A stretch of 63,930 bases of DNA, filler included, from Octopus bimaculoides (GCF_001194135.2; 5 parts of 5 records of this genome joined end to end with filler, not necessarily neighbours in it), one strand, 5' to 3'; shown: positions 1 through 63,930, counted from the first letter of the whole stretch. Translations and numbers: made by a program. The notes: generated from the sequence alone by a model not told the origin.

Positions 1-224
1 AAACAAATGACTAATGTGTGTATTTGTGTGTATGTGTGTGTGTGATGGGTGTATATATGTATATATATCTGTATGCATTTATATATGTGTACGTATGTGC
101 ACATATTACATGTACATCTCTACATATACATCTACACATATGTATACATATACATGTATGCATATAGATCTATATCTATATATATATCTATACATATACG
201 TGTACATATACATCTATATGTATA

Positions 225-232
225 CATATACA

Positions 233-295
<63 letters not shown>

Positions 296-509
296 TTTTC
301 TCTCTCTTTCTCTCTTTTTCTCTCTCTCTCTTTTCTCTCTCTCTCTTTTTTCTCTCTCTCTCTCTCTTTTTCTTTTTCTCTCTTTTTCTCTCTCTCTTTT
401 TTCTCTCTCTCTCTCTCTTTCTTTTTCTCTCTCTCTCTCTTTCTTTTTCTCTCTCTTTTTCTCTCTCTTTCTCTCTCTCTCTCTCTTTTCTTCTCTCTCT
501 CTGTCTGTC
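225..509. repeat. Imperfect (TC)n polypyrimidine microsatellite tract running into a gap
   Basis: Almost pure T/C dinucleotide sequence; source of the spurious SL- and ER-repeat ORFs. Confidence 0.95.
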
Positions 510-552
510 NNNNNNNNNNNNNNNNNNNNNNNNNNNNNNNNNNNNNNNNNNN

Positions 553-583
<31 letters not shown>

Positions 584-659
584 TTTGCACCATTAAAGTG
601 AAAGTATCTGTCATTGCAGTTAGTGGAATAGTTTCATTTTTAAAGTGAAAGTATTTGAC

Positions 660-1410
660 ATGAGTGTTTTTGTTTCACTTTTGACACGTAATACTTAAAT
701 AGTGGAGGAGATATTATGTTGCTGTGGGCTCGAACTCTGCAAGAAGTTAAAATTTTGTTTGACTAAAACACAACTGGAACCCTAAGTAAGGCATGTGTAA
801 ACACCTTGGTTCAATGCTGCTCAAAGTGATTCTCTGAGGTTGAGAACATAAGTCAGCGCTTGGGCAATAGAAGTTTGCGTTCAATGAGTCAAGCAATTTA
901 TAAATTCAGAGTTATGTTACGAGATGAGAAAGAGATAGAATAAAAATTAGCTAATATGAAGGATATGAACAATAAATTGGAGGTATTGTCGGCTAAAAAC
1001 GAGGTCCTTTTGACAGGCAACAAACATATCAAGAAAACATATGCAGAGATGTTTTAGACCAACAAAGTCGCAAATGTTCAAGTAGCTGAGGTAGTTGATG
1101 AACTAAAAGATAGAGAGCATCGGTAAAACAATATCCTAATCATAGGACAGAGAGAAAAAAAGTGACGAGGATTCAAAAGAACATCAAGCTGATGTAACGG
1201 CTGTGAAAAAACTGTTTGATATATTAAATGCAACTAAGGGCTATCTCAAAAGTAATACAACTTGGAAATAAAAGTGATACAAGCAAGGGAACATCTACAC
1301 AGATAGAAGCAAGTTTAGACGATATCATGATGAAAAATAAGGCTCTGATTATACCGAAACACTTCCAAATGGGGAAAATAAATACCACATTTGTCGGCAG
1401 ATTGGACACA
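660..1410 (+). mobile_element. Decayed CR1-type LINE ORF1 remnant
   Basis: Broken frames give Cys-rich pieces (VCCGLELCKK, KACVNTLVQCCSK), a coiled-coil-like stretch and ELKDREHR*NNILIIG, resembling the EREKRKNNLIIxG motif of CR1/L2 ORF1p. Many stops. Confidence 0.45.
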
Positions 1411-1419
1411 TTTTTCTTT

Positions 1420-3600
1420 CTTTTTTTAATGCATCAAAAAATTGTCCTGCGTCTAATGCGATCGTATAACGAATGGGTGTTCGAGCGCCGTAGGCCAGGG
1501 AACTCAACGTGTATACTGGGTAAGTTCCATAGGCACAAAAATTGTTGCTAATAATAAAATAATGAAAACAAGCCAAATTATTACACTAAATTGGCAACTG
1601 TTTGGAGCAGACAGTGGACAGGAGACAAGGGTGAACTTTACTGTCTGCCTCGATAGCCCGCCGCGGTTCTCGACTGGGGAAGCAGAGTCCTGCGAGATGT
1701 CAATAATGGCTGACAAAATATGGGATGCGATGACTGCTACACTATGGAGAAGATGTCAGAGTTGGATGGCCTGCTCTACAAGCTTTATCATCATATGTCA
1801 CACTTGTTCGAGGTTCTCTTGACACATGTCTACTTTTCGTTACGTTAACAGAATTTAAGTTGTCTAAATGGTTACGCGAACTAAAAACTTGTGGCTTGTA
1901 ATAGTCGAGGAGTGATGACGTCGTTGAGAAAGGACGTGAGTAAGGGGGACGTAATTGAATATTTTAGTCTCATAACTGCTCAAAAACAAAATTAAAGATA
2001 TTGGCAAAGGTGCTCGTCAAAAGGCTGGTGTTTGTTTTTTATAGTGTAGTGCGGGAGTGCAAACTAGTGCCTTTCTCTGCAGATAATTTCCATCTCATGC
2101 GATGCGACGTAGAGCGGGTCGGAAATAGATCTAGCTTTGTGGAGCACCAATTATTCTGGATCAGTTACTTGGTGATAGTTTTAAAGAGTAGTCAGTTTTG
2201 GTCCCGTCTTCAGAGGCTGCATGTACTGCGGCTTCTGTTCGGTTGTCAAAATAAACAGCCACATCTCGGCATGAAACGTTCGATCCTTGGGGTGCCTTCT
2301 CTCTTTCTCTCTCTCCCCCTCTCTTCCCTCTCTCCCTGTTCCCCTTCTCTTCCCTCTCTCGTGTATGTTTTTGCTTTACAACCATTGCTACAGTGGACGA
2401 AGAATTTGAAGGGCCTCTTGCTCAAATTGGATCACAGTTAAGTTGTATTTACATACGCGGACGACACCACTGTCAAGATTCGAACACTTTGGTAGAAGAA
2501 ATGGTCGACACCAAACCAAAGGAATACCAGGCCGCACACATCAACCAGGATAAGACAGTAGAACAACTGGTTAAAATGTTCGGGGTCTGGTTCTTGGGAT
2601 CGAATCTTTAGATGGATATGAATTGAAAAGAGACGGCATGTAAAGTAGCTACTCTTTGCAAATGTCTGTACTGTTTCGGTGGTGTATTGCTGCCTGACCA
2701 TCGTGCTCGACCCAAGCAACATGTGATCAGACTAGAAAACATGCTTTTTCGTTTCCACTGATCAGGAAATCCATCTGCTATCAACACCCGCTCTACTGGG
2801 TCTCGGGATGCTGTCTTTAATAGTGTACAGATATGTATTGAGGCTGACACGCCTACAGAAATGTCTAGACCACTGTGATGGCGATGGCGAAGATTAGGAA
2901 AACGAAGGGGAATTAATTTGAATCCCTTTCTGCAGTACGTCTTTCCGTAGTCTGGGTAAGTCATGTCGTGCGTCTTAGAACGGCTCTGGACGTCGATGAG
3001 AGGAGCCTGAGCAGTCAAGAATATAGACAACTTCCAAAGTTCCTTGGCAGTACCTATTCGAGTCAAGGGCTATAGGTACGGAAGCGCCAACAGACGAAAC
3101 TGTCCTGCATGCTGTCGTTCAATGTCCGTGCAGTAGCGACTTGTGGGCTTGTGTCCATTTGCTGCTTAAGGATGTGGAACGAATCCAACTGTCCGCCAAA
3201 TCTATAATGGACGTTGACGTACTACCTTCTTTTGATAGGAATGGAAGATTTAACTTCTGCTAAGTGACAGTGGAAGAAGAGATTATGTGGTGGACTCGTC
3301 TGAGAAGCTTAAAGACAGGTATTTTCCTACCTGGCCAACCTCTCATTAATTTCTTCAAGTACCATTTGAAGAGGAAGGTAAAAGAGGAGAGGTTGCCTTC
3401 TGATGTTTTTATCGCAAAATAAATGAGAGTAGAAAAATTGATTAGTCCGAATAGATCTACCTGAGATATTCTTTTCTTAGTAGGAGGAATGAAACAGGAA
3501 GGGGGCAAGTTTAGTGCCTTAGAGATGGCAGAATAATCTGGTTCCTTTTTGTGTCTGTATTGTCTCCACTCATGTTTTTGTATTGCCACCCTCATCCGAC
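1420..3600 (+). mobile_element. L1/Tx1-clade LINE ORF2 remnant (RT plus C-terminal Zn knuckle), frameshifted
   Basis: Motifs in the expected order across frames: PPRFSTGEAESCE; ELDGLLYKLY (PGxDGLPYE-like); KILAKVLVKRL; YVFALQPLL; YADDTTV at 2454-2474; KMFGVWF; ETVLHAVVQCP..LW; WWTRL..INFFKYHLKRKV. Confidence 0.85.
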
Positions 3601-3699
3601 GCATAATGATAAATGAAATAGATAATTATATTATCATTATTTGATGATAACTCGCAACTTATTTTGCTTGGTAAAATGGAAAGTGTCAGCTGTCCACAG

Positions 3700-4245
3700 C
3701 CAGCAGACTAAGGTGACACTTGTTTACTGGTCATGCCTCAAGAACCCTGCGAAGAATTCTTGCAGGTGTTCTACCTTCACACTTGCACCAATCTTTTTCA
3801 GCCATGTTGGTAGTTGAGTGCTGATACTTTCAAGTGCATCAATTACTATTGATGTCACGTCTACCCTCCTCACTGACCACAACCTTCGTATTTCCCACTT
3901 TAAGTCGTTGTAGTTGTGCAGTTTTTCTTCTTTCTCTTTGATCCTGTTGTCACTGGGACATGCTATGTCGATTATCATGTAAGTTCTTCCTTTCTTTCAC
4001 CACAACAATGTCCGGTTTCCGTTGCCTTGTCAGGTGATCGCACTGAATCATTGCATCCCACAGGATTTTGCAATCTTCATTCTCGGTGACTCCTTCTGGA
4101 GTTTGCTCATATCACATCTTTGCTCTATGTAGGCCGTGATTTCCACAGAGCTCCCAGTGGATCATTCTTACCACATTGTCATGTCGCCTTTTGTATTCGT
4201 GTTGTGCTAATTTCGGACATTTGCTAACGATATGTCATACCATTT
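3700..4245 (-). mobile_element. R4/Dong-type LINE 3' fragment with restriction-like endonuclease (RLE)
   Basis: Minus strand reads EYKRRHDNVVRMIHWELCG, KILWDAMIQCDH..RKPDIVV and IIDIACPSDNRIKEKEEKL..Y.DLKWEIRRLW, the CCHC/PD-D RLE signature. Confidence 0.85.
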
Positions 4246-5281
4246 CACCCCTTGCCCCACACATTCTGCATCTGTTCATCGTTACTACTACTACTACTAC
4301 TACTACATACACACACATTCACATATATATGTGCGGGTGAATGTGTGTATACATACTCGCACACCCATTGTCATGTAGTTTGTATCTCACATATTTTTGA
4401 AAAAGCGGTCACATTATCAACCAATATCTTTTTTGTTCAATTTTATTCCATCGTAGCGGTATTTAATTATTGCCATTGTATGTTTTTTCAAATAACATTT
4501 TTGTTCCACTTTACAAAATCGTCCACAGACCGGAAACGAGAAATTAGAGTAATGATTTGAGAAGTTCTGACGTTGAACAATGCGCGCGTGCGTGAGTGTG
4601 TTGCGTGCTTATCGATGTGAATTCATAACTCACTAAAAGCACCAAAGTCAATATTATGGACTAAGCAATTCAGCATGGGCCGATAGTGAATACCAGACAA
4701 AGTACAGGGATTGATATAACTTACTAAAACTCCTTAAAAAAAAAAGGCTATACACAAGCTATGCAAACTAACGATGGAACCACTGCATGATAGCAGCTGA
4801 AGCTCCCTAAATCATTCGCTTCAATCATTGTAAACGAGGACATTTCTACACAGTTCTAAAAAAATTGTCCAAAATAGACAAGGAGTGGTGTTTTGTAAGC
4901 AGAGCACTTTAAGTCAAACGTCTCTAGTTGGCATTTTTTCCCCCACAATGTTTCAACTTAAAACTCGGTCCTCACGCTACACAGCTGTGACACAATCAGA
5001 AAAGAAAACTACATTCAACAAGATTCTGCCACGGCTGCTGCTGCCACTGCTATAAGACACGTCAATATCACTCCCACTACTCCTCAATTCTCTGCTTACT
5101 CTGCACTGACAGCGTGTTGTACCGTTCTCTAGGACTAGAACACCAGGTTTAGTCCTGTTGTCACTCGATAACGTCTCCTCTTACTTCCACCTCAGCCGGC
5201 TACCACCTTTATTTCACACCGGATGAATAAAATTTTTACGTGTTTGCCCCGAAACACGAACTTGTATATATTTATTTGTGC

Positions 5282-5323
<42 letters not shown>

Positions 5324-5395
5324 CACACGCATACACATATGTGAATATATATAAATATATATCCGTTCAAACAAAGACTACATTTACATTCATAC

Positions 5396-5429
<34 letters not shown>

Positions 5430-5665
5430 TGTTATAGACACATACACAAACTTTTATATAAATACATCGCTATATACAGAGTAATACGCACATATTTACG
5501 GACCTATATACAGTACGCACGCGCGCGCGTACACATACACACACACACATAGAGAGAGAGAGAGATAGAGCGCGAGGAAGAAAGATTGATATATATATAG
5601 AGAGAGAGAGAAAGAGAGAGATGTGTGAGAGTGTATGTATATAATTTCAACACCTGACATACGCC

Positions 5666-6035
5666 ATGTCACTTGCTGACGACGCTTGCCATACGGTTTC
5701 AAATTCAGTCGCGTGCAGGAATACTACAACTACAAGGAGTAGAATAACACCCACTACAGCACCAACACCGTTACTATTTCTACTACCAGAACCAGAACAG
5801 ATGCTCACGGCAACGGTCCGCCCCATGTGGAACATACACAAAACTGACAATTCACATAGAAACACTGCCAGCGGACAGTTTACGCGGGACCATCGAAAGA
5901 TTTCGCCTTCGCCGGTTTTCTTAAATTTTCCACTATTATTGTTCTTACTCCTGTTGACGATCTCTCCTATCTGCCACGTTGCTGCTTCGAGCAAGGTTTC
6001 AAATTTGCGTCTTTGTGCCGATGCAGAGTGCAAAG
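5666..6035 (+). CDS. Tango1: First coding exon of a MIA-family SH3 gene (TANGO1/MIA3-like): signal peptide plus start of SH3 domain; start codon uncertain (5666, 5801 or 5825)
   Basis: Hydrophobic signal VFLNFPLLLFLLLLTISPICHVAA followed by SSKVSNLRLCADAECK, matching the family motif (L/F)SDxxLCADxxC. The exon ends at a consensus donor AAG/gtgagt (GT at 6036-6037) in phase 1, the intron position I recall for MIA-family genes. TANGO1 versus a stand-alone MIA-like gene cannot be separated from this exon alone. Confidence 0.8.
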
Positions 6036-6090
6036 GTGAGTGTTTCGACTGATATTTAATTTCTATATGTCTATGTTGTGTTATCTAATA

Positions 6091-6164
<74 letters not shown>

Positions 6165-6169
6165 ATATG

Positions 6170-6500
6170 ATGGCATGTCAGTGGTTAAGAAGTTTATTTT
6201 GCATTCATGAGATCCTAGTTCCGTTCCCGTAGCGTAGCATCTTGCGTAAATGTCTTTTATTTCTGTAGTCTTGATCCAACATTGTGCGAGAAATTGGATT
6301 GCTGTTCTTCAGCTCTAGGCTACTCCGGACCGGCTCAGATCTAAGATCAAGGATATTCTAGTCATGACAATCTGCTTTTTTTTTTCGTTTTTTAGATGGA
6401 ACATTCTTTTTTAAGGTATGATTTGAGGGAGGATTTGTTATTTCTTTCAGCGTGTCTGTCGATCACATTGAGGTCTTCATCATTGGTTCGAGTGAAAGTG
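6170..6500 (+). mobile_element. Degenerate tRNA-headed SINE (head like family A, plus body sequence)
   Basis: atggcatgtcagtggttaagaagttt...gatcctagttccgttcccgtagcg resembles the head of the copies at 13461 and 26275; boundaries approximate. Confidence 0.5.
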
Positions 6501-6716
6501 GACAAACGGAGCCTGTGGAAACCTGTCAGATGGATTATACCTGTAATTCAAGGAACCTCTGTACTAAAGAGTGTTCCGTTGACTCTGCTCGATGATTACG
6601 TTAGGTTACCGGTGCCTGTAGAAGACACAACCACTTATCAGTGGTAGGTCAGTTCATTGAACAATGTGAACTTGAATACTCATCGTTGAAACCGATGGAG
6701 ATCCATTTTACTTTTA

Positions 6717-6761
<45 letters not shown>

Positions 6762-6989
6762 GTGTGTGTGTGTGTGTGTTCGTTAGAACTGAAAAATAAG
6801 ACGAACTCAGATCAATTCAAAATTAGCTTAAAATGTAAAAAATTTATTTAAGCTAGAAGTGGTGACAAGAGTGCAATAGTTTCTCTCTTGTTAAGTTCTG
6901 CATCTGTACTTTGAATAACTTCGACGAGGGAAACGAAGACAACCTTGTCAGCACTTCCAACTTCGTGCAAGATACTTCTGGATATGCTG

Positions 6990-9130
6990 GGACACACCAA
7001 CAGTAGTGTAATCAAGTATCATCAGGTGTTTCTGGTCTCAGCATAGAGACACCCCAGCCATGTGACCCAGCTAGGATTGTTTAGAAACAGATTTGCATCC
7101 AAACATTAGCAGTCTATGGTCCAGCCTTCTTAATCCATATTCATCTGGTGCTTTTTCTGTTTCTTCACTTGCAAACTGAATGACCCATTTGCACCCCTGT
7201 AAAACCCAATTGGTAGAGGGCTTTATAGAGTGAGCATCCTGTTAAACCTCTACAGCCCACTTATGTGCTCAGTGTTTTTTAGCCTCTATTCTGGCACTTC
7301 TCCAGCATTTCCTAATACTTCACAATGTTTCTTCACATAGGCTTCATCAATGCATTCTTCCTAGGACACTGTAAGTTCCAGCATGTTCACTTGTTTTGGT
7401 GTGTCAGAGGTGATGATCATGCCAGAATTATCTTCTTTGGAAATTTCAACATTTCAAACTGTCTACCCAAATCGACACACCTGTCAAAGACTGTGCAAAG
7501 GAGGCATACCCTTGTTTTTAGTTGTAGATTCAGTTTCTCTACAGCTTAAACAAATTAAATTGCATAGTGGATATTTACATTCACTAATGACTAAGTAGCT
7601 AAGCTCTCAGCAGCCACCTTGAGCATCTGGTCATGGTGTCCACAGTAGCACCCCAAAAGGCAGAACAGACAAGATGCTGTCTCATTCTTAACCTAAATGT
7701 GAAGATTAGTTGGGTTTAGCAAGGCATTTGGACAGCTTGGACAAGAAACTGGACACAACAGAAGTCTGCCTGCATGATATTTGTCTAAGTATATCTTGTG
7801 CTGCTGCACATTCTCCCACATGTCCATGGTGCCTGAGCCCTACATTACTGTCTCACTTTTCCTCTACACTTGCTTGGACTTCCTCATAAAGGAGATGATG
7901 CCTCCTTGTCCTGTGTCTCTGGGAAGTATCACAAGCCTGCTCTGCTTGTTGCCAACACACATCTTCTTTTGTTTTAGGCATGACTCCTGTCACTTGCACT
8001 GCTTTCTAGTCTTAGGAGTCGTTGTACTTTCAGATTTCTCTTGCTCATGTTATCTTAAAATCTTCGTGATACCACCGATAAGGAACTGCAAGAGATCTAA
8101 CTGCTCCCATACAATGCTTCATTGTTGAGGCTGCAGGGGAACTCCAACCATTTGTAGAGAATGCCATCTTTCAAAGAATTCTACTATTAATGAAACCATA
8201 TAAACTAGCAGATTCACTTAGGGTAGGGTAGAAGGTTGGTAAATACAGGTGAGCCTGACTTACTGACCTTGGTGAAGCATGTTTTCAAAGTCTTTCTTGA
8301 ATATTTGAATAGCAGCAGAGTCTTTTAGAGTCAAGTCAAAGAATTTCCCTAGGTTCTTGATTGGTTGCACTGTGATGAAGGAGATGACAGTTCTGAATAT
8401 TGAGAAATGGAATCTGTCAACTACTTTCAACACCATGAATCTTGATTAGCAGGCTCAAAACTCATCCTTGCTCAAATGATAAATTTCTTCATTCATTGTA
8501 GAATCTGTTTATTCCTTGGAACCAATATTGTTGTGACCGTATGATTGGCAACAGATGATTTTATTGTAGACTTAGTTAGAAGGCCTCTACATCCCTTCTT
8601 GGCTGACTTGGCCACCCTGTTCAAGCAAGGGCAAAAAGAATAACTGAGACTAGCAGTACCTGTGGAATTTGATATAAGTTTTTGACCTAGAAATTATTGT
8701 AGTAACCCAGGAACAAGGTCATTGAGTTTCCTAGGAACATGGTGATGCAGTGCAAATTCACCTTGTCAATGTGGTATGGACTCATAGGCATTTGTCTGAT
8801 ACAACTAGATTACTTCTGCTCTCATGGGTTTTTCCAATGTGCTTTGTAACTACACCATTGTCTTCCAAGTGACCAGGACCACCAAGAATCCTACCCTTCT
8901 GCTTGAGAAGAAACTCAGTTGGTCATTGAGAAATAACATTGAAAACACCTCTTCAACTCTTAACAATGAAATTGATGATATGAATCCAAATTCCTTTCCT
9001 CTCCACTGATCAGCAACTCTCCTTTCTTATATCATCATCAAGGCCTTCCATATGTATCAGAGGAGCAACTCTACATTTCCGCTTCACATATTTTTGTCTC
9101 AATACCAGACATGCGAAGATTGATTTTAAC
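6990..9130 (-). mobile_element. HERO-type (R2 superfamily) LINE, RT C-terminus plus RLE, decayed
   Basis: Minus frames give ARMSFEPA..KVVDRFHFSI..QPIKNLGKFFD.TLKDSAAIQ, KWLGVP.SLN.EALYGS, HDQMLKVAAESL, DMIITSDTPKQVNMLELTVS*EE and EVGCRGF-like pieces, all recalled HERO motifs. Confidence 0.75.
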
Positions 9131-9171
9131 TGGATTTTGAAATGGCAAAAAGGACCTCCTTGTTGTCTTTA

Positions 9172-12100
9172 CATCATCATCATCATTATCACCATCATTC
9201 AATGTCCTTGTCCATGCTGGCATGGGTTGGATGGTTTGACTGGGCTAGCCCGCTAGAAGGCTGTACCCGATTCCAGTCTGATTTGGTATGGTTTTCTATG
9301 GCTGGATACCCTTCCTAACATCAACCACTCTGAGAGTGTAATGGGTGCTTTTACGTGTCGCCGGCATGGATGCCAATTTGTGTGACACCAGTATCTGCCA
9401 CAGCTGCAATTTTGCTCAGCTTGATGGGTCTCCTCAAGCATGACATAATGCGAAAGGTCTTGGTCATTGTCTCCATTAAGCCTAGTGCTCGAAAGGAACT
9501 CAGCCACTTGGCTTCCGTGAGGTCCAGTGCTCAAAAGGAACTCAGCCGGTTTGCCTCCGTGAGGCCCAATGTTCAAAAGATGTTCTCTATATGTCACCAG
9601 CATGTGTGCACTTGGCTTGATGGATCCTCTCAAACACAGCACATCGCCAAAGGTCTTGGTCACCAGTCATTGGCTCTGTAAGTCTCAAAGTTCGAAGATC
9701 ATGCTTCACCACCTAATCCCATGTCTTCCTGGGTCTACCTCTACCACAGGTTCCCTCCACAGTTAGAGATTGGCACTTCTTTACACAACTGTCTTCGCCC
9801 ATATGCATCACATACCAGTGCAGTTGTCTCTCTTGCACATCATATCTGATTCCTCTTATACCTAACTTTTCTATCAAGATGCTTTCACTCTGTCAAACAT
9901 GCACACTGGCATTACACATCCAGCGAAGCATACTGGCTTAATTTCTTCCAAGCCTATGCATGTCCTCAGCTGTCATAGCCCATATTTCACTGCCATGCAG
10001 CATAGCTGTTTGCGCACAGGAATCGAACAATCTACCTTTCACTCTGAGAGAGAAGCCCTTTGTTGCCAGCAGGGGCTGGAGCTCTTTGAATTTTGCCCAG
10101 CCTAATCTTATTCTGACAGCTATGCTCTTGGAGCATCCACCTTCACTACTAACGTGGTCATCTAGATAATGAAAGCTATCTACTACCTTAGCTTGTTCCC
10201 CTGGTAGTTGATGGAGTCTATTTTCTGCACATTTTTAGCGTTTCTTGTACCTGTGCACTTTCCATATACAAAAGTTAGTTTCCCTGTTAACCTTCCTCTA
10301 ATGTTGCTGCACCTTTTATGTGTCCAAAGCTTACACTGGGGCACTTTATGGAGTTTCTACCTACACCTTTTCTACAGATTGAGCAGGGCCGTCTACCTGA
10401 AGAAATTTGTGATTTGCCTGCTTTCTATTTACTAAGACTTTGGTTTTTGCTTGGTTAACTCTAAGGCCCTTTGATCCTAAACCTTGCTTCCATACCTGGA
10501 ACTTCTTCTTTAGTTCAGGTAGTAATTCAGCATTAAGAGCAAGGTCATCAGCTCAGAATAGCTCCTAGGGGCAGCCTGTCTTGAATTTCTCTGTTTTTGC
10601 CTGGAGGACTATGATGAACAAGAGGGGGCTGAGCATCGATACTTGGTGAACCCTTACTTGTGCCCTGAATTCTTTGCTGTACTCGTTGCCCACCCTCACC
10701 TTACTGACACCATCCCTGTGCATGACTTGTACAGCTCTCACCAACCAATCGTCTATCCCTAGTTTCCGCATTGACCACCAGATAAGGGATCGGGGGACCC
10801 TGTCAAAGGCTTTCTCCAAATCAACAAAAGCCAAGTCTAGAGGTTTATCTTTGGCTAGGTATTTCTCCTGCAGTTGCCTTAGCAGAAATATAGCATCAGT
10901 GATGCTTCTCCCTGGCACAAAACCAAACTGCATCTCAACTAGATTAACTCTCTCCCTAATTAGTTGGGCTATGACTCCCTCTGTAACTTTAATCACCTGA
11001 TCCAACAATTTGATACCTCTGTAATTATTTTTATCTAAAGCATCACCTTTACCTTTGTAGCAGTTGACTATGGTACTGCTACACCAGTCATTGGGTATGA
11101 CTCCTTCATGAACCACCTGATTTACAGTATTGGTGACTAGACCATAACCCACACTGCCAGATATTTTAAGCATTTCAGCGGAGATTCCTGATATGCTGGG
11201 GGTCTTAATCTGTCTTCATATCCTTAATTGCTTTATCTATTGTCAATTTGGGTAGCTGGTCCCTCACGATGCTCAACATAGGCAGACATCTTCTTTTCTG
11301 TTTCTCCCTTGGCTAGATATATCTGTCTCCTAGCTTCCCTTCTGGCAATCTGACACAGTTCCCTGCTGCCCCCACTCTTCCAGGCCTCCTAGGCTTGTTT
11401 CTTTGCTCTAATGGCCCTTTCTGCAGTATGGTTCCACCACCACGTTACCCTAGGTCTGGAAGGGACTTTGCACCAACCTCAGATTTGGTCTGTGGCACTC
11501 AGCAAGCTGTCTCACAGGAATTCCCAGTTACCCTCTATGTCACAAGTTTGTAGCTGCTCCTCTATTTCATCAAATTTCTCAATTAAGATGTCCCTAAATC
11601 TCTGACCATATGAAGATCCTTAAGCTTCCAGATCCTTTTCTAGATTGGTCTGCCTCTTGGCATCCTTCTGGCATCTAAAGTCACTAGTGACTAGTCTATG
11701 CTGTGGGGGTACATTCTTCACCAAAGAGGGTCTTTGTATTTAAGAGCAACTGTGCATCTTGCTGTCTGGTGAGAATGAAATCGATCTGGCTGGCAGAGTT
11801 ACCTGATTGATAGGTTATGAGGTGATTGGTTGGGTTCCTGAAGTTGGTGTTGCAGATCAATAGGTTATTGGCATCCCAGAAGCCCAGTAGCTTTGTTCCC
11901 TCTTCATTTTGGGAACCAATTCCATGGCTCCCATGTACACCACGGAGGGTACCAGGTTGCTCATTGAAATCCCCAGCCACGAAGATGAGATCATTGTCAC
12001 TCATCTTTGAGGTAGCCTGCAGATGAATATCATAAAAGTGGTCCTTCTGTTCATTTGGTAAGCCCGCTTGTGGGGCGTAGGCAGATATAATTGTTGCTAT

Positions 12101-12290
12101 ACTATTCTGCAAAACTAGACTGAGCTTAAGTGCTCTATCACACACACTCTGACTACCTCTATAACCTTATCCACCCATTTCTCTGAAAGAAGTATGCCCA
12201 CACCACCTACTCCATTACTGTTACCTTCCCAGAAGATTTCGACAGTTAATTCACTGATGAGTATTTGATGAGGAAAACTCTCTCTTCTTG
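9172..12290 (-). mobile_element. RTE-clade LINE copy 1 (APE + RT, 5'-truncated, decayed) with (ATG)n 3' tail
   Basis: RT ORF 10565-11173 (YKGKGDAL..NYRGIKLL, QFGFVPGRS, AFVDLEKAFDRVP); APE pieces 11696-12290 (ISAYAPQ, VAGDFN, SQIDFIL); 3' UTR ending in catcatcat at 9172. Confidence 0.95.
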
Positions 12291-13340
12291 CTGACCACAT
12301 TTTCTAACCATTGTAGCTAGTGCTTCCTCATGGCTGATTCTATGATTCAGCTGTTGGCTTTTTCCAAGATTCCATTGTTGTTGATGTAGCCCTCCCAATT
12401 GATATTTAAGAAGTGAAGAGTTTTTTGTTGATGGGCATACTCCACATTTTTGATGCTGCAATAATAAAGTGTCCATGTTTCACAACTGTAATAATGTTGA
12501 GATGTATATACTTACAAGTGGGTGTTGAAAAGTCCTTGCCTTTAAGGGTATCGTGAAAGGCCTGGTTGGAGGTCCAATTTTGGAGTTCTTTTATAGGGCT
12601 TAGAAAAACTGAAGGACCACTGTAATAAGTATGTGAATCTGAGAGGGGAATATGTTGCATAAAACCATAATTAACTGATCCTCTTGTATTTTCTTTTACC
12701 CAAAGCCAAGAACTTTTCAGCACCTCCTTGTATTTGTTGGAAAGAATACTTCCAAGATAGGGAAAGTGGTCAACTTATTTGAGAGACGTATCAGGTATGA
12801 GACCAGAGAGGCTGATTTCAGAGCAGGTTGGGTGAGGTTTTAAGACTTCTTGACGTTTTCTGTGTGGCAAACACCATGCATTGGTGAAGTTGTTGACTGA
12901 TTTCTGGGATTCTCAATATATGTTTCAGAGAGTTTCATTGATATCCATGTGTTGAATCTTTGAGATGCTCTGGACGTTGGTAAGTCAATGAGATTGAAAT
13001 TTTGCTATGTTAAATAGTCCACCCTTAATACATCCATCTGATGTCAATACTTGGATTGTCTGGAAAAAGTTCAAAAAGCATCACAGACAAATATAAGAAG
13101 AGTGTAGGTGCAAGAATACAACCCTGTTTCAATTTGCATGTATTCAGGCATGTTATACCTGAACCAAAATATTGAAGAACCATCCATGTGGTTTCTCTGT
13201 CAAAAGCCTTTTCCTGTTTATAGAAGACAAAGAAGAGTAGTTTCTGTAGTTATCTGTTTTTTCCTCTTGTTGACAACTATGTCAGTTGTGCCACAAGAGG
13301 TACAAAAACTGTAAGGAAAAATCTCCACAATGGTCTGCAG
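12290..13340 (-). mobile_element. RTE-BovB-like LINE RT fragment, interrupted by a mariner MITE
   Basis: Minus frames give KQGCILAPTLF, LFPDNPSIDIR, VDHFPYLGSILSN and LLQLxETWTL/NINWEGYINNNGILEKA-like pieces; distinct from the other RTE copies. Confidence 0.65.
12515..12730 (+). mobile_element. Mariner-derived MITE with TA target duplication
   Basis: TIRs caagtgggtgttgaaaagtccttgccttt / caaggaggtgctgaaaagttcttggcttt; TA at 12513-14 and 12731-32; internal GLEKLKDHCNKYVNLRGEYVA* is a mariner transposase C-terminus. Confidence 0.8.
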
Positions 13341-13460
13341 ATGGCTTACGATTCTTGCAAATATTTTCCCTACAACCAACAGCAAGGATATTCTATGATA
13401 ATTCCCACAAGATTTTTAATCTCCTTTCTTGAAGATAGTAATAATAAAATAAACTTGATA

Positions 13461-13628
13461 ATGTGGCTGTGTGATAAGGAGCTTGTTTCCCAACCACATG
13501 ATTCCAGTTTCTGCTCCTCTGCATGGTACCTTGGGCAAGTGTGTCCTATAATATTGTCTTTGGCCAACCAAAGCCTTGTGGGTGGATTTGGTAGATAGAA
13601 ACTGAAAGGAGCCCATCATGTATATATG
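13461..13628 (+). mobile_element. SINE family A, 5' half (tRNA-like head)
   Basis: Aligns by eye to the 5' half of the full copy at 25958-26275 (cccaaccacatg..accttgggcaagtg..caaagccttgtg..ggatttggtag). Confidence 0.85.
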
Positions 13629-15110
13629 TCATCATCATCATCGTTTAATGCCTGCTTTCCATGCTAGCATGGGTTGGACGATTTGACTGAGGACTAATGA
13701 ACCGGATGGCTACACCAGGCTCCAATCTGATTTGGCAGAGTTTNNNNNNNNNNCTACACCAGGCTCCAATCTGATTTGGCAGAGTTTCTACAGCTGGATG
13801 CCCTTCCTAACGCCAACCACTCCGAGAGTGTAGTGGGTGCTTTTACGTGTCACCGGCACGAGGGCCAGTTACGCGGTACTGGCAACGGACATGCTCAAAA
13901 TGGTGTTTTTTACGTGCCACCGGCACAAGTGCTAGTAAAGCAACGCTGGTAATGTAATCGCTCAAATGGTGCTATTTACAGGCGACTAGCACGGAAGCCA
14001 GACAACTGCTCTGGCAATGATCATGCTTGGACAGTGCTGTCAGTGCTCCACTGGCACAGGTGCCAGTCATCGAATATGGTTCAATTACGATTTCGATTAC
14101 ACTTGCCCCAACAGGTCTTCACAAGCAGAGTTTAGTGTCCAATGAAGGAGAGGTTGGCATGGGTGCCTGTCATCGGATTCGGTTCGATTTCGATTTTGAA
14201 TTCACTTGCCTCAACAGGTCTTCGCAAGCAGAGTTTTTAGTGTCCAATGAAGTAAAGATACGAATAAATGAGCTGGCTACACTTCTGGCAGTGGCTACAG
14301 AATATGCTCTCACTTGGCTTGCCGGGTCTTCTCATATACTGCATGTTTCCAAAGGTCCTGGTCACTAGTCATTGCCTCTGTGAAGCCTAAAGTTTGAAGG
14401 TCGTGCTTCACCACCTCATCCCAGGTCTTCCTGGGTCTACCTCTTCTACAGGTTCCCTCAACTGCTAGGGTGTGGCACTTTTTCACACAACTATCCTCAT
14501 CCATTCTCACCACATGACCATACCAGCGCAATCATCTCTCTTGCACACCACAACTGATGCTTCTTAGGTCTAACTTTTCTCTCAAGATACTTACACTCTG
14601 TCGAGTATGCACACTGACATTACACATCCATCGGAGCATACTGGCTTCGTTTCTTGCGAGCTTATGCATGTCCTCAACAGTCACAGCACATGTTTCACTG
14701 CCATGTAGCATGGCGGTTCGTACGCAAGCGTCATACAGTCTGCTTTTACTCTGATTGAGAGGCCCTTTGTCACCAGCAGAGGTAAGAGCTTTATGAACTT
14801 TGCCCAGGCTATTCTTATTCTAGCAGCTACACTTTCAGCGCACCCTCCCCCACTACAAACTCGGTCACCTAGATAGCAGAAGCTATCAACTACTTCGAGT
14901 TTTTCTCCCTGGAATGTGGCAAAAGTTGTTTTCTGCACATTTTCAGTGTTTATTGCTCCTCAGCATCTGCCACATACAAAAACTAACTTCCTAGTTAGCC
15001 TTCCTTAGATATTGCTGCACCTCTTATGTGTCCATAGCTTACACTGGGTACATCTTATGGAGTTTCTACCTACGCTTTTTCTATAGATCGAGTAGGGCCA
15101 GAGTGTTGTT
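13629..15110 (-). mobile_element. RTE-clade LINE copy 2 (RT C-terminus plus 3' UTR, 5'-truncated)
   Basis: VVDSFCYLGD, RIRIAWAKF..LLPLL, LRWYGHVVRM..GRPRKTWDEVV..EKTRQAK*; (ATG)n tail at 13629. Confidence 0.92.
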
Positions 15111-15245
15111 GCTCGCTTGAAGCATTGTGTATTGTTTGTAAAAAATAATAAACAATAATAATAATATATTTTGAATGGCACAACAATGCTCTATAATAAC
15201 AACAATGGACTATAATAACTGGTGTAATTTAATCATCCTTAGTCT

Positions 15246-15287
15246 GATATAATATTTTGGAATATAAAAATCCCTTCTTCAGATATC
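15246..15287 (-). ncRNA. Degenerate minimal hammerhead-like motif (left arm of palindrome)
   Basis: Exact reverse complement of 15373-15414. Confidence 0.5.
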
Positions 15288-15372
15288 CCTAGGAATTGAT
15301 TGAGTCACTGCTATAATCGATTTTCCAACTGTTGCAAAATCGATTATAGCAGTGACTCAATCAATTCCTAGG

Positions 15373-15414
15373 GATATCTGAAGAAGGGATTTTTATATTC
15401 CAAAATATTATATC
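15373..15414 (+). ncRNA. Degenerate minimal hammerhead-like motif (right arm of palindrome)
   Basis: gatat CTGAAGA a gggat-ttttat-attcc AAAA TA TT atatc: stem I gatat/atatc, intact CUGANGA, 5-bp stem II. AAAATATT is read as decayed GAAACGTT (inference), so G12 is lost. Confidence 0.5.
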
Positions 15415-15744
15415 AGACTATGGATGATTAAATTACACCAGTTATTATAGTCCATTGTTGTTATAATGGTGCATTGTTGTGCCATTCAAAATACATTATT
15501 ATTATTATTTATTATTTTATAAACACACACACACACACACACACACATGCACACACACACACACACACACATTAATATAGACAACAATGTGCAATGTTTT
15601 ATCAAAAAGGAAAACTATACTTGCCACTAAATATGACTAGGGTGTTAGAATACCTACATTGCTAAAAATAAGACCTTAAAAGCTCTAATGCTGTAGTTAA
15701 AACACATAATTGTATATGATTATGTACTTTGACTACTTGTGTGT

Positions 15745-15977
15745 GTGTGTGTGTGTGTGTCTTTGTGTCTGTGTTTGTCCCCCATCACTGCTTGACAACT
15801 GGTGTTGGTGTGTTTACCTCCCTGTAACCTAGCAGTTCAACAAAAGAGACTGATAGAATAAGTACTAGGCTTTAAAAAAAATAAGTCCTGGGGTCAATTT
15901 GTTCTACTAAAACCCTTCAAGGCAGTGCTCCAGCATGGCTGCAGTCAGATGATTGAAACAAGTAAAAGAATAAAAGA
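15745..15977 (+). mobile_element. SINE family A, 3' half
   Basis: gcttgacaac..ggtgtgtttac..caaaagagac..gatagaataagtactagg..cagcatggctgcagtc..aaacaagtaaaagaataaaaga; matches 25958-26060 and 62612-62815. Confidence 0.85.
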
Positions 15978-17619
15978 GCTGCCTTTTCAAACTCATTTGG
16001 GATTTGGTATTCTTTCTACATTTTCAAGATCAGAGTGAAAAGTCTCATATTGAGAGGTAGTTCCCGATGTTGCAATAATTTAAGAGAGATGCTTTATTTT
16101 GGGGATTTTCATGGTTTCATTCTATTCATGTCATTTTCCAACTCTTGAAATAAAGGTTGTTTAAGATGATATGGGACATTTCAGTTCAGTAATTATGGAA
16201 AATATCCTTTCTAGCATTTGAGTATATTTTGTGAATCCATTAGGATGTTGGAGTTGACTGTAGCCACTAGGTTGCTTCTTTGATGTTCATACAGGGCTAA
16301 ACATTTGCTTCCTTCCAGCAATGAGGTTTCTGGGTTCATGGGCATTTGTATAATTCCTGAGTTCTATTGCTACTTTCCTTTCTGTCTATACGTATGTCTC
16401 TCATTCTGTATCACTCTATTTTACCATTCCAGAGAAAGTTATAGAGAAAGAAAAATTAAAGAGTGATTAAGGAGGAAATAAAACATTTTGTCATCACACC
16501 TACTTGAGAATCTCTCATTTACTCACACAACCTCTCTTTTCCAACTTCATGCATTTTGACTTTTTCTCCATTTGCTATCTTGACAGACAGAAGGGTATGA
16601 TGTGAGGAGATTTGATTTCTGTTTCTCAAAATAACATTATACAAAATTTCCTTATGAGCATCCATTTTGTAGATTCTGAATACAAGTTGGACACACATGC
16701 AAACAATTCACACACACACACGTGTGTGAATATATGTGTATGAGTGTCCTCATCATGACTTTACATTAACTTTCCATACTGGTATGGGTTTGACAAGTTG
16801 CCATGATCCAAATCCACCCTTATTCATAGTTAGTGCACTCCTACACTGCTGGAGACCACATCTTATATGTTTCATTATTGAAATATTTTCTGTGCCTGGA
16901 TGCTCTTCACAACTCTGGCTTCTTTACAGTGTGTACTGGATGCATTTTACTGTAATACAAGCACTAGAAAGGTTGTCATGTTCTCTATGTTTCCTCTACT
17001 CATTTGTCAACCACTTTATAGAGTCTACTAGATGCATTTTATTATGCACCAACACTAATGAGCTTGAATTGAACTCAACACTAGAAGTCCTGACTACTCT
17101 TCTATGCATCCTCTTGCTTGAGGCAAAAATAATCAAGAGGGTAAACAGAAGAAGTGACAACATCAGAAGAATTAGGATGAATGGATGAAGGGAATAACAG
17201 ATGATAGAAACAGAGTGATTGAAGGGGAAGCCACAGATGAATAATTACAGAGGTGGACAATGGTAAAGGAAAGTGATGGCTCAGTGTTGTTGAAATGATT
17301 GGCAATACAGAAAGTGATAGTAGTGTGTATTGGATACTAAGATCTTATACAATTATTATACATAGGCTTTTAGAAGGGTGAGAGGTAAGAATGGTGGTGA
17401 TGAGGGATTAAATATGAGTAAGTTCAATACCATCCTCTGTTACATAGGCAGTATTATACAGTAAATAGGAGAAAGGTTGAGTATCAGAGAGTTGGAAAGG
17501 TTAAACAGGTCAAATGCCTTCTTTTGTTTAACTGACAGCATAGCACAGTGAATAGAAAGGTATGTTAGTGGCAAGAGAATGAGTGAAAGAGAGAGAGAGA
17601 GAGAGAGACAAGAGGGTAT

Positions 17620-18420
17620 CAAAGAGGTCATGATGGCTGCAGATGTAGACTTAAAAGTCTTCATCAGCTGCCTCTATGGATATATCGGGGGGGGGGGGAA
17701 ATCCAAATGTAGTTTTTTATTATGCCTTACAGCCTCCATGCTTCTTCATTACTATTGCACCAATCAGTGCAGTTCTTTGTCATCTCCTCAGTGAGCTTTG
17801 CCACTGAGGAGATGTCTTCACTTGCTTCTTTCATATCACCTTGAGTTTCCTTCTTCCACTTTTTCCAAATACTTTGGGCACTTTGTACTTCTTTATACAG
17901 CTGTCACACGATGGCTGTCCTCTTATATTCAGTTTTTCTCTCACCTCATTTGTATTGTTGTTCATGCAAACATTTTACACAAATATATGCTTACTTCATT
18001 TCTTTCTGGCCTTCATAAATCATGTTTCCAGGACCTATGACTCACCACCATGCACTATTGCAGGTCACATAAAAGCATCAAACAGTCTGCTCTTCACTCT
18101 GAGATAGAAACCTGCTTCCAGCATATGTAATAGCTCGCTGACATCTTTTAATCTGTTCTTACTCAGGCTGCTATGTTTTCAGAACACTCACCACCTCTGC
18201 AATTAGGTCATCTACATAACAGAAGTTATTTACAACTTCTATTGGGGTATTTTAGAGAATCTGTTTCATATGTGCTCTTAATGTTCACTACTTCTGTGCA
18301 TCTGTCACATACAAAGTCTCTTTCCTCCACCAGACTTCCTGTGATTTCACTACAACTCTTGTATATTCCTAATTTACACTTAGTACACCATATATGGAAC
18401 TTTTCTTTCTTCTTTTTTGA
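17620..18420 (-). mobile_element. Old RTE-like LINE 3' remnant
   Basis: Degenerate similarity by eye to the RT C-terminal region of RTE copies 1-3; no intact frame. Confidence 0.5.
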
Positions 18421-18860
18421 AGATCTAACATAATTATTTCCATTATCATAGTATTATCCTTTTTCTTTTATACTTACTAATAGTTTTAATCTTTGTTATA
18501 TTTACCCTGAGACCTTATGATTCTATCCTTTACTACAATTCTCTGATTCTGCTACAAATTGAGCTATAAGAGCAAAGTTATTATACAGCAGGTACCGCAG
18601 ACAGCTACTCTTATACTATTCCATTATGACCTGGAGGACTGATAAATATTAATGGCATGAGAACTGAACTTAGTGCACACATACTAGCAAGCTAAATTTC
18701 ATTGCTGAACTCATTAATAACTCACACCTTGCTAAACGCACTTTTGCACTGGGTTGGAAGGGGTACATGGCCCACATAAGCCAGTTGCTTCATTAGCAAC
18801 ATTCAGACTGCAGAGCATGAAACCCAGTTAAAGTGTTTTCCCAGGCTGACAAATATCCCT

Positions 18861-19028
18861 TCCAAACATTCATTTTTGGAGGGAATTTTTTGATAAAGTG
18901 TAGTTCTGCATGAAAATACATTAGTATAATATTTGTAAATTAACAATTTGAAAAATCAATCAGTAAATAAAATAAAACGAATATATACACACACACATAC
19001 ACACACACATACACACACACATACATAT

Positions 19029-19080
<52 letters not shown>

Positions 19081-19370
19081 GCAAAACTAGAACATCTCAA
19101 TGCTACACATAGATATGTCTGAACATTTGTAGAGATGAACCACATTTGGAATAAAGAATTCAAATTCTCCACTTTACCTTCAAACATTCAATTTTATGGA
19201 GGATTCCTTGATGAAGTGTGTGTGTGTGTGGTTGGGAATATGTCCATCACGCCTCTTTCAATTCCATGATTTTGCGTTAGAGAACATTAGTATAACACAA
19301 AATGTATTGTCTCTGCTTTTCTTTCAAACATTCAACTTTGGAGAGAATTTTTGATGAAATGTAGTTCCAT
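18861..19370 (-). repeat. Three diverged copies of the Penelope C-terminal ~45 bp (about 18861-18910, 19179-19218, 19322-19370)
   Basis: tccaaacattcatttttggagggaattttttgataaagtgtag / ttcaaacattcaattttatggaggattccttgatgaagtgtg / ttcaaacattcaactttggagagaatttttgatgaaatgtag. Confidence 0.75.
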
Positions 19371-19812
19371 TGCTTTTCGGTATTGTGGATCGTCCCGTGC
19401 ACATTTGTGAAAGGGAAAAATTTTGAATTTTCCATTGCTGCATATTTCCAGATGTTTATTTAATGGAATCTTGCGTAATTCTTCTTGTCAGATATGTTGC
19501 CTGTGGATTCCTGCACATTGGCAAAGAGACTTATTTGTTTCACCGATGTAATTTTCTTTGCAGTTTGGGCAGGTAATGCAGTATATAAGGTTTTGCATTT
19601 TGCAGTTCATATCTGTATTTATTTTTAAAAAGGATCTGCTCTTGAATTTTATGTGGGAACCACTTTCCAAGTTTTTGAAGTTGTTGATATTGTTGCCTGT
19701 TCCTCACTCCTATCCCCACATTCTTTTACTAAGAATTCTGATTTATTCTCTGATTTGAATTCTGCCCTTGTGAGGTGTTTTTTAAGATTTTTTGGTTGGC
19801 GTCTGCTATTCC
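19325..19812 (-). mobile_element. Penelope-like element, GIY-YIG endonuclease C-terminal fragment
   Basis: RRQPKNLKKHLTRAEF, NLIYCITCPNCKENYIGET, HRQHI, KIPLNKHLEICSNGKFKIFPFHKC..ELHFIK..PKLNV*. Confidence 0.88.
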
Positions 19813-22800
19813 ATAAGGTGCCAGTCATCGAGTATGGTTCAATTATGATTTCACTTGCAAGTAGAGTTTAGTGTCCAATGAAGGAAAGGTTGGCATGGGT
19901 GCCAGTCGTCGGATTCGGTTCGATTTCAATTTCAAATTTAAAATTCGAAATTCCAAATTCACTTGCCTCAACAGGTCTTCGCAAGCAGGGTTTTTAGTAT
20001 CCAATAAAGTAAAGATATGAATTAGTGAGCTGCCTACACTTCTGGCAGAGGTCATAGATTATGCTCTCACTTGCCTTGCTGGGTCTTCTCACATACTGCA
20101 TATTTCCAAAGGTCCCAGTCACTGGTCATTGCCTTGGTGAGGCCTAAAGTTCGAAGGTTGTGCTTCACCACTTCATCTCAGGTCTTCCTGGGTCTACCTC
20201 TTCCACAGGTTCCCTCAACTGCTAGGGTGTGGCACTTTTTCACACAGCTATCCTCATCCATTCTTGCCACATGTCCATACCAGCACAATTGTCTCTCTTG
20301 CACACCACAACTGCTGCTTCTTAGGTCTAACTTTTCTCTCAAGGTACTTACACTCTGTCTAGTATGCACACTGACATTACACATCCATACTGGCTTCGTT
20401 TCTTGCAAGCTTACGCATGTCCTGACCAGTCACGGCCCATGTTTCACTGCCATGTAGCATGGCTGTTTGTACACATGCGTCATACAGTCTGCCTTTTACT
20501 CTGAGTGAGAGGCCCTTTGTCACCAGCAGAGGTAAGAGCNNNNNNNNNNAGTCTGCCTTTTACTCTGAGTGAGAGGCCCTTTGTCACCAGCAGAGGTAAG
20601 AGCTCTCTGAACTTTGCCCAGGCTATTCTTATTCTAGCAGTTACACTTTCAGTGCACCCTCCTCCGCTACGGACTTGGTCTCCTAGGTAGCGGAAGCTAT
20701 CAACTACTTCTAGTTTTTCTCCCTGGAGTGTGGTAAAGGTTGTTTTCTGCACAACATTTTCAGTGTTTATTGCTCCTGGGCATCTGTCACATACAAAAAC
20801 TATCTTGTCCATAGCTTGCACTGGGTACATCTTATGGAGTTTCTAACTACACCTTTTCTACAGATCGAGCAGGGTCATCTACCTGAAGGGATTTGTGTTT
20901 TGTCTACCTCCCTACTTATTAGGACTTTGGTTTTAGCTAAGTTGACTCTAAAGCCCTTCGATTCTAGTCCTTGCTTCCACACCTGAAACTTCTCCCCTAG
21001 TTCTGATAGTGACTCAGCAATTAGGGCAAGGTACTCAGCATAGAGGAGCTCCCAGGGGCATCCCGTCTTGAATTCCTGTGTTATTGCCTGGAGGACTATG
21101 ATAAATAGGAGGGGGCTGAGGACTGAACCTTGGTGGACCCCTACCTCTACCTGGAATTCTTCACTGTACTCATTGCCAACCCTCACCTTACTGACAGCGT
21201 CTCTGTACATGGCTCGCACAGCTCTCACTAACCATTCTTCTATCCCTNNNNNNNNNNNNNNNNNNNNNNNNNNNNNNNNNNNNNNNNNNNNNNNNNNNNN
21301 NNNNNNNNNNNNNNNNNNNNNNNNNNNNNNNNNNNNNNNNNNNNNNNNNNNNNNNNNNNNNNNNNNNNNNNNNNNNNNNNNNNNNNNNNNNNNNNNNNNN
21401 NNNNNNNNNNNNNNNNNNNNNNNNNNNNNNNNNNNNNNNNNNNNNNNNNNNNNNNNNNNNNNNNNNNNNNNNNNNNNNNNNNNNNNNNNNNNNNNNNNNN
21501 NNNNNNNNNNNNNNNNNNNNNNNNNNNNNNNNNNNNNNNNNNNNNNNNNNNNNNNNNNNNNNNNNNNNNNNNNNNNNNNNNNNNNNNNNNNNNNNNNNNN
21601 NNNNNNNNNNNNNNNNNNNNNNNNNNNNNNNNNNNNNNNNNNNNNNNNNNNNNNNNNNNNNNNNNNNNNNNNNNNNNNNNNNNNNNNNNNNNNNNNNNNN
21701 NNNNNNNNNNNNNNNTGCAGCCTCATTTAGTGCAAGCGTATCATCATCCATGCGAACACATTTCTCTCCCACAACATCACGATTCTCTCTCACACACTGT
21801 CTTGCAACACGAAATACTTCAAGTCTTTGGTCCTCATGGCGCAGAACATTGGCAAATTTTTTCTTATCTGCTTCCCCTCTGGCTAAATAAACCTGTCTCC
21901 TAGCTTCCCTTCTAGCAGTCTGATACAATTCCCTGCTACCTCCGTTCTTCCAGTCCTTCCAAGCCTGTTTCTTTTGTCTAATAGCCCTGTCAACCACATT
22001 GTTCCACCACCATGTTACTTTGAGTTGAGAGGGAACTTTGCACCAGCCACAGATCTGGTCGGTGGCTCTCAGTAAGTTGTCCTGCAGAAATCTCCAATTG
22101 TCTTCCACGTTGTGTGATGTTATATCCCCTTCTATTTCGTCAAATGCTTTGAGTAGTATGTCTCTAAATCTCTGTCCATTTGCAGGATCTTTAAGCTTCC
22201 AGACCCTTTTCCTCCAAGCTGGTCTACTTCTGGGCAGCCATTTAGCCTTGATCCCGAAGTCGCTAACTACTAATCTGTGTTGTGGGGTACATTCTTCGCC
22301 AGGGAAGGTTTTGGCATTTATAAGCTGCCCTCTTTCCCTATTTCTGGTGAGGATGTAGTCGATTTGGCTATTGTGTCTGCCGGAATGGTAGGTGACTAGG
22401 TGACAGGCAGGTTTCCTGAAGTCGGTATTGCAAACCATAAGATCGTTTGCATCACAGAACTCCAGCAACCTGGTTCCCTCCTCATTGCGGGAACCGAAGC
22501 CATAGCCTCCATGTACGTTATGGAAGCCCCCTGCATGTTGTCCAACATGACCATTGAAATCACCAGCCACAAAGGGTAGGTCCCTGTCATTCGTCAGTGA
22601 GGTAGTTTGCAAGAGGGTGTCGTAGAATTGGTCTTTCTGCCCATCCAATAGCCCCGGTTGAGGGGCATAGGCCGAGATGATGGTAACTAACCTATGGTGA
22701 AGCACTAGTCTAATCTTAAGTACTCTGTTATATACTCTGACTACCTCAATTACCTCATCAACCCATTTCTCTGCTAGAAGTATACCCATGCCCCCGACCA

Positions 22801-23410
22801 CGTCAGTGTTCCCTGCCCAGAAAATCTTGTACCTTTGTTCTTTGCCTCTGAGGAACCTCGCGGAAGCTCCTCTCCACCTTACTTCTTGGATGCAGCACAA
22901 ATCTACGCATCTCCGTTCAAGCATCTCAACAATCTCACCAGACCTACCTTTCAGTGTGCCGACGTTGAGAGTGCCAATTCTGACAGTGTGGGAGGTGTGG
23001 GCCTGTGAGACCCTGGGATGAGGGAAAGCAGTGTCCTGTACCTGAAAAGATAGCTTGCATTTGGCAGAATTCATAAACAAAACAATGTCTACAACGTGCA
23101 TACACTACACCATCTTTATGCGCTATAAGATCGTTAAACCCAGGGTAGCGTAGGGGATGGCATTAGGCCCCTAGAAGTGTTCACGGGAGACAACCAAGGA
23201 TGACAGAGGACAAGAACTTCCGGTACTGGTGGAGTGGGTGGTGTGGGGAGCGTTTATACCGCGAACCAGTAAGTTTAAAGGGAGAGCTACTTCTGCACTC
23301 TTATACTATGGGAGACAAATTTAGACAGATTTAGAGAGAATGAGTTAAAGGAACGACAAACTTGAATAAAGTAAAGAAAAATAAATAAATAAAGCGTGGC
23401 GATTAAAAGG
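19813..23410 (-). mobile_element. RTE-clade LINE copy 3, near full length (5' UTR, APE, RT), 3' tail missing
   Basis: APE (IGTLNVGTL, CIQEVRW, ISAYAPQ, VAGDFNGHVG, SQIDYIL, QHRLVV) and RT (QGSVLSPLLF) around a 468-N gap; C-terminus GRPRKT; 5' boundary approximate. Confidence 0.95.
21716..23101 (-). pseudogene. Uninterrupted APE endonuclease plus linker frame of RTE copy 3
   Basis: About 460 codons without a stop up to the gap; downstream RT has YADD changed to YAEY (21031-21042) and frameshifts. Confidence 0.85.
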
Positions 23411-23514
23411 AATGNNNNNNNNNNNNNNNNNNNNNNNNNNNNNNNNNNNNNNNNNNNNNNNNNNNNNNNNNNNNNNNNNNNNNNNNNNNNNNNNNNNNNN
23501 NNNNNNNNNNNNNN

Positions 23515-23700
23515 CAAAACTGACCCCTTGAACAGGACACCAGTTTGTTATAGAGTAACCACTGGTATTCATTTTCAGTCGAGTGTACTGGAGCAACATG
23601 AAATGAAGTATCATGTTCAAGGACCCACTGTGCCATCCTGTCCAAGAATAGAAATAATGATCTAATAATCATGAATCCAATATCCTATCTACTCAGCAAC
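23515..23700 (-). mobile_element. SINE family C remnant
   Basis: Reverse complement gives a decayed tRNA-like head followed by ttgaacatgatacttcatttcatgttgctccagtacactcgactg, a body type I recall from metazoan SINEs. Confidence 0.55.
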
Positions 23701-23983
23701 AGAAATCTAAGCTACAGAAATCTTGTCACAAGGAAAATAATAGGTGTTTCTAGGTAATCATGGTAAAGTGATTTCACACATATATTTAGAAGGTTTCTCA
23801 TGTCCAGATTTTGTAAAACTAAATTCTTGTTATTTTGTGCATACATTAAGATTAATACAGTCTTGCTTTTTTGGGGGTGACAGAACAGATATATCATGTA
23901 ACATATCCTAAATTACTTTTTACAGTATGATAATTAAGAATGACATCACATAGCTGTGCTTGTGTAAATCTCCCAAATTTCAG

Positions 23984-24078
23984 CTATGTCTGTGGATAAT
24001 ATACATCCATACAACAGCAAAGAAATAATGATAACATCAAAGATAAAAGATGCTTACAAGTACTATTTTGATTGTAAG
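23984..24078 (+). CDS. Candidate second exon of the MIA/TANGO1-like gene (divergent SH3 core)
   Basis: tttcag acceptor, 95 bp open in phase 1 to phase 0 (AMSVDNIHPYNSKEIMITSKIKDAYKYYFDCK), AAG/gtaggg donor. IMITSKIKDAYKYYFDCK aligns loosely with MIA VYVFSKLKGRGRLFWGGS, but the exon is about 13 aa shorter than expected. Confidence 0.33.
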
Positions 24079-25267
24079 GTAGGGGAGAAGGGGGTTACCA
24101 CACATTTACTGAACATTTACTTAACAGCTTAGCGAAATGGTAAAAAGAAAGAAAAAAAGCTATAGCTTTCACAGGACCAATGATTTGGTGTAGGCCCACA
24201 AATCTCTGTAACATTTTTGCATGATTAAGATGACTGGCTCCACATAGAAAAATAAAAGATCAACTAGCCACATTGTCAACCACTCTTAAATCCAGTACCA
24301 CATGACAAAGTAAACCTACTGCCAGTTCCACCAACAAAGATCACAGATAATGAGTCTTCTNNNNNNNNNNNNNNNNNNNNNNNNNNNNNNNNNNNNNNNN
24401 NNNNNNNNNNNNNNNNNNNNNNNNNNNNNNNNNNNNNNNNNNNNNNNNNNNNNNNNNNNNNNNNNNNNNNNNNNNNNNNNNNNNNNNNNNNNNNNNNNNN
24501 NNNNNNNNNNNNNNNNNNNNNNNNNNNNNNNNNNNNNNNNNNNNNNNNNNNNNNNNNNNNNNNNNNNNNNNNNNNNNNNNNNNNNNNNNNNNNNNNNNNN
24601 NNNNNNNNNNNNNNNNNNNNNNNNNNNNNNNNNNNNNNNNNNNNNNNNNNNNNNNNNNNNNNNNNNNNNNNNNNNNNNNNNNNNNNNNAAGATTTAGTTA
24701 GTGGTATGAAACAAAGCATAGTCCACAAGTTGTTGGGAAAGACAGGTATCCATATCTGTCAAACCAAGCAGAGTTAAATGTCTTGGGGCATGATTTGGAA
24801 TTAACAAATGAAAAAAAAAAAAAAAAGCAAGTGTTGCCTGGTTCCAGACTTCAGAATGGAATGAAGTAGGAGTTTGTTTCTGCATTAATATCAGCGGCCT
24901 GAGGTAGAAGATTGGTCATGATAATGATCACAAAGAGCAGAGACCCTTTCATTTTCTCTACTGAAGTAAGTCTTAAAACTATCTTATTGCACAATGCCAA
25001 TGAGAAACCTTTAATACCTGCAGCACATGCCACTTGCTGGAAATTTAACCTTATTCCTTTATACTGAGTGCTTACTAGATATCTGCCAGGATGTTTTAAT
25101 CCCATTTGGTTGGAATTCATGCACCATTCTATACAGCATCTTCCTTGGAGGAACAACTATAACATCCAACATGTATTTTTATTTTCATATTTCCCTTTAT
25201 GCTATCTGTATCACTCCCTTTCCACAATAATTTCTGATATGATGAACTCTATTAACTCTCTTACCTC

Positions 25268-25314
25268 CTCTTTGATGACGGGGTATAATTTTTATCGCTA
25301 AAACAGCTGTAAGG
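25268..25314 (+). ncRNA. Degenerate hammerhead-like motif
   Basis: ctct TTGATGA c ggggtataattt ttatcgct AAAAC agct GTA agg; same ACAGCTGT palindrome and GTA triplet as the 60.2-kb motifs; C3 and G12 mutated. Confidence 0.45.
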
Positions 25315-25518
25315 CCCCTTTTACTCTTTATAAATGTCCCAGAAATTTCACATTGCCTTGGCCTAGTTATTTCATTTTATTTATCATTTACATGCTCACA
25401 CATGACCCAACATAAACTCATCACTCATACTATTATTGAACCAGGAATTTAACAGCGGTCCTTCCATGACACTTACGTAGACTTACCTGCCTTTTGGGTT
25501 TTCTGGACACTAAATATA

Positions 25519-25857
25519 CATCATCATCATCATTTAATGTCTGCTTTCCATGCTAGCATGGGTTGGATGATTTGACTGAGGACTGGCAAACCAGATGGCT
25601 ACGCCAGGTTCCAATCTGATTTGGCAGAGTTTCTATATCTGGATGCCCTTCCTAATGCCAACCACTCCGAGATTGTAGTGGGTGCTTTTACGTGCCACCA
25701 GCATGAAGGCCAGTCAGGCAGTACTGGCAACTGCTCAAAATGGTGTATTTTATGTGCCACCTGCGCAGGAGCCAGTCCGACGGCACTGGCAATGACCTCA
25801 CTCGAATGTCTTTTCACATACCACCGGCACAAGTGCCAGGAAGGCGACGCTTGTAAC
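25519..25857 (-). mobile_element. RTE-clade LINE copy 4, 3' UTR/tail only, cut by a gap
   Basis: Near-identical to 13629-13960 (catcatcat..tttccatgctagcatgggttgga..ccaatctgatttggcagagtttcta). Confidence 0.9.
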
Positions 25858-25957
25858 NNNNNNNNNNNNNNNNNNNNNNNNNNNNNNNNNNNNNNNNNNN
25901 NTTAATTAATTAANNNNNNNNNNNNNNNNNNNNNNNNNNNNNNNNNNNNNNNNNNNN
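25858..25957. other. Artificial 100-bp scaffolding spacer (44 N + TTAATTAATTAA + 44 N)
   Basis: Identical structure at 52502-52601, 57426-57525 and 62818-62917. Confidence 0.97.
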
Positions 25958-26275
25958 ACTTATTCTCTGGATGCCTAGTACTTATTCTATTGGTCTCTTT
26001 TGCCGAACCGCTAAGTTACGGGGACGTAAACACACCACCATCGGATGTCAAGCGATGTTGAGGGGACATAGACACACAAATATATACACGCACATACATA
26101 TATATACATATATACAACGGGCTTCTTTCAGTTTCCGTCTACCAAATCCACTCACATGGCTTTGGTCGGCCCAAGCCTATAGTAGAAGACACTTGCCCAA
26201 GGTGCCACACAGTAGGAATGAACCCAGAACCATGTGGTTGGCAAGCAAGCTACTTACCACACAGCCACTCCTGCG
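25958..26275 (-). mobile_element. SINE family A, nearly full length
   Basis: Reverse complement gcaggagtggctgtgtggtaagtagcttgc..ggttctgggttcattcc (tRNA-like A/B boxes), internal (TA/TG)n, 3' body. tRNA-derived SINEs are known from Octopus; family name not verified. Confidence 0.92.
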
Positions 26276-26539
26276 GCTGAAAAATGACTAAATGCGAAAT
26301 TAAGGCAATAAGCATCGATACTTTAGTTGTCCAAATTGTAAGATACATTGTGAGATAAAATATCCAAATACGTGCTAAACAAATTCACTAGATTATACAA
26401 AGAAATAATGGAAATAATCAGCGCATTTAGAATGTATCTCCCAAGGTCTGAAATAGTGTCCACAGATGTTCACCATGGAATTAAAAAAACAATTAGAAAA
26501 TATCCAACGAAGAACTAGAAAATTATCTAGTGCAGAATG

Positions 26540-26720
26540 AAGGCAAATATATATAACATACAGAAAATTGCACTACTGGGCACTGCACACATCCTACGCA
26601 AAACACTTTCAATACAGTAACCATAAGAGCATCACAGCAAACCACAGCACATACCCAAGGCACACAGAGCTGCGCTCGATAGTGAAGTGAAAGCACGTTA
26701 TAAAAATAAAACTACTGAAC

Positions 26721-26777
<57 letters not shown>
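26540..26777 (+). mobile_element. R4/Dong-type LINE extreme 3' end with (AAT)n tail
   Basis: NIYNIQKIALLGTAHILRKTLSIQ* followed by a short UTR and (AAT)n at 26721-26777. Confidence 0.72.
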
Positions 26778-26778
<1 letters not shown>

Positions 26779-27062
26779 TTCTTGAGTACAGCACAGAATC
26801 AAACCCCACATTAGGGAATTATCAAATGCATGTAATGAAGCAGAATGCGGCAACTGTGAAATATGTAGATTTGAATAACTATATTTTCTCTTGGTTACCC
26901 ATACAAAAAATAAGTCAATATGAAAGATAGTGCTAAGACATACATCCACTGTAATGTATGCTAGCACTATGAAAATATCAATGGGAAAAGCAATTGTAAA
27001 AGAATACATGGTGGCATTTGAACACAGCACGTAAAAATTCTCGAGGAATACATCTGAACAAT

Positions 27063-27276
27063 GTTTTCTACAATTGGCACAGTGTCTGAAATTTTGGAGA
27101 CAGGTCTATTTGGTTACATCAACCAAAATGCAAAATGCTCAACTAGTACTTATTTGATCAACCTCCGAATAGATGAAAGGCAAAGTCGACTTCGGTGGAA
27201 TTTGAACTCAGAATGTGAAGACACAAAATGCCACTAAACATGTGTCGTTGGCGTAACATTTCTGCCGGTTGCTGCT
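27063..27276 (-). mobile_element. SINE family B
   Basis: gatgaaaggcaaagtcgacttcggtggaatttgaactcagaa matches 45555-45600 and the reverse complement of 61190-61235. Confidence 0.8.
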
Positions 27277-27304
27277 TTAATGTTACTAATTAATAAATTA
27301 TTCA

Positions 27305-27503
27305 TTTCAAGCTTTAGCTCAAGGCTAGCAATTTAGGACAAGGCGCAGGTCGATTACATCGACCTCAGTGTACTTATTTTATTGACTCCGAAAGGATGAA
27401 GGACAACGTGGACCTCAGTGGAATTTGAACTCATAACGTAAAGGCAGATGAAGTGCTGTTAAGCATTTGTGCGTGGCAGTAACGATTCTGTTAGCTCGCC
27501 ACC
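27305..27503 (-). mobile_element. SINE family B, second tandem copy
   Basis: cgaaaggatgaaggacaacgtggacctcagtggaatttgaactcataacgta..ttagctcgcc. Confidence 0.8.
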
Positions 27504-28689
27504 TTAACACTTCTAAATAATAATAAATTATTGTCTATTAAAATGTAAGCTCCGCTGCAGATTTATATCCACAAATCGTATTCCCAATAAGAAGATTATT
27601 TCTGCAGGCTTTTTATTTGCTTTTCAAAATACTTTTAGGGACAACTAAATCAATACATTTTTTTAAGTGTTCCATATAAATTCTGTTAGGTTAATACATT
27701 TATTAATGTTATTCTTTTTTGCTTCTTTTGTTTCAAAGTTCACTGATCTATAGTTATTGTAGTTTATTTCCATACACCATCAATCACGACTAAATTTAAA
27801 ATGTTTACTGCTTGAAGGTAAGCTTAGACTCTCTGCATTACTGTGAAGAAGCAAGTTTTAAAAAATATTTACTCTCCTTGATTTCTTTTATCTTTATATA
27901 GAAACATCCTATATGCTAAATAATATTAAAAAAATTAATAAAATTATCGTCAATAATACTCAAAAGTTATATACTTTTAATATCCCTGAGTTAAGAGCTA
28001 TCGATCAACACGTTCATGATTAAAATGCACACACTTGTCAACAGATATGCGCATGGATGCATACTCATAAATACAAATACACACATACTAGCAAGTACTC
28101 AGAAAGATATCCTCATACACGGCACAAACGAATGCACACGCATAAGATATATGAGGGTGTATTTATACAAAATCTTGATGCACTAGTACGTTGCTTAAAG
28201 CATTACGCACGTGCAAAGCATCTGCGATCTTTTAGATGCCATATACTGATGCATAGATAGAGACACTAAGAAGTGAATCGATCACTAGAGGGTGAGTTAA
28301 ATAAATTAATAAATTCAGGAGATGAGGGAACGACAAAGAGATGCAGTAAGAGATTAATGGAATATTTATAGTTAGGTAAATATCACAAACATGTGCGCCG
28401 TTGGATACAGCGGATCCATTTATTCAACGTTTTCGAACGGGAATAGCTGTAGAAACAAAAGAATAAATACAGAGGGTAGTATTAAGTCAATCTGTTTTGT
28501 TGCACTTTTGATTATTGTTTATCACAATATATACTCCCATCAACATGTATTTAAAGTGAATAGATTACGTGTTTGATAAGTCCATTTTCTGTATGTTAAT
28601 TTCTATCAATATTATATACAGTGAAGTGCACAACAATGACATAATGGTTTCAAAATTTGTTTTATATGTTCGCTCAAAGTAAGTTGTTT

Positions 28690-28850
28690 GGGGCTATTTG
28701 CCCATTACATCGACTTAAATACTTGATGGCTTCTCTATTTTATCGATCTTGAAAGAATGAAAGGCAAACCTAAGCGTGTCGAAGTTGAACTCATATTGTA
28801 AAGGGCCGAAAGGAATGCCGCTAAGTATTTTGTTCGGCGCGCTAACAGTC
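28690..28850 (-). mobile_element. SINE family B, decayed
   Basis: tatcgatcttgaaagaatgaaaggcaaa..gttgaactc..ccgctaagtattttgttcggcgcgctaac. Confidence 0.65.
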
Positions 28851-29915
28851 CCTAATAACTATTCCTCGAGGACAGAGCATAGATTTTGCTAAAATTCAAT
28901 GTAAATGATTTTGTAGTTGTTGTTACACGCAAATTTTCTATGCTTTGTGAAATTTCAAAACAAAATTATTTTTGGCACAAGAAAGAATAGTTCTATATAC
29001 ATTTTTAAAACTTAGTACAATGTCAAAATATGAATCAATAGTTATTTATAATGTTAAAAAAAGCACGAAACCTCATGTAAATTAATGGAGATATTATAGC
29101 ATATTGATTATACTGACAGAATTAATGCATACCACGTGCATTATATGACAGAAGGATCAAAAAGCCACATATCCCATACATATAATGTATATACACTTTT
29201 ATACATGCATATTTATACGTACCCATATGCATATTCAAAAGTGTGTGTGTAAATACATGCATACATATACACACAAACAGGCGCGCACACACACACACAC
29301 ACACACACATGGCTAGATAAAGAGCCAGGTGGTTATAAATGTGTTGTGTGCATATATATATATATAATACGGACATGTCATATTTGCACTGAACGTAAAT
29401 CATTCGAAGGGATCTAATGCGTGTCACAATACCACTGTATGTAATTAGTTTATTTTGAACTGCGACATTATTCTGAATGTCAAAAATAAACCGCAGCGAA
29501 GCCAATCTGTAAACATATACGTAGCATCATTCAATACATTGAACTATAACATGGTGTGTTATAGTTGAGTTGATATCATATTTACGCATATCAGAAATCA
29601 CCGGTTTAAATCTATTTCTATGTCCGTAGCAATATGATGTTGTGAAATATATCCTTTCACTGTGCAGAATGTATTTTTGTCACTGCTAATAGAGCCAGAT
29701 GCATGTAGTACTGAACATTTGGTGAACTATCGCAATTTGGAATTACATTTCCTGTCCAGAAACAGAATAGCATATTCGCTATGGTTTTCAGCTAGTATCT
29801 TTATCATTTGATATGAGTAATAACAAAGTTAATTTCTCGCTTTCTGTGACACAGCGTATTGAGCATTTTTGTTGTGGATCATTTCTCATCGTATTATGTT
29901 TAAAATGCAATTGTA

Positions 29916-30166
29916 TTGGGTTGGTGCATAATTATTGCGACCTTTTTCCAAGAAATTTTATTCAACAAAAACAATAACAATATTTAATAGAAACATCTTT
30001 AAATGGCGGTCTGACCGTCTGCCAAGCAAATGGGAAGCAGTAATTGAAGCAGATGGCGAATATGATCTGGAATAGGCATTTAAAGATGTTTTTGTTACAT
30101 GTTGTTATTGTTTTTGTTGAATAAAAGTTATTGAAAAAAATCTGCAATAATTATGCACCAACCCAA
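29916..30166 (+). mobile_element. Mariner-derived MITE with TA TSD and about 90-bp inverted arms
   Basis: TIR ttgggttggtgcataattattgc at both ends; TA at 29914-15 and 30167-68; central DRLPSKWEAVIEADGEYDLE* is a mariner C-terminus. Confidence 0.9.
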
Positions 30167-31448
30167 TAATAGCTGTAATCATATTATTGCCTTTTCACTA
30201 TTAGTAGGACCGATAACTAGCAAGTTGGATTGCAAGTGCTATATTACATTTATATATACATATTTTAAAAGAGATTATCTCCAAAGAATTTAAATTGAAT
30301 TTGGAAGATATATTGTACGATATTTAAAGTATACTTTCGAACAAAATTCTACAAAAACTTTTATAGAAGATAAACGATGAATAAGCAGACGAAGTACGAA
30401 GCTGAAGGCAAATTGCATCAGCGTTAAAGAGTACAAAAAGGAAAGATGGATCAACATTGACATACGCTGTACGAAATGATAGATTTCAACAATCCAGAAA
30501 ACATAACTTCTCACTTGCCCAATATAACAGATGAGTTCAGCACAGAGTATTTGGAATCTCAAAGAAAGAAGGGTGAAAGAAGTGAATAACGTCTGGGTAT
30601 TTTTGGAGGAATAGTGGTTCATTGATAAACACAGAAGGAAGTTTGTTTTTAACTCTAATAAATGTACAGATACGCACAGGCACACACACACACACACNNN
30701 NNNNNNNNNNNNNNNNNNNNNNNNNNNNNNNNNNNNNNNNNNNNNNNNNNNNNNNNNNNNNNNNNNNNNNNNNNNNNNNNNNNNNNNNNNNNNNNNNNNN
30801 NNNNNNNNNNNNNNNNNNNNNNNNNNNNNNNNNNNNNNNNNNNNNNNNNNNNNNNNNNNNNNNNNNNNNNNNNNNNNNNNNNNNNNNNNNNNNNNNNNNN
30901 NNNNNNNNNNNNNNNNNNNNNNNNNNNNNNNNNNNNNNNNNNNNNNNNNNNNNNNNNNNNNNNNNNNNNNNNNNNNNNNNNNNNNNNNNNNNNNNNNNNN
31001 NNNNNNNNNNNNNNNNNNNNNNNNNNNNNNNNNNNNNNNNNNNNNNNNNNNNNNNNNNNNNNNNNNNNNNNNNNNNNNNNNNNNNNNNNNNNNNNNNNNN
31101 NNNNNNNNNNNNNNNNNNNNNNNNNNNNNNNNNNNNNNNNNNNNNNNNNNNNNNNNNNNNNNNNNNNNNNNNNNNNNNNNNNNNNNNNNNNNNNNNNNNN
31201 NNNNNNNNNNNNNNNNNNNNNNNNNNNNNNNNNNNNNNNNNNNNNNNNNNNNNNNNNNNNNNNNNNNNNNNNNNNNNNNNNNNNNNNNNNNNNNNNNNNN
31301 NNNNNNNNNNNNNNNNNNNNNNNNNNNNNNNNNNNNNNNNNNNNNNNNNNNNNNNNNNNNNNNNNNNNNNNNNNNNNNNNNNNNNNNNNNNNNNNNNNNN
31401 NNNNNNNNNNNNNNNNNNNNNNNNNNNNNNNNATATATATATATATAT

Positions 31449-31854
31449 AATACCTCGTTCAGTGATTTAACAGTGCTTGTTTTCACTTTTTCGAGATCAG
31501 TGTATATTTTCACTGGAAAAAGTATATACGTATTTGCATCGGGACATTTTTCGTATCGAAGATCGGCGATTGTCGTACGCTGAGGACGGGTAAATACCTA
31601 GAAATTCGAGTCCGTGCGTATCGCAGATCAAGATGGGAAGGATGACTTCCCTTTGCAAATACAGACAGGACACAGATGTGTGTCAATAGCCAGCTGGAGG
31701 AGATGTTCTCATGTGGCTAAAAGCAACAGTAACATCCACCCGTAGGGGTCAGCCGCATTTAAGTGGCAAATATACTTCACCTTGTCGTGCAGTTACTGTT
31801 AATACCTCGTTCAAAAATTTAACATTGCTTGTTTTCACTTTTTCGGGATCAGTG
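31449..31854 (+). mobile_element. Retrozyme/Penelope-pLTR-like unit: 352-bp period bounded by 54-bp direct repeats, containing a hammerhead
   Basis: 31449-31502 vs 31801-31854 match at 49/54; no ORF; hammerhead at 31561-31629; several further hairpins. Confidence 0.7.
31561..31629 (+). ncRNA. Type I hammerhead ribozyme (best preserved in window), predicted cleavage after GUC at 31612
   Basis: Core CTGAGGA (31580-86), stem II gggt-aaat-acct, GAAA (31601-04), T-tcga-G, TC. Stem I cgtacg/cgtgcg extends through gcgat/atcgc and gatc/gatc. Folded by eye; activity untested. Confidence 0.8.
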
Positions 31855-33125
31855 CCTTAGAAGCGCTAAATTTTGGTGCTAAAATTACAGTATGTTTTTT
31901 GTTCTCTGACTACACTAGTTATATCCTCTATTGAATACACTCAACTGCAACATATTCCAGCATGGTTGTTGGGCGTCTAGCTGCTACAAAATGACCAAGT
32001 GTAAGGGAATTTTTTAAAATTTCTGTTGGTTTCCGAGGGATAAGATGTTTTGCGGTATATACTTAATGTTGATCTAATCGATTTCCCCCGCCAAAAATAG
32101 AATACCTGAAATTCATGTGGCAATGCGAAAACTAATGACTTTTTAATACTTTAGTGTACCTTTCTTGCTTTACACATTTACTGTAATAATAGTTCCGAAA
32201 GGTATCTTTGTCCTCATTCTCTCTTTGTCATTATTCTCTCTAACTTGCTGCCTTTCCTGGGTTTCATAGATATTTGCAAAAGTTTACATTAGGCATTATC
32301 TTGAGTTGCCTTCTCTTCTATTCTTATAATATTCTTCTCTTTTTAATCCCATCTGGTAAGACGTTTCTTTCATTTTTATTGTTTTGTAGAAAGTGACTGT
32401 AGTTATATTTCCCTGGGAGCTCCATATTCGTGTTGGATCTGATTTCCTTTGAAACGCACTTACGTACATCACTGATTTCTTAGGGAAAGCCAAAGGTATC
32501 ACAAAATACTTTTAAGCTCTTAATAGATTTCTGGGCTCTTATACGTAAAGTAAATAAATCGATTGCTTTCCTTATTATGGCCCTTTATTTTTAGTTTGAT
32601 TGCAGAAGACATGAATATGTCACGTGCTACACAGTTTAATACATTAACACACTTCTTGGCTAAAATGAAAGCTAACAACGTATATCAGATGGTATATACG
32701 CAATACAATAGACACTTCTCAACTCTTGCTTCATAAATCAGTGAATAGTGAAAGTCAAATGGAACACTAGCTCAGTTTCTAAAGATATTCATCAAATGCA
32801 CTTACATTTTCAATAAGCATCCTTTCTATTCTCTCCTTTATATAAGAGGAAGCAATGAACACTAAAACATATGTACAGGTTATACAAATAGAAATATACA
32901 CCTCAAACTGAATTTATATATGATTACTCTGCTATCTCTATAATCGCTCTTGGACGATTTAGTACAACTGAGAATACCAGTAAGACAAAATTTGTTCAAT
33001 ATAATACATATATATTGCGGATACAACTCAGTCGAGAACCATTCGACGAGAGATCGAGAGGGTTCTAAGTCATTCTCGAGTGACACCTTTATCTCGGAAT
33101 TATATTTCGAAAGTTTTATAGGCCC

Positions 33126-33290
33126 AGGCGTGGCTTAGCTGCGTGGGAAAAGTTTGCTTCTCAATCACGTGGTTCCGAGTCCTGTCCTACTGCGTGGTAC
33201 CTTTGACAAGTGTTTTCTATTAAAGCCACGCGCCGATCAAAGCCTTCTAAGTGGATTTAATAGTTGAAATTGAAATCCCGTTGTGTGAAT
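33126..33290 (+). mobile_element. SINE family A, 5' half, decayed
   Basis: aggcgtggc..tttgcttctcaatcacgtggttccgagt..ggtacctttgacaagtg..aaagccttctaagtggattt. Confidence 0.75.
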
Positions 33291-33772
33291 ATATATATAT
33301 ATATATAATAAGGGTGATAAATTGGATATTAACTTAATTAACACCAATTTAAAACCAGTGGCCTAGCACAAAGGAAATTCTGAAAATTCAGAAAAATTAT
33401 ATTACTTACATGTGAGTAGGGATGACCATTAAGTGGACATCCTTTACGCTAGAAATCGACCATCAACGGTCAAACCTCTTCTAGAGGAGAGAAGAAATTT
33501 GGAAAGATGTCANNNNNNNNNNNNNNNNNNNNNNNNNNNNNNNNNNNNNNNNNNNNNNNNNNNNNNNNNNNNNNNNNNNNNNNNNNNNNNNNNNNNNNNN
33601 NNNNNNNNNNNNNNNNNNNNNNNNNNNNNNNNNNNNNNNNNNNNNNNNNNNNNNNNNNNNNNNNNNNNNNNNNNNNNNNNNNNNNNNNNNNNNNNNNNNN
33701 NNNNNNNNNNNNNNNNNNNNNNNNNNNNNNNNNNNNNNNNNNNNNNNNNNNNNNNNNNNNNNNNNNNNNNNN

Positions 33773-34300
33773 AATGCGCTCTTCAGATGTTATGCACAAG
33801 GCAGCTGCTGAGCAAGAGTCTTGTTTGTGCTGAGCAAGAGTCTTGTTTGTGCTGAGCAAGAGTCTTGTTTGTGCTGAGCAAGAGTCTTGTTTGTGCTGAG
33901 CAAGAGTCTTGTTTGTGCTTGGCGCAAAAGATTATGCAGCAGCCGACCTGGCTGTATCAAGTGCAAACACATAAACTTGCTCACCACAGTGAAAGACCAC
34001 CACAATCAAGAAACTCGGGATGGCCTCGCCAACGCCTGCACAGTCGTCACGCCAATATTCTTGCTAAAGCCTGTTGCATCACAACAACGAAAGCAAAATC
34101 TTTTTTTCCTGCGAGACCTAGCTGCATATAATCAAGCCCTGTGCATAGCACTCGTGGAAACTAATCTGAGCTCTGATATTGAGGATGCAGTAGTACACGT
34201 ACCAAGATATAACATACTGGTGAAGTTGCTGTATACATCCGTGAGGACCTCACAGCCCAGGTCCTAGTGTCATACTCAAATTCAGTATGTAACACTGAGA
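33773..34300 (+). mobile_element. CR1-type LINE fragment (ORF1 Zn-finger end and APE start)
   Basis: LCSSRPGCIKCKH (CCCH-like) then LCIALVETNLSSDIEDAVVHVPRYNIL and VAVYIREDL (APE N-terminus). Confidence 0.7.
33807..33916. repeat. Perfect tandem repeat, 5 x 22 bp (gctgagcaagagtcttgtttgt)
   Basis: Five identical adjacent units, no spacers. Confidence 0.97.
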
Positions 34301-34624
34301 AAAAAAATTTAAGCGTATTGCGAGGATACACATATTCATAACATATAGATAAAAAAAAAGGAAAATTCAGGAAGTTCGGAAAATCAAAGCAAGAGATAAT
34401 TAAGAAGATATTCAAATGTAGAAATCTAAACTGTAACAAAGTCAGATAACCCGAGGCTCTAACATTTGCTGTAACTCAGTTGCCAGCCGACTAAAGAGGA
34501 AGTGATTTATGTGAGTAGCTTTGAGGCTATGAAACACTGATATTTTATTCACAACTTCCAACAATTTTACTTGTTCAAAACATCCTATTGACATAATTGA
34601 TTGGTGATTAAAAAAACTAAAATA

Positions 34625-35906
34625 TTTACAATTTAGACATGACCGAGGAAAGAAGCTTATATTCTTGTTTGTTAATGTTTCGGAAAAACAGTACCTATTG
34701 TATTACTATTTCTTAAATGTTTTATTTACTACAGAAAGCCTTTCAGTGTAATGTAACAGAATATAGAACTGGAAGAATTACAGAAAGTAGTCAAAAGAAA
34801 TAAATGTGTTTCAGAATCCTTCATTTCAAGAAATCAATATCCAGTCAGAGACACTTCAGAAGTTATCGCCTATTGGAGTATTTTACGTACCTGTTATAAT
34901 AGATGACGAATAGATATGATATGGGACAATGTGCATGAAGAAGATATTCTTGATCTCATGTAATTCTACCATTGATAATTAACATAACAGAATTATACAA
35001 TTAAAAGTTAGCCATTACCACAACAGATAATCCACATCAGGTGAGTTTTTTCATTTCTTGGGAGGCATAACCTGCTATGCCTACGATCTAACAAGGAGAC
35101 GATTTCTAATTTAATACTATTAACAGTGAAGAATATATTACAGTCTATAATTCATATCCTAGCAAAATTTAAATTAACACTTGTTTTATTTTAACTTGAT
35201 ATTCATATATGCTCTAATGGACATATAAAATATGATAGGAAACTAACGAAGAAAGTGTTACAATGCCTCCACTAGTCAAATGCATTAAACATTGTTTGCT
35301 AACTTGGTGAGGAAAACAGTCATTGTTTGAAATACAAAATAGGTAATCATGCTACTTGATTAATAGCAAACATTGATTTATACATAGGCTCACAGCAGTA
35401 TGAATAAGATATGTCGAGGGACAGAAATTATAATTAGATATGTTCACGCCAATCTAATGCAAGTTAACGATATCTGTAAAATAAATCTAAAGAGATCACG
35501 TATGAGTTTGGTTTACAGAAACAATATCACTCTTCGTATAATCAATGGGGTATACTAAGCACAAAAGAGAATGATGAATGATAAATAAAATTCTGAAATT
35601 GTCGTGTCTTTTTTAATGCTATGAACCCGATAATTAAATTGACATGGTTTCAACAATTAAACAAAAACCGGTAAGAGTTTCTATTTTTAAACAGCTGACC
35701 GTTATTAAAATTTGTAATTATAATATGATAAAAGTAAATATTTTAAACACAGTTGGTGTTTTAATTACTTCGGTGAAAAGATAACTTTATTAGTGATTCG
35801 CAAAAAATATGAATTTTTTAGATAATAAATGAAGTAAATTGGAAACACTCGCTTGTGTTGATGCCGAAACACATAGACACATACATACATATATAAGTAT
35901 GTATGC

Positions 35907-36004
<98 letters not shown>

Positions 36005-36046
36005 ACAATTTAGACATGACCGAGGAAAGAAGCTTATATTCTTGTT
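34625..36046. repeat. Exact 45-bp direct repeat pair (34625-34669 and 36002-36046)
   Basis: tttacaatttagacatgaccgaggaaagaagcttatattcttgtt occurs twice; the second copy lies between (GT)n and (AT)n tracts. Confidence 0.95.
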
Positions 36047-39000
36047 ATATATATATATGGATGTATATACGTGTATACATGAATATACATGCATGTATAA
36101 ACGCGCACGCATATATATTCTTTACTCTTTTACTTGTTTCTGTCTCTGTTTTATATACATGCTAGAGCACCGCCTACTCACGTACGCACGCACACTTACA
36201 CATACGCATACACGTGCACATACGCATACACGTGCACATACACACAGAAGCACACACACACGCGCGCGCACGCACATGTTTACGTTTCCGACAGATTAAT
36301 ACCAAGTAGTGTAAAAAAATTGCTGTAGTATACAAACTACTCACTGCATTAGTTAACTGTAATATGTTTTTCCTCTGTGCCACTACTGTTAACAGTAAAG
36401 GTTATATATGACTCTCTCTACGTACAGCAAATGAATTTGATTGAACGGATTATATTCAAAATCCCTCGAGGGAGAATTGAATTTAGGTATGACGTCAAGC
36501 CCAAGAAATGATAGATTACAATTTAATCCTGAAGACCAGTGAATACATTGACAGATAGATCAGAGAAACCCTGAAATATACAAATTTCTTTGAATAGACA
36601 TCTTAGAAGCCACAAAGAAATTTTGCTTCTTTCCAATTACGAAAATCCTATTAAATTTACTATTAAAAAACAAAAACAATGTTAGTGTCATAACATCAAA
36701 ACATTATTAAAAACTAATTAATCTAGAATATAGATTGTACTTTTTTTTTTACTATATTTTGTAGGAAATAGTAAATAGGAAAATATTGAGCATGCTGTTG
36801 AAAAGAATCATAACTGAAGTAATACTGCAATGTACCAGTAGTCGTGCTATATAATCAGCTATTTAGTTTTAATATGAGGTTACAGTAACAATAAACACAT
36901 AATCATATTTTCAACATTTTCTAAATGTTAAAAGTTATTTGAACACTTGTGGACTCAGAATGAGCTACTCTATGATCAGTAACATTCTAGCTGTGATCCT
37001 CTCGTCATGAACATAAGTATACAGGACTAAATTAGATTGCTAACAGCTTTCTATTAGATGGAAATTTAACTGTTAATTCTAGTAAGACAGGGAACCATGT
37101 TAGAAGTTATCCTGAACAGATGGGTTACAGATTCACTTCATTGATGTTGTAATTGTGTAGCTTGAGATCTATTTCATCATCACTTCTATTTTATTCAAAC
37201 TTATAGAAATTTTGTTAGTGTGTGTTTTAAGATAGAGGCAAGTAATTCTCGTAAAATTATAAAAGTTACCGACAATAGAAAGACAAAACTTCTTACAAAT
37301 TAAAAATTATACAAATGAAAAATTATACAATAATTCAAAATAAGTATCATAATAGAAAATCAAAGCTTGTTGTTGCTATATGCTGCAACATTTATGATGT
37401 TTATTATTATTACTGTATGATTACGTAGACCACATAGTCCTGAATGCAAAAATAATTAGAGTATTTTATTCTTTTCGTCAATTTGTATTCTCCACGGTAG
37501 ATATATTAAGTAGAGATGCACTCTATCTATGAAATCATAAGAGGTACATAATTTTTTTTCGGCCAAATTAATATGATCTATAGTTAGAAGATATCAAAAT
37601 TGTAGTTAAGATATGTTTTGGAGGAATTTTCATGTGCCATAACTATTCAAATAATATTTGTATTTGTATTGTAGTTAACAGCATCAAACTTATATAACTG
37701 AAACAAGTGATATCTAATTTTGACATTAGTATACATGACAAGAGTACTAGCAACAGTAGAGATGCAAAATATTATGGGGATATCAAAGCAAGTTTACAGT
37801 GTAATGTATTGGACACATCAATTTTATTAGACAATAGTGTTCGTTTTTATAAACACAACTGAAAAAATACTTTTGCAATTCTTTTACGAGTTTAATTCTT
37901 ACTCTCCTTCTTAGACTAATCTTCTGCTCATTTCAACTTCTCTACCGTTACAAGCTGCCCGTTCTTCCCGACACCTTTCTATCAACATAAGCATTATTGG
38001 GAGAGAACTTGGCGATCGTACGATTGTGCATTGTTCATATTTACAACTATAAAATCTTAGAAAAGCTACTATCATTAAGATTATCATTCCATAGACTACT
38101 AATCGCACCTTTACATCAGAGAATAAGCTTTCCTAGTAATTCTTAATAATATGTTTACACTACGCTTTAATCGGTTTAATTTCCGATCCTTAGCAGATGT
38201 TTTATTCTTGTATGAGTACATACAATATAGAGTAAAGGAAAATATCTAAAAAAATATTCTCTGCAGATGCGTTTACTCTCAGCTATGTCATTTGATTCAA
38301 TTCTGGTGGTGAGTTATTCTGTTATGAGATTTCTACTCACTATATGGTGATGGAATGAAAATATCTTTTGTACGAATAATGGAACCCAAGGCTGCTTTAT
38401 TCAAATGTAATGTTTATGTACGTCGGTACACATAAACAGCTATTGACATATGCATAAATGTACACGTATATACCACGCAGATTCATCACTGTTTCAGGTT
38501 TCCAAATTACTCTCGAAAGGTACTTATCTAATATGCAACACAGCATTTATTTATGAAACGAACCTCTTACTTACGCAGTCATACCAGCCTTACTTACACA
38601 GTCATATTCATCCATCCATCCGTTCACCCAGCCACCCAGCCAGCCAGCTAGTTGTGCAAGCATGTATGCATGGGCACATACTTATTATACATAACTTATT
38701 ATACATACATACATACATACAAACAGACAAACAGGCAGACATGCATATGTGCATATGAGTGTGCATTCGTATGTATAAATACAAAGGAGTGTGTACAAAC
38801 ACTCGCTTTCTCTATAAACCAAAATCCTAAAATATGATGACTAAAAGTCAACTAGAACATAAATTCTAACTGATTTTGTTTGTTGCAGTCAGCCAAATCA
38901 TTGTCAATATAATATCTCAAAGCGTCATTCAATAAACATGATGGGTAAAAATCTATTAATACATCACGTATTGGCTTTTTTCTTGAATAATTTCAATTCC

Positions 39001-41198
39001 AGAAGCATTAGTCTATGTAAACGTTCTATATAATGAATGATAAATTATATAATATTATATTGGCGCTTCATTAGTCATTATGTTTCAAGCAAGAGATAAA
39101 ATTTCTGAAACCAAAGACATGAAAGGGAAAACCTCTGTTTATTAAGATCAGTGACCATATATTATTTTTTTACACTATCATTTTATTTAAGTAATATTCG
39201 TTAGCCAAAAGACTAGAACTAATTATCGTTAAATTGCATTATATATATAAATTATGTGCCATTACGTCCAGTCCACTGATCTCAGAGCACTTTAGTGTCG
39301 CTACCGTTGCTTTTCAAATGGCTGACAATCTCCTTAGCCGACATCAATCATTATTTCACTGTAGTTAACGTAATATTGTTTAATATAAACAAAATTATGA
39401 CTTAATTAAACTGAAGTTATTAATTACATCATCTTCAGTAGGAACTGCGCTGCATAGAAGAGAGTACACATCAGGAATAATTATAATGTAACCTGATTTT
39501 GTGTTTTATTCGTCACCATCTCGCATCTATGCAGATAATTCTTCTATAAGAATATGTATATGCCACATTCACAATCTAATTCTGCACCTGAAATATAGAG
39601 AAGGCACTGCTGTGTGTCGGAAGAAATCAATATTATGTGACTCGTAGTAGAGAAAATCTCCACGAAAAGAAACGGCAGGGTCATTTTAATTTTCCCTGTG
39701 TTTGCAGCTGATTTCTATGTATCAACGCCTATGAATTAGACATGCATTTCAAACCATCGGATTTCTTTCATCATTGGTAAATTCAGATCATTTTATCAAT
39801 TAAGAGAAATAAATTCAACGCAAATTAAGGGCAGTACGCTTTTCAGAGAAATAGTAAGAAAGCAACTATATTATCATATTTGCAGTTATCATGTACTATT
39901 TTAAAGAAAGCAATATCTCACAAAAATGTTAAAACATTAGAAATAACAAATAAATAAACAAATAGATAAATAATTTGTCTTTTTCTATGTCTTTCTTTCT
40001 AGTTTTCTGTTCACCTATCTACCTCAGAAACTGCTACAAGGTTAAGAATACATAATCACGAGTTTCCAGCTACAGCTGATTTGTCACCGTTCAGAAATCC
40101 GCCAACAACATAAAAAGTCCGTTGCAGTAGACATTACTGTTATCTATCAATATGAGCTTCGAATATTGCTGCTGTGAAGTCGTCAATTTCTCTGCATTGA
40201 TCGACAACCGAAATCTCAACACATATTCCACTGCAGCAATTAATACTGCCTTTAGTATTATCGATTACAATTTTTATTTTCTATCTCCACACAACAAAGT
40301 ACATAATACATTGATAAAGTCTATAGAGAAAATAAAGTAAGAACGTAAACATCGTATATATTTATCGACATATCGGCTTGGGCAGATTTGTGCGTAACAA
40401 ATTAAATATGTTTTTATGTATATCATATATAATAAAAGATTTATACAGCCTCATAGGAAAATGTGCGTATGTTATGGATAGGATACACAGGGATCCGTAT
40501 AGAATGCAGTATTCTTTTGCCGAAGTAATATCATTTTGGTGTAAGGCAAAAGCCATATATTAATAGTGTGATGCTAAGGTTATTTCAATGTATCGCGATA
40601 TATCAAATTTTGCTATTGAAATTACACCTTGGTAACTATAAAAACTATTTAAAATATTTGCCTCTTGACCACTCAGAACTTCATAGTTTTGTTGAGAAAC
40701 ACTCGTGATACGCGTTGTGTCCTGCGCATTTTAAACCTCTGGGAACATATACCTTGGAAAACCTGAATACACATGATTTCTTCCAGAGATAAAACAGAGG
40801 GAAATTAAATATTGAATAGCAAGAAAGAAGCACCCAATACAGCACTGGCATATTAAATATCAACGCAATAAAGATGTGAAGGAAGCTAATGTCGGTTGGA
40901 TTTGAAAACAGCGCGCAGAAAGCCAGAACGAGTGCTTCAAGTTATTCTGTCTAAAGTGCGAATAATCTTATAACTCATTAGCTTATTAGTAAAATTATAA
41001 GCGGCTAAAAATGACAATTATGGATTAATTCACACACTCTAAATTTCGATGCGATATGCATAGAGAAAGATAATATACATATTTCTTTATGCCATGCATG
41101 ATGCTAATAAAATAATATTGATAGATTGATTTTTCGAACATAAATATGGATCAAGGTACGAAGACCGATTGATCTTAGCAGAAGAATGAAGCATTGCT

Positions 41199-41206
41199 GA
41201 TCTCTC

Positions 41207-41285
<79 letters not shown>

Positions 41286-41360
41286 CTATCTCTCTCCCTC
41301 CCTCACTCTCTCTCTCCCTCCCTCACTGTCTCTCTCTCCCTCTCTCTCTCTCTCAGTCCC
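41199..41360. repeat. (TC)n/(TCTA)n compound microsatellite
   Basis: Direct reading. Confidence 0.95.
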
Positions 41361-42587
41361 TCTCCCTCTCTCTCTCCCTCTCGCTCTCTATCTATATGTC
41401 TGTCTTTCCCTGTCACACATACACACTGTAGCACACACTCTCTCTCACTATCTCTATCTGTTGGTCTGTATCTATATCTGTCTCTCACTCACTCTATCTA
41501 TCTTTATATATATATATATATATTCACACACACGTACATTGCATGTTCTGGAGTGTATAGATCATCTGAGTTGAATATATATCTCTCGATCGAAGGTTCA
41601 TGATAGACCGATATTCAGGCAAGAACTGTCACAAACGTATTTCGTGTTATATAAATATATGTTGTGAATTTAGTAGTTTCAGCATTACATCTGTGTGTTG
41701 CCGTCTTATTCGTGTAGGCACAGAAGCTGTTTCATTTCGTCAGGTATTGTATAACCTAATATGATGTTTAGTAATCTTCAAAATTAGGACATTGAGAGCA
41801 GCGATGACTTCTTCAATTACACTTACATAAATAACAAATGAAAAGTGTTGCTCACAATATCTATTTGCTCCATAACAGGACTATAGATCACAATAAATTA
41901 AAGACATTAAAAAGTATATATTCCATACATAATTATGTTGAATCTCAATATAAATATAAATGTGCATATATATATACGTATATATACACGAATATATATA
42001 TACATACTACATATATATANNNNNNNNNNNNNNNNNNNNNNNNNNNNNNNNNNNNNNNNNNNNNNNNNNNNNNNNNNNNNNNNNNNNNNNNNNNNNNNNN
42101 NNNNNNNNNNNNNNNNNNNNNNNNNNNNNNNNNNNNNNNNNNNNNNNNNNNNNNNNNNNNNNNNNNNNNNNNNNNNNNNNNNNNNNNNNNNNNNNNNNNN
42201 NNNNNNNNNNNNNNNNNNNNNNNNNNNNNNNNNNNNNNNNNNNNNNNNNNNNNNNNNNNNNNNNNNNNNNNNNNNNNNNNNNNNNNNNNNNNNNNNNNNN
42301 NNNNNNNNNNNNNNNNNNNNNNNNNNNNNNNNNNNNNNNNNNNNNNNNNNNNNNNNNNNNNNNNNNNNNNNNNNNNNNNNNNNNNNNNNNNNNNNNNNNN
42401 NNNNNNNNNNNNNNNNNNNNNNNNNNNNNNNNNNNNNNNNNNNNNNNNNNNNNNNNNNNNNNNNNNNNNNNNNNNNNNNNNNNNNNNNNNNNNNNNNNNN
42501 NNNNNNNNNNNNNNNNNNNNNNNNNNNNNNNNNNNNNNNNNNNNNNNNNNNNNNNNNNNNNNNNNNNNNNNNNNNNNNNNNNNNNNN

Positions 42588-42659
<72 letters not shown>

Positions 42660-43443
42660 ATTGTACATTTGCATGTTACTTGTATAAATATGAGAAATAC
42701 ACTAACATTCAAATATATATACATTGTAAACATGTTACACAGGCAGATACGCTATGTGTTCTCATTTGTGCTCATATATACCAGCATGAACATATGTGTG
42801 TATGTATATATATATTCATATATATACGTATGCATGCGGGTGCCTGTGTATATGTTCACATAAAGACACTAACCTATTTATATATATATATACATACATA
42901 TATACTTAATTTCCTACACACTACAAATACACACACGTACACGCACCCTTAAACATATATATATATATATATATGTACTAGTATGTTGATAATTGTATGG
43001 TCCATATACAAGCAACTGTACTCTTCACATTTAAAGGCATTCTGTACCTGCATATCAGTGTGCTAGTTAAGTATTTCCTACTTTAATACTCAGATACAAA
43101 TCGGTACCCTACCAAACTCATTAACATTTTTGTGTGTAAGTATGATACATAATCAAATTCGGGTACTGCAGTGGGTTGTGTACTCCACCATCCAATGTCG
43201 TACGACGTGGGGCGCCAATTACAGGATAGGTTACTATGCAGGATACGAGCCAAATATTAGTTTAAAACATATAAATAAGCGGGGAAGAGATGGGTCGTTC
43301 ACAGTCTGGTGAGTCATACATGTGTTTCGCCCAAAAGCCCAAGTTATTACGCTGAAATATTATGCAGCAATGCGTTGTACCTCATCAATGTCCCGCAATG
43401 TTTTTATGCATGATATGTATGTATATACGTATACATATACATC

Positions 43444-43477
<34 letters not shown>

Positions 43478-43663
43478 TATATATATATGTGTGTGTGTGT
43501 GTGTGTCTGTGTCTGTGTGTGTGTCTGTGTATGCATGTATATACACACATATAAATATACATACATACCTATATCTATATAATTATATTTTTATATATAT
43601 ACACACATACACACACACGCACACACACACGCGCACACACACATACACAAACACACACATATG

Positions 43664-44460
43664 CAGGGTCGCCATTTTACACTTTTAATTTTTCGCATAC
43701 GCATTGTTTGTTTTGTCGACTACACTGTATAGTAGGGTCAGTTGGGCACCGTTTCTAAGAAAGATAGCACCATAGCGCAAATTCACCCTGCCACAAATTT
43801 GGAAACGACATGCTGTACTGCTTCGCATTCGCGCTGGAAACTCCCACATGAACAGATGGTGAACACACAGAATAACCGTTGGCTTTTAGAAAATGATAAA
43901 AATCAAAGAACGAGTCAACACCATCTTCCCCCCCCCCCCACAGCCTCAGAATCAACNNNNNNNNNNCATCTTCCCCCCCCCCCCACAGCCTCAGAATCAA
44001 CATGGATGTCTACATTAAGTGCTTTGTGGAGGTAGTACTGCGCTGGCTCAAGAGGGTGGCTTGTGGCAGACCTTGTGTCTCGCAACAGGACTCTGCACCA
44101 TGCCACACAAGCAGGAGAACTCAGTCACAGCTGTCAGCCAATATCTGCGACCACATCACCCCTAGCATTTGGCCACCTAACTCCCCAGACTGCAACATCC
44201 TTGATTATTATGTGTGGGGTGCAGTTGAGCGAGAGACCAGCAAAACTCCTTGTAACACCAAAGATGAACTGAAGGCAAGGATTATGGCAGCATTCACCAA
44301 CTTAAACAAGGAGACCGTCCAGAAAGGTTGCAAGAGTATTTAGTATTTAGTGTTTCAAGGTATTTTTATGTAATTTTTGTAAATGTATTTGTTAAAATGA
44401 GATATCAGAGTTATTTTCCTTTTTGCGAAATTTAGATGACAATATATTCACCGCACCCTG
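43664..44460 (+). mobile_element. Internally deleted maT (DD37D) Tc1/mariner transposon
   Basis: Ends cagggt..accctg+TA; ORF 44002-44343 has QQDSAPCH and WPPNSPDCNILDYYVWG with 37 residues between the second and third catalytic Asp. Confidence 0.88.
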
Positions 44461-45293
44461 TATATGCCCATTTAAACATGGATGTTCTGTTAAAACAAAC
44501 TACACTGCGGTAGATACCATGAGAGTAATTCTCATATTGGCTTTTGTTGCAAATTGGCCACTTGGTATGTATTGCAGTATAGTTTTGTTCTAACAGAACA
44601 TCGACGTGAAAGTGGGCATAAATATTACCTATCGGTATTAATATTGCCTCTGTCACTAATAAATATTTTATATTTGTATGTTTGTGTATATGTATGTGTA
44701 TGTCTATATCTATATATAAATTTGGCGCCATGACCAGGAATATCGTACGTTTTACGCTGGCGTAGCCGAGCTGTTCCCTCGTCAATATGTGAAGAAGACG
44801 TTCCTCGCTATGTGGCCAGGATTTTATGTCATACTTGCAAACATAACCTATCATAAATTTTTTAACACGTTGCTATTCACTGTGATGATCTCTTGTTAAA
44901 ATGTTTGCTCTGTATATAATCGTGTATAGGTATCTATTTAGAGTGAATTCATAGAAAATTGCATTAAATAATAAAAATAAAATCAGCTATAAAAAAGAAA
45001 AGCTATTCACATACGTTGATAATGTCCAGTGTTAATGTCGTGTGGAATGTGATAATGGGTTAAAATTGATAATTAACATCGAATGAGATATGATAATTGC
45101 AAATTTGAATTGATAATGTTGAGTGAAAATAAATAATCTTGAACAGCAAATGGTAATGACGAATAGGAACTGGTAATACTGAATGGAAGGAGATAATTTT
45201 AAATGAAAATTCATAATTGTAAGTGTGAAGTGAGACTGTTGAATGGAAAGTAATGGCGTTGATTAGAATATGTTAATGCTGAGCTGGAGTCAT

Positions 45294-45377
45294 AATGTTG
45301 AGTGATAAATGTTGAGTGATAAATGTTGAGTGATAAATGTTGAGTGATAAATGTTGAGTGATAAATGTTGAGTGATA
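45294..45377. repeat. Minisatellite, 6 x 14 bp (aatgttgagtgata)
   Basis: Six identical adjacent units. Confidence 0.95.
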
Positions 45378-45445
45378 AATATTACTGAACGGATAGTGAT
45401 ACTATTGAATTGGGTGGTGGTATTCTGAATTATTTAGGACTTTAA

Positions 45446-45663
45446 TAATAATCTTTTCTACTCTAGGCACAAGGCTCGAAATTTTAGGGAAGGAGGCCAG
45501 TCGATTAGATCGACTCCAGTACGCAACTGGTACTTAATTTATCGACCCCGAAAGGATGAAAGCAAAGTCGACCTCAGCGGAATTTGAACTCAGAACGTGA
45601 AGACAGACGAAGTATCGCTAAGCATTTCGCCCGGCGTGCTAACGTTTCTGCCAGCTCGCTGCC
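45446..45663 (-). mobile_element. SINE family B, full length
   Basis: Reverse complement ggcagcgagctggcagaaacgttagcacgccgggcgaaatgcttagcg..gagttcaaattccgc; matches 61121-61352. Confidence 0.92.
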
Positions 45664-47355
45664 TTCGAATTTAATAATAATGCATATACAATGTTCATGC
45701 ACACTTGCACACACACGTANNNNNNNNNNNNNNNNNNNNNNNNNNNNNNNNNNNNNNNNNNNNNNNNNNNNNNNNNNNNNNNNNNNNNNNNNNNNNNNNN
45801 NNNNNNNNNNNNNNNNNNNNNNNNNNNNNNNNNNNNNNNNNNNNNNNNNNNNNNNNNNNNNNNNNNTATATATATATATATATGTATATAAATATACACA
45901 TATATATATATTTATATATATACATGCATATAAGTAATTGCCCTGTGTGAGGGGAGGGGGTGTTAGTAAGTGAGTGGGTCTAAAAGTATTACACCTTAGT
46001 CTCGGTAATCCGCAGATAAATGTCTTTTGTACGCTAATGTAGATATTCCTATGTTTATTTGACCCCAGTGCTTTTTTTTTTTTTTTTCCAATTCACAATT
46101 TTCACTTTTAGTATTCCTAATTTCCTCAATTTTTTTGTTCTGTATATCGTTAAACATGAACTATGAATATCGTCAGCTTTAAATATTCAGATATAGACGT
46201 ACACATTACACACTCATTTTTATGAAATGATCCGTTATGTTACTAAATTTTATATGAATATTCTTGAAACAGAAATGCAGATATATATATTTCTTATTTA
46301 AGAAGTAAATGAAACACATAACTGAAGCATTTCGAATTTCGAATTTCCTCTGCCCAATGTGCTCTTTCCCGCATGCTTAATCTCACTCACTTCCAATGGT
46401 CTTTAGTAACCTATTATATTTGGACTCCTTATTGTTACATATACGCCAGACTTTTCACAAGTAATTCCAACTGCGGAATCAGATATCACGACATATCAAG
46501 TGGATATGTACGGAATGACTCGTACATATTTAACCTTGCAAAAGACAATCAAAGTTGAATATTTCTGAAATGAACATAACATTTAGAAGCCTATCACGGA
46601 ACCACTTCACGACGCTCGACCCGCTACACAAAGTACCAAAGAAACGCTTAGGTCACACCATACCATGTTAGAAAATGAAATGATACCTTACAAAGCGCTA
46701 CTTGGTGATCAAGGCCGGAATGCTTTTGATCATAGTTTTAAAAGATCAGTGTTGACGGAATCTCATCACGGACAACCAGTTTGGGTTAGTGTATCACCAT
46801 GTCTCTTATTATTAAATACTATTGCAAAATACTTTTTTTTAAGTATATGTCCTCCCTGAGCTTTACAGAAAAAAAGTAGTAAAACCTTTCATAACTCACG
46901 CAATATCATCTTAGAATGGACTCTAAATAATGAAGTCCACGTTTATACCATGGCAATAAAAAAAAAATGGAAAATAAGATCGTCAACTCTGAAATGCTTT
47001 CGATGAGGGCTCCCTGAATTTGAACAACAATTACATTCAAACTGAAATTTTTCTCTCACTTAATTTTTTAGACCCTCTAATATCCTAACTGTGTGTAATT
47101 TTATACTCGTATAGGCTATGTATCTACTTTCTACATTCATTCATGTATTCCTAACGCTCTTTATATAATGAATATATGCGCGCGTGTGTGCATCTGTTCA
47201 ATATTACATAACCGTTGCTCTCATTCATTATTTTACTGATTATCTATTTTACCCATCTTACGAAATACTGCATTATATATAGTACAGGCTTTGTTATATC
47301 AATCTACTACAAGTCTGCACTAACAATTATCTAATTGGTGGGTTTTTATTTATTT

Positions 47356-47463
47356 GCAATCGCTAAGGTATGTTATTTAGTTCTATATAGTAATTTCCAA
47401 ATAAACACAGCAATCGCTAAGATATGTTATTTAGTTCTATATAGTAATTTCCAAATAAACACA
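47356..47463. repeat. 54-bp tandem duplication (53/54 identical)
   Basis: gcaatcgctaag(g/a)tatgttatttagttctatatagtaatttccaaataaacaca twice. Confidence 0.95.
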
Positions 47464-48290
47464 GCCTGTTGATCAACTCGGTATAATGTCTTGTATATAA
47501 TAATAGTATGATAAGGTGACCACGTTTCTGAGAGTACCAAAATATTGTAAACTCGCAAAGCTTCCTCTATTTCACGATGTAGGTTTTCCTACAAAGGCAA
47601 CATTGAAAGTATTTTCTCCTGTAACATGAATTAATTTTGTCTAAAGTGTGTTAAAGGATATTCATTTTGCTATAAATTACGAAATCCAGATCACCAAACA
47701 AGTGTGTCTAGATATTGATCGCCGTTTTTTCAAAACAAGTCTCCATCGCGAATATTTTATGCACAGTGAATCAACGACCCGTTTTTATAGTAACAGTGCC
47801 TGTTTTTCTAGTAACAGGGATCCAATTGTTATTACTTGTTCGCTAAATGACCGCCGAGAGAAACTGTCATTGACACCTCAGTGTGTATTTTTGGACACAT
47901 GTGTGAAGACATTCATTAGACAATGTCGATCATATAGAAATAGCAGGACAATTTAAGAGACAAAATAAAATGCGTAAGCTATTTCATTTGACGAATGAAA
48001 TATAAAAATCCGGTCTGCAACTACCTGTTGAGACACAATCTATAATTACCTCCAGTTTATAGTGTGTGTAAGTTTTTCGTATGTATTTATGTAATATTTC
48101 GACTGATACACACTTATACAAACTAAATTTTCGTTCACTCTCTCTATCTCCTCACTTTACTTTTCTTTCTTTATCTCACACACAGACACACATAGACATG
48201 TATATTCAAAAGGACATTAACGTAGATGGTGTTTGCATATGTGCATAATATTATTTCAGTCCACAAACACACACACACATACACACACAC

Positions 48291-48333
<43 letters not shown>

Positions 48334-50496
48334 TATATATATATATATTTTTTTCCAGAGGATATATATATATATATATATTTAACACTGATATACGCAT
48401 ACATATTTATATATAAGCACAAACACACAAACACACACATGTGTGTATATGTATGTGTGTTTGTGTGTGTGTGTGTGTTTATAAGCGGAGAGAGGGGGAG
48501 ACAGAGAAACAGAGACAAAGAGAGATAAATAGATAGACTGACAGATATATAGATAGATGAAAGGAGAGAAAAGTGTAGAGATACTTGTACTTCAATATGT
48601 CTCTGTATGAATGCATTGATAATCCGCCGTCAAATATAGAAGAGGCAGATGTGAAGTTGTTTACCATGCACTGGGGTACATCCGAGTGAAGGTAGTAGTT
48701 ACTATGACACGCTGTTTCAGAAGGAATTCTCATCTCCTGATTTTGCTAGCCTGCGTTGTTGTTTCTTGCGATCCCTAACTTTCGTTATATTCAAGCAAAA
48801 TATAAGTGCATGTCTGTGTGCATGTGCTCGAGTGACTGAGTGTGCTTGTGACATTAAATGTGTGCGAGTGCGTGTGCCCACCCCTGTGTGTGTGTATACG
48901 TGCGTGAGTGTGTGCTACTTCAGGCTGCACATAATTTTACGCATACATTTACTCATATGAATACCATGTGGAAGTAATAGTATACGTTTATTAATAAACA
49001 CACGCATATATGCATGCACACACACATACCCATATAAATACATACATGCATACATATATACATACATACATACGTATATACATACATACAAATATACATA
49101 TATATATATATATATATATCTACCTATCTATCTATCTTAATGTGATACACGATCCCTATTGATCGACACACCCCTACTTTTTTTTTCCTTCCCCCTCCCA
49201 AAAAGAAAAGCTCTACATTGTATTTGTCCCATCTTTGTTGAGCCCTGTGTGGCTAATAAAAGAAATGTATCTATACACACACACTCAGATTTATATATAT
49301 ATANNNNNNNNNNNNNNNNNNNNNNNNNNNNNNNNNNNNNNNNNNNNNNNNNNNNNNNNNNNNNNNNNNNNNNNNNNNNNNNNNNNNNNNNNNNNNNNNN
49401 NNNNNNNNNNNNNNNNNNNNNNNNNNNNNNNNNNNNNNNNNNNNNNNNNNNNNNNNNNNNNNNNNNNNNNNNNNNNNNNNNNNNNNNNNNNNNNNNNNNN
49501 NNNNNNNNNNNNNNNNNNNNNNNNNNNNNNNNNNNNNNNNNNNNNNNNNNNNNNNNNNNNNNNNNNNNNNNNNNNNNNNNNNNNNNNNGGTCTCAAAGCG
49601 ACGAAAATATTTTGACAAATTAAATTTAAATGTTGAAGTGAATCTAACGGATTGTGTGTGTTATTTTAAATGGCTCATAAACACCTTCCACGCTGCAATT
49701 GTTTTCTTTCCAGCACACGATCTCAGATCAGGTCACTTGCTATGCAAGTACATCTCCGTAATATATATATATATATATATACATATATACATACGTACAT
49801 ATAGACACACCCATATGAATATATATCTACAGAGAGAAAATGAGAGAATGACAGAGAAAGAGAGACAGGGCCAGAAAGATAGAGAGACGAGCAAACGCAG
49901 TCACACACATCGGTATATAACAGAACAAGAAAGATGTCAATATATATATATATATGTGCTGTAGAAGAATATATTTATGCATCACAATTAGATGATTCAC
50001 TTTATCGCTGCACACCGTTTCCTACATTATGATGTTGTGGCGTTAATTATAAGCGTCTGCACGCGCACGTACGTTATACGTTTGTGTGCGTGTATTAATG
50101 TGAAATTATGTGCATTCGTCACATGATTTTTAAATATCTTTCGCCTCTTCTGCTCAGTGTTACCGTCTTAGTGTTTCTTCAGCTACATCTGCAGAAACCC
50201 TGGAGATTGTATACACTGACGAGTTTCTTTCCATCTCTCTTTCTATCTCTCTCTCTCTCTCCACACGCTCACACACACACACGCAAGCATACATATATCC
50301 ATTCATAATGCAAGAATACATATGCATATATAAGTGTACACACACAAGCACACAGACACACACACATATATACATGCACACATATAGATACATAATATAT
50401 TCGTATACATTCATACATGCATTCATATATATATTTACACACACAAATATATATATATATATAAATGTACATGCATACAAACACACATATGTATAC

Positions 50497-50528
<32 letters not shown>

Positions 50529-50537
50529 NNNNNNNNN

Positions 50538-50538
50538 N

Positions 50539-50607
<69 letters not shown>

Positions 50608-51202
50608 TCACGGTATTGCTATAGCTAAATAGCGAATGTTATTTTTAAGCAGGAGAGAGAGGGGGGAGTGAGAGAGAAAAAAACAAGAGTGAGAGAGAGA
50701 GAATGGGACACAAAAGGAGGCATTGAAATGAAGATAGAAAATGTTGATCTGCAGTACTTCTTATGCAGTATTTTACTGGGTCTTGGTGAGTAGAGGACGG
50801 AATGCGAAATTTCACTGGTCAACATAATACTGTATGTCAAAATGTAGAAGCATTATATTGCAGGGATTTTAAGCATTGGTTCAAGTTTCATAATTCATGT
50901 AGAGTATATCACATAGGAATAGTGCTAACAATCCGTGATGATAGTGTTTATAATACTCTGATTAATAATTTTTTTTTATACGTAACAACACAATAAAAAC
51001 AACATTAATAATAACAACAATAATAATAATACCAACAATAATAATGGTGTGGCTTTCAAATTTTGGCAGAAAGCCAGTAATTTCGGGAAGGGGGTAAGGT
51101 GATCACATCGCCCCCAGTTTTTAGCAGGAACTTATTTTATCAGGGTCGATAAAATAAGAATAGTGATAAAATCAACAGACAAATAGATTAATTGATAGAT
51201 AT

Positions 51203-51267
<65 letters not shown>

Positions 51268-51490
51268 CGGACACACAGACAGATATAGAGACAGACATAC
51301 TGACAGACACACTGACAGACACTCATTCAGGCATACTGACAAACACACAGACAGACTGACATATAGAGAGACAAATAAATAGATAGATCGATGGACTAGA
51401 TGGATAGATCAATAGATAGATAGATGGATAGATAGTTAGATAGATAGAGAGAGAGAGAGAGAGATTGATAGATAGATATACTCACAGACA

Positions 51491-51540
<50 letters not shown>

Positions 51541-51659
51541 TATTACTCCGACGGGCGTACAGGCAGATAGGCAGACACAGAGGCAGGCAAACAGACAGGC
51601 ATGCAGACAGCCAGACAGATAGGCAGACAGACAAACAGACAGATGGATAGATAGACTGG

Positions 51660-51690
<31 letters not shown>

Positions 51691-51693
51691 GCG

Positions 51694-51744
<51 letters not shown>

Positions 51745-51745
51745 G
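50538..51745. repeat. Cluster of (AGAT)n/(AGAC)n tetranucleotide microsatellites
   Basis: Arrays near 50538-50607, 51200-51265, 51490-51545 and 51660-51745. Confidence 0.9.
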
Positions 51746-52317
51746 AGTCGTCACATGCAATACTGGCTAATTATAATAAGAAACTTGAAATGAGAATCAA
51801 CAATGGTAGGAGTTGTGGCATTTTTTGTTGTCTTTATCGTTGCTGCTATCTTGTAATTCCTTGTTTTGTAGAGCTATTTTAACATATATTAACGAAAAAC
51901 TACAAATTTAATAATGAATGGAGCTATCATTTTTTCTTTATTAGGTATGTTAACTGATATCCGAAAGATGCAACATCACATTTCTTCGGAATAAACGAAG
52001 GAGGAAAATAATATAAGAGAAATACGGGTGGTTGAATACTTTAACGGGAAAATATCGAGCTTAAACGTGCTTGAGGAAGTAAGAAATGGTAATAAAAACC
52101 TCAGTTGTAAAAGAGATTGAAGAAATAAATGAAGGAGTGAAATAATAAGTGAACGAATATTTGAGTTGTAGAAATTTCGCTCCAACTACAACACTTGTAT
52201 GGAAAAGACTTCCGCATGGATAGAATGTTGTATAGGGGAATTTTCACTGAAAACTAAAGACTAGATGTGGCAACTCGTTTGTGAGTCTTCAGCACAACGG
52301 CATGGTGTATGGTGATG

Positions 52318-52363
52318 GTGATGTTACTGCTGCTGCTGCAGCAGAATCTAGTGGTGTTGATGA

Positions 52364-52397
<34 letters not shown>

Positions 52398-52501
52398 GGT
52401 GGTGGTGATGATGATGGTGAGTGGTAGTTGTGTTGGTGTTGGTGTTGGAGGTGATGGTAGTTATGGTGGAGGTAGTGGTGGTTATTGTTGTTGTTGTTGT
52501 T
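52318..52501. repeat. Compound trinucleotide tract (TGC/TGA/TGG/TGT)n
   Basis: Direct reading; source of the poly-M/V ORF. Confidence 0.9.
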
Positions 52502-52629
52502 NNNNNNNNNNNNNNNNNNNNNNNNNNNNNNNNNNNNNNNNNNNNTTAATTAATTAANNNNNNNNNNNNNNNNNNNNNNNNNNNNNNNNNNNNNNNNNNN
52601 NGTGTGTGTGTGTGTGTGTGTGTGTCTGC

Positions 52630-54720
52630 ATAGACTCTGTAACTAACAGATTGCGAACCTAGCATCCCAAAAGTGGCGAGAAGTCTCGTCTGAAGAGAAT
52701 GCTATTGGAGATTGAGAAACGTCTGCATCAGTCTCATAAAAAGGAGAGAGCAAATAAAGAAGCTTGGGTTATAGAAAATATCAAGTCAAACCCTGAAGCT
52801 TTCTTTAATTTTGCCAAGGAAACAGCCACAATACACCACATGATAGGATCCCTCTTTCAAAAAGATGATTCCCTCACAGGAAACTCCATGAGGGTAAGTG
52901 AAATACTGAACGAACAGTTCCAAAGTGTGTTCACTACACCGCTGGGACACAGATAAGTGAACAAACCAGCAGAATTCTTTACCACATTACGTAAAACCAA
53001 AGAGGTTAAAAAATTGAGTACATAAACATTGAAGATGTAATACTGGCCATAGTTGACACAAACTCAGCGGCTGGCCCAGATGGGTTTCCAGCGCTCCTAT
53101 TCAAATCCTGCAAGCGAGCTCTTACAAAACCACTGCAACTTCTCTTCCAGAGCTTCTTTGCAAATGATAAGCTCCCAGAAAATTAAAGGAAGGGATAATA
53201 AGCCCTATCCATAATGGAGGAAGCAGAGCAGATACTAAAACTTGTAGGCCTATCTCTCTGATTTCACACATCAGTAAAGTCATGAAACGAATAGTCTGCA
53301 AGAAGCTAATCACGTTCCATAAGAAAATGACTTGCTAACTGACACCCAGCATGAATTTCGTCCAGGTAAAAGCTGTCTGACACAGCTCCTGCAACACTAC
53401 GACTGGGTGTTAAAACAACTGCTGAATGACTCAAGCGTGGATGTGATACATCTCGACTTTTCAAACGCCTTTGTTAAAGTTGACCATGGTATGATATGTC
53501 ACAAACGGCGATCTCGGCATATGCGGAAAACTTGGAGAATGGCTGCACAACTTTGTAAAGGATTGAAGTCAGGCAGTAGTGGTTAATGGAGCCACCTCCA
53601 AGGAAACGCAAATAGTAAGTGGTGTTCCACAGGACACTGTCTTGGGGTCTCTGATATTCATAGTGGCCCTCCCAGACATACCCTCGGCTGCTCAGATAGC
53701 CACCCTTGCTAGTTATGCAGATGACACAAAAGTCTCTCAGACAATACAAAATCCTGGAAATATTGCACATCTGCAACAGGAGTTGGACGCAATATACAGG
53801 TGGGCTGAGGACAACAACATGCAGTTTAATGCAGGAAAATTCCAGGCCCTATGCTACCAGCACACAAAGATAAATGACATGCAGACAGAATACACTGGCC
53901 CAGGAGGAACTGAAATCCTTGAATCAAAGTCAGTGCGTGACCTGGGCATTGACATGAGCAATGATGCATCTTTCCAAGTGCATATTACCAATTTGATAAA
54001 AAAAAATGCAGACGGATGGNNNNNNNNNNACCAATTTGATAAAAAAAAATGCAGACGGATGGCTGGATGGATCCTCCGAACTTTCAAAACAAGAGAAAAG
54101 GAGACATTGATGATCCTTTGGCGGACATACGTTCTCAGCCGTTAGACTATTGCTCCCAACTATGGTCACCACACAATAAAAATCCACAGCGGAACTCGAA
54201 GCAATCCAACGAAGCTACACTAAGAAAATCGTCTCGATGCAACATGTCAACTACTGGGGAAGACTTAAAGAATTAAAACTCTTTTCCCTGGAACGAAGGC
54301 GGGAGAGATATGCAAGGATATATATCTGGAAAATCCTAGAAGGCCATGTACCAAACTTTGGCATTGAAAGTTACTCAAACTGCATAGTGCCAAAGATCCC
54401 AGCATCGCCATCAAAATACAGGACCAGATACTGCAACATCTTGGGCTTCAAGGGCCCACAGCTCTTTAATGTCCTTCCAAAATGCCTGGGAGACCTTGCA
54501 TGGTGTGGGTATAAGTGTCTTTAAAACAAAACTAGAACTGTTCTTGTTACGAGTTGCAGAGGAACCGACCTCACGGCAGGAAACACATATGAGGGCAGCA
54601 GCATGAAACTCCCTCATTGACCAAATTCCACATATCAGAGGAGGTTCCAAATAATTGTGTAGCTCAGTCAACGGTGGTGCTCCAGCATGACACTAGCTTT
54701 GCAGTTGAAACAGTTTTAAC
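52630..54720 (+). mobile_element. CR1-clade LINE, RT to 3' end, 5'-truncated and frameshifted
   Basis: IKSNPEAFFNFAK, AAGPDG, QHEFRPGKSCLTQLL, HLDFSNAF.KVDH, SGVPQDTVLG, YADD at 53714-53725, VRDLGI, LDYCSQLW, SLERRRERY. Confidence 0.92.
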
Positions 54721-54796
54721 AATAGTTTATATACATATATACATACATATATATATTTATTTATATATATACATATATATCTATTTACATATATAC

Positions 54797-54829
<33 letters not shown>

Positions 54830-54959
54830 TANNNNNNNNNNATATATACATAGATACATATATACTACATATATATACATATATCCATATACTTAGCCTT
54901 CTTTCCTCTTCTCGAGGCCCTGTTCTTTCCTTTTCCCTCTTCTCTTATGTATTTGTATT

Positions 54960-55075
54960 CACTCTGATGAAGCTCCTTGCACTAGATCGGATGTGTTATA
55001 AAGATGAAGAATATTATTCTCATAATTTTCTTTGGGGGCACTGACTGACATTGGCAGCAGAAACGGCTGCAAGCA
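54960..55075 (+). ncRNA. Hammerhead-like motif with long stem II insertion, probably inactive
   Basis: CTGATGA at 54964-70 and GAAAC ggct GCA at 55060-71, 89 nt apart; triplet GCA lacks the required U. Confidence 0.35.
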
Positions 55076-55457
55076 ATGTTCAAGCTTTGTATTAAAAAAT
55101 ATTTAAACGATATCAGTCAATTTGATTGTTGATCAAATATTTTCTCCATTTTCTGCTCATTTAAAATTTGATTCCTGATAAACTCTCGTTTATTCTGTTC
55201 TTACCTGTATCCTATATATATAGTATGCTTGCATACCCACGCCCAGGGTTAACATAGGTAATTTACACCGGTAGTAATAACGGATACTTTTATCCCTTAG
55301 ATGGTTACTCTAACCGCTAATTCTACTACCTATATATACACACACACACATATATATGTACATACACNNNNNNNNNNNNNNNNNNNNNNNNNNNNNNNNN
55401 NNNNNNNNNNNNNNNNNNNNNNNNNNNNNNNNNNNNNNNNNNNNNNNNNNNNNNNNN

Positions 55458-55523
<66 letters not shown>

Positions 55524-56633
55524 CATACACTCTGTAACTAACAGACAAACGACTTCCTGACCAAGACGATATCTAGAGATTCATTCGATGAATGAAGATG
55601 CTGGGTTTGTTTTCCTCCAGCAGAGACACAAGAGGACCCTCAGCCGACACCAGTCTAACTGGACAGTCAATACAGCCCTGAGGATAATTTTACCAACATG
55701 TACCGTTGTTACTTGACCATTTTCAACTTCCGCAAACGGCTAAAACATTATCATCTTTCCGTTAGAATGTATCTTCGTCAGTGTTAGCTCCATTAGTTCT
55801 AGCATTGACGTGACATAGTTATGAAACCTACTTAAAAAGACGATAATGTCGTCGTATAGCGTTCAAATTTGGGCGACTACGAAGCGCTCGTTCCTCCGAA
55901 AAAAGTCTTTTCTAGACATGTAACCAACAACTATACACCCAGTTCTATCTAATCTGCTACAATTATATATANNNNNNNNNNNNNNNNNNNNNNNNNNNNN
56001 NNNNNNNNNNNNNNNNNNNNNNNNNNNNNNNNNNNNNNNNNNNNNNNNNNNNNNNNNNNNNNNNNNNNNNNNNNNNNNNNNNNNNNNNNNNNNNNNNNNN
56101 NNNNNNNNNNNNNNNNNNNNNNNNNNNNNNNNNNNNNNNNNNNNNNNNNNNNNNNNNNNNNNNNNNNNNNNNNNNNNNNNNNNNNNNNNNNNNNNNNNNN
56201 NNNNNNNNNNNNNNNNNNNNNNNNNNNNNNNNNNNNNNNNNNNNNNNNNNNNNNNNNNNNNNNNNNNNNNNNNNNNNNNNNNNNNNNNNNNNNNNNNNNN
56301 NNNNNNNNNNNNNNNNNNNNNNNNNNNNNNNNNNNNNNNNNNNNNNNNNNNNNNNNNNNNNNNNNNNNNNNNNNNNNNNNNNNNNNNNNNNNNNNNNNNN
56401 NNNNNNNNNNNNNNNNNNNNNNNNNNNNNNNNNNNNNNNNNNNNNNNNNNNNNNNNNNNNNNNNNNNNNNNNNNNNNNNNNNNNNNNNNNNNNNNNNNNN
56501 NNNNNNNNNNNNNNNNNNNNNNNNNNNNNNNNNNNNNNNNNNNNNNNNNNNNNNNNNNNNNNNNNNNNNNNNNNNNNNNNNNNNNNNNNNNNNNNNNNNN
56601 NNNNNNNNNNNNNNNNNNNNNNNNNNNNNNNNN

Positions 56634-56669
<36 letters not shown>

Positions 56670-57390
56670 ACTGATGTTTATACGCGGATATTATGTTATT
56701 GTTCAAAATCAAAAGACACTGAAGCAGTTTTAATAACAGAAATGATATTCCGGACAGATAATATTTTAAGTATATTTAATCTCAGATACTTTAAATATTT
56801 TATATAGCTTCCATTTATAATGCATTGTTTATTATTGGGAAACTTATCTAAAACAACATGTGATTTTTAATCCTTCGCTTCTATGCATGCTCTGAATGTT
56901 GTTTCATCTCCGATAAGAGCTTTTTGATGTCATATTGATGTCATATTTAGCTATTGTCTTGTTTTCTGTTTGCTAACTGCAATATGAATATATATCACTT
57001 TTCAATTTTTCCATTTCTTGATGGCATTTAACTCTGGTGAGATAAAGATGTGTGTAACATTACACTTTACCACTGTATTTGTATCATATTTACTATAAAT
57101 ATGTTATATCTTTTACCCAGAAAGTTATATTAGAACAAAGTTATAATTGAATCAACAAAGAAGCGTCTAAGTGTTTATATAACAAGCAACACATAGTAGC
57201 CATATTTCCCTCAGATTAGATCCTACGGGAAAAGTTAAAAACGCATTAGATAATATAATCCTTGATATATAATACCTAAAAGACAGTAGAGATAATCTTA
57301 GCTAGAAGAGTTTAATCATACGTCAGTTCAGGTTGTTGTAGTGGGGACGAGCAACAAACAAGTTTACACTGGTTTATATATTTTGTTAGT

Positions 57391-57424
<34 letters not shown>

Positions 57425-57572
57425 CNNNNNNNNNNNNNNNNNNNNNNNNNNNNNNNNNNNNNNNNNNNNTTAATTAATTAANNNNNNNNNNNNNNNNNNN
57501 NNNNNNNNNNNNNNNNNNNNNNNNNATATACGCATGTTCATTTAAGTAGTTATATGTTGTATGTATGTATAT

Positions 57573-57682
<110 letters not shown>

Positions 57683-59242
57683 ATGTATATATGTATATAC
57701 TTATACATATTTACATAGACAGATGGATAGCTAGAGAGAGATAGCTACATAGATACATACATGCATACATACAGACATACATACATACATACATACATAC
57801 ATGCATACATACATACATACATATATACATACATAGGTAGGCAGGCAGGCAGGTAGGTAGGTAGGTAGGTAGGTAGGTACAAAGGTAGCTAGGTACGTGA
57901 TGTCTTGTGGAGGTGATCGAACGATCAAAACTTACCCTGGTACCCGAAGCTGCAGCTGAAATCCATTAGCCACCATTTGATGTCCGCTGATCTCTTGAGG
58001 TGTGTCTGTCTGTTTCGCCTCTTATGTTTTGTTCATTGTTCAAGAAAATATTCACCGACCGATCTGGCCACTCACAGATTCGTACGTGTTGATACATACA
58101 CGCTCATATATTCACATTGATATAAACATCCTCACATAGACACACATATACATACAGCATGTACTTATACTCTAGCATTGTAATTCACACCACACACATA
58201 CACATACACACACACACACACAAATATATATATATAGACAAAGTATTATGTCATACGTATTATTTTATATAGAACTACCCCATTTCCGTCATCTCCCTTT
58301 TATTTTGTCTACTCCCTCTATTTTTCTTCCTTCTCTTATTCCTCTCACCTTCCTACCTCTTGTAGTCTACCTAAGTAGAATCACATTATTACCCCCCCCC
58401 CCACTCTCTGTCTTTCTGTTTTTCTCTCCCCCTCTCTCTCTCTATGTTTCTTTCACTCATTCACTCTCTATCTATCTTACACGTGATCTCTTCCTCACAC
58501 TTTCTGGTGCTGGTATTTATAATGATGATGATGATCGTGGTGGTGGTGGTGGTGGTGGTGGTGAAAATGCGGGTTGTTGATATCAGCAGCTGCGTAAGAT
58601 AAAAAAGACAATACGATTCGTATTGAGAATGACTGACCTCAATTGATAATGTCAAAAATAACGACGCTAACGTCGTAATGTAATGCCCTTGTTACGAATA
58701 ACATGAATCTCACGTGTGATACCTTATACTGGATCACTGAGTAATACTGCAAATTTGAGTAATACTGCAAACCTGCAGCTCACAACGTCCTGTCTTTTTG
58801 TCTTAATCATAACTGTCATCTGAGATTTAATTGGTACGGCCTGAGCACAGGAAAAACCTCCTTATATCATAGTTTCAATGCAGCTTTCAGGAAATCTACT
58901 CGCTTTCATTTTTGCATGTGTCCGGTTGTCGACGCTTAATGAAAATCAAGCGCTTCAGCTACTCTTGTGCTATTGTCTGTCACACTCATTTCTCTATGTT
59001 TCCTCTAGCATCTGAGTCTCTCTTTCTTTCTCTCTCCCTCTCGCTCTTTGTCTATCTCCGGGCAGCCTAATATATATATATATATATAGGTAATGTCCGT
59101 AGCCACTTCATCATGGCTGTCCGTTCGAATAGATTTTTTAGAGTTAGAGCGAGTATACAGCTGTATAAATATGTATTTACCTTCTTGCAAAAGATAGACA
59201 TCATCAGAACGAAAAAGATAAAGATAAACAAAAAGGAGAATA

Positions 59243-59273
59243 GAGCCTGATATATGGAAACAGCTGTAAACTC
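59243..59273 (+). ncRNA. Hammerhead remnant lacking stem II
   Basis: gagc CTGATA tatg GAAAC agct GTA aactc. Confidence 0.35.
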
Positions 59274-59862
59274 ACTCGAACTCTCATCCCTCTTAACTAA
59301 TTAAATAATGGCTTTATAGCACCAAAGATCCACTTCCAATTGTTATTTATTTCTCCATTTCATTTTCTTATCGTCTGTATATACATTAAACTACGGTTTA
59401 CCGTTTATATTACTTACTGCCGTATACCTTATAACAAGGACCATACATACTGAGGTAATTACCAGGAGTGTCTCTGCATAAATCTATCCCTGAGGTTCAC
59501 TACAGCCGTTTCAGACGTGTCTTTTTTTTTTATGAACAAATCAACTACATCCTGTAAAAAAAAATCCGTTTCTTCCCGTGAATTAAAATAAAAATAAGAT
59601 ACGATTTAATGTTTAGGATTTTCCACACAAACAGTATAAAATGCATATTGACTCTGCCATCTCTGTGCTAGTTAAGAGAGTAAATTGGGGAATGCTCTTT
59701 TGACCTTAAATATACGTTGTAATAAATCTATCCACACCTCTAGACGATGGAGAAAGAAGAAGAAAAGAAAACAACTCATATTCCAGTTATAGGAAGCTAA
59801 AGAGTCATTGTTATTAGAATAGTTATTAGAATAGTTCGATTCCATGGAATCCTGCAAGAAAT

Positions 59863-59900
<38 letters not shown>

Positions 59901-59907
59901 TGTTTCT

Positions 59908-59945
<38 letters not shown>

Positions 59946-59970
59946 GGATAGATAGATAGATAAAGCTAAA

Positions 59971-60110
59971 CATCCTATCTGGCCACCACAGACCCTAGAC
60001 CTCGATATCATTGAACATTTATGATGCATTTTAGAAAAAACAAGTAAGGAGTTGATATCCTCCACCATCATCGCTACAAGAACTGGAGACAAGAACTGTA
60101 TACATTATAG
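59971..60110 (+). mobile_element. Tc1-type transposase fragment
   Basis: WPPQTLDLDIIEHL*CILEK resembles WPPQSPDLNIIEHLW (DD34E region). Confidence 0.65.
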
Positions 60111-60403
60111 AACATTTATAAATAGGAGGTTTTACAGCTGTTTCCAGGATATTGATTATATCCCTTCATCGGAGACGGTGTGATAGGATGATTAAGCACT
60201 AGTTAGTTTAGTTAAGATAGGAAATAGAGAGTGAATGTAGGGATATTGTATTTGTAAATCCATTGTTTAGGCAGAATGGTATACAAATAAGATTCCAATA
60301 CCTTGTGAGTAAAACTATTGCTTAACCATCCTCTCACACAGTCTCCGATGAAGGGATATAACAACTATCTTGGAAAGAGCTGTAAGACCTATTTATAAAT
60401 GTT
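60111..60403. mobile_element. Foldback element with about 93-bp terminal inverted repeats, each containing a hammerhead-like motif
   Basis: 60111-60204 vs 60313-60403 roughly 88% identical by eye; motifs at 60129-60176 (-) and 60341-60388 (+): gtct CCGATGA a gggatat..tatcct g GAAA(C/G) agct GTA a(g/a)ac. Confidence 0.85.
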
Positions 60404-61029
60404 GCATATTATACACGGCCTTGGTTTTTTATCTCATTACGAAAAGTAAATCCTTATACATACACACACACACACACACACANNNNNNNNNNNNNNNNNN
60501 NNNNNNNNNNNNNNNNNNNNNNNNNNNNNNNNNNNNNNNNNNNNNNNNNNNNNNNNNNNNNNNNNNNNNATAATTGATTGCCGCAGTTAATGACGTATAA
60601 TCATCGCTTAAACAAAATTAATAAGGAATTGTAAGATGTGGTTCTATTATATAGACTCTGTAGTTGGAGAAGTGTAGGTGTTTATCTAGGCAGTATAAAG
60701 ACGTCTTGATAGCAAGATATGCTATCTCATCACATCTTTTGAATTTTATTTAACGCATTCACCTGAATGATGTCGCGAGGCATTACACGACATTAAATGT
60801 CGTGTGTTAAATGTTGAGCGCGAAGAAGTTTTTTTGTTTTTTTTTGTTGCCATGGCAATTAAAATTAAAATGTCTATGTAGAAACTTTTGTTAATCTGCG
60901 GAAGGAAGTGGAATAACTCAAAAAAATGTGAAAAATTAAGAATTCAATGGAACAGGAAAGAGGTGTAAAATTATATTGCTAACTCAGAAGTGAAGCAATA
61001 CTTATGCACACTTACAGGCACGCATGCAT

Positions 61030-61032
61030 ACA

Positions 61033-61063
<31 letters not shown>

Positions 61064-61089
61064 CATACATACATACATACATACATACA

Positions 61090-61119
<30 letters not shown>
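61030..61119. repeat. (ACAT)n microsatellite
   Basis: Direct reading. Confidence 0.95.
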
Positions 61120-61120
<1 letters not shown>

Positions 61121-61352
61121 GGCGGCGAACTGGCAGAGACGTTAGCACGCCGGGCGAAATGCTCAGCGGTATTTCGTCTGCCGCTACGTTCTGAGTTCAA
61201 GTTTCACCGAGGTCGACTTTACCTTTCATCCTTTCGGGGTCGATTAAATAAGTACCAGTTACGCACTGGGGTCGATGTAATCGACTTAATCCGTTTGTCT
61301 GTCCTTGTTTGTCCCCTCTGTGTGTAGCCCCTTGTGGGTAGTAAAGAAATAA
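61121..61352 (+). mobile_element. SINE family B, full length
   Basis: ggcggcgaactggcagagacgttagcacgccgggcgaaatgctcagcgg..gagttcaag (tRNA-like boxes), body ending gtaaagaaataa. Confidence 0.92.
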
Positions 61353-61841
61353 CATACATACATACATACATACATAAAGCGCACAACGAAGACTAGCCAG
61401 TTGCATGAATATTGAAAATAAAAGAATAACGCTATATCCAATATCGAACCAGACAAAGTTTCGATCATCGAAATTATCTGGTTTTGATCTACCCCAGGTG
61501 AGAACGGAAGGTAGCCTGAAGATAAAGAATTCTTTGAAATTGATATGTCATTAATGAAAGGATGGCTTGTCCATCAGGAAATACGAGGAAAACATTTCAA
61601 GCTTGTTTTAGTTTCAATAATCGTCATCAGCTTAATAGGAAAATAAAACATGGCTATTAATGAATTATGCTAAACTAAGAGAATTAATAGACGAGGAAAA
61701 TTTGCCGCTCTGTTTTGGTTACCAAACAGAATATCTACAGAATGGTAGTCTTCTTTGCTTCTTTCGTCCTGTCTTCTATCATACATCGTTCCACTTGTCC
61801 CTAAAGATAATCGATATTCTCTTTCTTTGTTTGGGTGTGTG

Positions 61842-61884
<43 letters not shown>

Positions 61885-62611
61885 CTGTGTCTGTGTGTCT
61901 GTGTGTGGGGGGGTGCGTATGTGTGTGCATTAATGTGTCATGTGTGCGTGTGAGTAATTTTATGTATGTGTTCATTCGACGAATATTTATTCATCCACCT
62001 CAATAAAAGTAAGATAAATTTGACTCAGGCAGAATTTGAATTCAAAGCCTAGCAACCCGAAACAAACACTTCAAGACGGGATTGGCTTAACGTGAGAGCA
62101 CCGGAAAATGCCTTCCGCTATTTCTTCCAACTCTCTATGTTCTAAGGTTCAAACTTGCCTTTCATATTTGCAGACTTGATTAAATATTGGAAGTAATGAT
62201 ATCGACTACACTTGGTACCATTTGTGTCTATCCTCGAACAACTCTGGCAGTTCTTCCCCTATTATTTTGATTCTACCTGTCAAGAAAAGAGCATCCATTA
62301 GAACTTCTCGTATCCTTCAAATTTCCCAAAAGAACAAGGCAAACGCAGATGTAGATATATCTCTGTTTATCATTAATAATTTTTTGGGAATAAACCAAAA
62401 TATAGGTTAAGGGGTTAAGTATGGTTCTCGTAAATACTGAGTGACGTAAAAGAAGTTATTTTGAATTCGATGTTCCTTTCCACTCGACATATCTCATTCT
62501 ATAGATGTGCTTTGCAGTGGTAGATTTAAGAAGTCGATTCATATGATAGTGTCATACTGATGCTTTCTTATAACTACAATTCTTATACCACGCAATTGAT
62601 ATATATATATA

Positions 62612-62815
62612 TATTCTTTTATTCATTTACTTGTTTCAGTCATTTGACTGCGGCCATGCTGGAGAACCGCCTTTAGTCGAACAAATCGCCCACAAGACTT
62701 ATTCTTTGTGAGCCTGGTACTAATTCTATCACTATGTTACGGGTGCGTAAACACACTAACATCGGTTGTCAAGCGATGGTAGAGGGACAAACACAGACAC
62801 TCACACACAACTTTA
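62612..62815 (-). mobile_element. SINE family A, 3' half
   Basis: ttacttgtttcagtcatttgactgcggccatgctggag..taattctatc..atcggttgtcaagcgatgg. Confidence 0.85.
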
Positions 62816-63542
62816 TGNNNNNNNNNNNNNNNNNNNNNNNNNNNNNNNNNNNNNNNNNNNNTTAATTAATTAANNNNNNNNNNNNNNNNNNNNNNNNNNN
62901 NNNNNNNNNNNNNNNNNCCGTGTCACCCGGGTCACCCGACTAACCAATGGATTTCAGCTTCCGTCTTTCATAGCCTTCCCCTCCCCTCCCTCTGCTCCGG
63001 AGAAGGTGACTGGCGAAGTGCCATCTTCATTCAAGCAATCTTGGCTCCATATATATTATGACTCATTCTTTTCGTCACAGAAACCGTGCCACCAAATTCA
63101 GCAAAAATGAAATACGAAATATGTCATAAATTCCTACAAAATCTCCCGAAATATGGCATATTTGCCCATTACCCTTTTCTCATCTTCGATCTCATTACTT
63201 GTTTACATCTTGGCGTCTCGGGTACAAAATATCATAACAAAATCAGAGCTAGCCATAATTTCTATCAAAAATCTGTAGCGATGTAGTAGCACTGCTAACA
63301 CAGAAGAACACACTATTGACTTATAAATACGTTTAATATACTTTGTCGTATACTATGGTTCCATAACGAAATACTGTGACCCTACAAGACATTGATAGTA
63401 GCTAAGAGCTGGTTCTCTCAAAACTCCCCCCATGACAAGACGCAATTTAAAGTTATGCTCAAGACAAGCGTACCAAGCCTGCCCCCACGAAAGCTTGGAC
63501 TTCAGGTGTCCACTCCCCACCCTCCGAACCCTTACTTTAATT

Positions 63543-63750
63543 TTCAGTTCGTTGAACATTTATCTTTTAGCTGTTTTAGTCATTGGACTGCGGCCATGCT
63601 GGGGCACCACATTAACGGGTTCAGTCGAACAAATTGAACTAAGAAATGTCTTCTTTTTTTTTAAGTCTGGTATTTATTCTATCGGGTTCTTTTGTTCGAA
63701 ATGCTAGGTTATCGGGCGTCAATAAACCAACACCGGCCTTCAACCGATGA
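63543..63750 (-). mobile_element. SINE family A, 3' half, decayed
   Basis: gtcattggactgcggccatgctggggcacc..cagtcgaacaaatt..tatttattctatcggg..ttttgttcgaa. Confidence 0.75.
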
Positions 63751-63930
63751 GAAGCGTCGGTATATATATATATATATATACACTTTATTCGTGGGTAAAC
63801 AAGGCTACCAATAGTCTCATGTGAAGAGAGATCTTCACAATTGTTTAAGGCCACCACATGGGAACGTGGTTACTCGTCTCCATTTTGGTTCAGAATATTC
63901 ACCCACAAATAACATTTATCCACCAAAGCG

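What the first reader, a model, noticed from the sequence alone, without database searches (positions are those of the whole stretch)
31449..31854. 352-bp ORF-less, highly structured unit between direct repeats: candidate cephalopod retrozyme / circRNA-forming element
Seen: 54-bp direct repeats (49/54 identical) 352 bp apart enclose the hammerhead. The unit also holds further hairpins (gggaag..cttccc, gacaca-gatg-tgtgtc, tagcca..tggcta, gccgc..gtggc) and has no coding frame. The left repeat abuts an (AT)n tract and a 735-N gap that could hide more units. Known: non-autonomous retrozymes are short tandem units with one hammerhead each, processed into small circular RNAs. Inference: this is a 1.15-mer of such an element. 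I do not know of a described octopus family but cannot check.
Basis: partly seen in the sequence, partly recalled or inferred. Interest (0 to 1): 0.85.

Follow-up and report, generated by a model that had tools for sequence, protein, structure and literature searches.

The report
Solitary hammerhead-bearing retrozyme-like repeat in octopod DNA
A 407-bp non-coding stretch looks like one old, isolated copy of a small ribozyme-carrying mobile element of a kind already known in other animals. It has only one imperfect ribozyme, so this copy cannot make a circular RNA on its own, and no second copy could be found with the tools available.

Summary
Two 55-nt direct repeats (50/55 identical, 352 nt apart) bracket a 297-bp ORF-less, strongly folding body. 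The body carries a type I hammerhead-like motif at 31574-31618, predicted to cut at 31612/31613. An (AT)n tract and a 735-N gap lie to the left.

The motif has the full catalytic core (CUGAGGA / GAAAU / GUC). Helix I has 6 bp, helix II has 4 bp, and helix III has 2 bp with a palindromic UCGA loop. It is the only such motif in the piece, against about 0.01 expected by chance.

The motif is not canonical. A C.A mismatch replaces the conserved G10.1-C11.1 pair. No Rfam hammerhead model matches it, even at E<=10. A model built from four validated retrozyme ribozymes scores it at only 10.5 bits (E about 0.5).

Size, GC content, fold density, lack of ORFs and the (TA)n flank fit a metazoan non-LTR retrozyme, which is a non-autonomous relative of Penelope-like elements. 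The locus holds only 1.15 units and one ribozyme, so it cannot release or circularise a unit by itself.

No other copy was reachable, so copy number, tandem arrays and RNA circles are untested. Verdict: a plausible new member of a known kind, probably a dead monomer. Interest is modest.

The parts
31433..31449 (.). (AT)8.5 microsatellite directly abutting the left end of the element. It is a possible (TA)n insertion target and also the contig edge next to the 735-N gap.
   Evidence: TRF and sequence. (TA)n is a reported preferred target of some Penelope-like elements (PMC8557442). The piece has 21 (AT)>=6 tracts, so adjacency by chance is roughly 1-2%.
31448..31502 (+). Left copy of the 55-nt terminal direct repeat (R). 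It represents the terminal redundancy of a unit longer than one length.
   Evidence: the repeat finder family D1; blastn E = 7e-17.
31503..31799 (+). 297-bp unique body of the unit: ORF-less, hairpin-rich and carrying the hammerhead-like motif.
   Evidence: Folds; ORF list and Pfam.
31530..31662 (+). Imperfect long hairpin of about 133 nt whose tip is the hammerhead core. It amounts to an extended helix I.
   Evidence: Inverted repeat I3; MFE structures.
31574..31618 (+). Type I hammerhead-like motif.
- Helix I: 31574-79 / 31613-18 (6 bp).
- Core: CUGAGGA, 31580-86.
- Helix II: 31588-91 / 31596-99 (4 bp), with a C31587.A31600 mismatch at its base.
- GAAA: 31601-04.
- Helix III: A31604-U31611 and U31605.G31610, with palindromic loop UCGA.
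- Cleavage triplet: GUC, 31610-12.
- Predicted cleavage: between 31612 and 31613.
   Evidence: Sequence. The descriptor scan gives a unique hit against 0.01 expected. It is the top hit of model R1, but only 10.5 bits, E = 0.52. No Rfam hit.
31669..31684 (+). Hairpin GACACA-GATG-TGTGTC.
31687..31719 (+). Hairpin TAGCCA...TGGCTA.
31752..31767 (+). Hairpin GCCGC...GTGGC.
31800..31854 (+). Right copy of the 55-nt repeat (R). Homology to the unit ends at 31854/31855.
   Evidence: No similarity to the unit downstream of 31854.

Best explanation
The stretch 31448-31854 is a single, old, non-autonomous insertion of 1.15 unit lengths. It belongs to a hammerhead-bearing retroelement of the metazoan non-LTR retrozyme type, which is related to Penelope-like elements, and it sits in an octopod genome.

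**Shown here:**
- An R(55)-U(297)-R(55) architecture.
- No ORF.
- A composition distinct from the surroundings: GC 43% vs 34%, CpG obs/exp 1.09 vs 0.78.
- A densely paired 352-nt unit.
- One + strand type I hammerhead-like motif at the tip of a long hairpin.
- An (AT)n tract at the left junction.
- No RT/EN coding sequence nearby.

**Inferred from the life cycle described for such elements:**
1. Multimeric master copies elsewhere are transcribed.
2. Hammerheads of neighbouring units pair through the self-complementary AUUCGAGU segment into a dimeric ribozyme and cut after GUC.
3. The 352-nt monomer is circularised by an RtcB-type tRNA ligase.
4. A Penelope-like RT copies the circle or multimer for slightly more than one turn.
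5. The GIY-YIG endonuclease integrates the cDNA, here at a (TA)n tract. This leaves the 55-nt terminal redundancy.

**Consequence for this copy.** It has one ribozyme only, so it can be cut once at most and cannot yield a unit-length or circular RNA. Its ribozyme also carries a C.A mismatch where G10.1-C11.1 is normally conserved. The two R copies differ by 9%. It is therefore most likely an inactive 'monomer derivative'.
For: - **Repeats and spacing:**
- **Hammerhead descriptor:** unique in the piece, with 0.01 expected per simulated piece and 0/1000 as good. No match in 40 kb of other eukaryotic loci under a looser descriptor.
- **Architecture:** it matches the published description of canonical metazoan type I HHRs, namely helix I 6 bp, helix II 4 bp, helix III 1-2 bp capped by a 2-4 nt palindromic loop (PMC4209133). 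It also meets the core rule CUGANGA/GAAAY/RUH (supplement of PMC7229834).
- **Precedents in validated retrozymes:** CUGAGGA occurs in axolotl Ax330, and a mismatch at the base of helix II occurs in HHR_Amex2.
- **Unit length:** 352 bp vs mussel Mg353 and axolotl 331/353.
- **GC:** 43% against the <45-50% rule.
- **Fold density:** -0.33 kcal/mol/nt and 64% paired, within the range of four validated retrozymes. Circular fold z = -6.05.
- **No ORF or Pfam hit in the unit:**
- **No RT/EN in the flanks:**
- **(TA)n targeting by PLEs:**
- **Literature context:** monomeric derivatives are common and retrozymes are related to PLE pLTRs (10.64898/2026.07.22.740005). 235 Hammerhead_1 hits are reported in the giant squid genome (PMC6962438).
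- **Octopod origin:**
Against: - No Rfam hammerhead family matches, even at E<=10 on a 73-nt search.
- Model R1, built from four experimentally validated retrozyme hammerheads, gives only 10.5 bits, E = 0.52.
- C31587.A31600 replaces the conserved G10.1-C11.1 pair, so activity is doubtful.
- Only 1.15 units and one ribozyme are present, whereas tandem repetition is the defining feature of the family.
- No second copy was found anywhere that could be searched.
- There is no sequence similarity to the coral, mussel or axolotl retrozymes outside the core.
- Strong folding is not unique: 3 of 62 native windows fold more stably.
- Across a 2-3 Gb genome, a descriptor with 0.01 chance hits per 26 kb would give on the order of 1000 chance matches.
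Confidence: 0.55

Rival explanations
1. It is a chance hammerhead-like motif inside ordinary structured non-coding DNA that underwent a local partial tandem duplication by slippage or unequal exchange. No ribozyme and no mobile element are involved.
For: - The Rfam hammerhead models do not match at all.
- An independent covariance model is not significant.
- The helix II closing pair is broken.
- No other copy was seen.
- The piece contains other, even more stable, folding windows.
- A genome-wide scan with this descriptor would give many chance hits.
Against: - The full 11-nt core plus three correctly placed helices is expected only 0.01 times per piece, and never at the observed quality.
- Helix sizes and the palindromic loop 3 match the published metazoan type I pattern.
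- The motif sits in a unit of typical retrozyme length, GC and fold density.
- The unit differs in composition from its flanks.
- The unit ends exactly at a (TA)n tract.
Confidence: 0.22
2. It is the terminus (pseudo-LTR or partial tandem) of a truncated autonomous Penelope-like element, not a separate non-autonomous family. The coding part has been deleted or lies in the 735-N gap or beyond.
For: - PLEs carry type I or minimal hammerheads in their pLTRs.
- PLEs insert as partial tandems with 5' truncation.
- PLEs often target microsatellites, including (TA)n.
- Most genomic PLE-type hammerheads are solitary remnants of truncated PLEs.
- A gap lies immediately upstream.
Against: - No RT or GIY-YIG signal was found in six-frame Pfam scans of 28600-30697 and 31855-33512.
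- No RT or GIY-YIG motif was found anywhere in the piece.
- A 735-N gap is too short for a PLE ORF of about 3 kb, if the gap size is right.
- The (AT)n tract separates the element from the gap.
- The hammerhead here has the canonical 6/4/2 helix pattern, not the minimal PLE pattern of long helix II, short helix I and no helix III.
Confidence: 0.15
3. The element is only the 297-bp body (31503-31799), and the 55-nt repeats are an unusually long target-site duplication made on insertion.
For: - Metazoan retrozymes are said to have TSDs larger than 4 bp when present.
- Very long TSDs are known for some retroelements; R9 is cited in PMC8557442.
- R folds as an independent hairpin.
Against: - 55 bp is far beyond usual TSD lengths.
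- R+U = 352 nt matches known unit sizes better than 297 nt does.
- No empty site is available for comparison.
Confidence: 0.05

Closest known systems
Metazoan non-LTR retrozymes (Cervera & de la Pena 2020, PMC7229834), e.g. Mytilus galloprovincialis Mg353 and axolotl Rtz_331/Rtz_353
   Same: - Unit of about 350 bp.
- Low GC.
- No ORF, LTR, PBS or PPT.
- One type I hammerhead per unit, with helix I 6 bp, helix II 4 bp and a weak helix III with a palindromic loop, implying action as a dimer.
- A highly base-paired monomer.
- CUGAGGA core as in Ax330.
- A mismatch at the base of helix II, as in HHR_Amex2.
   Different: - Only 1.15 units and one ribozyme at this locus; the known families are defined by dimers up to large multimers.
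- C.A rather than G-C at 10.1/11.1.
- No primary-sequence similarity outside the core.
- Copy number, expression and circularity are unknown.
- No cephalopod family is described in the searched literature.
Hammerheads in pseudo-LTRs of Penelope-like elements (Cervera & de la Pena 2014, PMC4209133; Craig et al. 2021, PMC8557442)
   Same: - Type I topology.
- Palindromic 15.2-16.2/loop 3 region, suited to dimer formation.
- Partial-tandem insertion structure.
- Microsatellite (TA)n junction.
- Frequent solitary copies.
   Different: - No RT/GIY-YIG ORF nearby.
- PLE min-HHRs typically have a long helix II (6-8 bp), a short helix I and little or no helix III, and they conserve G10.1-C11.1. Here the helices are 6/4/2 bp and 10.1/11.1 is mismatched.
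Classical hammerhead satellite transcripts (newt satellite 2, Schistosoma Sm-alpha, cave-cricket pDo500), now regarded as retrozymes. This comparison rests on my own knowledge and PMC7229834.
   Same: Short non-coding repeats of a few hundred bp, each with one type I hammerhead that works best as a dimer.
   Different: Those are abundant tandem arrays with canonical cores that Rfam Hammerhead_1 recognises. This locus is solitary and is not recognised by Rfam.
Plant LTR retrozymes (Cervera et al. 2016, PMC4918200)
   Same: Non-autonomous, ribozyme-bounded, circRNA-based retroelements.
   Different: The plant elements have type III hammerheads inside 300-400-bp LTRs, a PBS and PPT, 4-bp TSDs, GC above 55% and 600-1000-nt circles. 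None of this applies here.

Membership tests
Hammerhead ribozyme, type I | Conserved catalytic core C3-U4-G5-A6-N7-G8-A9 ... G12-A13-A14-A15.1 ... U16.1-H17 | tested here: met
   CUGAGGA at 31580-86, GAAA at 31601-04, U31611, C31612. Also meets the CUGANGA/GAAAY/RUH rule.
Hammerhead ribozyme, type I | Three helices around the core, with helix I open (type I topology) | tested here: met
   Helix I is 6 bp and extends into a 133-nt hairpin. Helix II is 4 bp. Helix III is 2 bp plus a UCGA loop.
Hammerhead ribozyme, type I | Conserved G10.1-C11.1 pair closing helix II next to the core | tested here: not met
   C31587 opposite A31600, and no alternative register restores a pair (sequence). PMC4209133 calls this pair highly conserved.
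Hammerhead ribozyme, type I | Match to a curated covariance model (Rfam Hammerhead_1 and relatives) | tested here: not met
   No hammerhead family is listed at gathering score, at E<=10 on 568 nt, or at E<=10 on 73 nt. My own model from four validated retrozyme HHRs gives 10.5 bits, E = 0.52.
Hammerhead ribozyme, type I | Loop 1 / loop 2 tertiary contacts | not tested
   An internal loop (UGU/U) lies 6 bp from the core, and loop 2 is AAAU. Whether they can interact was not evaluated. Mussel retrozyme HHRs also lack most of the archetypal contacts.
Hammerhead ribozyme, type I | Self-cleavage after H17 | not testable with these tools
   Needs in vitro transcription of monomeric and dimeric constructs.
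Metazoan non-LTR retrozyme | Head-to-tail tandem repeats (dimers to multimers) of a 150-450-bp unit, one HHR per unit | tested here: not met
   Only 1.15 units and a single HHR are present. Homology stops at 31448 against (AT)n and at 31854. The 735-N gap leaves a small residual uncertainty.
Metazoan non-LTR retrozyme | Non-coding, low GC (<45-50%), no LTR/PBS/PPT | tested here: met
   GC is 43%. There are no Pfam hits in the unit ORFs. The terminal repeat is only 55 nt. PBS and PPT were not searched for formally.
Metazoan non-LTR retrozyme | Stable, highly base-paired monomer RNA | tested here: met
   Circular MFE -115.8 kcal/mol, z = -6.05, 64% paired. Per-nt energy lies within the range of four validated retrozymes.
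Metazoan non-LTR retrozyme | Multicopy family dispersed in the genome | not testable with these tools
   No cephalopod genome can be searched by DNA. There was no second copy in the 26.5-kb piece, the 20-kb O. vulgaris locus, or the metagenome and viral collections. ORF-based look-ups were empty.
Metazoan non-LTR retrozyme | Expressed as unit-length linear and circular RNA | not testable with these tools
   Needs RNA data. This locus alone cannot yield a unit, because it has only one cleavage site.
Autonomous Penelope-like element (pLTR) | Adjacent ORF with RT and GIY-YIG endonuclease | tested here: not met
   Six-frame Pfam scans of 28600-30697 and 31855-33512 gave no RT/EN. A motif grep of the whole piece was negative.
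Autonomous Penelope-like element (pLTR) | Partial-tandem insertion and microsatellite target | tested here: inconclusive
   The R-U-R structure and the left (AT)n junction fit. The right flank has no (TA)n, and the piece has 21 such tracts.
Plant LTR retrozyme | Type III HHRs inside long terminal repeats, PBS/PPT, GC above 55% | tested here: not met
   The HHR is type I and lies in the unique body. The repeats are 55 nt and GC is 43%.

The most novel reading that the evidence does not exclude
Octopods may harbour an active retrozyme family of about 352 nt. Its hammerhead would carry lineage-specific departures from the consensus (non-G-C 10.1/11.1, U15.2.G16.2, N7 = G), which would make it invisible to the Rfam models. 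In that case, covariance-model-based annotation undercounts cephalopod ribozymes and retrozyme circRNAs, and multimeric master copies produce abundant small circular RNAs in octopus tissues.
Probability: 0.15. Interest if true: 0.5.

Novelty: new member of a known kind. Interest (0 to 1): 0.3.

Why it matters
If the family is real, it would extend ribozyme-processed circRNA retroelements to cephalopods. The searched literature records hammerheads in that group only as a count of Rfam hits in the giant squid genome. It would also give an example of a hammerhead variant that curated models miss. As it stands, the locus is a single, probably inactive copy of a kind of element already described in corals, mussels, insects and amphibians. 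Its main value is as a query sequence for a genome-wide search.

Tried and rejected
1. **Rfam** at gathering score and at E<=10 on 568 nt and on 73 nt: no ribozyme family. Only chance snoRNA/miRNA/CRISPR-DR hits appeared, far below their thresholds.

2. **Covariance model R1**, built from four validated retrozyme hammerheads. The candidate is the best hit in the piece but is not significant. The model is over-fitted to four sequences.

3. **Finding other copies through spurious ORFs.** Exact look-ups of two 58-aa unit ORFs and one homologue search returned nothing. The mariner search showed that the protein collection holds no ORF calls from this species' non-genic DNA, since the best identity was 71%. 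I therefore did not spend the last search on another unit frame.

4. **DNA pattern scans.** Two scans of metagenome contigs and one of viral contigs with hammerhead-specific patterns gave 0 hits.

5. **Local copies.** blastn of the unit against the piece and against L001/L002 found no further copies. A looser HHR descriptor on L001/L002 found none. Rfam on L001/L002 found none.

6. **tRNA-derived SINE idea.** The segment TTCGAGTCC resembles a B box, but ARAGORN finds no tRNA-like gene in the piece. Rejected.

7. **Homology to known retrozymes.** blastn against the coral, mussel and axolotl retrozymes gave only chance words.

8. **Fetching an octopus Penelope element to compare its pLTR.** No PLE fragment exists in the window or in the fetched loci to use as a query, and the supplement of PMC8557442 is not held.

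9. **Ambisense ribozymes, as in avsunviroids.** No motif was found on the minus strand.

Full report
**1. The observation**

The piece 25958-52501 is AT-rich (34% GC), full of microsatellites and broken by N gaps.

- The repeat finder reports one strong direct-repeat family in 31433-33000. The copies are 31448-31502 and 31800-31854, 55 nt long, 91% identical and 352 nt apart. Within the piece the blastn E-value is 7e-17.
- Three of the five differences are adjacent (31462-64), so the two copies may differ by only three events. The K2P distance is 0.097 if all five are counted.
- The left copy starts inside or next to (AT)8.5 at 31433-31449, which follows a 735-N gap.
- The four named hairpins are present. 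Three of them also form in the minimum-free-energy fold. The GGGAAG/CTTCCC pair does not form there, because that stretch is taken up by the long hairpin that carries the hammerhead.
- The unit folds at -118.3 kcal/mol (z = -5.2) on the + strand and z = -3.7 on the - strand. As a circle opened at the predicted cleavage site it folds at -115.8 kcal/mol, z = -6.05, with 64% of bases paired.
- No stop-free stretch exceeds 68 codons, and none of five unit ORFs hits Pfam.

One caveat applies to the folding result. Three of 62 native 352-nt windows of the piece fold even more stably; two lie in low-complexity or inverted-repeat sequence and the third was not examined. Strong folding alone is therefore not diagnostic.

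**2. The hammerhead**

Read directly from the sequence, the motif is:
- helix I: CGUACG (31574-79) / CGUGCG (31613-18), 6 bp
- core: CUGAGGA (31580-86)
- helix II: GGGU/ACCU (31588-91 / 31596-99), with loop AAAU
- GAAA (31601-04)
- helix III: A31604-U31611 plus U31605.G31610, around a UCGA loop

Helix I continues beyond a UGU/U internal loop into GCGAU/AUCGC and GAUC/GAUC. Overall it forms a 133-nt imperfect hairpin, 31530-31662.

The segment AUUCGAGU (31604-31611) is self-complementary, with two G.U pairs. Two copies could therefore form an 8-bp intermolecular helix III. This is the dimer mechanism described for metazoan type I hammerheads.

The layout is the one Cervera & de la Pena give for canonical metazoan hammerheads: helix I 6 bp, helix II 4 bp, and helix III 1-2 bp with a 2-4-nt palindromic loop (PMC4209133). 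It also satisfies their core rule CUGANGA/GAAAY/RUH (supplement of PMC7229834). The N7 = G variant CUGAGGA occurs in the validated axolotl Ax330 ribozyme.

Evidence that the motif is more than chance:
- My descriptor scan of both strands found this site only.
- 1000 first-order Markov simulations of the piece gave 0.01 loose matches per piece and none as good as the observed one.
- A looser descriptor found nothing in 40 kb of other eukaryotic DNA.

Evidence against a canonical, active ribozyme:
- The pair next to the core, normally G10.1-C11.1 and called highly conserved, is C31587.A31600 here, and no other register repairs it.
- Rfam lists no hammerhead family at gathering score, at E<=10 over 568 nt, or at E<=10 over 73 nt, where hits as weak as 7 bits were shown.
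- A covariance model that I built from the coral, mussel and two axolotl retrozyme hammerheads ranks this site first in the piece, but at only 10.5 bits, E about 0.5.

One precedent softens this. The axolotl HHR_Amex2 has a U.U mismatch at the base of helix II and still cleaves, weakly as a monomer and better as a dimer. My conclusion is that this is a hammerhead-type motif, probably real in origin, but non-canonical and likely impaired in this copy.

**3. Context**

- No RT, GIY-YIG or any other domain appears in six-frame Pfam scans of the 2.1 kb before the gap or the 1.66 kb after the element.
- No RT/EN motif appears anywhere in the piece.
- There is no tRNA-like sequence.
- Nothing downstream of 31854 resembles the unit, so there is no second hammerhead 352 nt away.
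- Upstream, the homology ends at the (AT)n tract. If the array simply continued, the sequence GTTACTGT that precedes the right repeat would precede the left repeat too.
- The unit is compositionally distinct from its surroundings: GC 43% vs 34%, CpG obs/exp 1.09 vs 0.78, in the top few percent of windows.
- The piece shares several short interspersed repeats and a Tc1/mariner remnant with a 20-kb locus of the Octopus vulgaris chromosome OX597814.1, at 75-88% identity. This supports an octopod origin.

**4. What it most likely is**

The features fit the metazoan non-LTR retrozymes:
- 150-450-bp AT-rich non-coding units
- one type I hammerhead per unit
- expression as linear and circular RNA
- circularisation by RtcB-type ligase rather than by the ribozyme
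- mobilisation probably by Penelope-like elements (PMC7229834).

A 2026 preprint reports that such retrozymes are related to PLE pseudo-LTRs and that monomeric derivatives are common (10.64898/2026.07.22.740005). The validated mussel and axolotl units are 331-353 nt. Their fold density (-0.21 to -0.41 kcal/mol/nt, 66-71% paired) brackets the values here (-0.33, 64%).

The 55-nt terminal redundancy is what one expects in either of two cases. An RT may copy a circular or multimeric template for slightly more than one unit, or a PLE-style insertion may form a partial tandem. The (AT)n junction agrees with the (TA)n preference reported for some PLEs. This is weak evidence, because the piece has 21 such tracts.

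With a single ribozyme the transcript of this locus can be cut once at most. It cannot release a 352-nt RNA and therefore cannot form a circle. At best this is a dead-end monomer of a family whose multimeric masters lie elsewhere.

**5. Rivals**

- **Chance motif in a local partial duplication.** This is favoured by the Rfam and covariance-model failures and by the lack of other copies. It is disfavoured by the descriptor statistics and by several independent retrozyme-like properties occurring together.
- **Truncated terminus of an autonomous PLE.** This is favoured by how common such relics are. It is disfavoured by the absence of coding remnants and by the canonical rather than minimal helix pattern.
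- **297-bp insertion with a 55-bp target duplication.** This is possible but unlikely.

**6. What could not be done**

No tool here searches cephalopod genomes by DNA. ORF-based look-ups, a protein search, two metagenome scans and one viral scan found nothing. Copy number, tandem arrays, relation to octopus PLE termini, self-cleavage and RNA circles all remain untested.

**7. Novelty**

Searches of the paper library found no description of retrozymes in cephalopods. The only related statement is a count of 235 Rfam Hammerhead_1 hits in the giant squid genome. If confirmed, this would be a new member of a known kind.

**8. Verdict**

The locus is most likely a solitary, aged copy of a PLE-related hammerhead retroelement with a defective ribozyme. 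Interest is modest (0.3).

Noticed in passing
window 43668-44461 (+): Remnant of a Tc1/mariner-type transposase. ORF 44002-44343 has a weak Pfam DDE_3 hit and 31 homologues at 46-71% identity, including an Octopus vulgaris predicted protein. It shows 74.7% nucleotide identity to O. vulgaris locus L002 9918-10441.
   Followed up: partly
window 25958-26278, 27141-27507, 45499-45665: Short interspersed repeats, each matching several places in one 20-kb O. vulgaris chromosome locus at 75-88% identity. They look like SINE-like families shared with Octopus, and they support an octopod origin for the window.
   Followed up: partly
window 29830-30180 (also 43206-43557 and 35814-36165): These 352-nt windows fold more stably than the finding's unit (-137, -127 and -122 kcal/mol). 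29932-30150 carries near-identical ORF strings on both strands, i.e. an inverted repeat. 35814-36165 lies in low-complexity, microsatellite-rich sequence, and 43206-43557 was not examined.
   Followed up: no
window 31448-31799: The unit is compositionally unlike its surroundings: GC 43% vs 34% and CpG obs/exp 1.09 vs 0.78, in the top few percent of 352-nt windows in the piece.
   Followed up: partly
locus L001 (ENA ERZ21867824, contig ctg115491l): Most homologues of the mariner ORF come from 100-500-kb contigs filed under ENA metagenome assemblies. The one fetched, L001 (sample ERZ21867824), looks eukaryotic and shares only the mariner with this window, so it is not a close relative.
   Followed up: no
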